From Prorocentrum cordatum (taxonomy: Eukaryota): 54,561 bases of DNA. Made by a program: the position numbers and the translations under genes. Positions 1 through 54,561 of this stretch are shown piece after piece. The notes below the pieces were generated by a model, which saw only the letters and a program-made list of their open reading frames with translations, searched no databases and had not been told where the DNA came from. Positions within the stretch are counted from its first letter, which is position 1. The number at the start of each line of letters is the position of its first letter. The stretch is taken from assembly GCA_963575745.1 (NCBI GenBank), contig CAUYUJ010000230.1, positions 62,001-116,561 on the forward strand, in the 5' to 3' direction.

Positions 1-620
1 TCCTGGAGGAACTCTTGGAGGCCTTTTGGGTCGTCTTGAAGGCCTTTGGGGGGCCTCTTGGGCCGTCTCGTGCCGTCTTGGACTCTCTTGGGTCGTCTGG
101 GAGGCCGTCTCGGACCATCTTGGGCCACCTTGGAGGTCATGGTGGACCATCTTGGAGGTCATCTTGGGCCAACGTGGCCATTTTGGCGCCATGTTGAGTC
201 GTTTTGGAAAACATCGTGCAATTGAGGTCCGTCCTGGGGCCCCGGCGGGGCGGGCCGAAACCCCGGTGGGGTTCTCTTGGAAAAAGAACCAAAACCAAAA
301 CCGAGAGGGTCTAGCACGCCAGGCACCCCTGCGATGAATCGACAGGGGGCGGCGGATCATAATGGCTTTCGGCCCATCCCGCCACCGTGCCTGGGTTTTG
401 GGTCTGGGGACTCTTGTATATGTGTTGGGGTGTCGTGGGGGGCCTTTCGGGGGCCTCTTGGGCGCGTTTTGGGCGCCTCTCGGGGGCCTCTTGGGGCCTC
501 GTGGGGTATATTTTCGGCCTCTTGGAGGCCTCCTGGGCGTGTCTTGGGTGCCTCTTGGGGCCTCTTGGGGCCTCTTGGTGGCCTTTTGGGGCCTTTTGGG
601 GGCTTCTCGGGGCACGTGTA
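1..620. repeat. GGGGCCTCTT-rich dispersed repeat family; also ~1010-1320, 9265-9950, 34150-34570, 44065-44130
   Basis: Degenerate ~10-11-mer periodicity shared among these loci. Confidence 0.8.
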
Positions 621-1654
621 GAATTTTCGGTTCGCGGGGCCTCCCTCTTGCATGTTGCCCCGTGAATGCAGTCTCTTGCGCCGCCAGGCATTGACCTGCG
701 CTCAGTGTCTGCCTGCTGGCGCGCTTGCATACGCGATGCAGCATTCGCGATGCAGCATTCCACGTTGTTCCTTGGCCGTCGTATCATGTGGAGTTTCTGC
801 CGATGCGCCGTCTAGGCGCGGCTTCTTGCGTGCGTGCGTTGCGAGTGTGGGCGGCGAAATGCGGCAACATGTTTATGTGGGGTCTGGCTGCCATGTATGC
901 CTGGATATGGATGGCTCCGCGCAGTGCGTCCGTGCCTGTTGGCCCGCCCGCGAGACAGGAAAAGCAAAGGAATAATGTTCGATTCGTGGCCCCCTGCTTG
1001 TGCCCCTCTTGTGGCACAAGCTCGGGGCCCTCTAAGCCCATATTGGAGGCCTCATGGGCGATCTTGGAGCCCTTTGGTCCATCATGGGGCCCTCTTGGAG
1101 GCCTCTTTGGCTGCCTTGGAGCTTCTCCAACCGTCTTGGAGTGTCGGAAAGCCGAACATGCGAGAAGGCCAACAGCCTTCAACCGCCTACGTGAAATCGA
1201 CGATTTTGGCCTCTCGGGGCTCTCTCGGGAGGCCTCTTTGAGCGCTCGTAGGGCCTCTTGGAGCCCTGCCCTGTTGGGCCATCTTGGAATCATCTTCGGG
1301 CGCCTTGGAGCATTCTTGGCCTCGGCAATGCGAATCTGGCGTCACTTGCCAGGGTTAATGAGCTCGAGGACGCGAATCTCGTGTACTTCGCGAGAGATTA
1401 TTGCCTCGGTGGCGCGGATCTTATGTATTTTTACGTGTCCCACGCCCATCGGGACAGCCAGACAATGCGATCTAGGCGTGGTAGCCGGGTTGGCTTGGGG
1501 CCCCCCCCGTTGCACGGACTTCAGCACTTTACAAAAAGGAGGCAGCAACCAGGACCTGTAACAGTGGATATTTGAAACTGCAATTGGCCCAGGGGGCAGC
1601 ACACTTCGGCCTACAGCCTGGTGGCCTCACAGGTGGACTGGCGGAACATTTCGC

Positions 1655-2360
1655 CTCTTCTCTTCTCTTCTCTTCTCTTCTCTTCTTTTCTCTTCTCTTC
1701 TCTTCTCTTCTCTTCTCTTCTCTTCTCTTCTCTTCTCTTCTCTTCTCTTCTCTTCTCTTCTCTTCTCCTTTCTTCTCTCCTCTTCCCTCCTTTTCCCGTC
1801 TCTTCTCTCTTCTCATCTTTTCACCTCTCCCTTCCCCTCCTCTCCTCTCCTCTCCTCTCCTCTCCTCTCTCCTCTCTCCTCTCTCCTCTCTCCTCTCTCC
1901 TCTCTCCTCTCTCCTCTCCCCTCTCCCCTCTGCCCTCTCCCTCCCCTCTCCCCTCTCCCTCTCCCCTCTCTCCTATCCTCTCCTCTCCTCTCTCCTCTCC
2001 TCTCCTCTCTCCCTCTCCTCTCCTCTCCTCTCCTCTCCTCCTCTCCTCCTCCTCTCCTCTCCCTCTCCTCCTCCTCTCCTCTCCTCTCCTCTCCTCTCCC
2101 TCCTCTCCTCTCCTCTCCTCCTCCTCTTCTCTCCTCTCTCCTCTCCTCTTCCTCTCCTCTCTCCTCTCTCTCCTCTCTTCTCCTCTCTCTCCTCTCCTCT
2201 CCTCTCCCTCTCCTCCTCTCCCCTCCTCTCCTCCTCCCCCTCTCCCCTCTCCCCTCTCCCCTCTCCCCTCCTCCCCTCTTCCCTCTCTCCTCTCCTCTCC
2301 TCTCCTCTCCTCTTCTCTCCTTTCCTCTCCTCTATTATCTTCTCCTCTCTTCTCTTTCCT
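1655..2360. repeat. Polypyrimidine microsatellite (CTCTT)n/(CTCCT)n
   Basis: Visible. Confidence 0.97.
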
Positions 2361-4028
2361 GATCGTTCAGCAATGCCAATGCCATACCCCGCTTCGATTC
2401 TAGGCCCGCATCTGCGAGTAGATACGGATATGAACAGCAGGCAAGGAGGGGCAGAGGGAATGATATGTGTACGACAGCACCTGTTTTGTCCTCTCCTCTC
2501 CCCTTTCTCTTTTCTCCCACTCCCCTCTCTCTGGAATCTCCGTGCGGATCTGACGTTGTCTCCCTCGAAGCTCCTTGGTTGGGGTCCTTGCAGCCCCCTG
2601 CAGGCTCCTGGACATCCCTGCGCCTTCACAGGCGGGCGTGCAGTGCCAAGGTGCGAGGCGCCCCAGGTGGCGTGCAGACGTCAGGCGCAGGGCCAGGATA
2701 GCCGGCGCCCCTACCCGTGGAGGAGTGCGTCATCCACGTTTGCGGCGTGCTCCCCGACATGAAAGAGGAGTATTCCCTACGCCCTTGTCCTTCTTCTCCT
2801 TCTCCTCCTCCTCCTCCTCATCCTCCACGTGCTCCTACTCCTCGGCCTCATCCTTCTCCTCGTCGTCGTCGTTGTACTCCTCCTCCTCCTCCTCCTCCTC
2901 GTTCCTTCAAGTCTCCTCCACTTCCTCGCCTCATCCCCCTCCTTTTCTCTCATTCCCTTCCCCTCTGCCCCCCCCTCCCCCCTCATGCCCCCGTACCTCC
3001 CTGCTGGTCTCCCTACTCCCCTCCCCCCTGCCACCCTGCCGCCCTCTTACCCCCCCTTCCCTCGGTAGTCCTTCCACTGGCTCGAGGGAGCTCTCTATGG
3101 CCTGGCAGGGCTCGGCCGCGGCCACACGGCCAAGGCAGGGAGTGCGCGCAGCAGCTGGGTCGCAGCTCAGCGACGAGGAGCCGCTTCCCAAGTTGAATGG
3201 GCAGCTGCTCTGGCAGCCGGCAAAACACGCGGATGCGGCCCCCATGTGTGCAGCCATCGCGGCTCGCCAGCTGAAGAGACATGGCAAGCTCAGCGGGGAT
3301 CTCTGCAAGAGGTTGCCAGGGTGGACGAGGCCTTCCTTCCCTCGGTTACCCTGCGCCGCCCGCCCCTCGTCGGCATCCGCATTACCTTCTCAGTGCTTGC
3401 GCTCGCGCTGTTTCACTGCCAGCTTTTGTACATTGGACATTCGACTTGTGGTAGTTCGCGGCGGCGGCACCTACCCACCCCTGTATAATGTTCACAGGCA
3501 GTGCGGGGGCGCGGCCGATGCGGATCGGGGGAGGAGTGCTACGCGTCCTGGGCGACGCCTAACCGGTGTAGTAAACGGTGCTTCCCTCGTCCACCCGTCT
3601 GTTTGCTTCGTCCCGCCGGCTCTGGCTCTCCGTGTGCGCTTTCGCCATCGTTTTTTTTGTTTGGTTTTGTCTTTTTTGTCTCGTTACCTTTCTGTCGAGC
3701 CGTTCCTTAGATCTTGACCAGGAGCGCTCTGGATCCACCATCCCTTCTCGGAGTCTCCAAAGAGGGCGCTGCAATAGGGCCAGCTATGGCAACCTTGGCC
3801 TTGGGCGAGGCTTTCAGCAGCTCCCAAGGCTCTGCCTCGAATGGGCGCGCCTGTTGGCAGATGCTGCGCGCGTGCCGCATGCCGCATGCCGAACGGCTCT
3901 CGCGCGAATTTTCGTTTAGGGCCGCCTTCCCCGCTTCGTCACCCCCTCCCACTCCCCCCCCTCCTCTTTCCGATGATGGCATGTGGAAGAGGAGGAGGGC
4001 GGGTTAAAGGGTGTGGAGGGTCGGAGTG

Positions 4029-6140
<2,112 letters not shown>

Positions 6141-6299
6141 GGCAAGGTAAGGAAAGGAATATAAAGGAAAGGGAGGCAGGTGGACAGATCGGTAGGTCGG
6201 TGCCCTCCCGTAGGTGATTGTATGTTGGGCCCGCGGGCTCTGGTCCTTTGGCAGAGGGTCGCAGGGCCAAGGAGGCGACTGCGTCGACTCCGCGAGGTT

Positions 6300-8000
6300 C
6301 ACTTAGGGGACGGGCAGGCAGGCCTGTGGCCGCCCAGGCCGCCCTTGCCCTCCTCCAAACCCCACTCTGCGCAGAAGAAGCCGCACCTTCGCTCGAGAAG
6401 CGAACGCACAGGGAAAAGAAGGGAAGGCCTGGGGAGAGGCTCCTCTCCCGCAGGGACCCCCGCCCGTACTCCCAGACGCCCCATGTCGACGCAGCACGCA
6501 ACTGCGGGACCAGGAGGCAAGGAGGGCGTCACCCCAGGAGGCAAGGAGGGCTTTTTCCCTTGGCCCTGACCAGAAGGCTGCCCCCTCGTGCTCGAGGACA
6601 GCCGCCAGTGCGGCCGCCTCCGCGAAGCCTTCCTCGCCCGGCCGCGCCATTAAGAGAGCCTTGACGCTGAGCTTTTTTTTCGGGTGGCACATCCTTGCCT
6701 CTCGCCTTCCAGAAGACTTGCCTGAGGGGGCCGGTCTTCGCGCAGGCGGCAAGCACATGCAGGGCGGGGCTGCGGGTGAGGTTGTCGGAGTAGATGCAGT
6801 TCTGGCGACGAGCCCACGAGCGAGCGCCCCCGACTTGGGTAAGACGCACCAGCCAGAGGCGAAGGCGAGCGAGCGTTCTCTGGCCGTGGAGTGCTTCCCA
6901 GCTCTGTTCCCAGAGTCAGGGCGCGGGACAGATCGCGCCGGACCCGCCCGCCCAAGGAGAGGTAGGGGAGCGGTCGCGTGCGTCAGGACAGCTCTTGAAC
7001 TACCTGCCTTCGACAACGTTTTCCATAGATCCCGCGTGCTTTGGCCATGTGCGCCTCCAGGCTGGACCCTGGAAAAGATACATCCCAGGCCGTCCAATCT
7101 GGCAGATCCCAGGTCTCCAGTAGATGCAGCGATGCGCGTGACTACGTGCGCCGGGGCGCCAGGTGGGCGCGTGCGAGAATTGCTTAGAAAAGATCAGATT
7201 TCGGCTGCCTCCAGAGACCCGCCCTCCTCCGAGCGACGCCCAGGACCGCGCGCCCCGAGCTCGAGAGCGTCCAGCGCAGTGCTGCGATGACTGGGGCCGC
7301 TTTCTTTCGCGGCGGGCACCCTGGGAAAGGCCGTGTTCACTCTGCGTGGCAGTCGTCTAGTTTGGAAGGGGCCCGGTCGACGATGGCGTAGAGCCAGCGG
7401 TCGAGGCGGAGGGATGGATCAGGATGCCACTGGAGACCTGCCCCGCCAGGGTGGCACACAAAGCGGATGCAGCCCCCAGGTGGGAGATCAGCAGGCATTC
7501 CGGGGGCAAGTTCCCGCCTTATTGCAGACCGAGCCCTTTGTGCGACGAGGGCTCGTGGAGCTGGATAGGCTTGCGATCGCGCGGCGGGATGACCGCTGGT
7601 GGCTGGGCGGCTGCACCTGCGGCCCGCGCGTGCTCGCCTCCGTGGGCCACGACCGCGTGCTTAGAGGGCTTGGTGTGCGGGGAAGCCTTCTGACGAAGCG
7701 CCCGCTCCGCCATCGCTGCCTGCAACAGTTGCGCAGTTCCGCGCGAGGGCGCCGTTGCAGCGGAGTCGTCCGCATGGAGGATGACCGCTAACCGCAGAGG
7801 CGCGGTAGGGTGTGATGCTTCGAGCGCCGTCGCCTCATCCCCAGCGCGCTCCCGGAACGAGGGTAGTCCCTTGTTGATCTGCAGTGCCTGACCGAGCGCT
7901 GCCGTTGCTCCTTGGGTGGGCACGCTCGTGCCCAGCCATCTGCGCTGCGCCCAGGCGGGATGGGTGCTGGCCCCGCGTCTACCCCGCAGCCTGCTGCTCG
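6300..8000 (-). mobile_element. Possible highly decayed RT/pol remnant (DIRS-like)
   Basis: SVPTQGATAAL..Q followed by VILHADD (7765-7776), spaced like RT motifs B and C. The rest is unalignable by eye. Confidence 0.3.
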
Positions 8001-8155
8001 CAGTATCTCCGCCAGGAAGTCCATGTACACCGCTCCGGATAAAATATATCAAGGGTAACATTGGCTGCATTTGCCAGGGTGGCGTGGGCGGGAGAGGGGG
8101 CCGTCCAGACCTTGCGTACCGGTCTGGACCACGGCGTGCCCCTGCAGCATTTCCG

Positions 8156-8177
8156 TCCGACGCCATTTTGGCTCAAG
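8156..8177 (+). other. Dinoflagellate spliced-leader (DinoSL) relic
   Basis: TCCGACGCCATTTTGGCTCAAG versus DCCGTAGCCATTTTGGCTCAAG: 20/22 identical. Confidence 0.9.
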
Positions 8178-8272
8178 TGCTGCGCGCCACTCAGGGGGGC
8201 TGGATCACTCTTGCCAGAGGTCGCTCGTGGCGCACTCGATCCGCACCTCGCGCCTCTTTGCGGCCGCTCGCG

Positions 8273-9260
8273 ATGGCCAGCATGGCCGACCGTGCCATGT
8301 ATCCGGACGATATTGTTATTGCTGGTTGGGCCGATGTCGCGGCGGTCGCGACATGGGCAGGGGTGCCAGAACCGATCCGCAGGGCCTACCTCACGGCGCC
8401 CGGGGACAGGAATCTCTTTGGCATCCCGGTGTCGGTAGCCCTCCCGCCACGTATTCACGAGCGGGCCATCGCAGGCCTCGACCCAGCCACCGACATCGAC
8501 CGGGTGCGGGTTTGCATGCTCGTGAACGCGGTGCGCCTCAAGGTCGGCATGCAGCTGGTCGAGCTCATGCCGCCGCTGGCCCCACCTGGGGGGGCGTCGC
8601 AGCCCGGGGCAGGGGCGCGGGTTGCAGCCCTGCTCAACCGTAGGGCGTGCAGCCGAAGGTGCGTTTGAGTCTCGTACAGGACCAGGCGAAGGACATCGGC
8701 ATCCCGCTGGCGGGCTGGGCGGAGCTCGCGAAGAAGTGTGCTCGATACCTCGCGCTGGGCGATCAGCCGCTCCCGGCGGAGCAAGTCACCGACGCCCAGC
8801 TCACCGCTGGGAGCTGGCTGCTCGAGCACGGGCCGGGCCTCTACGTCGACTTCGGCGTGTGGTGCTCGTGCCAATCGCGGGCCGAGCGCTGCGGCAAGTT
8901 CGTGGCCCAAATTCTTTAGCCAGACGGGACTCGGCGCTCGGTTGAGATCAGTGGCCCGGATTGCTCCGAGTCCTGGGGGCAGTGCTGGAAGGTCTTTCGG
9001 ACGGGCGCGATCATGGACGCGGTCGCGCTGTCGAGCACGCTGGACAGCTACGCCGCGCAGTTCAAGGAGCGGGTCAAGATGTTCCCGGGTTTGTGGTCTC
9101 GGCGGACCGAACTCGCGCGCTCGCCTCGCCTCGCCGCCCAAGCGGGCCAGCGGTGCCGCATGGTGTGGATCGTGGGGGAGCGCCGGACGCAGGAGCAGTT
9201 CGCTGCCGACCATCTGGGGCTCAGCGCTTACTGGTGGAGCACGGTGCTCAAAGCAGCCTG
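8273..9260 (+). pseudogene. Frameshifted gag-like ORF of a retroelement, probably DIRS/tyrosine-recombinase type; truncated
   Basis: Three successive frames: ..ATWAGVPE..RVCMLVNAVR; KVRLSLVQDQ..EQVTDAQLTA..LYVDFGVW..KF; W..CWKVFRTGAIM..TLDSY..FPGLW. Recognised from memory as resembling dinoflagellate retroelement ORF1 proteins. Confidence 0.55.
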
Positions 9261-10219
9261 GCACTCTCTTGTCCCGTCTGGGGGCCCTCTTGAACCTTGT
9301 CGGTCCCTTTGGGAGGCCTCTGGGAACGTCTGGGAATGATCTTTGGGACCTCTTGGGCCGTGTTAGGCCATTCTGGGCCCGAAAAGGCGAGAGCCCGAAG
9401 AACGTGCCAAAACCTAAGGGAAGTCAATGTTGAAGGGCCCTCTTGAGGACCGTTTTGGAGCTCTTGGGCCGTCTTGGGGCCAGCCCAGTCCCTGCGCGCA
9501 AGCAGCCCAGTCCCCACGCCGCCTCTTCGGGTCCCCTTGGGAGTCTCTCGGGAGCATCTTGGGGCCGTCTTGGGGCTCTCTTGGGGCCGTGTTGGGGCCC
9601 TCTGGGGCTGTTTTGGAGCCTTCTTGGGCCGTCTGGGGGCTCTCTTGAACCGTTGTCGGCCCCTTTTGGGGGGCCTCTGGGGCCGTCTTGGGACGAGCAT
9701 TGGGGCTTCGTGGGCCGTGTTGGACCCTTCTGGGCCCGAAGAGGCGAGAACCCGACAAACCTTCAAAAACCGTTGATTAATCAACGTTTTTGGCTTTCTG
9801 AAGCCCTCTCGAGGGCCCTCTTGAGGGCCTGTGGAGCCGTCCCGAGGCTCTCTTGGACCGTCCGGAGGCCATCTGATGCTTTCTTAGGGCCGTGTTTGGA
9901 CCGTTTTGAGGCCCTCCTGGGATGTCTTGGGGCCCTCGAGCCGCTTCACTCGACAACGTAAGAGGAAACGGGCCATGGAAGGCGCCCGCGAGCCGCTTCA
10001 CTTGATACCATTCGAGGGAAGCGGCCCACGCTGGCCATTCACGCCGGGTCTCGAACGCCTCGCCCCTCCCCTGGGAACCTCCCTATAGAGGGCTTCGCCC
10101 CAGCTCGACGTCATCACTCGTGCCTCGCTCTTTCCGCCCCCTGGGCCAAAGAGCGTCCCGACAGCCAGCTTACCCTGCCCCACGCACACCTCTGGCAAAT
10201 ACCGATTCTGGCGCCCACG

Positions 10220-12378
<2,159 letters not shown>

Positions 12379-12507
12379 TCTGCTATGGGAGGTCTACTTT
12401 CGATATATTGGTGATTTATCGCCGATTCCAGGTCGATGTTTCCCCTCCCTGAGCTGGTGCCCCCCCCTCACGTTGCCTCTCCAAGGAGGGTGGGGAGGAG
12501 GAGCCAG

Positions 12508-12657
12508 GAGGAGAAGGACTGTTCCCACCTCGACCTCACCAACACGCTCTGGGGCCTCGCCCGGCTCTACCCCGACGCCGGGGGTTCCCGAGCCTCGGGC
12601 ACCGAGCTGGCGGTGGCCGCCGCGTTCCAGGCGCTCGTGAGAGGATGTATCGACAAG
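12508..12657 (+). CDS. Exon of HPR/OPR-type helical repeat protein (first exon recognised; upstream exons not identified)
   Basis: cAG|G acceptor; EEKDCSHLDLTNTLWGLARL..GCIDK; AAG|GC donor. Alternative acceptor at 12486. Confidence 0.78.
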
Positions 12658-15600
12658 GCCCAGGGGACGGGGGGCCCTCTCCGCAGGGGCTCACACCTCT
12701 GGAGGCCTCCCTGATGGGGTCCGAGTTCGTGGGGTCGTAAGACCACGGCGCATCGCCAATGCATCGGCGATGCATCGTCGACGTCGGCGACGCAGTGTGG
12801 GGAATATCGGGCTCGGCGAAGCGGTGCGATCCTCCGACCCCATCTGCTCGGACCCGATTTGGGAGGCCCGGAACCTCGTCAAGGGCTAAACGACTTCTGC
12901 TGTCCCTCGACTCGCGCTGGAGATTCAACGAGTTGTCCAGATCAATCTATGCCTAGAGTGGCATTGATCCGCGCATATGTATATCGAGATACTCAGATTT
13001 TTGCATAGATTGGAAAAGTTTCGCCAAGCCCTGAACGGAACACTCCCAATGCCTTGAACAAGTCAGCACAGAGGTTTTCCCTCGCGTTTGGCCTTCGGGG
13101 GCCCTCCCCAGGCCCCTGGGCCGTCAACAAAAAGCGCAGGGCGAAAGGCTGGCCCTGCTGGGGAGAGGGCTGGGACGTCCAGGGACCCAGCAGTAAGGGA
13201 AAATCCAAGACATCGGATGTCTGGGGAGCCGGAGCCCTCCCCGCAGGAAGGCTCCTTCCATACCCGAGGCCATACCCGAGGCCCTAGGGCGGCAGCTCCT
13301 CCATACCCGAGGCCCGAGGGGCCCCTTGTCGGGCCTCAAGAGACCCCGTGGGCCATCCGACGACGTGTTTTTTTCGATGCGCGGCAGGCAGAGGTCCCGA
13401 GGCCCGTTTCCTGGGGCCAGTTTTTCGCCCCAGGCGCGGTTCTGACGGCCCATGGGGCCCGACAACGGGCCCCCTGACAGCTCAAACCGAGGCAGAACGC
13501 CAAGGTTGAAAAATGCGTATCGACGGGGATCTGCGACTTCTGCTAGGCCTGTGGTTTTGAGTTCTCCTCCTGTTCTCCACCCTCGGGGGCGCTCCTGTCG
13601 CCTCGGCGGAGCGCGTCTCGGAATCCACCAGCCAGAGGTGGTGCCCGGAAGGAGTCCAGGAGTCCGGGAGTAGTCCGTTGAGGGCGGGTTCTGGCCATCC
13701 TATCAGATTTTTCCAGTCTGGGCGCTGCTCTCTGTCTCGACCTCTATGGGATCCGCTTCCGGGCCCAATCAAGCTGGCCCTGGGTCGAGACTTGGGGTTG
13801 CACACTGAAAACATCTCGTCGTCGGGTGCCTCAGCATCCTCATCTGGACTGGCACAGCGAAACCCGAAGGGATCAGCATGTACCCCCACCTGCGGGGGAA
13901 GTCGGCTATGGGGCCATGGGGATGGGGATCGGATGCGCACAATGCTCAATGCCTGGGGGTGGGGTGAAGGTGAGGGCTCTCAGGGGGCGTCCAGGCAGCG
14001 TCCCATCCTGCCCCCTCTCGCTCGTGCTTCTCCTGCTCAACCTGCTCCCGCTGCTTGTGCCTCGAAGACCGCAAGGATTCGTTGCACTTGGTCGGTTTCG
14101 CGCGCGGTTCCGCTCGAACATGTGCAAGAGCGGAAACGATGAGCGGGGCGGGGCGCCGCTTCCCACTGCAGACCAGACTCAGAAGCCAGGCGAAGGCTGG
14201 CAAACCCGTGGCTGCTAAAACGGAGCTCCGGGAAACTGTTTCTTGCTTCCAAGAAGCAGCCGCTTACTATTTAGTGCGCTGAGTTTTTTTGTTGATTTTT
14301 CCGGGAAGGTCGTTTTAGCAGCCACGGATTTGCCAGCTCTCGCCCAGCTTCCGACAGACCTCCTTGAACCGCACCCTGGTCGCCCGCTCCCAACTGCTGC
14401 CCTTGCGCTCCACCTCCTGCTGCTCCCGCTCCTCCCGCTCCCGCCGATCCAGCTGCTCCTGCTCGTGCTCCTGGCTCCCGCTCCCTCCCGCCTGGCCCCC
14501 CGCCGCTCGCGCCCCCTTCCCCTCCTCTCGTCGCGAGATCCTCAAACAGGGTGGGCTCCACGGCTTCCTGAGATGACAGTGGAGAGAGCGTCGCCCCACG
14601 AGGAAGGCGAGCTGTGCGGTCCCAGCGGACGCGGTACCAGGAACATTCCCTTCTCCTTCCTCCTCCTCCCCAGGTCCCCGTCGCTCACCTGAGGATCTGG
14701 GCAGGCTGAGCGCATCCGCTATGCATTTCTGACCTGAGGGCAAGCTCACGCAAGCCTGACTGCAGTCAAGAGCACGGCTTCCCTCGCCCAATCTTCCTCC
14801 TCCTCCTCCTTCCTCTACCTTCTCCAGGGCCTCCCCCTTCTCCATCTCCTTCCCTCCTCCAGTCCCCGCCCCCCCTTCCTCGAAACCAAGGGGTGCTTTT
14901 ACCGGCGAGGCTCCGCGCGGATCTCCTGGACCTGCGCTGGAGGCCCCTCTGGCGCCAACCCTGGCACGCTCCGCGCGCCAGACAGGGGGTCCAGCTCTGA
15001 TCTAAGAACTCCGCGCAGAACTTCGAGAGTTTGTGATGATTTTTTTCCCAAGCAGTGCTTGCGCTTGGGGCCTCTTGCTCAGGTCACCTGAGGACTTGCA
15101 TGGATCTGTCGAGGTGTCGCCTGGTGCTCGGTTGGTGCCTGGTCTTGGGCGCCTCGTGGGCACCCCGTGCGCTGGGTGGGCTGGCCGAGGTTCCGCCTGG
15201 TGCCCGGTTGGTGCCCAGTCGTCGGCGACTCGCGGGCGCCCTTTGCGCTGGGTGGGTCGGCCCGGTCGTGGGCGCCTCGAGGGTGGACCTTTCGCTGGGT
15301 GGCCGCATAGCTCACGCGACATGGCCTGCACCATTTTCTTGCACCGCGAAGCTAACACTGCAGAGAGTCCACCCAACATTCATGTATATACTGCACACAT
15401 ACCTTCAACAATCCGGAACAGAACTTGATTGCACCACATAGATTGCATCTAATAATTTACACCGCACAGCGTGCACCACATACAATGCTACACAGCATTA
15501 CTATACCACGCAGCTTGCAATCTATATCTGGCATCACATAGCGTGCACCATCTCACTTGCACCGCATTGCTTACACCACACAGCTTGCACCACATATTGC

Positions 15601-16045
15601 ACATGCACAGTGCAACAACTCTTTGATCGGGGTTCACGGTCTACGCTATTAAACATTTGTCGTTTATTCTCGTTTATCCGACCTTTTACCCTTCTTCGAG
15701 GAGCCATGTCGATCCGAATGCTTCGGCCGGGGGCGCTGACAGGGGTGTACTGGCCCATGGACCCCCCCACTAGCTATTCATCGCCGCTCGGGGCCTGGGC
15801 CTTCCGACCCGCCTGGGAAGGGCCTGCCAGCGATCTGTCGGCGACGTATCGCTAATGTCGCGTCCAAGTTTTCCCCCTGCCTGAGGCAGTCCCCACCCAC
15901 CCTCTTTCGTCCCCCCCCCTCTGCAGCGTTCCCCCTCCCCCAGCCTCTCCCGGTAGGGAGGAGAAGGAGGAGGAGGAGGGAGTGAGCGAGGAGGAGGGGG
16001 GTAGCAAGAGTGCCTGCCTGTCTCCCTTCCCCTCGCGTTCTAGAG

Positions 16046-16160
16046 GTCGCGATGCTCACGCCGCAGTGCTTGGCGAACTCGTTCTGGGCCATGGGGCGCC
16101 TCAAGGTCCGGGGGGCCGACGTGGACAGGTTCGTGGACCGGGCGCTGAAAGCCCTGGCCA
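16046..16160 (+). CDS. Exon of HPR/OPR-type protein
   Basis: AG|G acceptor; VAMLTPQCLANSFWAMGRLKVRGADVDRFVDRALKALA; GC donor in phase 1, matching the next exon. Confidence 0.82.
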
Positions 16161-18332
16161 GCCCCGCGCCTAGAGCGAGGAGAAGGAGGAGCGAGGAGGA
16201 GGAGGAGGAGGAGGAAGAGGAGAAGGAGGAGGAGGATGATGTGGGTCACAAGGGGAATTGAGGTTGGAGGGATTTGGATCTGGATTCAGCTTCGGAACGA
16301 TGCGTAGCAACATTAAGACTGGTTTCTTGGGATCAAGTCGGCGCTGACCCTTGTGTGCCAAACTCCTGTCGAACCGAGATATGTACTCCCGTCTCGTCCT
16401 GGTTATAGGAAGCGGGTCGCATTTCAGAGTGAGGGGCTTCCTCAGTTGGGATTGGCCGAAATTCCCTCCCCCGTGCAAATCTAGATATTCAGCCGAGGCC
16501 CACATTTCATGATGCGCGAACCGTCCACCCCCCCCCCCGCAAGATTCACATAACTAGCTGAAGGAGATCCCCCGTGGCGGGAACTAGTGCAACGCGAGGA
16601 GTTATAAGCGACGGGCTGACGAGTCGTAGCACCTCGTTGACAGCTGGCCGTTGTCGGCCACCACGTGCTCCGAGGCGAAGAGATCAATGGTGGCGGGCGC
16701 GGGCGGGGGAGGAGGAGGTGGAGGCCGAGGCTCATCAACATATCCAGCTTCGCCACGATTCGCTCTGTCAATGACTCTCGAGCGTCGATCTCTATCAGTC
16801 GTTTCCTAAAAGGCTGGTCTTGCTTTCAACTCTGGATTTCTGGAACCTTTGCACTGCTGAATCTCGGTAGGCCTCGGCACATTCACCTGCAAGCTTGTCA
16901 GCGATCTTGTTACCGCTGATCATCCACACCGTCACAACAAAGACTACGGCCCCGGTTGTGAAAAGCAGACAACCTCGTTAATCTGCAGTTCTCCTATGGG
17001 GATCGTTTGGGAAGTACCTGTGAGGAGCCCAGTGATCGAAGCGTGGAAGATGAACGGTTATTTTGATGGTGAAAAACGCAGCCCTCCTAAGTCTGGGATC
17101 TTTGGGGTCGGGTCCTCCTGAGGCGCCCCCACCGACATACATGGGATTTTGCGGAGCACCGTGCCCTAGACGTTCAGGATACAGCTGTTCAAGCCCGTGG
17201 TCACCCATTGCTCGTCAGACACTGGCCGCCGATGCAGGTGCAACTCTTGGGGATAATTCCACGCTGCCAATGACACACATCGGCCTCCCCTGGTGCGATC
17301 GCCTCGGGGATCAGGTCATCCGATGCAGCAGTAGTCTGATGTTCGCAGTTTGTTCAGCAGCGCCAGTGTCCGTGCATTGGTGTTTCGGGCTCCTGCTCAA
17401 ATTTGGGGCTGAGATCGTGTGGTGCTACACCCGCCTCCTTTTTTTCCCAGGCTGAAGCCACGTACCCCCAACTGGAATGCTCAAAAGCAGCTCTGCTAAC
17501 TGCTTGTCGTGCAGTGTTCCCTGCAATTGCTTACACAGAAGCTTGGGGCTGTAAATGTCGGCGCCGCTTTCCATGCCTTCGCTGTTGTAATATTATGAGG
17601 CCAATCTCCATTGACGAATCGAGCGTGCCTCGGTTCTCCGCCATCAAATCTTTGGCCTGGTCGATGGTCTCCAGCTGCTCGTATTTCAAGTCCACGTGCA
17701 GCCTTGAGTGCCATCGCTGGTTGGACCATGCCATACATCTGGCTGGACAGGATCCACGCCCAGAAGCATGAGCTTGTGTATGATCGCCGACATCGGTCCT
17801 CTGAAGTGTCTGGAGAGGTTTGCAGGACGAATCTGCAGGTTTTGCCGATGCCCGATTAGCCAAGCACGCCGTACTCCTACCCTGCAAGTGGATACACATA
17901 TCCATGCATGTGACCACTGCCGCACACAGCTGGCTGGCAATCGGATTCGTGGGTCTGACCTGACGCTCGTATGTCTAAAAGGGTGGTGACGCACCGGCCT
18001 CTCCTCTTAGATTCTGCAACAGGGGCGAGACGACGTCGTAACGAAAGAGGTGTTTCCCGAAGACCTCATGGGCCTGAGGCTGGTGTGACACGCCTGCCTG
18101 CGCGCCGCCAGCTCTACCCTTTGGTCACGGGATACCATTTCGACGCGTTAGCGAATCTCCTTAGCTTGTAATTCTGACTAGCTTCTTGGACAACTCTTTG
18201 TCGACGTTTTCTGCGTGTTGATCTCCTACCTGCCCCTGTGCCGACGCATGCGTAGGTGGTGTGCACATCCAGTGTCAATCGCCTGACAACTGTGTCGGCA
18301 AATCGGTGATCAGAAGAAGCACTGCGCTCTTG

Positions 18333-19996
18333 GAAAGCGCGCCAGTGGATGACCCTGTAATTGAAAAGGGGTGGGGGGCTCGCCGCAACCCCCCCCCCTC
18401 CTTCCCCCCTTCAAAGGGGGGTGAGATTTTCGAACCGCCCCCCCCTCCCCCCCTTCAGGGGGGGGTGAGATTTTTCGAATCGCCCCCCTCTCCCCCCATT
18501 CAGGGGGGGGGGTCCGAACCCCTCCCTCTCCCCCCCCCTTGAAGGGGGGGGGGGGTCCGGACCCCCCCCCCTCCCTCCCTTGGCGCTGGACGGGGGGGAG
18601 ATTCGAACCCCACCCCCCCCTCCTCCCCAATGCGCCTAACAGGGGGCCAGGGAGGGGGCCTTTCCCGCAAGGGGGGGGGTCTGGCCTCGGGATAGTGAGT
18701 AGTGAGTAGTGAGTAGTGAGTAGAGACTAGTGAGTAGTGAGTGGTGAGTAGTGACCAGGGAGTAGTTCGAAGTGACTAGTGAGTAGTGAGTACTATGAAG
18801 TGAGTAAGTGACTAGTGGGGAGTGGGTAGTGAGTAAGAAGTATCGAGTAGGGAGTAGCGAGTAGTTCATAGTGAGTAGCGAGCAGGTCATTGTGAGTAGT
18901 GAGTAGTGAGGACGGGGTAGTGGGTAGTGAGTAGTGAGTAGCGAGTGAGGAGGTGCGAGTAGTGAGTAGTGAGTAGTGAGGAGGGAGTAGTGGTAGTGAG
19001 TAGTGAAAGGCGAGAAGTAGGTAGTGGGTAGTGCGTAGGGAGTAACGAGTAGAGAGTAGTGAGTAGTGACTAGTGAGTTGTGAGTAGTGTGTAGTGAGTA
19101 CTGAGTAGTTGGGTATTTAGTAGTGACGTGTGACTAGTGACTAGTGAGCACGGAGTAGGACATAGGGAGCAGTGCGTATTGAGTAGTGAGTAGTGCGGAG
19201 TGGGTAGTGAATATTGCGTATCGGGTAGCGAGTAGCGAGTAGGGAGTATCGAGTAGTGAGTAGTGGGTAGTGAGCAGTGAGTACTGTGTAAGGAGTACGG
19301 GGTAGCGCGTAGCGAGCAGCGGATCGTGAGTAGTGAGTTGTGTGCAGCGAGTAGCGAGAAATGAATTGTGAGTATCCAGTAGTGACTTGTGTATAGTGGT
19401 TAGTGGTTAGTGAGTTGTGATTAATGAGTAGTGAGTAGTTGGCTGTGAGTAGTGTTTAGTGAATAGTGAGTACTGAGTAATGAATAGTGAATAGTCAGTA
19501 TGGAGTAGTGAGTTGGGAGCAGTGAGTAGTTCGTAGTGAGTAGTGGGTAGCGGGTCGTGAGTCGTGGTAGTGAGTAGTGAATCGTGAGTAGTGAGCAGTG
19601 AGTAGTGAGAAGTGAGTAGTGAGTAGCGAGTAGTGAGTAGCTGGTTGTGAGTAGTGAATATTGAATACTGAGTACTGTTTGGGGCTAAGGTTAGGGTTTG
19701 GTGTTAGGGTTACGGGTGGTCGGGGTGGTAGTGAGGGGTGGTAGGGGTCGGATTCCGGAGCCATGGGAGAGGGCGGGGTCGAATTAGGCGGCCAAAGGGG
19801 GGGAGGGGGGGGGGTCAGACCCCCCTCCCTTTGAAAGGGGGGAGGGGTCCCCGACGACGGACCGGGAAAAGGGGGGAGGAGGGGGGTTCCCCGACGACCG
19901 ACTAGGAAAGGGGGGGGAAGGGTCCCCGACGACGGATCGGGGAAAGGGTGGGGGGTTCCCCCCCCCCCCCTTGGGGCTATCCAGCGGTGCGCCCTC
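18333..19996. mobile_element. Non-autonomous TIR element with 9-bp TSD (MULE-like) nested in the LINE RT
   Basis: TSD GCGCTCTTG (18324-18332) / GTGCTCTTG (19997-20005); imperfect 23-bp TIRs (16/23). Removing it restores the reading PMASKSAVLL. Confidence 0.7.
18693..19675. repeat. Degenerate (AGTAGTG)n 7-mer satellite inside the TIR element
   Basis: Visible tandem periodicity. Confidence 0.92.
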
Positions 19997-20306
19997 GTGC
20001 TCTTGCTTGCCATGGGTAAAGGCTGCTGCTTAATATGCTCGTCGAGGTCAGCGATCCTGTCGACTAACACTTCCTCGACTTGGCGCTAGGAGCCCTTGGC
20101 AGACAGGTGCGGATCATCCACCCAGATCCTCTCCTCTCCCCCATGCCTGCTTGATGGTAAACCTCTCCCTCGCGATCCCTGCACGACGCTCCTGGTAGCT
20201 TGACATCAAAATGAGTTAGCGCCAAACTGCGACAGACTTCTGGCCGCACAAACAAACTTGAGCTCCAACCCAAGGATGATTAGCGGAATCCTTGACGGAG
20301 GGCTGA

Positions 20307-21285
20307 CACTACGAGCTGGTATCACCGAGTGTAACCGTGCAAGCTTTTTGCTCACATACCTACCGGTGTGATCTCGCACTGCACTATTTCGACCGACCGA
20401 CCGTGCCCGGGGTGTGTGCTGGACTGGGATGTGTGCTGCGATGTGTGTTGGGACATGTGCTGATACGTGTGCTGCCTTCGTGTGCTGGATTGTGCAAGCC
20501 TGTGTGCTGCCTCAGTGTGCTGGGACCTCCCGTCCCCCTGTTTTTCCCCCCGCGCGCCCCTCCTCTCCGTGGCACCCGTCTGCGCATTCCGACCGACCGA
20601 CCGTGCTCCCACCTTCCTCGCGACCGTGCCTTCCCGTCCCCGTGCCCCCCCCGCACCTCCGCCCCGTGGCCCCCGTCTGCCGCTTCCCTGCTCCCCCCCC
20701 CGGCACCCCTCCGCCCCGTGGCCCCCGTCTGTTTATTCCGACCGATCGACCGTGCCCCCCCGTCTGCCCGACCGTGCTCTCCCGTCCCCCTGCTCCCCCG
20801 TGGCCCTCGATAGCTTATTATTCCCGACTGTGGCCCCCCCCCTTTCCTCCCGACCGTGCCCCTCCATCCCCTTGCTCCCACGTCGCGCCCCTGCGCCCCG
20901 TGGCCCCCGCTTGCTTATTCCGACCGACCGACCGTGCCCCCCCCCCCTTGGTGCCCGACCGTGCCCTCCCGTTCCACTGCTCTCCCCCCCGGCACCCCTC
21001 CGCCCCGTGGCCCCCGTCTGCTTATGCCGACCGATCGACCGTGCCCCTCCCCCACTCTGCCCGACCGTGGCCTCCAGTGCCCGTGCCCCCCCCCGCGCCC
21101 CTCCGCACGGTGCGCGCCAGGCACCCCTGGGGCCTGAGCGTGCCAGGCACGTGTGCGGGGTGTGCCGCATACTCCAGCCGCGCCAGGTGTTCCAATTTCG
21201 GGGCACGTGCAGAGTGTGTCAGGTGCGCCTGCGCACGTGACAGCACACATCGGGAAACATGTCGGCTCTCACCATCGTGGTCGTG
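20307..21285. mobile_element. Insertion in the LINE with internal tandem units (CCGACCGACCGTGC..CCCCGTGGCCCCCGTCTG); possibly CACTA-derived
   Basis: Starts CACTACGA at 20307; weak inverted match ACCATCGTGGTC at 21271-21282; LINE RT sequence on both sides. Confidence 0.45.
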
Positions 21286-21726
21286 AGCCATTGCCCATCA
21301 TTATGTCTGGTGGGCCTGCGCACAACTTGCCAAACGAGCATCGGGTCAGCATTGTTCCTGGTTGGCTTCTGGTCGCCTGGGGGAGGGGGGGGGTATATCA
21401 ATATGGGACAGTGATAGACCCCTCCAGAAAGGGAATCACGGGGGTTGGAAGAGGGAACGCTGCAATTCGCTCGCGCCCAGAGGGTTGGTGGGATTTGAGG
21501 ATTCCGCTGGCCCGAGACTGGGCGAGCATGCGGGCAAGATCGCCTGCAAGTTCCCCCCCGCCCAGCGCGAGTAAGTCAGGTCTGAATGGAAGCAGGATTG
21601 AGGATCGAATCTCGAGGTTAAAGGACCGAAATTCGAGGAGCGAGGATCGAGGTTCGAGGATCAGAGTTCCAGGATCTGGGGTCGAGCATCGATGATCGAG
21701 CATGGAGGTTCGAGGATCTGTCCGAG

Positions 21727-21845
21727 GCGCCGCGCCGCTCAGCAGCTTCACCTCCCAGGGCCTCGCCAACGTCCTCTGGGGCCTGGCCCAGCTCCGCACC
21801 ATCGGCGTCGGCAGGGACCCGCAGGACCGCACCGTGCGCAGGGCG
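21727..21845 (+). CDS. Exon of HPR/OPR-type protein
   Basis: AG|G acceptor in phase 1; AAPLSSFTSQGLANVLWGLAQLRTIGVGRDPQDRTVRRA; GT donor. Confidence 0.85.
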
Positions 21846-22133
21846 GTGGTCCGGGGACCCTGCGCGGCGCCCACAACTCTGCCATCCTGCCTCGTCTTTG
21901 CTCCCTCCCTCCCTCCGTCCTCCTTCCTCCCTGCCTCCTCCCCCCTCATCCTCCCTGCCTCTTCCATGCCTCCTAACCGCCTCATCCCTGCTCCCTCCCG
22001 CCTTCCCCTCATCGTTCCCCTCATCCTCCCTCCCCCCCTACCCCCTTCCCCTCCTCCCTCTTCTCTCTTTCCTCCCCCCTCCTATTCCTCGTCCCTCCTC
22101 CTCGGCCCTCCTGAGGAGTGAACTGAAGAGAAC

Positions 22134-22347
<214 letters not shown>

Positions 22348-22349
22348 AG

Positions 22350-25300
22350 GAGTGATCGATATTTTTTTATCACACTCCCATATGCGATGCAATGGAGACT
22401 CGTCTTTCTTTTTCCACCTGGGACAGAGTGGACAAAACTGAACTTTCGTAGAACCTCGGCCACGAACCTCCCGCCACAGCACTCGCCAGCAATTCAGAAC
22501 TCCTTCTCGCCCTAGGGATCTGCCCGAGCTGCCTCAGGAGTCGATAGAGGGAATACACGTCTATACCTTGGCCCATGCCGCTCAGCTGCTGCCCACAGAA
22601 GCTTCTCCGACGACTGGTTCAAGTCCTGGATAAACAGTTTAGTATCGTTCAATGCCGAGATTTCCGAATAACCTGCCTCAGGGGATCGCCATTCAATTCC
22701 ATCTTCCACGATCCAGCAAACCGGCGAAACTGGGTTCCACTCCCGTTCAAGAAGCGCCAAGATCACCGCAGACATGGACCTCGGACCCAACGGAAACGTT
22801 GCGACCAGGGGAGACCACAGAACTGCTGGACCACACCACTCCTCGAGCGATGAACACGCCCACGAGTCTCTGGCCTAGCGAACCACTGCTGCAACCGTAA
22901 CTGCAGAGATTGCTGAGGGTGCCGCGCTCTTGGATCGAGACCAGGCGCTTTCATGGCTAACGTGTAAGACAAACAACACCCGCGGCCCCCAGACGAGACA
23001 GCAACAGCTAAGCTTCTCCGAAAGGATACAAGACGTTGGCCGAACGTACCGTGTAACTCTTGCCCGTACTTGCCCGCTGCCTGCGCGCCTATTCTTTCAA
23101 GCCGAGACGTTATCGAGTACTGTTTGGAGGCACGAGCATGCCGAACGACACGAGCACGCATGCGACCGTGCTTGGCCATCCTCTTGGTGCGAGTGGCCCT
23201 GGCTGTCCTCCTTCCCCCCCCTTGAGCAATCCCAAGACAAGCTCCCTGCAGCTGAGGTCGGACGTTGAAACGCTTCAGCCGCAATCGCCGAGAGATCTCT
23301 TGGGCGTCGCCGTGGAACGAGCAGATCACAATAGACTTGGGGGGCACGCCGAGATGCCACTCAGCCAGCTCATTACATGCAGCCCCCATACAAGACGTGA
23401 CACCCTCGACTACAGAACACCTCGATCCTGACATCCTCTGCGAAAGGTCGTCTTTCCAGATACGATGGCCCAGGGCAGGGCGACTTCTCGATGTTCGTGC
23501 GATAACATAATGGGTCATACATTTCGCGAACCGGGTCCCCGACCTGAGACCCCGGATGGTGCTACGATTTACAAAAATGGTTCACACACGGTACTGGGTG
23601 TTTTTAAAATGTCCGCGCTGCAACACGCTGAGCCAGCTCCATATAGAGAACCTCTGGAGGAAAACCCAAGCGGAGCGCACCACAGACAAACACATTCCAT
23701 TCGAGGCCATCATAGAGACCTCGGCTGTCCAACATTCGGTGGCCTGTGGGTAACTTCATCCAGCCAGCAACTTCGTAGCCAACGTACAGTGAAATGCCTC
23801 GACCAACGAGCTGTTGTCACGTATCGTGCGTCCCACTCCGTCTCCACAGGCACGCGCCACCCACGGACTAGATGCTTGCGAATGCTTGGCCAAATGCGTC
23901 CTATCATCGAGATGAGCCTAGAGACCCGATCACCTTCTGACTTTTTGGGTGGCATCTTGCCTGCCGCCAAGTGAATTTGGTGTGGCCAAGTGAGGGTCGC
24001 CCCGACCACGTTTATCAGCGCCGCGAGCTCCTCCAAGCCAGCCTGAGGAAGACGCTCCACGTCCAGCGGAGTGAGGCGATCGGCGCCGAGGCCCGTCTCC
24101 CCGCTCATGCGATGAGCGGCCTAGCGCACTTGGTCGGCGGTGATAGGCTCCATGGGTTCTTCTCGTGCCGCCTCCTTGATGGCGGCGAACGCCCGAGCGC
24201 TTCCTCGAGCGTCTCCTCCTGCGGCCGTCCTGCGTGCCCAACCTGGTCATCTAGTAAAACGCAGGCGACGTGAGGGACGGATGGGTTCGAGGAGTGCCCT
24301 CCGTCCCGCTCTGACCTTGCAGCACAACATGGCTGGGCTTCGGAGACCTGCAGCAGAAATTTGGCGACGTGTGAAATGGTGGGGTTCGAGGAGCCCCCCC
24401 CCCGTCTCGTTCTGACCTTGCGGCAAAACGTGGCTGGGGTTCCTGAGTAGATGGCGAACCCTGGGCGACGCGAGGTAGGGATGGGTTCGAGGAGCACCCG
24501 CCCTCCCGTTCTGACTTTCCAGAAAGCCTCCCTTCCACAGTTTACCTTTCCGATCCAAGGTGTCCTGAGGGCGCGCCAAGGATGGCGAGACGTCCTGCGA
24601 AGGAAGGGGGTCTTCCTGCATACTCTTGCGCGACCTTCCCACAGCCTCCTGAGAAGTATTGCCAGTGCGGAACTCGCCCAGCGATTCACGATCAGCACGT
24701 CGTAGGGCTCCCCCTTAGAAAGTTTATCTGTCTTTTGTTGGGAAATGGCATCCACCGCTCCGCGCGTTGGTTCCAAATTCAGGAGCAACCCATTCCGGAC
24801 ATCGATACCTGCATCTTTCAGACCCAGCAACATCTTGCCAACTCCGTCGGGTTTGTCGGGCGCTAAATGCCCGGCCACCTGCTGCAACTGATTCGTATGT
24901 GTGCGACAGTTCTCACGGCCCCCATGGCGCTCGATCTGCGAGAGGATGAGCCTGCGCGCTCGCAGCGTAGTCGCGAACAGGTTCAGCTCGAGAGCGATTG
25001 CTTTGCTTGACCGGTTCTTCAACGAACGAACATCCGTCGCCCTTCCGCGAGCCTCCAGATGGGAAGACTCGGGGGCGGCAAAGCGGGGGGCGATGACTTG
25101 GGGGGGGATATCATGGCGTGGGCCAGGATGTTTCCCCAGATTTCATGGCGCCTCCTCTTATTTCGTTGCGTCCCTGGCCTTCCCTTGGGCCGCGCGCATG
25201 CCGCAGGCCATGATTTGCGCCCCCCTCTTGGACCCCCCCTCTTGGCTCTTGGCCGCTCCCGATAGACCTGATGGTGGGCATGCATGACCAGTGTTGACGC

Positions 25301-27997
25301 ATTGAGAATAACACGAAGGGTTGGGCCAAAAGACAACTGAACTGAGGATCAGAAGTGCGAAGGAGGGGCAGGTGCTGAACTGCGCAAGTGCTGGGCCCTG
25401 TGCTGGTCCCAAGCCTCTTCGGGAATATAGACGCATGGCTCAACCTTCTCATTTGGCACTTCCGATGGTTCGGGCTCAACCTGGATCGCCGATTCACGAC
25501 TTGCGGCTGGGGAGGGGGGGCGACGAATTGCTGGCGCGACTGTTGGGCTGCTGACTGCCTGGCAAGGTTGAGTGGCCAACGCGATCCGTGGCGACGGCAA
25601 GACCGCCAAAGTTGGCCTTGCTGGCCCGCGGATGCTCCTCCTCCTTGTTAAACTCGAAAAGCAGAGCTCCCTTCGCCGGGGGCGTCAGTTTCCTCGTCCT
25701 GGGGCGGGCCGCGCACGGAAGCATGCGCAGAAGCCTGCGACGGATTCAGATTGTCCCCGAAGAGATCCAGATGCTGTTCCGAAAGCTTTTCCGAGGCAAG
25801 GGCCCCTTCGACCGCTTTCTTCTTCTTGGCCTTGGAGGCCTGGGACCCTGGAGTGGCTTCCCGGGCGGCGCGGGACACCCGCGGCAAACGCCCCGCGCGT
25901 TCCAGTCGGCGCGTCGGAAGTTGGAGACCGGGCGAGCGAACGGCAAGAGCGAGCCCGATGCGCGGCCGCCGCGGCGCATCCGGGACTGGCCCCAGTTTGA
26001 CGGGGTCAGGCCGAGCAGCCTCGGAGACTACGGCGCAGTCGACCAGGCCCTCTTAGCCCCCCGAGTCTCACGGGCGCCCCGCCCCTGGCGGAGCGATTCG
26101 TCCGTGAATTTGCGGGCGGAATTCTTTGCGAGAGAGAACATGTGGCCCCGTGTTCCAGTCCCCCAGGTAGACTCAAGGAAGGTGAAGAGCAGCAAGAAGC
26201 CCTCGCAGTTTGTGATGCCTGGACATATTTTCCCGCCGTGCCAATAGTAGCAGTGGGCAGTCAGGGGGGCGAGCAAAACAAGCCCCTGACGCGCAGCACC
26301 GATGCGGTGAACCCGCCCAGCGCATCGCACCCATCGGACTTATCGGCGAGCGGCTCGACCTCAGGATGACCCCGATCAAGAAGCAATTTATCACCTTCAT
26401 CGGCGCGGTCAGCTTGCGCCTGACCGCCTCGGCCAGAGGGCCCGGCGGCATTCGAGATCCACCGGGGCCTCTCCGTCCGAGCCTCGCTTCCCCATGTGCG
26501 TTGTTGATTCGCCCCGGCGAGGGTCTCAGCGAGCCCCAGAATGTGAAACTTTGCTGGCAGTTCTAAGTTATGCGTCCATGCGCAGTCGCCCATGGCAGTG
26601 ATACTCGTGCAGAAAATGTTGGAGACGGACTTGGATTGGTCTGAGTCGGGGCCCGTGGACAAAACTGGCGCCTGCACCTGCGCCCCATTGCAAACCTGTT
26701 CGATGGGCTGACGGTCGCGCAGGGGTTGGCGAAGGAGCGTTGTCCCCTGCGGGCTCGTGGCCCTTGCCCATGGCCTTGGCCGCCGCTGCCGCCTCCGCCG
26801 CCGTGAACTTGGCCGCCGAGATTTTGGCTGCCTCGGCGCGCACGGCCTCCAGGGCCGCGGCGTCGCGCTCGGCGGCCTGGGCCTTGGCCGCTGGGGGGCC
26901 CCGGCCGCGGACGCCGCCGCCGCCCTCGGCGGAGCCCGTCGGCTGAGCCTCGGGCCCCGCTTCCCCGCTGACGACGTCCTCGGCGCCTTCTACTTTCCTC
27001 TTCTTGGCCGCCAGCCTCCCGAGGCGGTGGCGTCCATTACCTTCGCCGCCATGTCGTGCCAAGACTCCACCTCGGCATTTTCGATCGCGCGAGCTTCCCC
27101 TTTCATCTGCGCGAGCGTAGCAGGGGTCCGCTCAAGCTCCTCCTTCTCGGACTCCTCGCACCCCAAGTTACCGATGTCCTCGAAGATCGCCTGGTCCCAA
27201 GAAACAGTAGGAAAGCCGCGCCGTCGGACTTTGGTTCGGGGGCTGCAGTGGGGCGCTGGTCCGAGCCCGGACCTTCGGCGCGGGCGAGCACCTCAGCTGC
27301 TCGCTTCTTCGCAATCCCTGTTGCCGCTAGTGCCTCCGCTGCCGCCGCCTCCTTGATCTCGGCAGTTGCCAGAGGCGTGCGCAGGCAGCGGACGTTGGAT
27401 ACCATCTGATCGTGCGCATGGTTGCAGTCCCTCCAGTGGCCCTCCGCGCGCGCAGAGTTGTCGGCGGCCGAGATGAGGGCCTCTGTCGGAGTGGGGGCCT
27501 TCGTCAGAAGCCCGACGCGACTGTTCAACCAAAGCCTTGACTTCCTGGTCGTCTGTGCCTTTCATGGCCTCTATCAGGTTGTCGGTCACGCTGGTGGCCG
27601 TCCCCCACGGATGCTTAGGGGGCTGGAGGCCGCTGCCCTCCGTTTGCTCGAAGTCCCAGACCCCAGCCACGTCCGCGAACGAAGCTCGGCCTGGTGACTG
27701 CGAGCGAGTACGAATATTCTTGCGGTTCTCGGTGACGAGAAGGACGACGTCGCGCTGGCCCTTGCTGCACTTGCCGCCCGAGTTGGTGATGATATCGCAT
27801 GTCCCGCGCTGGCAACGGCTCCACATCCGCTGGCTCTTCTGGGGGGAGCCCGAAATGTCAGCAGAACACAATGGGGTATGACACTCGCTTTGGTCACATA
27901 TGGCTGGCCCTCTCCGTGGGGCTCTGCGCTGTGTGCCTTAAGCGCTCCGAGCAAGCACGAGAGCTGGCACAGGCAACATGCTTGGGCCTAGGTGGCT
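22350..27997 (-). mobile_element. Decayed LINE with ORF1 (RanBP2-like and CCCH-like Zn finger remnants, coiled coil) and RT
   Basis: W.RCQRGTC...N....CSK (~27760-27825); CCCH remnant QHFLHEYHC/MGDCAWTH (~26570-26620); PDKPDG; PKKSEGDR..ISMIGRIW..R..W..WDA; MLDSRGLYD (~23710-23735); WKDD (23447-23458); KYGQELHG; GPRSMSAVILALL..W.P..P..W. Confidence 0.8.
24270..24545. repeat. Three ~100-bp units (GGGTTCGAGGAG..CGTTCTGACCTT) inserted within the LINE RT
   Basis: Copies near 24283, 24382 and 24483. Confidence 0.7.
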
Positions 27998-28001
27998 TGA
28001 A

Positions 28002-31000
28002 AGGAGGAGGAGGAGGAGGAGGAGGAGGAGGAGGAGGAGGAGGAGGAGGAGGAGGAGGAGGAGGAGGAGGAGGAGGAGGAGGAGGAGGATGAGGAGGAGG
28101 AGGGGAGGAAATGGAGGATGAGGAGGAGGAGGATAGGAGGAGGAGGGGGAGGAGGAGAAGGAAAGGAAGACGAGGAGGAGATGGAGGAGGAGGAGGCGTT
28201 TGGAGGAGGAGGAGTAGGAGTAGGAGGAGGGCGGAGGAGGAGGACGAGGAGGAGGAGGGTTGAAGGGGAGGGGGAGGAAGAGGAGGCGGGGACGGATGAG
28301 GAGAAGGAGGAGGAGGGGGGGGAGGAGGAGGAGGAGGAGGAGGGGATGAGGGGAACGAAAAAGAGGAGGGGGAGGAGGAGGAGGAGGCGGAGGACGAGGA
28401 GGAGGAGAGGAGGAGGAGGAGGAGGAGGAGGAGGATGGGGGGGATGACGAACCACATCAGACGAAATCAACTCATTACAATAAGATCAACCGGACGAGAA
28501 CTTTACATTACTACTACCAAGAGGCATAGCAACACGAATGATAATATTATTAATACGAGGCGACGAGGACGAAGAGGACGAGGAGGAGGAGGCGGACCAG
28601 GATGAGGAGGAGAGGGATGATGAGGATGAGGAGGACGAGGGGGAGGAGGAGGAGGAGGAGGCAGAGAAGGAGGAGGAGGAAGCGGAGGAGGAGGAGTCGG
28701 AACGGGACGATCACGGTGAGGGGGAGGTGGAGGAGGAGGATGACGAGGAGGAGGACGAGGAGGAGGAGCAGGAGGAGGAGGAGGAGGAGGAGGAGGAGGA
28801 GGAGGAGGAGGAGGACTTGGGAGGCGGAGGGGCAGGCGATGGAGGGGGATGATGTACATGATGAACTGCATCTGTTGAGGAGGATGGGGAGGGGGGGGGC
28901 GGAGGAGGACGAGGAGGAGAACAGGGCAGGGGGAAACAGGGAATGGGGGAATGGGGGAGGCGTGGGAGGTTTTGGCGAGAGCGGTGTCTTGGCAGGGGAT
29001 AAGGTGGAGGAAGACAGCGATGTCGAGGGAGAGGGCGAGGGAAGGAGGGATTAGTATCAGGATGATGCGGAGGAGGGAGCGGGTGAGATTGATGACGAGG
29101 ATGCAGATCATGGTAATGATGAGGATGCTGATGGTGATGAGGTTGATGGTGGTGCTGGTGAGGACGATGGTGATGATATTGATGAGTTTGATAACGATGA
29201 TGCTGTTGATTAGGATGAGGTGCGGATGCTGCTGATGGTGCTGATGATGATGATCCTGTTGACGATGTTAATGCTGATGCTGATACTGGTGATGCCGATG
29301 GTGACGATGCTGGTGATGCTGATGGTGCTCCTCCTGATGATGACGATACTGATGGTGATGCTGAGGATGACGATGACGATGATGATGCTGATGATGCTGC
29401 TGATGATGCTGATGAGCATGCCGATGGTGGTGCTGCTGATGCTGATGCTGATAATGATACTGATGATGGTGTTGATGATGATGATGATACTGATGCTGGG
29501 TATGACGATACGGATGATGACAATGATGCGGAGGATGCTGCTGATGTTGGTGATCATGATGGTATTGCTGCTGACGATGATGATGATGCTGATGATTATG
29601 TCGATGATGATGATGATGCTGATGATGATGATGCTGATGATGAGGATGCTGGTGATGATGATGATGCTGTTGTCACTACTGATGACGATGATGATGCCGA
29701 TGATGATCGTGATGATGATGATGCTGATGGTGATGATGACAATGCTGATCATGATGCTGAGGTTGCTGATGATGATGCGGATGATCACGATGTTGCGGCT
29801 AATGGTGACGACGATGGTGATTTTCAGATTGATGATGATGCTGTTGATTAATGATGATGATGCTGCTGATGATGTTGTTTCTGCTGGTGGTGATCATGCT
29901 GATGCTGCTGCTGATTCTCATGCTGACGCGAATGATGCTGCTGACGCTGATGGTGTTGCTGTTGATGGTGATGATGTTTATGATGATGCTGGTGATGCTG
30001 ACGACGATGACGATGCTGATGGTGATGCTGCTGATGATGCTGTCGCCGATGATGCTGCCTACACTGATAAGGTTGATGCCGTTGATGGTGATGCTGATGC
30101 TGATGATGATGATGATGATGGTGATGCTGATTGTTATGATGCTGGTGATGCTGATGCTGATGTTGGCGATGATGCTGGCGCTGATGCGGCTGTTGATGCG
30201 GATGGTGATGGTGATTATATTGGTGGTGGTTCAGGTGCTGATGTTGCTGTTGCTGATGATGATGCTGATGATGCTGCTGCTGATGATGATGAGGATGCTG
30301 GTGCTGATGATGATGCTGTTGTCACTACTGATGACGATGATGATGCCGATGCTGATCGTGATGATGATGATGCTGATGGTGATGATGCCGATGCTGATCA
30401 TGATGCTGAGGTTGCTGATGATGATGCGGATGATCACGATGTTGCGGCCAATGGTGATGACGATGGTGATTTTCAGATTGATGATGATGCTGTGATTAAT
30501 GATGATGATGCTGCTGATGATGTTGTTTCTGCTGGTGGTGATCATGCTGATGCTGCTGCTGATTCTCATGCTGACGCGAATGATGCTGCTGACGCTGATG
30601 GTGTTGCTGTTGATGGTGATGTTGGCGATGCTGATGATGATGTTTATGATGATGCTGGTGTTGCTGACGACGATGACGATGCTGATGGTGATGCTGCTGA
30701 TGATGCTGTCGCCGATGATGCTGCCTACACTGATAAGGTTGATGCCGTTGATGGTGATGCTGATGCTGATGATGATGATGGTGATGCTGATTGTTATGAT
30801 GCTGGTGATGCTGATGCTGATGTTGGCGATGATGCTGGCGCTGATGCGGCTGTTGATGCGGATGGTGATGGTGATTATACTGGTGGTGGTTCAGGTGCTG
30901 ATGTTGCTGTTGCTGATGATGATGCTGATGATGCTGCTGCTGCTGATGATGCTGATACTGATGATGCGAATGACGATGCTGCTGATGCTGCTGCTGATGC

Positions 31001-31306
31001 TGATCATGATGCTAATGACGACGATGCTGATGATGATGCTGCTGATGATGATGCTGATGATGATGATGCTGATGACGATGGTGATGATGATGGCGGTGGT
31101 GGCGGTGGTGATGACGATGATGCTGTCGATGGTGATGGTGGTGGTGATGGCGATGTTAATAGTGATGATGATTCTGGCGACGATGTCGGTGATGATGCTG
31201 CTGCTGCTAATGATGCTGAGGCTGATCATGATTATGATGACGACGATGATGCTAAGACTGATGGTGATGCTGATGATTATGATGCCGATGATGATTCCGA
31301 TGCTGC

Positions 31307-31344
<38 letters not shown>

Positions 31345-31725
31345 CTGATGATACTGATACTGATACTGATTCTGATACTGGTACTGATACTGATACTGAT
31401 ACTGATACTGATACTGATACTGATACTGATACTGATGTTGATGATGCTGATGATGATGCTGATGCTGATAATGCTGATGCTGATGATGCTGATGCTGATG
31501 CTGATGATGCTGATGACGACGATGACGAGGGTGAGGATGAGAATGATGGTAATACTGCGGATGAGTATGAGGATCAGGTGTAGGAGGAGGACGAGGTCGG
31601 GGACGAGGACGACGTCGATGACGAGGAAGAGGAGACGGGCTCTTGGAGGAGGAGGAGGAGGAGGAGGAGGAGGAGGAGGAGGAGAAGGAGGAAGAGGAGG
31701 AGGAGACGGAGGAAGAGGAGGAGGA
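28002..31725. repeat. (GGA)n and degenerate (GAT/GCT)n tract containing a ~655-bp tandem duplication (~29640-30285 / ~30288-30945)
   Basis: Unique landmarks GTCACTACTG, TTTTCAGATT, ACACTGATAAGG and TCAGGTGCTG each occur twice, 649-666 bp apart. Confidence 0.93.
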
Positions 31726-31804
31726 AGGCAGACAGGCTGGCATTGAGGGATGGAGTATAGATAGAACGAGCGGTGCCTCATTGGGCGCAGCGAGAGCATC
31801 CCAG

Positions 31805-31858
31805 GTGGTGGCGCTGGTTGAGGCCTCGGAGGGCTGCCTGCAGAATTTCCAGCCGCAG
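31805..31858 (+). CDS. Exon of HPR/OPR-type protein
   Basis: cAG|G acceptor; VVALVEASEGCLQNFQPQ; CAG|GA donor. Joins the next exon to give FQPQELSMAAWSLAKL. Confidence 0.8.
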
Positions 31859-32264
31859 GAGTCTCCTGGGCAAACGCAAAGGGGCTCAGGGCTGCTTAGG
31901 GGAGGAGGAGGGAGGTGGAGGTGGATGTTGAGGAGGAGGGAGGAGATGGAGGAGGAGGAGGTGGAGGAGGACCAGAGAAGCCTAAGCTGCATCAGCGACG
32001 CTACACTGCACCATCCCGTTCCAAGCCGCCCCCCCCCAAAAAAAAACGTCCCTACAAGCTTGCCTTTTCACTACACGAAGCGCCCCCCTTGACAGACTGA
32101 CGCCATGGGGGCCTGCCACGTTGGCGGGGATCCCCGTCGAAAAGGAATTGCCGTGCATTCTTCTGGAGTGTAATCAGGAATACGAACCACTGACCATATA
32201 GCTCAACGGGGTGCCTCTATCTGTGCAGCTGCCGTGAGGATGTCTAAGCCATGAGCTTCGAAGA

Positions 32265-33260
32265 TGTTTTCAACGAGAACTCCATTTAGAGAAGGATCCG
32301 CCTGGGTTCCGTGCAGGGCTACATGTGTTGACGTTTCGGGTCTTTACACTTGCGGAGATCTCAAGCGAGATCTCCATTTTGACAAAGAACCGTCCTCCAT
32401 CCTTGAAGCCGTTGCGAGTTTTCCAAGTGAAACGACTATTTTGAAATATATTATTGCTCCATCTTTGTAACCGCTGCAAGCTTTTAAAAAGCGTTGCGCT
32501 GTGCTAGTGCCAGAGCTCTACCTTGAGATTCTCTATCCATCCATGTAAGGCATCCCGCTTGTAAGCGAAGGACCCCCTCCTCCCTCCCCTCCTCCGGCCT
32601 TCCTTCAGGGAGCTCCCCCTGCTTTACTAGAAGGCTTACCCTTCCTGCAACAGCTCCATCGTCAAAACGACCCCCCCTCCATCCCTGACGCCGTTGCAAG
32701 CTTTTACAAGTAATGCGCGCGGCTTCTAGGCGAGAGCCACATTTTGAACAGTAGCCAGCCTCTATCCTTGAAGCTGTTGCACACTCTTCATACGAACGTG
32801 CGGCGCTAAGGCGAGATCCCCGTTTTGAAACGACCCCCCAACCATCCTTAGAGCTGTTTCCACACTTATACAGAATGCCCCAATCCTCCCCCCTCTTCCC
32901 CTCCTTCTTCTTTTAAGGGACCCCTCCTGCCCTCCTAGAAGGCATGTCTATGCGTGTGCTTCGTTTTCACCTGTCTCAGCGTGCAGCAGCTGACGACAGG
33001 CCTGGCATGAACGTGTGTTGGCGTGGTCGAGTGCAGACCAGTGAGCGCCGTGATGGGACCAGAACTCCGCCTTGAAAACGACCCCCCTGCCAGGTACCGT
33101 GCACGGCGCCGAGGCGAGAGCCACGCTTGGAGGAGACCTTCCTTCATCCTCGAAGCTGTTGCAACTTTCCAGACGGATGTGCGTGGTGCTCCGGCCAGAG
33201 CCCCATTTTGCAAGCGAGCCCCAGCAATCCCCGAAGCTGCTGCACATCTCGAGCCTGAAG
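32265..33260. repeat. Dispersed/tandem repeat family (GCGAGA.C.CCATTTT..TCCATCCTTGAAGCTGTTGC); also at 36015-36420
   Basis: Multiple degenerate ~80-100 bp copies in both locations. Confidence 0.7.
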
Positions 33261-33359
33261 CTCGTAATGGTAAGGAAGCCTCGGGCGAAACTCCCAGCCC
33301 ACCCTGTCAGGGATGAGTTTTTTCCCCAAACAGTGGGGATTGGACGTGTATGGGGGGAA

Positions 33360-33580
33360 TTTCCTCGTTGCCGCCCGTGGCGGATTCGTGGCCGCCTCTT
33401 GCGCTGGGTGGGTCCGGCGAGGTTTCGCCACGTTGCTGCTCGTGGCCGCCTTGTGGCCGCCTTGTGCCCTGGGTGGGTCCAGAGATGTTTCGCCACGTTG
33501 TCGCCTGGTGCCGCCAAGTGGTCGCCTCGTGCGCTGGGTGGGTCTAGCAAGGTTTCGCCACGTTGCTGCCCGTGGCCTCC
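33360..33580. repeat. Four ~60-65 bp tandem units (GTTTCGCCACGTTG..GCGCTGGGTGGGTC)
   Basis: Visible repetition. Confidence 0.8.
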
Positions 33581-35077
33581 TCGATGCAAGCTCGTGCGCC
33601 ATAGCGTACACTGCTTAGCATAGCTCACGCTACATATACGATCCGGGGCTCCAGGCCCACGGTCCCCCCCCAGATGGGATGGGTCCCAGGGCCCCACGGC
33701 CCCCCCCCCCTGATGGGGGGGGACGATGACGACGACGACGACGATGACGACGACGACGACGACGATGACGACGACGACGACGACTGCGGCGGCGGCGGCG
33801 ACGGCCTCAGGAGCTCTACTGGAGCACCACAGTGCCACTCCGCACACGCCACACCCACAGCACCACACCACACCCACAGGGGGAGGGAACACCATCGCGC
33901 GGGGAGGGGGGGCCGATGGCATCAGCATGAGGGGGGGGTCAGACCGTGGACGATATCTTATTGTACACAACATAGCTCACACCATGATGTAGATCGCACC
34001 ACGGAGCTTACACAGCATAGCTTATCTAAAGGCTGCCGCCTCTGCCGCCGACCCCAATTGAGCGACGAATGTTTGATTCGTGAGTGGTCGGGGTACTTTT
34101 CCGAGCACGCAGGCAGGGTTCAGATGAGCCTCAGATTCTCCGTTGCATCTCGGATTTCTTTTTGGGGCAGTTTGGGAGCCTCGTGGGGTTGCTGTTGGGT
34201 CTCTTGGGGATTTCTTGCAGCCTTTGGGGGCCTGCTGGGGAGTCTCTGGGGGCCTCTTGGGGACTTCTTGGGGCTGAACGTTACGATTTGTGGTTTGTGT
34301 TCGTTCTCTTGGGCCATTTGGGCCGTCATGGGGTTCCTTGGGCGGCCTCTTGGGCAGTGCTGGGGTGGCATGCGGGACCTCGGGAACGCCGTCGCCTTTG
34401 AACGAAAGAAGGCAAATCAAATGTGTTGTGTCTCTTCAGGTCCTGTGAGGAGGCATCTGCGAAGCTTCTTGGGACATGTTGGGGCCTTCTTGGGCCTGTG
34501 GACGCCACGTAGGGTGTCTTGGGGCGATATTTGACCAGTCGGGGCGGTTGGGGCCGTCTTGGGTGTTTTTCAGGCTCTGTCGCCCTGTTTGGAGGTTCCC
34601 ATCGCTCCGAAGCAGTGACGCGAGAGACCGCGAGAAGCCCCCCATGAGAACACTTCGCGATGTGGGGTTCTGGCTTCTGAACGACTCCTCAGGTGTACGG
34701 ACTGAGGTTGACAGGGTGATGGTGCGAACCTGAGGGCACGCCCATTCCATGCCCTGAAGCACGGTGGCGGATCTACAGAACCATAATACTTTGACGATCA
34801 TTGTTGTGTCGGATCGCATCACGTTGTCGAGCTCCACTGGGGGAATCGTCCTGGGGTGTGTCTCGTGGTTCCTTTGTATGAGTCGTGGGGGTGGCAGTAC
34901 ATCGGGTTAGCGGTTGGTAGATTGGGCGAGGTGGCACAAATTATCCTGGAACGGCGACGATCCCATTCCCGAAGGGAAAAATGGGGTTGGACGAGGAAGC
35001 GCGGTGGATCATTTCCGGCCCAGACGGCGGGGGGTAGGAGACCCCATGCGAGAAATTGTCCCAGCCGGTGGCGGCGA

Positions 35078-35630
35078 TACGCGGAATTGTCGGGTGGGGG
35101 GTCCCAAGAACAGAGCTCCCAGGAGGGTGCGGGGGTCGGACCTGGTGGTGGCCTGGTGTCTGCGTGGTGGGGGGTCAGGGTCGGGTCCGGGCGCGGAATT
35201 GTCGGGTGGGGGGCCCCACGAACAGAGTTCCCCGGGTCGGGTGGTGGCCTGGTGGTGGCGTGGTGTGGGGTCAGGGTCGGTTCCGGGCGCGGAATTGTCG
35301 GGTGGGGGGTGGACAGAGCTCCCAGGAGGGTGCGGGGGTCGGACCTGGTGGTGGCCTGGTGGTGGCACGGGGGGTCAGGAGGGTCGGTTCCGGGCGCGGA
35401 ATTGTCGGGTCCCAAGAGCAGAGCTCCCAGGAGGGTGCGGGGTTCGGACTTGGTGGTGGCGTGGGACTTGGTGGTGGCGTGGTGGGGGGTCAGGGTCGGT
35501 TCCGGGCGCGGAATTCTCGGGTGGGGGGTCCCAAGAACAGAGCTCCCAGGAGGGTGCGGGGGTCGGACCTGGTGGTGGCGTGTGGCGTGGTGCAGGGATC
35601 GGGAGCTCCCAGGAGGGTTCGGGGGTCGGA
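35078..35630. repeat. Minisatellite, ~5 units of ~95-113 bp (GCGGAATTGTCGGGTGGGGG..CAGAGCTCCCAGGAGGGTGCGGGGGTCGGACCTGGTGGTGGC)
   Basis: Unit starts near 35081, 35193, 35289, 35396 and 35508. Confidence 0.9.
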
Positions 35631-36545
35631 CGTAATCCACAATTGAACAGTTGAATCGCACACGCCTCTGGGGTCGGCGGATTCCACATAGCTTGCACAC
35701 CATGCTCACGTCGAGTAGCTTGCCGAACCAGGCCTACATAGCTTAGCTCACAACGCAAAACTTACACAACATAGCTTACACCACAGTTTGCGCCTCATAC
35801 CTTTCACCTGTAGGCTGCAACGAGTCACCGTTTTGGGTCCACGCTTGCTAACATGTATAGCGCCGCCCCCCCGAAGCACAAGCGCCATATGGGCATGCCG
35901 TGTTCGCGAGTACCCCCGTGTTGAAAAATAAGTACCTTACATACTAGTACGGGTCGCCCCCATCCGTGTACCTGTCGCAAATTTCACGATTTGTCATGAG
36001 TTTCGAGGAAGTTTCAAGCGAGAGCGCCATTTAGAAAAGGAGCCGCCTGCGGTTCGTGCAGTGCCACATGTCTTGAAGCGTGGGGCCATTCAAGCTAGGG
36101 AAGGTCCAAGCGCGAGCCCCAGTGTGCCAAACAGATCCGTTCTCCATCCCTGAAGCTGTTGCGGACATACGTAGAGGATAGAGGAATGTGTGCGGCGCTC
36201 AGCCGAAAGCCGCATGTTTTAAAAGGCTTGTGCACCATCCTTATGACTGCTGCGAGCTTGCAAGACGAATGTGCGCGACGCTTGGACGATAAACCCATTT
36301 TAAGCCCTGAGCTGTTGCATGCTTTTCATTCAAATGATGTACGCGGCGCTGAGAGGAGAGATCCATGCCGCCCTGCATCCTTGAAACGGTTGCAAGCTTG
36401 TAAGACGAATGTACTTTTACCAACGAATGGCTCCCTCTCCCCCTCCTCCCCCCCTCCCCCCCTCCTCCCCCCTCCTTCTCTTCTAGGGAGTCCCTTTTCC
36501 TGCCTTCTTGGGAGGCTTGCCCCTCCTGCCCGCCGCTGCCCAGAG

Positions 36546-36596
36546 GAGCTCAGCATGGCGGCGTGGTCCCTGGCGAAACTCTACGCTTCTAGCAAG
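36546..36596 (+). CDS. Exon of HPR/OPR-type protein
   Basis: AG|G acceptor; ELSMAAWSLAKLYASSK; AAG|GC donor (GT at 36600 is an alternative). Confidence 0.8.
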
Positions 36597-37069
36597 GCGG
36601 TGTGGGGGGGTCGGCGCCCACCTCGGCGTCCTGCAGACCTCTCTCTCTTCGCTTGTGCATCTTCCGTTTCCAGCGTCCATCTCTTTTTGACCGGCTTGAT
36701 TAGATATCGATTCGGGTCGTTTGGTCCGATTCGATTCGACGCAGCCCGACGCATGGCGCCGTTGCGCATCCTTGCTTTTCCGATCCGATTCGATCACGAC
36801 CCCGTGCCGATGCGGCTTGATCCGACGCACATCCTGATCCGAAGCGAATCCTGCCTCCCGTCCCCTCCCTCTGTATCCCCACCCCCGCCCCCTCCACCCC
36901 CTTCCCCTCTGTACATCTCCGTCCCTCCACTTCGTCGGCGACCTCTGCCCCTCTACTAGCCCCCACGTCCCTCCACCACTCTCCTTTTTTCCGGTCTTCC
37001 TCTACCCGTCCATTTCTTGTTGCCTCCATCACTCTGCCCCTTCGTCCCTAGATCATGCTTTCCTCGACC

Positions 37070-37580
37070 ATCGATCTTCGTAATCCTCGATCCTCGATCC
37101 TCTTTCATCCTCATCGATCCTCGATCCTCATTTTTTGATCCTCCTTGATCCTCGATCCTCCTTTCTGATACTCCTCCTTCTCTTCCTCCTCCCTCTCGAT
37201 CCTCGATCATCCTCGATCCTGCCTCCTCGATCCTCGGTCCCTTCGACCCCTCGGTTCTGAGTCATCCTCGAGCCTCTTCAAAGCTTCGACCTTCGAGCGC
37301 CTGGATCATCCGCGACCCCCTTGCCCCTGCAAACCTCGATCCTCGACCCAATTGGTCTTGGACCATCCTCGATCCTCCTCATCTCGATCCTCGATCCCCC
37401 TCCAAACCTCCACCCTCGACCACATGCATCCTCCTCCTCCTCCTCCTCCTCCTCTCGATTCTCGACCCTCCTCTCCAGAGTCCTCGGCCCTCGACCCCCT
37501 GGATCCTTGTCGGTCTTCCTCGCGATCCTCGATCCTCGACCTCCTCCTCTCGATCCCCGACCCCCCACCCTCCGATCCTC
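37070..37580. repeat. Degenerate (TCCTCGA)n 7-mer; also 39750-39840 and, inverted, 21600-21720
   Basis: Visible periodicity. Confidence 0.8.
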
Positions 37581-37614
37581 GGCCCTGGACCTGCCCGCCC
37601 CGGCCCCTCGGCAG

Positions 37615-37698
37615 GCCACGGTCGGGGACCAGTCGCGGCGGGGGCGCTCGAGCATGCGGCCACCGCAGGTGGACACCATGCTGCTCCGACTCGCGGAG
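37615..37698 (+). CDS. Exon of HPR/OPR-type protein
   Basis: cAG|G acceptor; ATVGDQSRRGRSSMRPPQVDTMLLRLAE; GAG|GC donor; phase 0 at both ends. Confidence 0.7.
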
Positions 37699-38060
37699 GC
37701 GTGCCCGCCCACGCTTCACCTGCGGGGGGCCTCTGGGGTTGAGGTTCGAGATCGAGCCTCGAGGGTCAGGCTCTTCGTTCGGACGTCGTTCGCCCTTTTT
37801 CTGAGCCTTCGCCAGGCTCCTCGAGGCCACGGCTTGACTCCCCGCGAAGTTCTCCACAGGACGCAGCCTCGGGGAGAGCTCCGGGGGCCGATCTTCTGGC
37901 CCCGGATGCACAGACCCGCCGATCGGGCGGTCGGAGGAGGGCCAGCCGAGGCCTCGGCGGCCTTCCCCGGCACTTGCCGTCCTTTGCCGGGGCCTTCTGG
38001 GGGCCTCTCGCCGCCACGGCTGGGCCCGCGCCGAAGATCGGAGAAGAGAAAGCACCCGAA

Positions 38061-38214
38061 ACAAAAACTTTTTTGGCGCTCCGCGCGGATTTCTTGGATC
38101 TGCGCTGGTCTCCCCTCCCTGGCGCGCGGAGCGCGCCAGGGGCGGCGCCAGAGGCGCTGCTGGGGCGCTCCAGTGCAGTTCCAAGAAATCCGCGCGGAGC
38201 GACAAAAGTTTGTG
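38061..38214. repeat. Foldback/palindromic element; related copies at ~14910-15021 and ~44755-44813
   Basis: Perfect 22-bp inverted repeat 38077-38098 / 38180-38201 enclosing an 11-bp stem hairpin at 38117-38141. Confidence 0.85.
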
Positions 38215-40150
38215 TGTTAGGGCGTTCATTCTGCTTCGAGAAGAACGAACGGGTCGAGGTGGACCCCGGGAGGGGTCCGGGGGCCGATTAGCCGCCGTTG
38301 TCTCCTTCTGCCCTCCTCGCATGGACTGCCCTGTGGGCGAAGGCGCAGCGGACTTGACGCGGATTCGGCTTGGCTGCGGCTCGGATTCGATTCGGGAACG
38401 GGCGTGGGTTCGGCGCGAATGGCGGCGCGACGGGGCAGAGGAGGTCCCCCGAAGATGCAACGAAATCGCCGTCGGTGCGCTTGGGCATTCCAGCCTCGTC
38501 GTCGTCAGCCGCGGTCCGAGTGGGGTCGTCGCCGTCCCTAGGCGTTCGGACAGGCTGATCCTGGGCGCTTTCCCTCCATCCCCGCAGTCGGGGAACTCTT
38601 GTCGGGCTCCCAGGGCCATCGCGAATGGGCTTGGGTCGAACTGCTGCCCCGTGGGAGAGGCTCCGAGGCCTCCGGGGGGCCGCGAGCTCGCAGAGCCAGT
38701 GCCTCGGAAGTCGGGCGGAAGATCCCCGGAGGGCCAGCCGACACCCGGCAGACGGTGCGGGGCAGACCTTCGGCCAGCGACCATCGAGGTCGTCGGGCGG
38801 GTCGAGCGGGCGGGCCCCGATGCGCGGGCCGGGCAGGCGGGTCGGGCCGGTGGGCCCGTGCGGGGTGGGCCGTCGGGCACTGGGCCGGCGGCCTCTGGAC
38901 GTGCCGTTCTGGGGCAGTTCCTCGGCGTTCCCTCGGCGTTCTGCGCGCGCCCCGAGTCCAGGGGGGTGGGGCCTTCCTCGGGGGCGTGTTGCTCCTCGAG
39001 GTCCCCGGCCGAAGGGCGCCGCAGCGCGGCTGCCGGGCCCGATCTGCTTCGGGCGCCCTCTCACCGAGAGATCGAAGAACTAGCGGATCGAGGCGCTGCG
39101 GCGCCTCCTGCGGCGCCCTTGTTTCGCGACAGCCGCGTTGCCCTCAATCTACGTTGCCAGCTCGACGATCAAGATTCGAGGGTCGAGGTGTTGGCACGTG
39201 TTTTTGGATGTCGGTGTTGTTGCCAGCTCGGAGATCGGGGTTAGAATGCTCAGGCTTGGGGACGTTTTGGGGCCAGGACGGGTCGGTCAGGGGCCAGATG
39301 GTTTGACTCCCGGATTCGTCCCCTCTGGCGACGCGGAGCGACAGTGCGACGGCTGCTTTCCTACGGCTTTCGGCTCGGGGCCGTCAACATGAACACAGTT
39401 CGGGATGGCACATCTGCCCCAGGGAGTGTGTCGAGAGTCTTGGGGGGGGGACCCACGCCACGAACATGACCAGGGTGGAGGATGAGGAGGAGGAGGAGGA
39501 GGAGGAGGAGGGGGAGGAGGAGGGAGGGAGCAGGGAGGAAGAAGGATTGCGAGGAGGAATGCAATAATCAGCGGACGTTGCGCTTTCTGTTCTGCTTGGC
39601 CGTATGTAGCATGCCGGGCTTTCCCTGGTTGCAACGCTAGGGGTTGTGCTCTGACCAAAATCTCGAGGCGGATCCAGCCGCGGCGACAAGAATCCTGCTG
39701 TGTGGGCTAAACAAGGGCCAGATTTTCCAACCGCTCCGATTCCCCAGTCCTCGGTTCCTCGATCCTCGTTCCTCCTCCTCGTCGTTCCGTACACCTTGAC
39801 CCCTCGATCCTCGATCCTTATCCTCCAACCTCGATCCCCGGTCCTCCTCCTCGTCATGACGTCCAGCCAGCCACCAGTTCTAGGCCTCGAAGGCCACCGA
39901 CCACGGTGGCCAGACCCCTTGGCCCTCAACGGCGGCCTCCTGTCGTCCTTCGACGCCGCATCTTTCTTCGTGGCTGGGGCCTCCCTCGGGATCTCGACCG
40001 CTTCCCCATGACCGTCTTTCAATCCCGAGCCGTTCTATGATGGCTCCGGGGCCCAGAGACGACCTCGGGGCCGAGGTCGACGAAAAGCCGACCGCCGCCG
40101 ACCTCCTGGATGGTTGGGTCTGGGTCCGAGTGTTTGGGTGGCGGCCTCAG

Positions 40151-40237
40151 GTGGCGACACGGTGCGTGCACCTGTTCGAGGACCAGGGCATTTCCAACAT
40201 CACTTGGGCCATGGCGATCCTCGATCTCACGGGGAAG
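40151..40237 (+). CDS. Exon of HPR/OPR-type protein
   Basis: cAG|G acceptor; VATRCVHLFEDQGISNITWAMAILDLTGK; AAG|GA donor. Confidence 0.82.
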
Positions 40238-40269
40238 GAGCCGACCACCTTCCACGGCTCCCCTGCGAT

Positions 40270-40730
40270 GGAGGAAGAGGAAGGGTAGGAGAAGGATGAT
40301 CATGATGAGGAGGATGAGGATGAGGAGGAGGAGGAGGAGGCGGAGGCGGAGGAGGAGGAGGAGGGGGAGGAGGAGGAGGAGGAGGAGGAGGCGGGTCGAG
40401 CACGTGATTCACCTCAGGGGTATCCCCCGTCGAGGATGCTCGGCGTCTCTGCTCTTTCTTGACTCGGCCATGGTACCTTTCACGCGGCCGCGGAATCGAA
40501 AGAGGCAGAGGCGGAGGATGAATATGTGGAGGAAGAGGCGAAGAAGGAGGGGGAGGAGGAGGAAGAGAAGGATGAAGCGGAGGAGGAACCGGTGGAGGGA
40601 GGAGGAGGAGGAGGAGGAGGAGGAGGAGGAGGAGGAGGAGGAGGAGGAGGAGGAGGAGGAGGAGGAGGGGAGGAGGAGGAGGAGGAGGAGGAGGAGGAGG
40701 AGTAGGAAGAGGAGGAATAAGAAGAGGAAG
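40270..40730. repeat. (GGA)n tract
   Basis: Visible. Confidence 0.95.
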
Positions 40731-40971
40731 AGGGCTACTACTGCTAATACTCAGAAGAAACACAATGATACGAACAATAATACCAACCATCTTAATAAAG
40801 AAGCCAAACAACGAATAGTACTGACACGAAGACTAAGACTAGTACTACGATTACTGATAACATTACACATGCTATCACGAATCATACGAATAAGACGACT
40901 CATACTAACACTATTAAGAAAACGAGTCTTGTTCATAGTAATCGTAATCACAATCGCAGGAATAGTAATAG

Positions 40972-41252
40972 TTCTGCGACTACCATCGGTGCGGTTACGC
41001 TGGGGTGCGGTTTGCGAGTGGCTTTGTGGCGGCCTTTCTGGGACCTTTGTGAGAGACAGTGTCATGCCTGTCGTCGTTTCGAGCGACACTGTCATCCTCG
41101 ATGTGTGTTCCATTGTACTAGAAGGAGCGACAGTGTCATGTGATTCGGTCGCACTGAGTGACAGTGTCATCCCTTTTCCGGGGGCGGGAAGGGCAGGCAT
41201 GACAGGAGGCAAACCGCACCCTTCGCAAACCGCACCCATTGTAGTCGCCGAA
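40972..41252. mobile_element. 281-bp MITE with ~44-bp TIRs and TAG 3-bp flanking repeat
   Basis: Left end TTCTGCGACTACCATCGGTGCGGTT..GGGTGCGGTTTGC; right end GCAAACCGCACCC..AACCGCACCCATTGTAGTCGCCGAA; TAG at 40969-40971 and 41253-41255; four internal GACA(G/C)TGTCAT motifs. Confidence 0.85.
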
Positions 41253-41358
41253 TAGTGAGGATCCTAATAATTATAAAACAGAAGAGGAAGAGGAGGAGAG
41301 GGAGGAGGAGGGGGAAGAGGATGTTATCCAGGATGGTGGGTGAGGAGCGAGGAGTGAG

Positions 41359-41508
41359 GAGCCGGCCATGGCCCCCGTGCGCGGCTTCTTCGAGGCAGTG
41401 ATCAAGTTCGCCACCAAGGAGCTCTGGAAATACTCGGCGCAGGCAATCGCCAACCTCCTGTGGGCCTGCGTGCGCGTGGAGTTCCCCGCGACGAACCGCC
41501 GGGCGAGG
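41359..41508 (+). CDS. Exon of HPR/OPR-type protein
   Basis: AG|G acceptor; EPAMAPVRGFFEAVIKFATKELWKYSAQAIANLLWACVRVEFPATNRRAR; probable GA donor (3' end approximate). Confidence 0.8.
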
Positions 41509-42034
41509 GACCCGAGGGTTTCTGTCAAAGCTGGGACGCCAGGAGGGCGAGGAGGAGGAGGGGGGATCATTCAGGACAGTTCAGCTACGACTATGTCGAA
41601 GGTGCGCGAGAGAACGCTGGGCAGCGCACCAGCCAGCCTTCGTAGTCTGGCCAGCTCACGGGGTTTCACGAGCCTGCTACGCAAATCGGTTCGGGGGCGG
41701 GTTCACTGACAGTTGATCATGAGGAGGACCCTGAGATCCTGACCTGGCACCTTTTCACATTGGGCGATTTCGCCCTGTTTCGGACCCCAGAGCCATCGCG
41801 GATCGATCTGGCTCGGGGAAGTGTTGCAAAGATGTTGGATGTGGCCTCCCGTTGCGAGGTCGGATCTTGCGCCATGAAGCAAATTTGTCCGGAGTCGAAC
41901 GGGTACTTTAGTTTTACCGAGCTGCTTGCGGCAAGACCGCCACCGTATCAGCCCAGCATTTTGGGTGGCGAGTATTCGAGGGGCGCGAGAGGTTGTCACG
42001 TGTGCTACCTCGTGTCTAGAGGCTTGGCGGAACC

Positions 42035-42620
42035 ATGATGATGGTGATACTGATGTTGTTGCAGATGATGATGATGATCATGATGATGATAATGATGATG
42101 ATGATGCTGATGATGATGATGATGATGATGATGATGGTGGCGATGATGATGATTCTGATTATGATGATGCTGATGATGATGCTGCTGCTGATGATGATGA
42201 TGATGCTGATGACGCTGATCATGCTGATGATGCTGATGCTGATGCTGCTGCTGATGATGATGACAACGATGACGATGCTGATGATGATGATGCTGATGTT
42301 GATGCTGATGCTGTTGATGATGCTGATGATGGTAATGACGACGATGGCGACGAGGACCATGATAACGATGATTGCTATGATGCTGCTCATGCTGATGATT
42401 GTGATGATGCTGAGGATGATGATGCTGCTGAAGATGATGATGATGTACTATGGGGATGATGATGCAGATGAGGGTGAGGATGATGATGATGCTGAGGCTG
42501 CTAATGATCATGATGCTGATGCTGCTGCTGAAACTGATGATGGTGATGAAGGTGACGCTGTTGATGATGCTGATGGTGGTGATGACGACGACGAGGACGA
42601 TGATGACGACGACGATGATG

Positions 42621-42673
<53 letters not shown>

Positions 42674-43568
42674 AATGATGATGATGCTGATGATGATAAT
42701 GCTGATGCTGATGATGATGATGATGAGGATGCTGATGTTGTTGATGATGATGCTCATGATGACGATGACGATGCTGATGCTGATGCTGATGATGATGCTG
42801 ATACTGCTGCTGGTGATACTGAGGATGATGACGATGATGCCGATGATTATGATGATGGTGCTTGTAGCAATGACGACGAGGAGGAGGATGAGCAGGAGGA
42901 GGATGAAGAGCTGATAATACTAGTGATGACGATGGTGGTGATGATAATGCTGCGGCTGATGCTGATAATGCTGATGCTGATGATGGTGAGGTGGTTGAGG
43001 AAGTCGAGCATGCCAATGCTACTGGTACTGGTGCTGATGATGCTGATGCTGATGATGTTGCTGGTGCTGATGCTGATGACGGTGGCGACGATGATGCTGA
43101 TTCTTATGCTGATGATGATACAGCTGCTGCTGATGATGATGATGATGCTGTTGATGATCATGACGATGATGCCGATACTGGTGCCGATGTTGATTCTGTT
43201 ATTGCTGATGGTGAAGATGTCGATTCTGCTTATGATTATGCTGGTGATGGTTTTGGTGATGGTGATGCTGCCGATGATGCTGATGCTGCTGCTGATGATG
43301 ATCCCGATGATGATGCTGATGATGATGATGAGGATGATGATCATGATGATGGTGGCGATGCTGACCATGACGATGCTGCTGATGATGACGCTGCTGGTGA
43401 TGATGATGTTGATGCTACTGCTGTCGCTGATGCTGATGCCGATGCTTCTGATGCTGCTGCTGATGATGATGCGGCTGCTGATGATGATGCTGATGCTGAT
43501 GATGATGATGCTGATGACGATGATGTTGATGCTGATGCTGATGCCGATGATGATGATGATGATGATGC

Positions 43569-43600
<32 letters not shown>

Positions 43601-43965
43601 CTGATGATGATGATGATGCTGATGATGATGATGATGGTGATGGTGATGCGGACCATGATCTTGATGATTGTGCTGCTGTTGCCGATGATGTTACTGATGA
43701 CGATGATGATGGTTAAGGCGATGCTGGTCATGCGGGTGCTGCTGATGCTGGTGATGCTGATGATGATGAGGCTGATGCTTATGCGGATTCTGATCATGAT
43801 GATGATGCTGCTGCTGCTGATCATGATGCTAATGCTGCAGATGATGATGCTGATGATGCTGTTGATGCTGATGCTGATGCTGATGATGATGCTGCTGCGG
43901 CTGTTGACGATGGTGGGGATGACGATGATCCTCAGGATGATGCTGCGAACGAGGATGATGAGGAG
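42035..43965. repeat. Degenerate (GAT/GCT)n tract
   Basis: Visible. Confidence 0.97.
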
Positions 43966-44902
43966 CAGGGCGATAAGGAGGAAGAGGACGGCCGTTACGT
44001 GTGACGCCTTTCGTCTTCAATATTTGTGGAGCCCCGATGGAATTCGTTTTTGACGGTGAGGCAGTTTGGGGGGGCCCTCTTGGGCCGTTTGGGGGCCCTC
44101 TGAGGCTGTCTAAGGATTCGTATGGGGCCGTTTTGTATGAATCTTGGCCTCGAGGGAGGGGTTGTGGCCTCAGGAACGCGACTTTGATGTGATTTTTTAG
44201 GGGTTGTGGTCTCGAGAGTGGGCCATGTATGCATGACTGCGCTGGTAGGGGGGGGGGGCTGGAAGTTTCGAAAACCCGACCAGACACCACTTGGCATTCT
44301 AGCACTCCTCAGCGTGCTCGTGGGCACAGTGGCGGATACGTTGTTGGACTCCAGGGGCCCTTCGTTGGCTTCAGGACCGTAAAACAATAACCCAGGATTA
44401 ATGACCGATGCTGTGGGAGGCCTCCAGGGTCTAGAATCCGTCAGGACCAGTTTGCTTCATGCCACATCTTACGTAGGGGAGGGGGAGGTGACTGGGGAGG
44501 AGGACGGGGAGGGGGGAGGGGAGGGGGAGTCGGGGGAGGAGTACAAGTGGGTCTGCCTAGTGGGCGGGCCTTGTAAAATCAATGGTCACCTCTGTGTCGT
44601 GCCTGTCGCGTTTTGTGTCTTGTGTCTGGAGCACTGACTTCCCTCGAAGAGACTCGTTTCCTCTCGCACTGTCTCTGCAGCCAGTCCCGACTGCAGTCAT
44701 GACGCGCAGTGAATTCCCAATAGCAATCCGCTTGGATTCGGAGAAGAAACACATTTTTTTTGAGGTCCGCGCGGAGTTCTCTGAGCGGCTTCCTGGCGCG
44801 CTTCGCGCGCCAGCGAGGTGTGTTCGGCCGAGGTCGGGTTCGTTTATGAGCGGGCGGGTCATGGCATTTCTTCAAGGTGTGCTTCCTTGGGGGCCCCCCC
44901 AG

Positions 44903-45005
44903 GAGAAGGCGAGCGAGCGGATGGGCGCTCTGTGCTCGGCCGTCGCCAGTGTCATGACCGAGCGTATGAATGAGGGCCGCTCGGTGACCTGGCGGGACCT
45001 CTCAG
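44903..45005 (+). CDS. Probable exon of HPR/OPR-type protein; gene likely continues beyond the LINE
   Basis: cAG|G acceptor; EKASERMGALCSAVASVMTERMNEGRSVTWRDLS(G); CAG|GC donor; in phase with the previous exon. Confidence 0.62.
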
Positions 45006-45469
45006 GCGCCTCGGGGGGCAGCCGACGCTCCTCCTCCTCCTCCCTCCTCCTCCTCCTCCTCCTCCTCCTCCTCCTCCTCCTCCTCCTCCTCCTCCTCCTC
45101 CTCCTCCCTCCTCCTCATCCTCCTCCCTCCCTCCCTCCCTCTCCCTCCCTCCCTCCCAGCCGCCGCCCCGGTTCGAGAGGTTTGGGTGCCGTACCAGGTA
45201 CGGCGACCTCTCCCACGGCGGCAGCCACGCGCGCTGGCCCGCGCCCCAGTCCCGCGCGATCCGCGCCTGGGCGGCCTGCGGCCGGCCGCGCCCGCTCGCG
45301 CAGCCCCCCGCCTGGCCCGCCTGCAGGGCCCGCTGGCGGCGCTGGACCCCACAGGCGCGCGCGCGCCGAGCCCCCGGGGCATCGGCGCGCGCGCCTGAGA
45401 CGGACACAATCGCGTACGCTGCTGCGTGTCGCGGCCGCCGCTCGCCTCCTTGCCGCCCACCACAGTGCA

Positions 45470-45667
45470 ATGGGCAAGGGTCGCGCTGGTGCGACTGGCG
45501 GCACAGCCCCCCCGCCGTGGCAAGGCGCGCCGCCGCCCCCACCGCCAGGCTGGTGGTGCGATGACTGTGGCAGCTTCGACGGCCCGCTGGAGAGGCTTTG
45601 CAGGTGCTGCTACCCAGGCCCGTCGGGCCCAGTCGGGGGAGGCGGCCACGGTGGCTCACCGCAGCAG

Positions 45668-45709
<42 letters not shown>

Positions 45710-47311
45710 GAGCAGCATCCTCGCCGCCGAAGCACGACATCCCCAGGGACGCCAGCCCGCCGACGCTCTTTCTCCCGCCGCCGCAGGCGCGAGCGCGAGA
45801 GGCGAGAGGAGCGGCCGCGGTCAGGCTCACGGGTACGCTTCGCGGACGAGCCCGAGCCAGACCCCGACGGCAACGGCGTCTCGGACGCCGACGAGGAGTT
45901 TCGCAGCCCTGCGCTAGGGATTCTCCCAGCGCTGCCGCAGGAGGCGAGGCTGCACCCTGCGTGGGTTGATCCACCCAGCGACGAGCGTGCCTTGGCGGCG
46001 CACAGGAGGACACTAAGGCAGATTGCCGCTGCGACAGGGAAGCGACTTCAAGCTTCCATCGACCTCGGGGCCTCCGAGGAGATTTTGACAAGTCAGAAGC
46101 TGGAGTACAGTGTCCAGCTGTGCATGATCATCACGGCCCGTGCGCCAGGCGAGCGTTGTGACTGCCAACGTGCATGCGTTGCCAAGGCCCTGGGCAAGTT
46201 CGAGCGTGCCCGCGAGGCGGTCGAGAAGGCGCAGGCACGACTACAAGAGGCAGATGCGAAGTGCACGCAGCGCGAGAAGGAGCACGACAGGGCCAAGATG
46301 CTGCTGGACCAGCTCGAGGCGATGCAGATCGGCCCTGCAGCTGGAGGAGCAGCCGACGACGTGGACATGGGAGCGGACGAGGGCGGCACGCGGACGCCAG
46401 AGGTGGGAGGCGTGGCGCCTCAGACGCCTCAGAGCACGCCCGTGCAGCTGGCGGCCATCGCAGAGCTCCGGAGCGGCCAGGCGACGCTCGCGGCCCAGCT
46501 CAGCAGTTTGACGGCAATGCTGACGACGCTGCAGACCGCGATGGCAGCAGCAAGGACCCCACCAGCTGCTGGCGAGGTCCCCGCCCCTCCTGATGGCGGT
46601 GGCCCGCAGGTCAGGCCCTTCGCAGGCCAGCCCCAGCGCCTGGGCCGCATGCCGACGGCCGAGGAGCTCGCGGCCGCCGCGCCCGCCGCCGCGGCCGCGG
46701 TAGCAAGCCCAGTGGACGGAGCAGCTGACCACGCAGCTGCCGCCAGCGGCTGGCGGCAGCTGCGTGGTCAGCCCAGCGCCAGCCCCAGCGGGCAGCTGCG
46801 TGGGCAGCTGCCCGGTGCGTGGGCTGCCCAGCGGGCAGCCCACGCAGCTGCGTGGGCAGCTGCGTGGTCACCGGCGCGGGGCTGGCGGCCAGCCCCGCGC
46901 CGCCCACGCCCGTGGCTGCTGGCGGTGTGCCTGCGGCGCCTGCAGGGGCTGACGGCGAGGACCTCGCAGCGGCGCGGGCTCGAGCCGCCGCAGCACGCCG
47001 TGCGAAGCGCGAGCAGGAGCGTGCAAGGCGCCCGCCAGGTCAGCCGCTGCTCGTGGACGCCATGGCCAGGCAGCAGCAGCTGGGTGGGCATCGGGGCCGA
47101 GGATGCACCCCGACACCAGCTGGACGCGCTGACATCGCAGCGGAGTTCGGCGACCATGGGGCGGAGGCAGCCGCAAGACGGACGCGGCGCAGCCGTGATC
47201 GCAGCCCCCGCAGGCCCGACGGCTTCGAGATGGTTGGCGGTGCTGGTGCAGAATCGACTGGAGAGTCGACGCTGGGGTGATGCAACAGGGCAGGCGGGCT
47301 GCTGGGGGTGA
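45470..47311 (+). CDS. LINE ORF1 / gag-like protein: RanBP2-type Zn finger, polyQ, coiled coil
   Basis: ATG at 45470 inside ORF 44582-47311. WWCDDCGSFDGPLERLCRCC fits W-x-C-x2-C-x3-(N/D)-x6-C-x2-C. Coiled coil AREAVEKAQARLQEADAKCTQREKEHDRAKMLLDQL. The true C-terminus may shift into frame 46819-47280. Confidence 0.7.
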
Positions 47312-47589
47312 GGTGCCTGCTGCTAGCGCAGCCGACGTTGCATCAGATCCCTTTGTTCGGATGGAGTCCGATCCGACTTTCCCCCCTCGCTCCAGGCCGC
47401 CCTGCCCCATTCCCGATTGTGAGTCTTTTGTGGGGGGCCTGTGTATGCCCTGGCCCTGTGCTCACACGCTAACCTCAGTCTTCTACGGGCCCCAACAGTT
47501 GCCCGACGCCTGCTATTTCCCCCCCTATCTCCATAGTAGCGCACGAACCTTTTTTGAATCCCACGGAGGTGCCCTCCCCCCCCGAGGAC

Positions 47590-48050
47590 GAGGTTATCAT
47601 GTATGAGGTGCGTGCGGACGGATCTGGTGGATCTCGGGTGCAAGTGCCGGGTGGGCCACCATCGTGGGCGTGGTGCATGTACTCAGTGACTGCAACACAA
47701 CAGTACACATGTGCAGGTTATCTATGTGGTGTTGACCCCTCCCTCCTCGACCTGCCAAGTGCATCAGGTGCTGCTGAATTTCAAGCCGCCCTATGGCTAG
47801 TGCCATGGATGTTGCAGGCTCCCAGCAGATTCAGGTCCAGGCCCCATGGAAGTCTTCGCGGACAATATCCTTGTAGTCAGATCGGCCGAAGGCGGAGCGA
47901 ACTACTCGTCGTGTGGGGGCTATCCTGGGATGTTCGATGGGGTGCTGAAGCTTCTCCGCTGTTTTACCACGGTACGTTGGAAACATGTCCTGGGACACAA
48001 TGCCGATCCACGGAACGAGCTTGCAGATGCCATCGCACATTTAGCCTACA
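47590..48050 (+). CDS. RNase H domain at the N-terminus of ORF2, split by a frameshift near 47842-47845
   Basis: YEVRADGS..SWAW..AAEFQAA (frame 47554) continues into EVFADN..WKHVLGHNADPRNELADAIA (frame 47846): the D-E-D-H-D RNase HI signature. Confidence 0.85.
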
Positions 48051-51000
48051 TGGGCCTGGCACCGACGGTGCCCGACGACTTTCAACCGTGGTCTGCGCTA
48101 GGAGGCGCCGCCGCCGCTGCTATGCCCTGGTTGCGGATGTCAGCTGTTGCCAACGCCAGCGACGGTCAAGGGGCATGCCCGAAAGTTGGCGTGGATGAAG
48201 TGCCCAGCATATGTCCACCTCTCTTAGATCCCCGTTGCGCGTTCTCGCCGCATGCAGGACTCAGCTCGGAAAGTAAAGACACCGTCCATTCGCCCTCCAG
48301 TTCAGGTCTACATGCCTCTGTCAGGTTTGCAGTGGCCAATGTCCTCACGTTACGGCCCAGGAGGAAAGCAGCACGGAAGGGAGACAGGATGCGAATACGA
48401 TGTCGGTACCAGGACGCAGCAGGACTGGATACCCCTGGGCGCATGCTATCCTTGGCGTACTTGTTCGATGCGCGACAGTTTCTCTTTATCGGCACGCTTG
48501 AGACTAGAATGGGACGCAATGGATGGACGCCAGCCGCTCAGTATCTCGTGCTCACCACAGCCGCTGAACAGAAGGGTGCAGGAGGGGTAGCGTTGTGGGT
48601 GCACGCAGGTATTCAGTACGTGCGTGGTTGTACGCTTGCTCGCCGCCATCTCCGTGTTCTCAGCTTTGCCTCCCACCATCTTCTTGTTGCTGTGCGTGCG
48701 CCACATCTGTGCGTCGACATATTGGTTGGGCATGCTCCGCGCTCCAGACGTGACAGCGCCGAGGTTGATGAGTGGTGGGTAAGTATCGAACGCATTCTGC
48801 GCCAGCGCCCGCATCCCGCACCCCTGTACTGTTTGTTGGATGCCAATGCTACTCTGGGCTCCAGGGTCTCGGAACATGTTGGCGAGGTTGCCGCCGAAAA
48901 CGAGAACCACGCCGGTGCACGTTTCCATCAGTTTTTGCAAACCACGGGACAAATTGCCCAGTCCACGATGTTACCCTCGGCTTCTGGGGTCCACGGTACC
49001 TGGCTTCCCCCTGGGGCTCAAGGGACGGACCCGCGGCATCGCATTGACTACGTCACTGTCCCGTGCGGACAGCTATCGTGCGTTACACGACAGTCAGTGG
49101 AAGTGGATCTTGATCTCTCTTTGCGTAGTGGTGATCATTTTGTGGTGTCGGCAGATGTGCATGTGTACCCATCCCTGCCATATCAGCACGCACACACGTG
49201 GTCCCGTTTACGAGTGGACGAAGCGAAGTACAACGATCCAGAGTGTTGTGCCGCATTCGTGCGTGAGCTTGAGTCAGCGCCTCAGTCCGCCGACTCATCC
49301 CACCCGGACGACCATGCCGACCACTTGAGCCAGCACATTTTGCGTGCAGCCCAGGTTGCTTTCCCGCCCAGCGTTTCAGACACTGGCCGACAGGCCAAAC
49401 ATTGTTGGATATCCAAGGGATCCCTGGACCTGATGGACCTAAGAACTCAAGGACGCGCGGCCCTTCGGGCCCTTCGGTCACAACTGTCCCGCCTGCTCCT
49501 CACGTGTGTGTTCACTGCTTGGGCCACCGACGGTGCTGAGAGTGGCGCTCGGTTTTGCCATCGGACTTTGAGTTGGTTTCATTCATGGCGCGAGGGCCCA
49601 TCTCACTACCCAATACTGTGTGTATGCCGAGCTATCGCGAAGGCTACGGACACAGTCGTGGACTGCGCCGCCCCGTTTACCCTGCCCCTACGCAGCCCAA
49701 CAGACAAGTATACCTACCCACCGTTCAACCAAGACCACTTAGTGGGACTCAGATACTTTGCCCGCCTACCCACCACCCCCGAACTACTTTGCCCACCGAC
49801 AGGACTCTGGTTCCAACTGGGAGCCATACTGAGTTTTTGCCAAGGGTGGATGGGATTTTACTGGGCCGCCAGCTACATATTTCTGCGCGCTGCCACGGGA
49901 TTCGATTCCACATGGCATTGCGCTGCCATTGCCAAGGGAGTCAAAAGCGCGTGGGACCGACGGCAGTTTGCAGAGGCTTACTCGGCTTTGCGACGTATCG
50001 GGGCAGGGTCCAAAAGGCGCAATATTGATTGGGTTCTCCCAGCACTACGTGACATCACGGGACAGCCTCTTGTGTCGGAGCGTGCAGTTGCCCAGCGATG
50101 GCAACAGCACTTTGCCAGCCTAGAGCTCGGGGCCACGTTCGCTATGGAAGATATCCCCCACATAGCAGGGCATGTCGGACGCACGCCGTATGCAGGCATG
50201 CCGACCGATGCCCCAATCTCGCCGGCTGCAATCCCGACGCTCTCCGATTTCCAGTGGTCTTGCCGACAAGCCCGTCGATCGGCCCCAGGTTGTGACGGGA
50301 TCCCTGGAGGCCTGGTGCGGGCGTGCCCTGCTGCCGTCGCTACATACTACTACCCACTCCAACTCAAGTTTTCCCTGACACTAGTGGAGCCCATTCAGTG
50401 GAAGGGTGGTTTTTACAGGGATATTATCAAGTCGGGTCAAGCGGATCCGACACAATGCCTCAGCTCCAGGTCTATTCTTGTCTCGTCCCAGATAGGAAAG
50501 GCGTCTCGGCGGTGCATACGGAAACAACTACTCCCCTTCCTCGCCCAGGAAGCAGGCGAAACCCAGTTCGGGGGCCTCCCAGGCCGCGGCACAGCCCATG
50601 CATCCCTTATACTACGTACTGCACAGGCTTTAGCACGACGGCGCAACACGAGTTTTGGAGCCCTGTTTATGGACGTGGTGCAAGCTTTCTATCGGGCCAT
50701 ACGACAGCTCGTCATACGTGCGTGCCATGAGACCGAGCTCGACGACGATGCAGTTGCGACGTTGGTGCGAGCAGCCGGACTACCACCTTCCGTGATGCCT
50801 CAGCTTGCCCAGAGACTCAGTGAGCAGCCCGCGGCTCTCAACAACTCTGACGTTGACCGACATGTGGTGGCCCAGGTTGGCCAATGCTACCAGGCCCCCT
50901 GGTTTGTCTGCGAAGGGTCCGACCAGGTATCGTTCCCACAGAGATCCTTCTTTCCTGGGCAGCCCCTAGCCGACGTTCTATTTGAGCTACAAATGGCCGA

Positions 51001-51169
51001 CTGTATGAAGGACGTCCGCACCCAGCTTACAGAGCAAGGTTATGCCCATCTTCTCCCGCCACCAACAGGTCGCTGGCAGCATTACTGCCCGCCGACCCGT
51101 CTGAACTACCACAAGCCACTCTACCACTACTCGATATTTCGTATGCAGATGATGGGACCATCATCCTAA
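47846..51169 (+). CDS. ORF2 part 1: RNase H C-terminal half, AP (EEP) endonuclease and N-terminal part of reverse transcriptase
   Basis: APE motifs ANVLTL, GTLETR, GGVALWV, GHAP, LLDANA, TW, RIDYV, GDHFVV. RT motifs APGCDGIP, RSILVSS..GK, QFGG..GRG, LFMDVVQAFY, PGQPLADVLF. Confidence 0.92.
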   Translation: MEVFADNILVVRSAEGGANYSSCGGYPGMFDGVLKLLRCFTTVRWKHVLGHNADPRNELADAIAHLAYMGLAPTVPDDFQPWSALGGAAAAAMPWLRMSAVANASDGQGACPKVGVDEVPSICPPLLDPRCAFSPHAGLSSESKDTVHSPSSSGLHASVRFAVANVLTLRPRRKAARKGDRMRIRCRYQDAAGLDTPGRMLSLAYLFDARQFLFIGTLETRMGRNGWTPAAQYLVLTTAAEQKGAGGVALWVHAGIQYVRGCTLARRHLRVLSFASHHLLVAVRAPHLCVDILVGHAPRSRRDSAEVDEWWVSIERILRQRPHPAPLYCLLDANATLGSRVSEHVGEVAAENENHAGARFHQFLQTTGQIAQSTMLPSASGVHGTWLPPGAQGTDPRHRIDYVTVPCGQLSCVTRQSVEVDLDLSLRSGDHFVVSADVHVYPSLPYQHAHTWSRLRVDEAKYNDPECCAAFVRELESAPQSADSSHPDDHADHLSQHILRAAQVAFPPSVSDTGRQAKHCWISKGSLDLMDLRTQGRAALRALRSQLSRLLLTCVFTAWATDGAESGARFCHRTLSWFHSWREGPSHYPILCVCRAIAKATDTVVDCAAPFTLPLRSPTDKYTYPPFNQDHLVGLRYFARLPTTPELLCPPTGLWFQLGAILSFCQGWMGFYWAASYIFLRAATGFDSTWHCAAIAKGVKSAWDRRQFAEAYSALRRIGAGSKRRNIDWVLPALRDITGQPLVSERAVAQRWQQHFASLELGATFAMEDIPHIAGHVGRTPYAGMPTDAPISPAAIPTLSDFQWSCRQARRSAPGCDGIPGGLVRACPAAVATYYYPLQLKFSLTLVEPIQWKGGFYRDIIKSGQADPTQCLSSRSILVSSQIGKASRRCIRKQLLPFLAQEAGETQFGGLPGRGTAHASLILRTAQALARRRNTSFGALFMDVVQAFYRAIRQLVIRACHETELDDDAVATLVRAAGLPPSVMPQLAQRLSEQPAALNNSDVDRHVVAQVGQCYQAPWFVCEGSDQVSFPQRSFFPGQPLADVLFELQMADCMKDVRTQLTEQGYAHLLPPPTGRWQHYCPPTRLNYHKPLYHYSIFRMQMMGPSS

Positions 51170-52809
51170 TCATGCCTGCGAGCCAGCTGTATGACGGACT
51201 CAGCCGAGTTCTTGGATGTGTTTCCGAGGCGTTTGCCACCCGAGGACACAAATTCAACCTGGGACCATCCAAAACGGCTGCTTTGATTTCGTGGCGCGGA
51301 CCCGGATCAAAAAAGGCTAGGCATGCTGCGTGGCACGAATGCGGAGGACTCATTGTGAGCGACTCGGGCCTCCTGGGGCGGATCCAGGCACCCATCGTGC
51401 ACAACTACATCCATTTGGGGTCGGTGTTCGATGCGGGAGGTGTCATGACTCCAGAGAAACGTTGCCGGTCGTCGTCGTCGGTCGCCTCCCTGCAAGTGCT
51501 ACGACGACGGGTGTTTGCCGCAGACGAGTTGGATGTGAGAGAGCGCCTTATTCTTGCAGACAGTCTCGTCATGTCCAGTCGTCTGTGCAATGCAGGGGCT
51601 TGGCCAGCCCTCACTCGTGCCGAAGCACACCTCATACACGTTGGGGTCATGAAGGTGTATCGTGCAGCAGCCCGTGTCAGTTATCGAGAGGACAGTTCAC
51701 AGGTATCAGACCAGTTGGTCCTGGCACGTTTGCGACGACCATCTCCAGACATGATCCTACGGGCCGCCAGACTTCGGCTACTTGGGCCCCTGGCCCATAC
51801 AGGTCCCGCGGTCGTTTTCGGGCTCGTTGCGGCCGAGTGGCACGCAGCCGTCGTTACGAACACACAGAATCGGACTATCCTGGGACTTTGGTACGATGAT
51901 CTCGGTTGGCTACAACAGGCGCTCCCCGCACTGGGTGATTTACCTCTGCCAGCCGACGACTTTGCAGCACCATGGGAGTCGCGTATTCGTCGCAGTCAGC
52001 CAGCACGGAAGCGCATAATCCAGGCTGGTTTACATGCACACGCACAGCATGCAGCACGTGTGACGTTGGCGCAGCATGTTGAACGACAGTTCTTTGCCGT
52101 GGTGAAGCCAGTCGGAGTGCCCGACCGAATCTACACTAACGAGCGCGGGCTCATCGTGGATCCCCCACCCCAGGCAGCACATCCCACGCATATATGTCCG
52201 TGGTGCGGCACACAATACTCACGACATCGAGCCCTTCGGACACACATCGCGCGCGCACATCGACAGCTGTCAACACTCGCAAAGGGATATGCATGCCCTA
52301 GCGGTACATGCACTACGTGCCTAACTAAGTTCTACGCTCGGGCGCACCTAGTGGACCATCTATCAGTGGGATCACCACGGTGCCTACTTGTGTGTTTGCT
52401 ACAGACCGACAACCCAGCCCACCACCTGCAGCCACAACCCATCACCCAGCCACCGGGCACTACCGCCCAAGTGCGTATACCCCGACGGCACGTGGTTGTG
52501 CCCACTACCAAGGCGGCCGGCCCACTAACCGAGGAGGCCGCGAACTACCTCCACCTTTCACAGCAGGAAGCACGCATGGCCATACTGGAGGCTGATCCCT
52601 ATCTCACCGATGACGCCCGAGCAGCCTTCATACCACCGCCAGAGCCTATGCTAGGATTAGATGATGTGGATGCCGAACCCTACCCACCTGTCCAGACAAC
52701 GATACCCAGCCCGCATGTTCCTACCCGACCAGTATACAGGCCTGGCAGCACAGGCATTACCTGTGGCCATCAAGAAGGCCGAGTATCACGTCCTCAACTT
52801 GTTTTGTGA
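51060..52809 (+). CDS. ORF2 part 2: RT catalytic YADD, thumb and Zn fingers, after a frameshift near 51050-51070
   Basis: The frame of ORF 51172-52809 reads upstream as LPLLDISYADDGTIILIM, then GHKFNLGPSKTA and YIHLG. It contains the C2H2 finger CPWC..LRTHIARAH and CTTC..HLVDHL. Confidence 0.9.
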
Positions 52810-54079
52810 ACGTCGGAGGCCAGAGGACATTCAGGCATGTTTAGAGTGGGCACACTACGACGTTGATTTCACAGTCTCGGTCCTGTCCATAGACATTGCT
52901 ATTGACCCTGTCCTTGGGAACTTGATGCGACCCCAGACCTTGGAGGTTTGGAAGGAACACATCCGAGCGCGCAGGGTGGCCCTCTCTGGAGGTGGGCCTC
53001 CCTGCGAAACCTGGTCAGCCATCCGATGGGCTCGGAACATGGGGCCCCCACCACTGCGGTCCCACGACGATTTCTGGGGCATGCTTGCCATTACACCGCG
53101 TCAGATGGAGCAGGTACGTGTTGGCAACGAGCTACTAGGAGCCATGATAGGACTTTTTGCCCTTCACCTAGCCGTAGGCACATGTTGTTGGATGGAGCAT
53201 CCAGTACCAGCGTCGTGGCGACAAGAGGCCGTGAGCTCATTCTTGTGCCCACCCTTGCGCGCGATCATGGCATCACCTGCGGCCTCTACCACCGACTTCG
53301 ATCAGCGCGAACACGGACAATGTGCTCGCGCGCCTACACGGATATTGGTTTTGAGGATGTGTACGCTGCATGGTCGCCTTTTGGAAACGCTTGGTCGCGG
53401 ACGGTGCTCACACGGACAGAACGCCCACGAAGTGCTCATGGGTTTCGACGGTCAAACGAGGGAATGGCGGACGGCCAAAAAGAAGACATACCCCCCCGCG
53501 CTTTGTCATGTATTGGCCGACGGTATAGTGGATGCAGTCAATCATATGCGTGTGACGAGCGGTCCGCAGGCATGGCCAGAGGACATGGGGGAGGAGGAAG
53601 AGGCACTCCGTGGGGCACTAGAGGCCTTTTACGTTGCTTGGGACCCATATCTAGGCACGAACGAGGACTGGGCCCCCGATTTCGTAGGAGCTACGACGCG
53701 ACGTCTGCGCGCCGATCCTGCAAGCTCCAGGTTCTCACCACCCGAGCTCACAAGGGAAAGGCCAGATGCCGACGTACCCGCGCCGTCGCTCGTGCATGAC
53801 CCCAGTGCCACTCCTCGGCAGGCAGGGCCTGCTGAGGCAGACGAAGAGCAGGAATACGCAGACGCCACTGCCTTTCTAGAAGGCGCAGCGGCTCCGTCAC
53901 ATGTTGCACCTACTTCCGCCCCCCCTCCTTTGCCTACTCCAGTCCAGCTCACGGATGCACAGCGCGAGATGATTCAACACAAACGCGCTGAGGCCAGAGA
54001 CAGACGTAAGGCGCGCCTTGCTGCACGCATTGCTCCATGGACGTTGCAGCCAAATTTCGGCAGCGGCATCCTGGGCTAA
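52661..54079 (+). CDS. C5 cytosine DNA methyltransferase domain (about 52780-53530), probably the frameshifted C-terminus of ORF2
   Basis: Ordered motifs: I VLNLFCE (FxG variant), II/III SIDI..GNL, IV GGPPCETWS (PC at 53000-53005), GNELL, VI MEHP, VIII DQREHG..APTRIL, X KTYPPALCHVLA. Confidence 0.85.
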   Translation: MMWMPNPTHLSRQRYPARMFLPDQYTGLAAQALPVAIKKAEYHVLNLFCERRRPEDIQACLEWAHYDVDFTVSVLSIDIAIDPVLGNLMRPQTLEVWKEHIRARRVALSGGGPPCETWSAIRWARNMGPPPLRSHDDFWGMLAITPRQMEQVRVGNELLGAMIGLFALHLAVGTCCWMEHPVPASWRQEAVSSFLCPPLRAIMASPAASTTDFDQREHGQCARAPTRILVLRMCTLHGRLLETLGRGRCSHGQNAHEVLMGFDGQTREWRTAKKKTYPPALCHVLADGIVDAVNHMRVTSGPQAWPEDMGEEEEALRGALEAFYVAWDPYLGTNEDWAPDFVGATTRRLRADPASSRFSPPELTRERPDADVPAPSLVHDPSATPRQAGPAEADEEQEYADATAFLEGAAAPSHVAPTSAPPPLPTPVQLTDAQREMIQHKRAEARDRRKARLAARIAPWTLQPNFGSGILG

Positions 54080-54084
54080 GTAGA

Positions 54085-54400
54085 AGGATGGATGGAGGTT
54101 AGTCAGTGGGTCAAGTGGGGCAGGTTGGATCCCGAGAGAGGGAGCTTCCTCCCCCCTGTTTTGCTCTCTCACTGCCAGCCGCTATCCCTCTTGCCGCAAT
54201 GAAGTTGTCTATGTGGTGTTGACCCCTACCACCCGACCCACCAGTTTTGCCAAATCTGTCGGAGGCGGCTGTTTTCAAGCATGCCGCCATGGCTAGTGCC
54301 ATGGATGTTGCAGGTACAGCGGGTTCAGGTCCAGGCCCCTAGAATACTGGCTTGTGGGGACCACACTGGGAGTTTCGAAGGGGCGCTGAATTTTTCTGGC
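54085..54400 (+). repeat. Degenerate direct copy of the element's RNase H coding region (about 47615-47960)
   Basis: Exact blocks: 54208-54227 = 47721-47740 (20 nt), 54289-54314 = 47793-47818 (26 nt), 54324-54339 = 47830-47845 (16 nt). Weaker similarity of 54345-54397 to 47901-47955. Confidence 0.88.
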
Positions 54401-54561
54401 CGCGCACGCACTTCTGCGGACGACGCAGCCGATTCTCGGCAGCGACATCTTACGACTGTAGTAGGTGGGGGGGGAGTTTCAGGTCAGGTTTGGAGGAGGT
54501 CGTGGAGGGATACGAGCGAGGAAGCGACCGACCTGCTCCTTTTTTTCGCTCTCTCGCTCTC

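What the first reader, a model, noticed from the sequence alone, without database searches (positions are those of the whole stretch)
45162..54400. LINE retrotransposon encoding its own C5 DNA methyltransferase
Seen: APE, RT and Zn fingers are followed directly, with an overlapping frame, by a domain with ordered C5-MTase motifs including the catalytic PC (GGPPCETW) and an EHP form of motif VI. Known: DNMT-carrying retrotransposons have been reported in Symbiodinium dinoflagellates, so the class is not wholly new. Inference: the RT-DNMT polyprotein could methylate its nascent cDNA or insertion site for self-silencing or camouflage, and this GC-rich host may carry a distinct family.
Basis: partly seen in the sequence, partly recalled or inferred. 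Interest (0 to 1): 0.85.

Follow-up and report, generated by a model that had tools for sequence, protein, structure and literature searches.

The report
Dinoflagellate LINE ending in methyltransferase-like domain
This is a broken copy of a widespread dinoflagellate jumping gene whose reverse-transcriptase protein ends in a strongly conserved domain shaped like a cytosine DNA methyltransferase, a domain that standard family searches do not recognise.

Summary
On the + strand, 47.56-54.08 kb encodes RNase H, AP-endonuclease, reverse transcriptase, two C2H2 fingers and a ~300-aa domain ("X", 52733-53650) carrying GGPPCETWS and EHP. The "overlapping frame" is one of three copy-specific frameshifts, and this copy also has Glu at a 99%-conserved Gly.

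The fusion is the rule. In 34 of 40 long relatives the RT lies upstream and collinear. Of 56 metagenome loci with enough upstream DNA, 38 have RT and X in one open frame, and 18 frames reach at least 3000 aa. Cys91, Glu155 and about 20 other residues are conserved at 96% or more, and dN/dS is about 0.05.

The architecture differs from the published SymbioLINE-Dnmt, which has a PF00145 domain in an upstream ORF1. Verdict: a new variant of a known kind (retrotransposon-borne DNMT). Catalytic activity is unproven, and this copy is dead.

The parts
47199..47575 (+). Possible N-terminal continuation of the polyprotein, in window frame 0 (tentative)
   Evidence: The open frame 47199-47606 is listed. 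One contig of run X1 has 2 extra letters behind 47575 (depth 20.4 of 33.3). That would join this frame to the RNase H frame. No homology support.
47563..48046 (+). RNase H-like domain, split by a frameshift near 47846 (frame 1 to frame 2)
   Evidence: P0019 residues 97-187 align to 47563-47817 in frame 1 (E 2e-4). P0046 residues 376-432 align to 47873-48046 in frame 2 (E 7e-7). P0046 has Pfam RNase_H at E 1.5e-12, and L016 at 27.2 bits, over the cut-off. The window itself gives only E 0.012.
48278..49468 (+). AP-endonuclease (Exo_endo_phos-like) domain
   Evidence: Pfam PF03372 E 3.7e-4, 20.8 bits, below the 24.5 cut-off. Collinear tblastn matches of long relatives. 24 of 40 long relatives have it upstream of the RT.
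49883..52404 (+). Reverse transcriptase with YADD at 51142-51153, split by a frameshift near 51065 (frame 2 to frame 1)
   Evidence: Collinear matches to relatives whose RVT_1 reaches the Pfam cut-off. Sequence read. One X1 contig has 4 extra letters behind 51065.
52189..52340 (+). Two C2H2-type zinc fingers between RT and X
   Evidence: Pfam zf-C2H2 E 6e-4 at residues 402-425 of the ORF 50986-52809. The same CxxC...HxxxH pair lies in one frame with X in P0002. C2H2 hits occur in 5 of 18 long relatives.
52690..52700 (+). Frameshift between the RT-ZnF frame and the X frame (frame 1 to frame 2). This is the cause of the 'overlapping frames'.
   Evidence: ORFs 50986-52809 and 52661-54079. P0001 and P0002 align across both frames. 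Two X1 contigs carry 2 extra letters behind 52697 (depth 40.7 of 63.4), and the loose end there reads on as E-R-Y-P, as in P0001 and P0002.
52733..53650 (+). Domain X, a C5-methyltransferase-fold domain. Motif I-like 52802-52828 (FCERRRPED), motif IV-like GGPPCETWS 52991-53017, motif VI-like EHP 53195-53203, DQ..G....PT 53300-53338.
   Evidence: AlphaFold2 pLDDT 89.4. Foldseek PDB, VIA-align and BFVD all rank C5 DNA methyltransferases first. Conservation over 239 domains. PF00145 not significant.
53651..54079 (+). C-terminal tail of the polyprotein, ending at the stop codon 54077-54079
   Evidence: ORF listing. The tail, including the ...APWT...FG.G end, is shared with P0003 and P0004.
54204..54390 (+). 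Degenerate fragment of a second copy's RNase H region, directly downstream
   Evidence: 76% identity over 140 columns to 47717-47845, plus a second block.

Best explanation
Window 47.56-54.08 kb is a dead copy of a multi-copy dinoflagellate non-LTR retrotransposon. In intact relatives a single polyprotein runs RNase H, AP-endonuclease, reverse transcriptase, two C2H2 fingers and then a ~300-aa domain X.

X is a very divergent member of the C5-pyrimidine methyltransferase fold. It has a short insert of about 40 residues where those enzymes carry the target-recognition domain. It keeps the nucleophilic Pro-Cys (motif IV), the motif VI glutamate (as E-H-P), the acidic residue at the end of strand 2 (motif II position) and a G-D-L at the motif III position.

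The mechanism I think most likely is inferred, not shown. After target-primed reverse transcription, the polyprotein is still held at the insertion site by the RT and the zinc fingers. X then flips out cytosines in the new cDNA or flanking DNA and methylates C5 using SAM. New insertions would therefore arrive already marked, matching the hypermethylated state reported for Symbiodinium genomes.

Shown here: the architecture, the fold, the conservation and the purifying selection.
Inferred: cofactor, substrate, and timing relative to integration.

The window's own copy cannot do this. It has three frameshifts and Gly26 replaced by Glu in motif I.
For: ARCHITECTURE
- Six long proteins align collinearly over APE, RT and X of the window.
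- Of 40 relatives of 1200 aa or more, 34 have the RT N-half, 30 the RT C-half and 24 the APE upstream of X. None is non-collinear.
- Of 56 metagenome loci with more than 4 kb upstream of X, 53 have an RT upstream and 38 have it in the same open frame. 24 frames are at least 2000 aa and 18 at least 3000 aa.
- L016:605-6979 is an intact 2125-aa frame with RNase_H at 27.2 bits, RVT_1 at 52.5 bits, a C2H2 finger and X.

FOLD
- Two no-template AF2 models reach pLDDT 89.4 and 88.5.
- Foldseek against the PDB gives 59 hits at E <= 1e-3. Every row shown is a C5-methyltransferase: DNMT1, 3A, 3B, DNMT2, MET1, ZMET2, DIM2.
- BFVD gives 25 hits at E <= 1e-3. All 17 named ones are methyltransferases, 15 of them explicitly cytosine-specific. 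The best are ~210-aa proteins, including one from an algal giant virus (E 1.7e-7 and 3e-6).
- Strands 184-190 and 201-207 follow each other with only a short helical turn between them. My reading of the DSSP string is that this matches the beta6-beta7 hairpin of class I methyltransferases.

RESIDUES (239 domains)
- G26 99%, R28 98%, R29 100%, D32 99%, D54 99%, P89 98%, P90 96%, C91 99%, E92 97%, R98 100%, R109 100%.
- E155 100%, H156 99%, P157 98%, Q191 99%, T202 100%, K251 96%, Y253 98%.
- hhalign, though not significant, puts motifs I, II, III and IV in register with bacterial and phage enzymes.

SELECTION
- The only 2 unsaturated pairs of 1431 give dN/dS of 0.06 and 0.05 for X, against 0.04 and 0.03 for the RT.

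MULTI-COPY
- 513 contigs of DNA run X1 lie on the element at 90-100% identity.

PRECEDENT
- Retrotransposon DNMTs occur in Symbiodinium, and SymbioDIRS-Dnmt3 methylates CG de novo in yeast (PMC5890265, sections read).
Against: - No sequence-level membership. PF00145 matches 0 of 7, 0 of 18 long relatives and 0 of 8 full frames. Among 36 members only 2 match, at E 0.11 or worse.
- Profile against PDB sequences: no hit.
- hhalign against 9 and against 129 true C5-methyltransferases gives P 0.022 and 0.037, probability below 3%.
- Motif I is FSGxRRxGD, not FxGxGG. The two invariant arginines sit where canonical enzymes have the glycine loop that holds SAM.
- On the sequence pattern, K200-P-T202 falls where Arg-x-Arg of motif VIII would be. 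That mapping is mine and I could not superpose residues.
- No CpG depletion in this copy.
- In the one published test, the canonical SymbioLINE-Dnmt gave no methylation in yeast, a result the authors called inconclusive.
- No biochemical data exist for X.
Confidence: 0.45

Rival explanations
1. X descends from a C5-methyltransferase but no longer transfers a methyl group from SAM. One option is a Cys-dependent enzyme with another cofactor or product, or another pyrimidine target. The other is a non-catalytic base-flipping or DNA-binding module that helps the LINE find or hold its target, as the C-terminal cysteine-rich and nuclease-like domains of other LINEs do.
For: - The motif I glycine loop is replaced by invariant Arg28-Arg29 (98% and 100%), followed by Asp32 at 99%.
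- The arginines of motif VIII are not evident.
- Profile methods do not see the family as PF00145.
- The domain directly follows two zinc fingers.
Against: - Near-total conservation of Pro-Cys (99%) and of the motif VI Glu (100%), plus the acid at the end of strand 2 (99%). This is what a working covalent C5 catalyst with a nucleotide cofactor would keep. A mere binding module would be expected to lose the nucleophile.
- dN/dS of about 0.05 equals that of the RT.
Confidence: 0.3
2. X is an RNA (m5C) methyltransferase in the manner of DNMT2. It would mark the element's own RNA template or a host RNA, not DNA.
For: - The insert at the target-recognition position is very short, about 40 residues.
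- The polyprotein necessarily binds its RNA.
Against: - The structural rank does not separate DNA from RNA enzymes.
- The best viral matches are DNA cytosine methyltransferases.
- No DNMT2-specific feature was tested.
- The preceding C2H2 fingers fit DNA binding, but that is an inference.
Confidence: 0.1
3. X is an unrelated Rossmann-type nucleotide-binding domain, and the Pro-Cys and Glu motifs resemble methyltransferase motifs by chance.
For: - No significant sequence or profile match to any C5-methyltransferase.
- SDR Rossmann proteins score only 1.5-2 Z units lower.
- Both models come from one predictor.
Against: - C5-methyltransferases take the first 12-15 ranks of 48,161 chains for two different members, and lead two further libraries.
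- The invariant residues fall in the methyltransferase order I-II-III-IV-VI, and hhalign finds that register on its own.
- The nearest Pfam-named ESM Atlas clusters are PF00145 (0.86-0.88, a lead only).
- PF00145 is the only Pfam family matched by more than one member, 2 of 36.
Confidence: 0.1
4. RT and X are neighbours by accident in this window, through nested insertions or mis-assembly, and are not parts of one element.
For: - Three frame changes in the window.
- A fragment of another copy lies directly downstream.
Against: - 38 independent metagenome loci and 34 long proteins have RT and X collinear in one frame.
- At each of the three breaks a contig of run X1 carries an indel of the frame-keeping size.
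Confidence: 0.02

Closest known systems
SymbioLINE-Dnmt (de Mendoza et al. 2018, PMC5890265)
   Same: - A dinoflagellate non-LTR retrotransposon with APE and RT that carries a cytosine-methyltransferase-type domain of 'orphan' affinity.
- Multi-copy, with many old lineages and synonymous sites mostly saturated.
- The domain is under purifying selection like the RT.
   Different: - There the DNMT is found with PF00145 and sits in a separate ORF1 upstream of the RT ORF.
- Here the domain is the C-terminus of the RT polyprotein, behind two C2H2 fingers. An RNase H lies in front of the APE, and PF00145 does not detect the domain.
- I had no SymbioLINE-Dnmt sequence, so the two could not be compared directly.
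SymbioDIRS-Dnmt3, charophyte Gypsy-Dnmt3 and EpiLTRs (PMC5890265; preprint 10.64898/2026.05.21.726589, passages read)
   Same: A methyltransferase domain fused into the same polyprotein as the RT. In the Cymbomonas EpiLTRs it is appended to the 3' end of pol.
   Different: - Those are DIRS or LTR elements with recombinase or integrase.
- Their domains are recognisable DNMT3 or DNMT4-like members.
- X belongs to a LINE and falls outside the recognisable families.
Canonical C5 DNA methyltransferases (M.HhaI, DNMT3A/3B; Pfam PF00145)
   Same: - Pro-Cys after the central strand, Glu at the motif VI position, an acid at the end of strand 2, and G-D-L at the motif III position.
   Different: - Motif I is FSGxRRxGD, not FxGxGG.
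- E-H-P replaces E-N-V.
- No evident Q-x-R-x-R.
- A very short insert where the target-recognition domain would be, with a partly conserved Cys/His cluster (C225 86%, H227 77%, H232 69%).
- No significant sequence-profile match.
Short (~210 aa) viral cytosine methyltransferases, such as the putative one of Tetraselmis virus 1 (BFVD A0A2P0VN45)
   Same: These are the best structural matches: E 1.7e-7 and 3e-6, target-normalised TM 0.66 and 0.59. They are compact, with a minimal target-recognition region.
   Different: - They are free-standing viral genes.
- Sequence identity is 12-15%.
- No common origin was tested.

Membership tests
C5 cytosine DNA methyltransferase (Pfam PF00145 / DNMT) | Significant match to the family profile | tested here: not met
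   - PF00145: no hit for the window ORF.
- 0 of 7 at E <= 1.
- 0 of 18 long relatives at E <= 1e-3.
- 2 of 36 at E <= 10, best 0.11.
- A Dcm-type HMM found nothing in the window or the 80 loci.
C5 cytosine DNA methyltransferase (Pfam PF00145 / DNMT) | Profile-profile homology to true members | tested here: inconclusive
   hhalign gives P 0.022 (36 against 9 sequences) and 0.037 (239 against 129), probability below 3%. The aligned stretch does put motifs I-IV in register.
C5 cytosine DNA methyltransferase (Pfam PF00145 / DNMT) | Class I methyltransferase fold most similar to C5 enzymes | tested here: met
   - Ranks 1-15 and 1-12 of 48,161 chains.
- Foldseek PDB: 59 hits at E <= 1e-3.
- BFVD: 25 hits at E <= 1e-3.
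- The margin over SDR folds is only about 2 Z.
C5 cytosine DNA methyltransferase (Pfam PF00145 / DNMT) | Motif IV Pro-Cys nucleophile | tested here: met
   P90 96% and C91 99% of 224 covering sequences. The window has GGPPCETWS. That Cys91 overlays the catalytic Cys in three dimensions could not be checked.
C5 cytosine DNA methyltransferase (Pfam PF00145 / DNMT) | Motif VI Glu (E-N-V) | tested here: inconclusive
   E155 100%, followed by H156 99% and P157 98% in place of N-V, at the end of the strand 151-157. Equivalence rests on order and secondary structure only.
C5 cytosine DNA methyltransferase (Pfam PF00145 / DNMT) | Motif I F-x-G-x-G-G SAM loop | tested here: inconclusive
   F24 79% and G26 99% are kept, but the next positions are R28 98% and R29 100%, then D32 99%. 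The window copy has E at position 26.
C5 cytosine DNA methyltransferase (Pfam PF00145 / DNMT) | Motif VIII Q-x-R-x-R | tested here: inconclusive
   The family has D-Q-C-x-x-G-x4-K-P-T (Q191 99%, K200 88%, T202 100%). No Arg pair is conserved there. The mapping is by pattern only.
C5 cytosine DNA methyltransferase (Pfam PF00145 / DNMT) | SAM-dependent methyl transfer to cytosine C5 | not testable with these tools
   Needs expression and an assay.
Non-LTR (LINE) retrotransposon | APE-type endonuclease and RT in one ORF, with no LTRs or integrase | tested here: met
   - APE and RT are collinear in the window and its relatives.
- Self-comparison of 44-54.5 kb against the window finds no flanking direct repeats.
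- No integrase or recombinase Pfam hit.
- The window ends 480 bases after the stop codon, so the far 3' side is unseen.
Non-LTR (LINE) retrotransposon | Multi-copy, with defined ends and target-site duplication | tested here: inconclusive
   Multi-copy: 513 contigs of run X1 at 90-100% identity. The 5' end, 3' tail and target-site duplication were not resolved.
SymbioLINE-Dnmt | DNMT in a separate ORF1 upstream of the RT ORF | tested here: not met
   - X is C-terminal to the RT in the same frame in 38 of 56 loci and in the long proteins.
- The upstream open frame 44561-47311 has no Pfam hit and no homologue.
- The definition is taken from PMC5890265.
SymbioLINE-Dnmt | Dinoflagellate host | tested here: met
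   - A spliced-leader relic lies at 8157-8177, matching 19 of 21 bases, with 0 of 100 shuffles matching.
- One relative, P0032, is a Cladocopium protein in EukProt.

The most novel reading that the evidence does not exclude
X defines a large clade of C5-methyltransferase-fold enzymes that Pfam cannot see. It numbers 5820 clusters at 50% identity at E <= 1e-3 and rides at the end of LINE polyproteins across dinoflagellates. Surveys based on PF00145 would have missed it, so they would undercount transposon-borne DNA-modifying enzymes in these genomes.

The glycine loop for SAM is replaced by an invariant Arg-Arg-x-Gly-Asp. The enzyme may therefore use a different cofactor, or make a C5 pyrimidine modification other than 5mC, on newly made cDNA. 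That would tie LINE activity to the unusual base chemistry of dinoflagellate DNA.
Probability: 0.15. Interest if true: 0.85.

Novelty: new variant of a known kind. Interest (0 to 1): 0.6.

Why it matters
Retrotransposons that carry their own DNA methyltransferase are known from only a few cases. In dinoflagellates these are SymbioLINE-Dnmt and SymbioDIRS-Dnmt3. A 2026 preprint from the same group still lists only those, plus Gypsy-DNMT3 and EpiLTRs (passages read).

This element adds a third dinoflagellate architecture. A methyltransferase-fold domain is fused behind the RT of a LINE. It is very abundant, with 5820 representative clusters. It is strongly constrained. It cannot be found with the Pfam model that earlier surveys used, as stated in the Methods section read.

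If the domain is active, two things follow. The number of transposon-encoded cytosine-modifying enzymes in dinoflagellate genomes is much larger than reported. The idea that LINEs mark their own cDNA also becomes testable with a compact ~300-aa domain. If it is not a methyltransferase, it is an example of a catalytic fold re-used as a LINE accessory domain.

The window's own copy is only a pseudogene. The interest lies in the family.

Tried and rejected
- Own genome: none is held for the window, so no genome-wide copy census or consensus was possible.
- PDB sequence searches: nothing relevant with the X ORF, nothing with the family profile, and nothing with a full intact polyprotein or the window APE-RT ORF.
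- hhalign against E. coli Dcm alone gave P 0.016 around the Pro-Cys only. Deeper profiles did not improve it.
- The upstream open frame 44561-47311 as an 'ORF1': no Pfam hit, no match to relatives, and no homologue among 8000 scored candidates. It stays unassigned.
In the second, 1429 of 1431 pairs were unusable, mostly because synonymous sites were saturated. The selection estimate therefore rests on 2 pairs.
- CpG depletion as a footprint of self-methylation: not seen, 0.87 against 0.81. This is uninformative in a genome that may be methylated throughout.
- Element ends from summed contig depth: depth is higher inside 47639-54091 than in the outer bins. The tool states that contig depth cannot rank parts of a stretch, so I do not use it.
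- No RNA holder was listed among the sequencing runs, so nothing can be said about expression.
- Runs X2-X4 hold only 3-8 short contigs each, so nothing can be concluded about habitat.
- Earlier findings of this scan: nothing by sequence or by words.
- Literature: four full-text searches found no description of a LINE with a C-terminal methyltransferase-like domain. Repbase and the supplementary figures of PMC5890265 were not seen and could bear on this. The review PMC11453091 was checked only for three terms and gave nothing.

Full report
WHAT IS IN THE WINDOW

Stop-to-stop frames on the + strand give four pieces.
- 47473-48198 (frame 1) and 47801-51169 (frame 2).
- 50986-52809 (frame 1).
- 52661-54079 (frame 2).

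Pfam sees little in them directly.
- A C2H2 finger at E 6e-4, and the C-terminal end of RNase H at E 0.08 (0.012 on a shorter piece).
- Exo_endo_phos at E 3.7e-4, below the cut-off.
- No RVT_1 and no PF00145.

The sequence itself shows YADD at 51142-51153, GGPPCETWS at 52991-53017 and EHP at 53195-53203. The host is very probably a dinoflagellate. A spliced-leader relic lies at 8157-8177, matching 19 of 21 bases, and none of 100 shuffles matches.

RELATIVES AND ARCHITECTURE

The last ORF has six close relatives at 37-62% identity. One of them, P0002, carries the zinc-finger region and the domain in a single frame.

A profile of these proteins, run against 1.84 billion cluster representatives, finds 5820 proteins at E <= 1e-3 and 655 at E <= 1e-30. 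Many are 1300-3800 aa long with the domain at the very C-terminus. One, P0032, is a Cladocopium protein in EukProt.

Evidence for the domain order:
- Of the 40 listed relatives of 1200 aa or more, 34 match the window's RT N-half, 30 its C-half and 24 its APE. These always lie upstream of X and none is non-collinear. Six have no detectable RT N-half by BLASTP.
- Pfam on 18 of them gives RVT_1 in 12, C2H2 in 5, an N-terminal RNase_H in one (E 1.5e-12) and PF00145 in none.
- A metagenome scan confirmed 325 of 427 pattern matches and kept 80 loci.
- Of the 56 loci with more than 4 kb upstream of X, 53 have an RT upstream and 38 have it in the same uninterrupted frame. 24 frames are at least 2000 aa and 18 at least 3000 aa.
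- Eleven frames translated in full have no stop, and seven of them are 3187-3631 aa.
- L016:605-6979 is an intact 2125-aa frame with RNase_H (27.2 bits), APE, RVT_1 (52.5 bits), C2H2 and X.

The family architecture is therefore RNase H - APE - RT - 2x C2H2 - X in one polyprotein. No LTRs and no integrase were found. It is a LINE with two unusual additions.

THE WINDOW'S COPY IS BROKEN

Relatives align collinearly but jump frames three times.
- Frame 1 to 2 inside the RNase H, between 47817 and 47873.
- Frame 2 to 1 inside the RT, between about 51040 and 51136.
- Frame 1 to 2 between the fingers and X, between about 52660 and 52736.

Public DNA contigs of one organism (run X1) lie on the element 513 times at 90-100% identity, 93 of them at 99% or more. 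The element is therefore multi-copy. At each of the three breaks, X1 contigs carry an indel of the frame-keeping size:
- One letter fewer at 47846 (depth 11.3 of 11.3).
- Four more behind 51065 (7.7 of 7.7).
- Two more behind 52697 (40.7 of 63.4).

Behind 52697 the contig reads on as E-R-Y-P, as P0001 and P0002 do. The 'overlapping frame' is thus a mutation of this copy, or for two of the sites possibly an assembly error. It is not a programmed shift.

The copy also departs from the family at conserved positions.
- Glu at Gly26, which is 99% conserved.
- Arg at position 192, where the family has Cys 71% or Gly 24%.
- Ala at position 200, where Lys is 88%.

Nothing links it to the element. The element's true 5' end, 3' tail and target-site duplication were not resolved. 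A degenerate piece of another copy's RNase H region follows at 54204-54390.

WHAT DOMAIN X IS

Sequence methods say 'unknown'.
- PF00145 is not significant in any of 36 members. Two reach E 0.11 or worse, and it is the only Pfam family hit by more than one member.
- A PDB sequence search with the family profile found nothing.
- hhalign against nine true enzymes, and against 129, gives P 0.022 and 0.037.

Structure says C5-methyltransferase.
- Two AlphaFold2 models made without templates reach pLDDT 89.4 and 88.5. One is the window's domain with 36 sequences, the other an intact member with 75.
- Foldseek against the PDB returns 59 hits at E <= 1e-3, and every row shown is a C5-methyltransferase.
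- Foldseek against viral models returns 25 hits at E <= 1e-3. All 17 named ones are methyltransferases, 15 explicitly cytosine-specific. The list is led by ~210-aa proteins, including one from Tetraselmis virus 1.
- The nearest Pfam-named ESM Atlas clusters are PF00145, at 0.86-0.88. That is a lead only.

The margin over generic Rossmann folds is modest and TM-scores are 0.3-0.47. I rate the fold relationship at about 85-90%, not as certain.

CONSERVATION AND SELECTION

Over 239 domains (155 proteins, 83 locus frames and the window), the following are conserved at 96-100%:
- G26, R28, R29, D32, S52, D54.
- G88, P89, P90, C91, E92.
- R98, P105, R109, G116.
- E155, H156, P157.
- Q191, P201, T202, G237, T247, K251, Y253.

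Read against the canonical motifs, which I recall and which hhalign's register supports:
- F-S-G sits at motif I.
- D54 at the end of strand 2 sits at motif II.
- G-D-L (D 77%, N 22%) sits at motif III.
- G-P-P-C-E-T-W-S sits at motif IV.
- E-H-P sits at motif VI.

Two features are not canonical. Arg-Arg stands where the SAM glycine loop should be. No Arg-x-Arg appears at motif VIII. The region where other enzymes carry the target-recognition domain is only about 40 residues long. It holds a partly conserved Cys/His cluster.

Synonymous sites are saturated in nearly all pairs. The only 2 usable pairs of 1431 give dN/dS of 0.06 and 0.05 for X, and 0.04 and 0.03 for the RT. X is therefore an essential, probably enzymatic, part of the element.

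HOW IT LIKELY WORKS

The explanation I favour, at about 45%, is that X is a SAM-dependent cytosine-5 DNA methyltransferase. It would act at the integration site on the new cDNA or its flanks, held there by the RT and the two fingers. This is the self-methylation idea proposed for the known retrotransposon DNMTs (PMC5890265).

Rivals:
- A methyltransferase-derived domain with changed cofactor or chemistry, or a purely binding role (about 30%). The Arg-Arg loop motivates this.
- An RNA m5C enzyme in the manner of DNMT2 (about 10%).
- A chance resemblance of an unrelated Rossmann domain (about 10%).

No CpG depletion is seen in this copy. No expression data could be had.

COMPARISON WITH WHAT IS KNOWN

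De Mendoza et al. 2018 found their DNMTs with PF00145 (Methods). They describe SymbioLINE-Dnmt as having the DNMT in an ORF1 upstream of the RT ORF, and SymbioDIRS-Dnmt3 as having a DNMT3 inside a DIRS pol. Only the DIRS domains methylated DNA in yeast.

A 2025 paper (passages) and a 2026 preprint (passages) from the same group still list only these, plus Gypsy/Copia-DNMT3 and the new EpiLTRs. Four full-text searches found no LINE with a C-terminal methyltransferase-like domain. I did not see Repbase or the supplementary figures of the 2018 paper.

VERDICT

The element is a new variant of a known kind: a distinct, abundant LINE family whose methyltransferase-fold domain escapes the standard profile. 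The window's copy is a pseudogene.

Noticed in passing
window 8157-8177 (+): Relic of the dinoflagellate spliced leader: 19 of 21 bases match, and none of 100 shuffles matches. It suggests a retroposed, once trans-spliced transcript nearby and identifies the host lineage.
   Followed up: partly
window 42035-43891, 40270-40716, 45028-45126: Very long trinucleotide arrays: (ATG)n with about 618 copies, (GGA)n with about 40 and 63 copies, and (CTC)n with about 32 copies. They create long spurious open frames on both strands.
   Followed up: no
window 44561-47311 (+): A 916-codon open frame, 71% G+C, with poly-Leu, poly-Pro and poly-Gln runs, a CxxC...CxxC stretch and a helical part. It has no Pfam hit and no homologue. 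A palindromic stretch around 46706-46902 matches its own reverse complement. Gene, ORF1 or non-coding: not decided.
   Followed up: partly
window 54204-54390 (+): A degenerate fragment similar to the RNase H region of the element (76% to 47717-47845) lies 125 bases after the polyprotein stop codon. It could be a tandem or nested older copy. The window ends before this can be resolved.
   Followed up: partly
L019, L020, L042, L045, L067, L074, L083, L085 (metagenome loci): Intact single frames of 3187-3631 aa in which 1400-1900 residues precede the APE. That region has no Pfam domain and no similarity to the window. It is a large unexplained N-terminal part of the polyprotein in one branch of the family.
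   Followed up: no
window 53405-53431 (residues 225-233 of X): A partly conserved Cys/His cluster (C225 86%, H227 77%, H232 69%) lies in the short insert that replaces the target-recognition domain. It may be a small metal site.
   Followed up: no
window 54020-54079; P0003, P0004: The extreme C-terminus (...APWT...FG.G...) is conserved with two relatives beyond the folded domain. Its function is unknown.
   Followed up: no

What the first reader, a model, noticed from the sequence alone, without database searches (positions are those of the whole stretch)
47590..49160. RNase H placed N-terminal to the AP endonuclease
Seen: a complete RNase HI signature precedes APE and RT. Known: in RNase H-bearing LINEs (I group, some plant L1) the domain lies after RT, as it does in the decayed LINE at 16.7-21.4 kb in this window. 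Inference: RNH-APE-RT-ZnF-DNMT reflects an independent RNase H capture and an unusual five-module polyprotein.
Basis: partly seen in the sequence, partly recalled or inferred. Interest (0 to 1): 0.7.

Follow-up and report, generated by a model that had tools for sequence, protein, structure and literature searches.

The report
RNase H upstream of endonuclease, dinoflagellate LINE
This is a slightly broken copy of a very large family of jumping genes from coral-symbiont algae in which the RNA-removing enzyme RNase H sits in front of the DNA-nicking enzyme instead of behind the copying enzyme, an unusual but family-wide gene layout.

Summary
Observation confirmed. Window 47599-48046 encodes a type 1 RNase H (RNH), split by one frameshift in a C-run at about 47842-47846. 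An AP-type endonuclease (APE, 48302-49180), RT, two zinc fingers and a cytosine-methyltransferase-fold (DNMT-like) module follow on the same strand. Two more frame changes make this copy dead as written.

The RNH is not a neighbouring element. Of 109 related APE units with at least 250 aa upstream, 108 carry the RNH, about 60 aa before APE. Of 80 metagenome loci, 39 show RNH-APE-RT-ZnF-DNMT-like in that order, 21 as one open frame. D-E-D-D plus His is kept in 101 of 109 RNH domains, and RNH and RT divergence correlate (rho 0.51). A profile of the domain hits E. coli RNase HI (1.9e-11). A close intact relative folds as RNase H (pLDDT 88).

"Five modules" is incomplete: 14 of the 21 open frames add 1011-2175 conserved residues of unknown function before the RNH. 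Independent capture is plausible but untested; I had only one canonical LINE RNH for comparison. The DNMT-like module lies after RT, unlike the published SymbioLINE-Dnmt (DNMT in ORF1), and Pfam does not detect it. My searches found no printed description of RNH before APE. Figure 1e of de Mendoza 2018 could not be seen. Earlier scan notes report other LINE families in this genome.

The parts
47599..47844 (+). RNase H, N-terminal half (frame 1). Starts at an ATG directly before strand 1 (MYEVRADGS) and holds catalytic Asp (ADGS) and Glu (AAEF).
   Evidence: Family RNH profile hit 47614-47835, E 1.9e-05. Aligned with 15 relatives in A2.
47842..47846 (+). Frameshift site 1: a run of four C. One base too many relative to the continuous frame of relatives.
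   Evidence: Frames. Read-through with one four-letter step gives a continuous RNase H. One contig of run X1 lacks 1 base at 47846.
47846..48046 (+). RNase H, C-terminal half (frame 2): second Asp (FADN), His and last Asp (LGHNADPRNELAD).
   Evidence: Family profile 47840-48046, E 2.8e-10. PF00075 weak, profile positions 112-138.
48047..48301 (+). Linker between RNase H and APE, about 85 aa.
   Evidence: Lies between the two profile hits. Relatives have a median of 60 aa, range 0-117.
48302..49180 (+). AP-type endonuclease (Exo_endo_phos fold), with motifs ANVLTL, TLETR, LLDANA, RIDYV, SGDHF.
   Evidence: Family profile E 1e-95. PF03372 passes its cut-off in relatives P0001, P0002, P0266, P0272 and hits 7 of 14 full-length relatives at E<=0.01.
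49904..51166 (+). Reverse transcriptase, first part (frame 2), including FMDVVQAF (motif A).
   Evidence: E 1.3e-152, own-family profile. A3 profile hits human L1 ORF2p RT at 1.4e-12 and R2 at 4.8e-12.
51056..51106 (+). Approximate place of the second frame change (frame 2 to frame 1) inside RT.
   Evidence: The open frames 47801-51169 and 50986-52809 overlap. Relatives' alignments leave one frame at about query 385 and enter the other at about query 40. Inferred, not pinpointed.
50986..52149 (+). Reverse transcriptase, second part (frame 1), with SYADDG (motif C) and the thumb-side region.
   Evidence: E 3.4e-145.
52189..52366 (+). Two zinc fingers (C2H2, then a C2HC-like one).
   Evidence: PF00096 E 0.0006, 20.6 bits, below the 25.2 cut-off, aa 402-425 of the frame. 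Cys/His columns are invariant in 14 relatives. C2H2 proteins of PDB hit profile positions 1455-1543.
52661..52754 (+). Approximate place of the third frame change (frame 1 to frame 2), between the zinc fingers and the DNMT-like module.
   Evidence: Frames 50986-52809 and 52661-54079 overlap. In relatives both modules lie in one frame. Inferred.
52775..53563 (+). Cytosine-5 methyltransferase-like fold, with GGGPPCETWS (motif IV-like) and EHP (motif VI-like). The frame stays open to the stop at 54079.
   Evidence: Model of the window frame with 8 relatives: pLDDT 63.6. All 50 best VIA rows are C5 methyltransferases, Z 8.8-10.1, over model residues about 39-301. Foldseek E 7e-04. Not found by PF00145 or by PDB sequence profiles.
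54204..54339 (+). Adjacent fragment, about 135 nt. It is a second, degenerate copy of the RNase H coding stretch 47717-47845 and is probably not part of this element.
   Evidence: two exact words of 20 and 26 nt, 0 expected by chance. blastn 76% over 140 nt. No such fragment lies after the DNMT-like module in 0 of 34 related loci.
44561..47311 (+). 916-codon open frame upstream (low complexity, coiled-coil-like stretch). Not shown to belong to the element.
   Evidence: No Pfam hit. No match to any N-terminal region of relatives. G+C is 0.71-0.75 against 0.58 in the element. In such G+C-rich DNA, long open frames occur on both strands.

Best explanation
Window 47.6-54.1 kb is one copy of a very large LINE (non-LTR retrotransposon) family of Symbiodiniaceae dinoflagellates. 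Three frame changes disable it. The family's polyprotein reads RNase H, AP-endonuclease, reverse transcriptase, two zinc fingers and, in a subset, a cytosine-methyltransferase-like module.

The RNase H is an integral, old and probably active part of the element. It sits about 60-85 residues before the endonuclease.

Mechanism (inferred from what is established for APE-type LINEs):
1. The endonuclease nicks the target DNA.
2. RT copies the element RNA from the nick (target-primed reverse transcription).
3. The element's own RNase H removes the RNA strand of the RNA:DNA hybrid so that the second DNA strand can be made. The element therefore does not depend on host RNase H.

Placing the module at the 5' side rather than behind RT is most simply explained by a separate acquisition at the 5' end of ORF2. 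This last step is inference.
For: Shown:
- RNase H identity. The profile of 15 relatives plus the window halves hits E. coli RNase HI at 1.9e-11 and human RNase H1 at 2e-07. 16 of 17 rows hit PF00075 at E<=0.01. The model of the closest intact relative has pLDDT 88 and pTM 0.86, and its best folds are all type 1 RNase H at prob 1.00.
- Linkage in proteins. 4127 library proteins match at E<=0.001. In the best 150 plus 2 others, architectures were RNH-APE-RT-ZNF 50, RNH-APE-RT 46, RNH-APE-RT-ZNF-DNMT 25, double unit 1 and RNH-APE 1; the other 29 are N-terminally short. 108 of 109 APE units with at least 250 aa upstream carry the RNH, 102 nearly full length.
- Pfam with curated cut-offs gives the same order in gene models. 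P0266 has RNH 50-200 and APE 281-504. P0272 has RNH 797-940 and APE 1040-1251.
- Linkage on DNA. 39 of 80 loci have all modules in order on one strand, 21 as one open frame.
- Selection. D-E-D-D plus His is kept in 101 of 109 domains.
- Co-descent. RNH and RT distance matrices correlate, Spearman 0.51, n=105; the highest of 500 label permutations was 0.13. Mean divergence is the same, 0.706 and 0.704.
- In a tree, 33 family RNH rows form one side of a branch (SH-aLRT 98). The one canonical C-terminal LINE RNH lies on the other side.
- Named sources: Symbiodinium sp. CCMP2592, Cladocopium sp. Y103 and an S. kawagutii-style gene model name.
Against: - The window copy itself cannot make the protein as written. 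It has three frame changes, and its RNH fails Pfam's cut-off (16.8 against 25.8 bits).
- The RNH profile was iterated on the same upstream segments it was then counted on. Its identity was checked separately, but the count of 108 of 109 is not blind.
- Only the best 150 of 4127 relatives were seen.
- One unit with room (P0056) has no RNH hit. Two of 80 loci (L017, L027) have APE with more than 1.5 kb upstream and no RNH hit.
- No activity, expression or target-site duplication was shown. No RNA run was listed.
- The role in second-strand synthesis and the capture at the 5' end are inference.
- The RT clade was not assigned: human L1 ORF2p and R2 score alike.
Confidence: 0.85

Rival explanations
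1. The RNase H belongs to a separate, adjacent element or host gene and only happens to lie in front of the LINE's endonuclease in this window.
For: There is a frame change between the two RNH halves and a G+C break just upstream. A stray RNH fragment also lies at 54204-54339, so pieces of this domain do occur out of context.
Against: 108 of 109 related APE units have the RNH at a fixed distance. 39 of 80 loci carry it in order, 21 in one open frame with APE and RT. RNH and RT co-diverge.
Confidence: 0.02
2. The N-terminal domain is an RNase H-derived structural module without nuclease activity, like the connection domain of retroviral RT. The element relies on host RNase H.
For: No activity was measured. 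Pfam scores are low in many members. 8 of 109 domains lack one of the catalytic residues or have a gap there. The model shows no separate helix for a basic protrusion.
Against: D-E-D-D plus His is kept in 101 of 109 domains at about 30% mean identity. That is hard to explain without selection on catalysis. The window copy keeps all five residues.
Confidence: 0.08
3. The order arose by moving the family's own C-terminal RNase H to the front (internal rearrangement), not by a new capture.
For: Both are PF00075-type domains with the conserved His. The tree has only one canonical LINE comparator and long branches.
Against: None of the 152 relatives or 80 loci has an RNH behind RT. The single canonical LINE RNH groups with stand-alone RNase HI proteins, away from the family, at SH-aLRT 98.
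Confidence: 0.15
4. The three frame changes are programmed recoding or assembly errors, and this copy is in fact functional.
For: There is no in-frame stop inside any of the four segments over 6.5 kb. The first shift lies in a homopolymer. A related contig has one base less there.
Against: Relatives read the same junctions in one frame, so recoding is not a family trait. The X1 contigs are 90-99% alike and so are other copies, not this locus. Three independent shifts are typical of a decaying copy.
Confidence: 0.15

Closest known systems
RNase H-bearing APE-type LINEs (I, LOA, Tad1, R1, Ingi groups; names recalled, not from a call). Example met here: protein P0277.
   Same: Endonuclease of the Exo_endo_phos fold, LINE-type RT and a PF00075-type RNase H with the D-E-D-D residues and the conserved His. 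The presumed role is removing the RNA template.
   Different: In those elements the RNH follows RT. P0277 reads APE 65-284, RT 615-835, RNH 1240-1376, zf-RVT. Here it precedes APE. In the tree, the P0277 RNH lies apart from the family.
SymbioLINE-Dnmt of Symbiodinium (de Mendoza et al. 2018, PMC5890265; passages and figure legends read, figure not visible)
   Same: LINEs of the same host group with Exo_endo_phos and RVT_1 that carry a cytosine methyltransferase. Hundreds of copies, many broken.
   Different: The paper places the DNMT in an ORF1 upstream of the RT-encoding ORF and finds it with PF00145. Here the DNMT-like module lies after RT and the zinc fingers in the same frame: 30 of 30 DNMT-bearing proteins and 39 of 39 full loci. 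PF00145 does not see it in 0 of 9 and 0 of 14 sequences. The text read does not mention an RNase H in the LINE.
Plant and oomycete L1 elements with a captured archaeal-like RNase H (Smyshlyaev et al. 2013; Ustyantsev et al. 2017; seen only as entries in the reference list of PMC5890265, content recalled)
   Same: A precedent for LINEs gaining an RNase H independently of the I-group.
   Different: There the domain is of the RVT_3 type and follows RT (recalled). Here 16 of 17 rows hit PF00075 and 1 hits RVT_3, and the domain is upstream of APE.
E. coli RNase HI and human RNase H1 catalytic domain (nearest solved structures)
   Same: Fold and catalytic residues.
   Different: They are stand-alone or HBD-linked cellular enzymes. 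The model of the relative shows no separate helix C or basic protrusion (not examined further).
Human LINE-1 ORF2p (nearest solved RT, E 1.4e-12)
   Same: An APE-then-RT core for target-primed reverse transcription.
   Different: L1 ORF2p has no RNase H, no C2H2 fingers and no methyltransferase. The R2 RT scores about the same (4.8e-12), so the clade is unassigned.

Membership tests
Type 1 RNase H (Pfam PF00075) | RNase H fold (five-stranded sheet with flanking helices) | tested here: met
   Model of the closest intact relative (P0110 segment, 38% identical to the window): pLDDT 88. The best Foldseek matches are all RNase HI/H1, prob 1.00. The window copy itself was not folded.
Type 1 RNase H (Pfam PF00075) | Catalytic Asp-Glu-Asp-Asp, plus the conserved His | tested here: met
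   The window has ADGS, AAEF, FADN, GH and NELAD in the aligned columns. The family keeps them in 101 of 109 domains.
Type 1 RNase H (Pfam PF00075) | Score above Pfam's gathering cut-off (25.8 bits) | tested here: not met
   The window read-through scores 16.8 bits. Relatives pass: P0025 48.4, P0268 30.6, P0272 28.9, P0266 27.3 bits. The family profile against PDB gives RNase HI at 1.9e-11.
Type 1 RNase H (Pfam PF00075) | Uninterrupted reading frame | tested here: not met
   One frame change at 47842-47846 in the window. The frame is intact in relatives.
APE-type LINE (non-LTR retrotransposon) | Exo_endo_phos endonuclease followed by a LINE-type RT on one strand | tested here: met
APE-type LINE (non-LTR retrotransposon) | 5'-truncated copies that keep the 3' end | tested here: inconclusive
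   10 of 80 loci have more than 1.5 kb of upstream DNA but start with a later module. All loci were fetched through a motif of the 3' module, so the sample is biased.
APE-type LINE (non-LTR retrotransposon) | Target-site duplications and defined 5'/3' ends of this copy | not tested
   No close copy of the window's subfamily with flanks was available; all loci are 26-36% identical.
I-group style RNH LINEs (RNH behind RT) | Order APE-RT-RNH | tested here: not met
   The order is RNH-APE-RT in the window and in 123 of 152 relatives. There is no RNH behind RT in any.
SymbioLINE-Dnmt (de Mendoza 2018) | DNMT encoded in ORF1, upstream of the RT-encoding ORF | tested here: not met
   The DNMT-like module is downstream of RT and the zinc fingers. 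None lies upstream of RNH within flanks of up to 8 kb.
SymbioLINE-Dnmt (de Mendoza 2018) | DNMT recognised by PF00145 | tested here: not met
   0 of 9 at E<=1 and 0 of 14 at E<=0.01.
Cytosine-5 methyltransferase fold (fifth module) | Fold similar to M.HhaI/DNMT3A over the whole catalytic domain | tested here: met
   VIA Z 8.8-10.1, 175-212 residues aligned, rmsd 3.5-5.2, and all 50 rows are C5 methyltransferases. Model confidence is only middling, pLDDT 63.6.
Cytosine-5 methyltransferase fold (fifth module) | Pro-Cys catalytic motif and a SAM-binding FxGxG motif | tested here: inconclusive
   PPC is invariant in 9 rows. The motif I region reads LFSGRRR in the consensus and LFCERRR in the window, so the glycine pattern is not kept. 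Naming of the motifs is from recall.

The most novel reading that the evidence does not exclude
These elements form an undescribed LINE lineage of Symbiodiniaceae. Its single giant reading frame (up to about 3800-4080 codons) joins four things:
- a conserved N-terminal region of about 1000-2200 aa with no known fold;
- a separately captured, catalytically intact RNase H in front of the endonuclease;
- the RT and zinc fingers;
- a cryptic cytosine-methyltransferase-fold module at the C-terminus that Pfam-based surveys miss.

If so, dinoflagellate LINEs gained RNase H at least twice, at opposite ends of ORF2, and gained methyltransferases in at least two positions.
Probability: 0.4. Interest if true: 0.65.

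Novelty: new variant of a known kind. Interest (0 to 1): 0.5.

Why it matters
LINE domain order is treated as nearly fixed: endonuclease, RT, then optional RNase H. A family with thousands of diverged members that keeps an apparently active RNase H in front of the endonuclease shows that the module works from the other side of the polymerase. It also gives a natural test case for how RNA removal is coupled to nicking and second-strand synthesis.

It also bears on TE annotation in Symbiodiniaceae genomes. These proteins score poorly in Pfam, and their C-terminal methyltransferase-like module is invisible to PF00145. Counts of retrotransposon-borne DNMTs and RNase H genes in these genomes may therefore be incomplete.

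For this window alone the result is ordinary: one dead copy.

Tried and rejected
- The window's own genome is not held, so no copy census in the source genome was possible.
- Word-indexed protein searches gave little: 2 hits with the window frame and 17 with the full-length profile.
- Single-sequence searches of the window's APE-RT and DNMT-like frames against PDB gave nothing useful.
- The DNMT-like profile A4 against PDB sequences gave 0 hits at E<=1.
- Pfam on the window frames gave only weak RNase_H and zf-C2H2 hits.
A badly decayed or unrelated LINE could still be there.
- Tandem-array reading (DNMT as ORF1 of a next element followed by its RNH) was rejected. No RNH lies after the DNMT-like module in any locus, and 0 of 34 loci repeat RNH sequence downstream.
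- The ORF1-like frame 44561-47311 was not linked to the element.
- ESM Atlas look-ups gave no usable lead.
- Sequencing runs: no RNA holder was listed. The best holder has 0.32 of the words, only short contigs of related copies, and no cover at 47400-47533.
- CpG observed/expected in the element is 0.88 against 0.79 in the rest of the window, so no depletion was seen.
- First tree: two short 'stand-alone' proteins (P0167, P0170) were family fragments, which blurred the groups. For the second tree I left out P0167, P0170, P0231, P0254, P0184 and the family rows P0126 and P0072 (long branches).
- Literature: seven searches in all. One search was the initial DNMT-retrotransposon search that found de Mendoza 2018. 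None of the seven found a description of RNase H upstream of APE in a LINE. In the paper opened from the listing, all passages on RNH concerned RT-RNH order.
- The one supplementary file of PMC5890265 held as text had no occurrence of RNase_H, Exo_endo_phos or SymbioLINE. Its figures are not held.
Full report
WHAT IS IN THE WINDOW

On the + strand, four overlapping open frames follow one another:
- 47473-48198 (frame 1);
- 47801-51169 (frame 2, 1122 codons);
- 50986-52809 (frame 1);
- 52661-54079 (frame 2).

Read by eye and by alignment, they hold an RNase H (RNH) split between the first two frames, then an AP-type endonuclease (APE), a reverse transcriptase (RT) split between the second and third frames, two zinc fingers, and a module with a Pro-Pro-Cys motif.

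Pfam alone sees almost none of this. It gives a weak RNase_H hit (E 0.082) and a weak zf-C2H2 hit (E 0.0006), both below their cut-offs. The family is far from the Pfam seeds, so I worked with relatives.

RELATIVES AND THE LINKAGE TEST

- A word-indexed search found two relatives. One is named Symbiodinium sp. CCMP2592. Both already show an RNase H-like stretch before the endonuclease.
- An exhaustive HMMER search with the 1122-codon frame found 4127 cluster representatives at E<=0.001 and 619 at E<=1e-30. The best 150 were returned.
- From the 330 residues upstream of each APE unit I iterated a profile, seeded with the intact relative P0110.
- Of 109 APE units with at least 250 residues upstream, 108 hit the profile, 102 over at least 120 of its 154 positions. 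Of 19 shorter ones, 16 hit. The domain ends a median of 60 residues (0-117) before APE. The only miss with room was P0056.
- With own profiles for every module, the 152 proteins sort as follows:
  - RNH-APE-RT-ZNF: 50
  - RNH-APE-RT: 46
  - RNH-APE-RT-ZNF-DNMT: 25
  - APE-RT: 10
  - RT only: 7
  - APE-RT-ZNF: 5
  - APE-RT-ZNF-DNMT: 5
  - APE only: 2
  - a double unit: 1
  - RNH-APE: 1
- No protein has an RNH behind RT or a DNMT-like module before the RNH.

The count is not blind, because the profile was trained on the segments it was then counted on. I therefore checked what the profile is by other routes.

IS IT AN RNASE H?

- An alignment of 15 relatives and the two window halves (A2) has Asp, Glu, Asp, His, Asn-Glu and a mostly kept final Asp as its conserved columns. 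The window has all of them.
- As a profile it hits E. coli RNase HI at 1.9e-11, human RNase H1 at 2e-07 and retroviral RNase H at about 1e-04.
- 16 of its 17 rows hit PF00075 at E<=0.01.
- A model of the P0110 segment with that alignment has pLDDT 88 and pTM 0.86, with the beta-beta-beta-alpha-beta-alpha-alpha-beta-alpha order. Its best structural matches are RNase HI/H1 of bacteria, archaea and human, all at probability 1.00.
- Pfam with its curated cut-offs gives the same order in whole gene models:
  - P0266: RNase_H 50-200, Exo_endo_phos 281-504.
  - P0272: RNase_H 797-940, Exo_endo_phos 1040-1251.
  - P0268: RNase_H 293-446, RVT_1 1114-1208.
- A profile of 14 full-length relatives (A3) hits, in this order along the profile:
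  - RNase HI at positions 82-240;
  - L1 ORF2p and R2 RT at 683-1002;
  - C2H2 fingers at 1455-1543.

THE WINDOW'S OWN COPY

- The family profile, built without the window, hits 47614-47835 (E 1.9e-05) and 47840-48046 (E 2.8e-10) in two frames.
- The change of frame falls in a run of four C at 47842-47845.
- Reading that run as one four-letter step gives a continuous 170-residue product.
- That product aligns to P0110 across the break (38% over 159 residues, E 1e-21) and scores 76.1 bits against the family profile.
- It still reaches only 16.8 bits on PF00075.
- One short contig of a public run, from a related copy, has one base less at 47846.
- The frame starts with an ATG at 47599, directly before the first strand. 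In this subfamily the RNH therefore seems to open ORF2.
- Two further frame changes lie inside RT (about 51.06-51.11 kb) and between the fingers and the last module (about 52.66-52.75 kb). They are inferred from where relatives' alignments leave one frame and enter the next.
- As written the copy is dead. Whether any of the three shifts is an assembly error could not be tested.

DNA-LEVEL CONFIRMATION

A scan of metagenome contigs with the full-length profile used a motif of the last module and returned 80 loci. All loci therefore contain that module.

- 39 loci have hits of all six profiles in the order RNH, APE, RT (two parts), ZnF, DNMT-like on one strand. In 21 of them all hits lie in one uninterrupted frame.
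- Of the 4 other loci with an APE hit, 2 are cut by the contig end. The other 2 (L017, L027) have more than 1.5 kb upstream without an RNH hit.
- 10 loci with room upstream begin with a later module, as 5'-truncated LINE copies do.
- In flanks of up to 8 kb, no locus has an RNH after the last module or a DNMT-like module before the RNH on the same strand.
- All loci are only 26-36% identical to the window copy. The window's own subfamily was not sampled.

AGE AND SELECTION

- D-E-D-D plus His is kept in 101 of 109 nearly full-length RNH domains. One column had to be corrected for a local misalignment of the reference row.
- Pairwise distances of RNH and RT across 105 proteins correlate (Spearman 0.51). 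The highest of 500 label permutations was 0.13. Both domains have the same mean divergence, 0.706 and 0.704.
- The RNH has therefore travelled with the RT through the diversification of at least this part of the family.

ORIGIN OF THE RNH

- The nearest short proteins in the word-indexed collection are about 200-residue prokaryote-type RNase H proteins. Some are named ribonuclease HI or RNase H family protein of uncultured bacteria. That search is biased by its word filter.
- After I left out seven rows (listed under Tried and rejected), 33 family rows including the window form one side of a branch (SH-aLRT 98). The single canonical C-terminal LINE RNH I had (P0277) lies with 30 stand-alone proteins on the other side.
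- This fits a separate capture but does not show it. There were no I, LOA, Tad1 or plant L1 references and no eukaryotic RNase H1, and several branches are long.
- Earlier notes of this scan (unchecked by me) report other LINE families in the same genome with a circularly permuted, RVT_3-type RNH at the C-terminus. If that holds, two different RNH solutions coexist in one genome.

THE OTHER MODULES

- The last module is not recognised by PF00145 (0 of 9 at E<=1; 0 of 14 at E<=0.01) or by PDB sequence profiles.
- A model of the window frame with 8 relatives (pLDDT 63.6) matches cytosine-5 methyltransferases. Foldseek gives E from 7e-04. VIA Z is 8.8-10.1 over model residues about 39-301, and all 50 listed rows are C5 methyltransferases. 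I call it DNMT-like.
- De Mendoza et al. 2018 (PMC5890265; passages, legends and methods read; figures not held) describe SymbioLINE-Dnmt with the DNMT in an ORF1 upstream of the RT-encoding ORF, found with PF00145.
- The arrangement here is the opposite. Either this is another DNMT-bearing LINE family or the two descriptions need reconciling. I could not decide.
- 14 of the 21 single frames carry 1011-2175 further residues before the RNH. These residues are conserved at about 25-69% among copies right up to the RNH and have no Pfam hit. In most intact relatives the RNH is therefore internal, not N-terminal, and the polyprotein has more than five parts.
- The window has no trace of that region.
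- The 916-codon frame at 44561-47311 lies in DNA of 71-75% G+C, against 58% in the element, and matched nothing.

HOW IT MOST LIKELY WORKS

Shown: a LINE with endonuclease, RT and a conserved, apparently catalytic RNase H in one protein.

Inferred from the established mechanism of APE-type LINEs (target-primed reverse transcription):
1. The endonuclease nicks the target.
2. RT extends the nick on the element RNA.
3. The RNH degrades the RNA of the hybrid, which frees the first strand for second-strand synthesis without host RNase H.

Why the module is at the 5' side is open. A gain at the 5' end of ORF2 is the simplest reading, for instance by template switching at the end of reverse transcription followed by in-frame fusion. 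No result here tests it.

NOVELTY

Seven full-text searches found no description of an RNase H upstream of the endonuclease in a LINE. One search was the initial search that located de Mendoza 2018.

The figure of de Mendoza 2018 that draws the ORF2 domains could not be seen, and Repbase is not searchable here. Since Pfam does call RNase_H before Exo_endo_phos in some public gene models, the order may already be implicit in existing annotations.

I rate it a new variant of a known kind, of moderate interest. The window copy itself is an ordinary dead copy.

Noticed in passing
window 54204-54339: About 135 nt lying 125 nt after the stop of the DNMT-like frame repeat the RNase H coding stretch 47717-47845. 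They share exact words of 20 and 26 nt (0 expected by chance) and have small indels. Similarity stops on both sides. None of 34 related loci has such a fragment. A contig of run X1 carries this variant, so it is itself repeated. It may be a remnant of a neighbouring or nested copy.
   Followed up: partly
loci L016, L019, L021, L031, L032, L049, L055, L056, L061, L062, L064, L066, L068, L069 (frames listed): Intact relatives are single open frames of 2911-4079 codons. A conserved 1011-2175 aa region of unknown function precedes the RNase H. It has no Pfam hit in the 5 frames scanned (L019, L021, L066, L061, L016) and no ESM Atlas lead for the one frame tried (L019).
   Followed up: partly
window 52661-54079 and A4: The C-terminal module has a cytosine-5 methyltransferase fold (Z about 10) with an invariant Pro-Pro-Cys, but PF00145 does not detect it. 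Pfam-based counts of retrotransposon DNMTs would miss it. Its position after RT differs from the published ORF1 position.
   Followed up: partly
window 42020-44050 and 45000-45120, 45660-45720: Long simple repeats: 9-15 nt periodic ATG/GAT-rich arrays giving poly-Met/Asp/Ile frames, and CTC/GGA and CAG runs. They lie just upstream of the element. G+C jumps to 0.72-0.75 at 45-47 kb.
   Followed up: no
protein P0072 and its cluster: A 3272-residue member (RNH at 1294-1439, DNMT-like at 2969-3228) recurs nearly unchanged on many contigs of about 11.9 kb from different sources: 19 cluster members, 8 of them of 3270-3272 residues. This suggests a young, possibly active subfamily. Its RNH lacks the Glu and the last Asp in my alignment.
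   Followed up: no
   Followed up: partly
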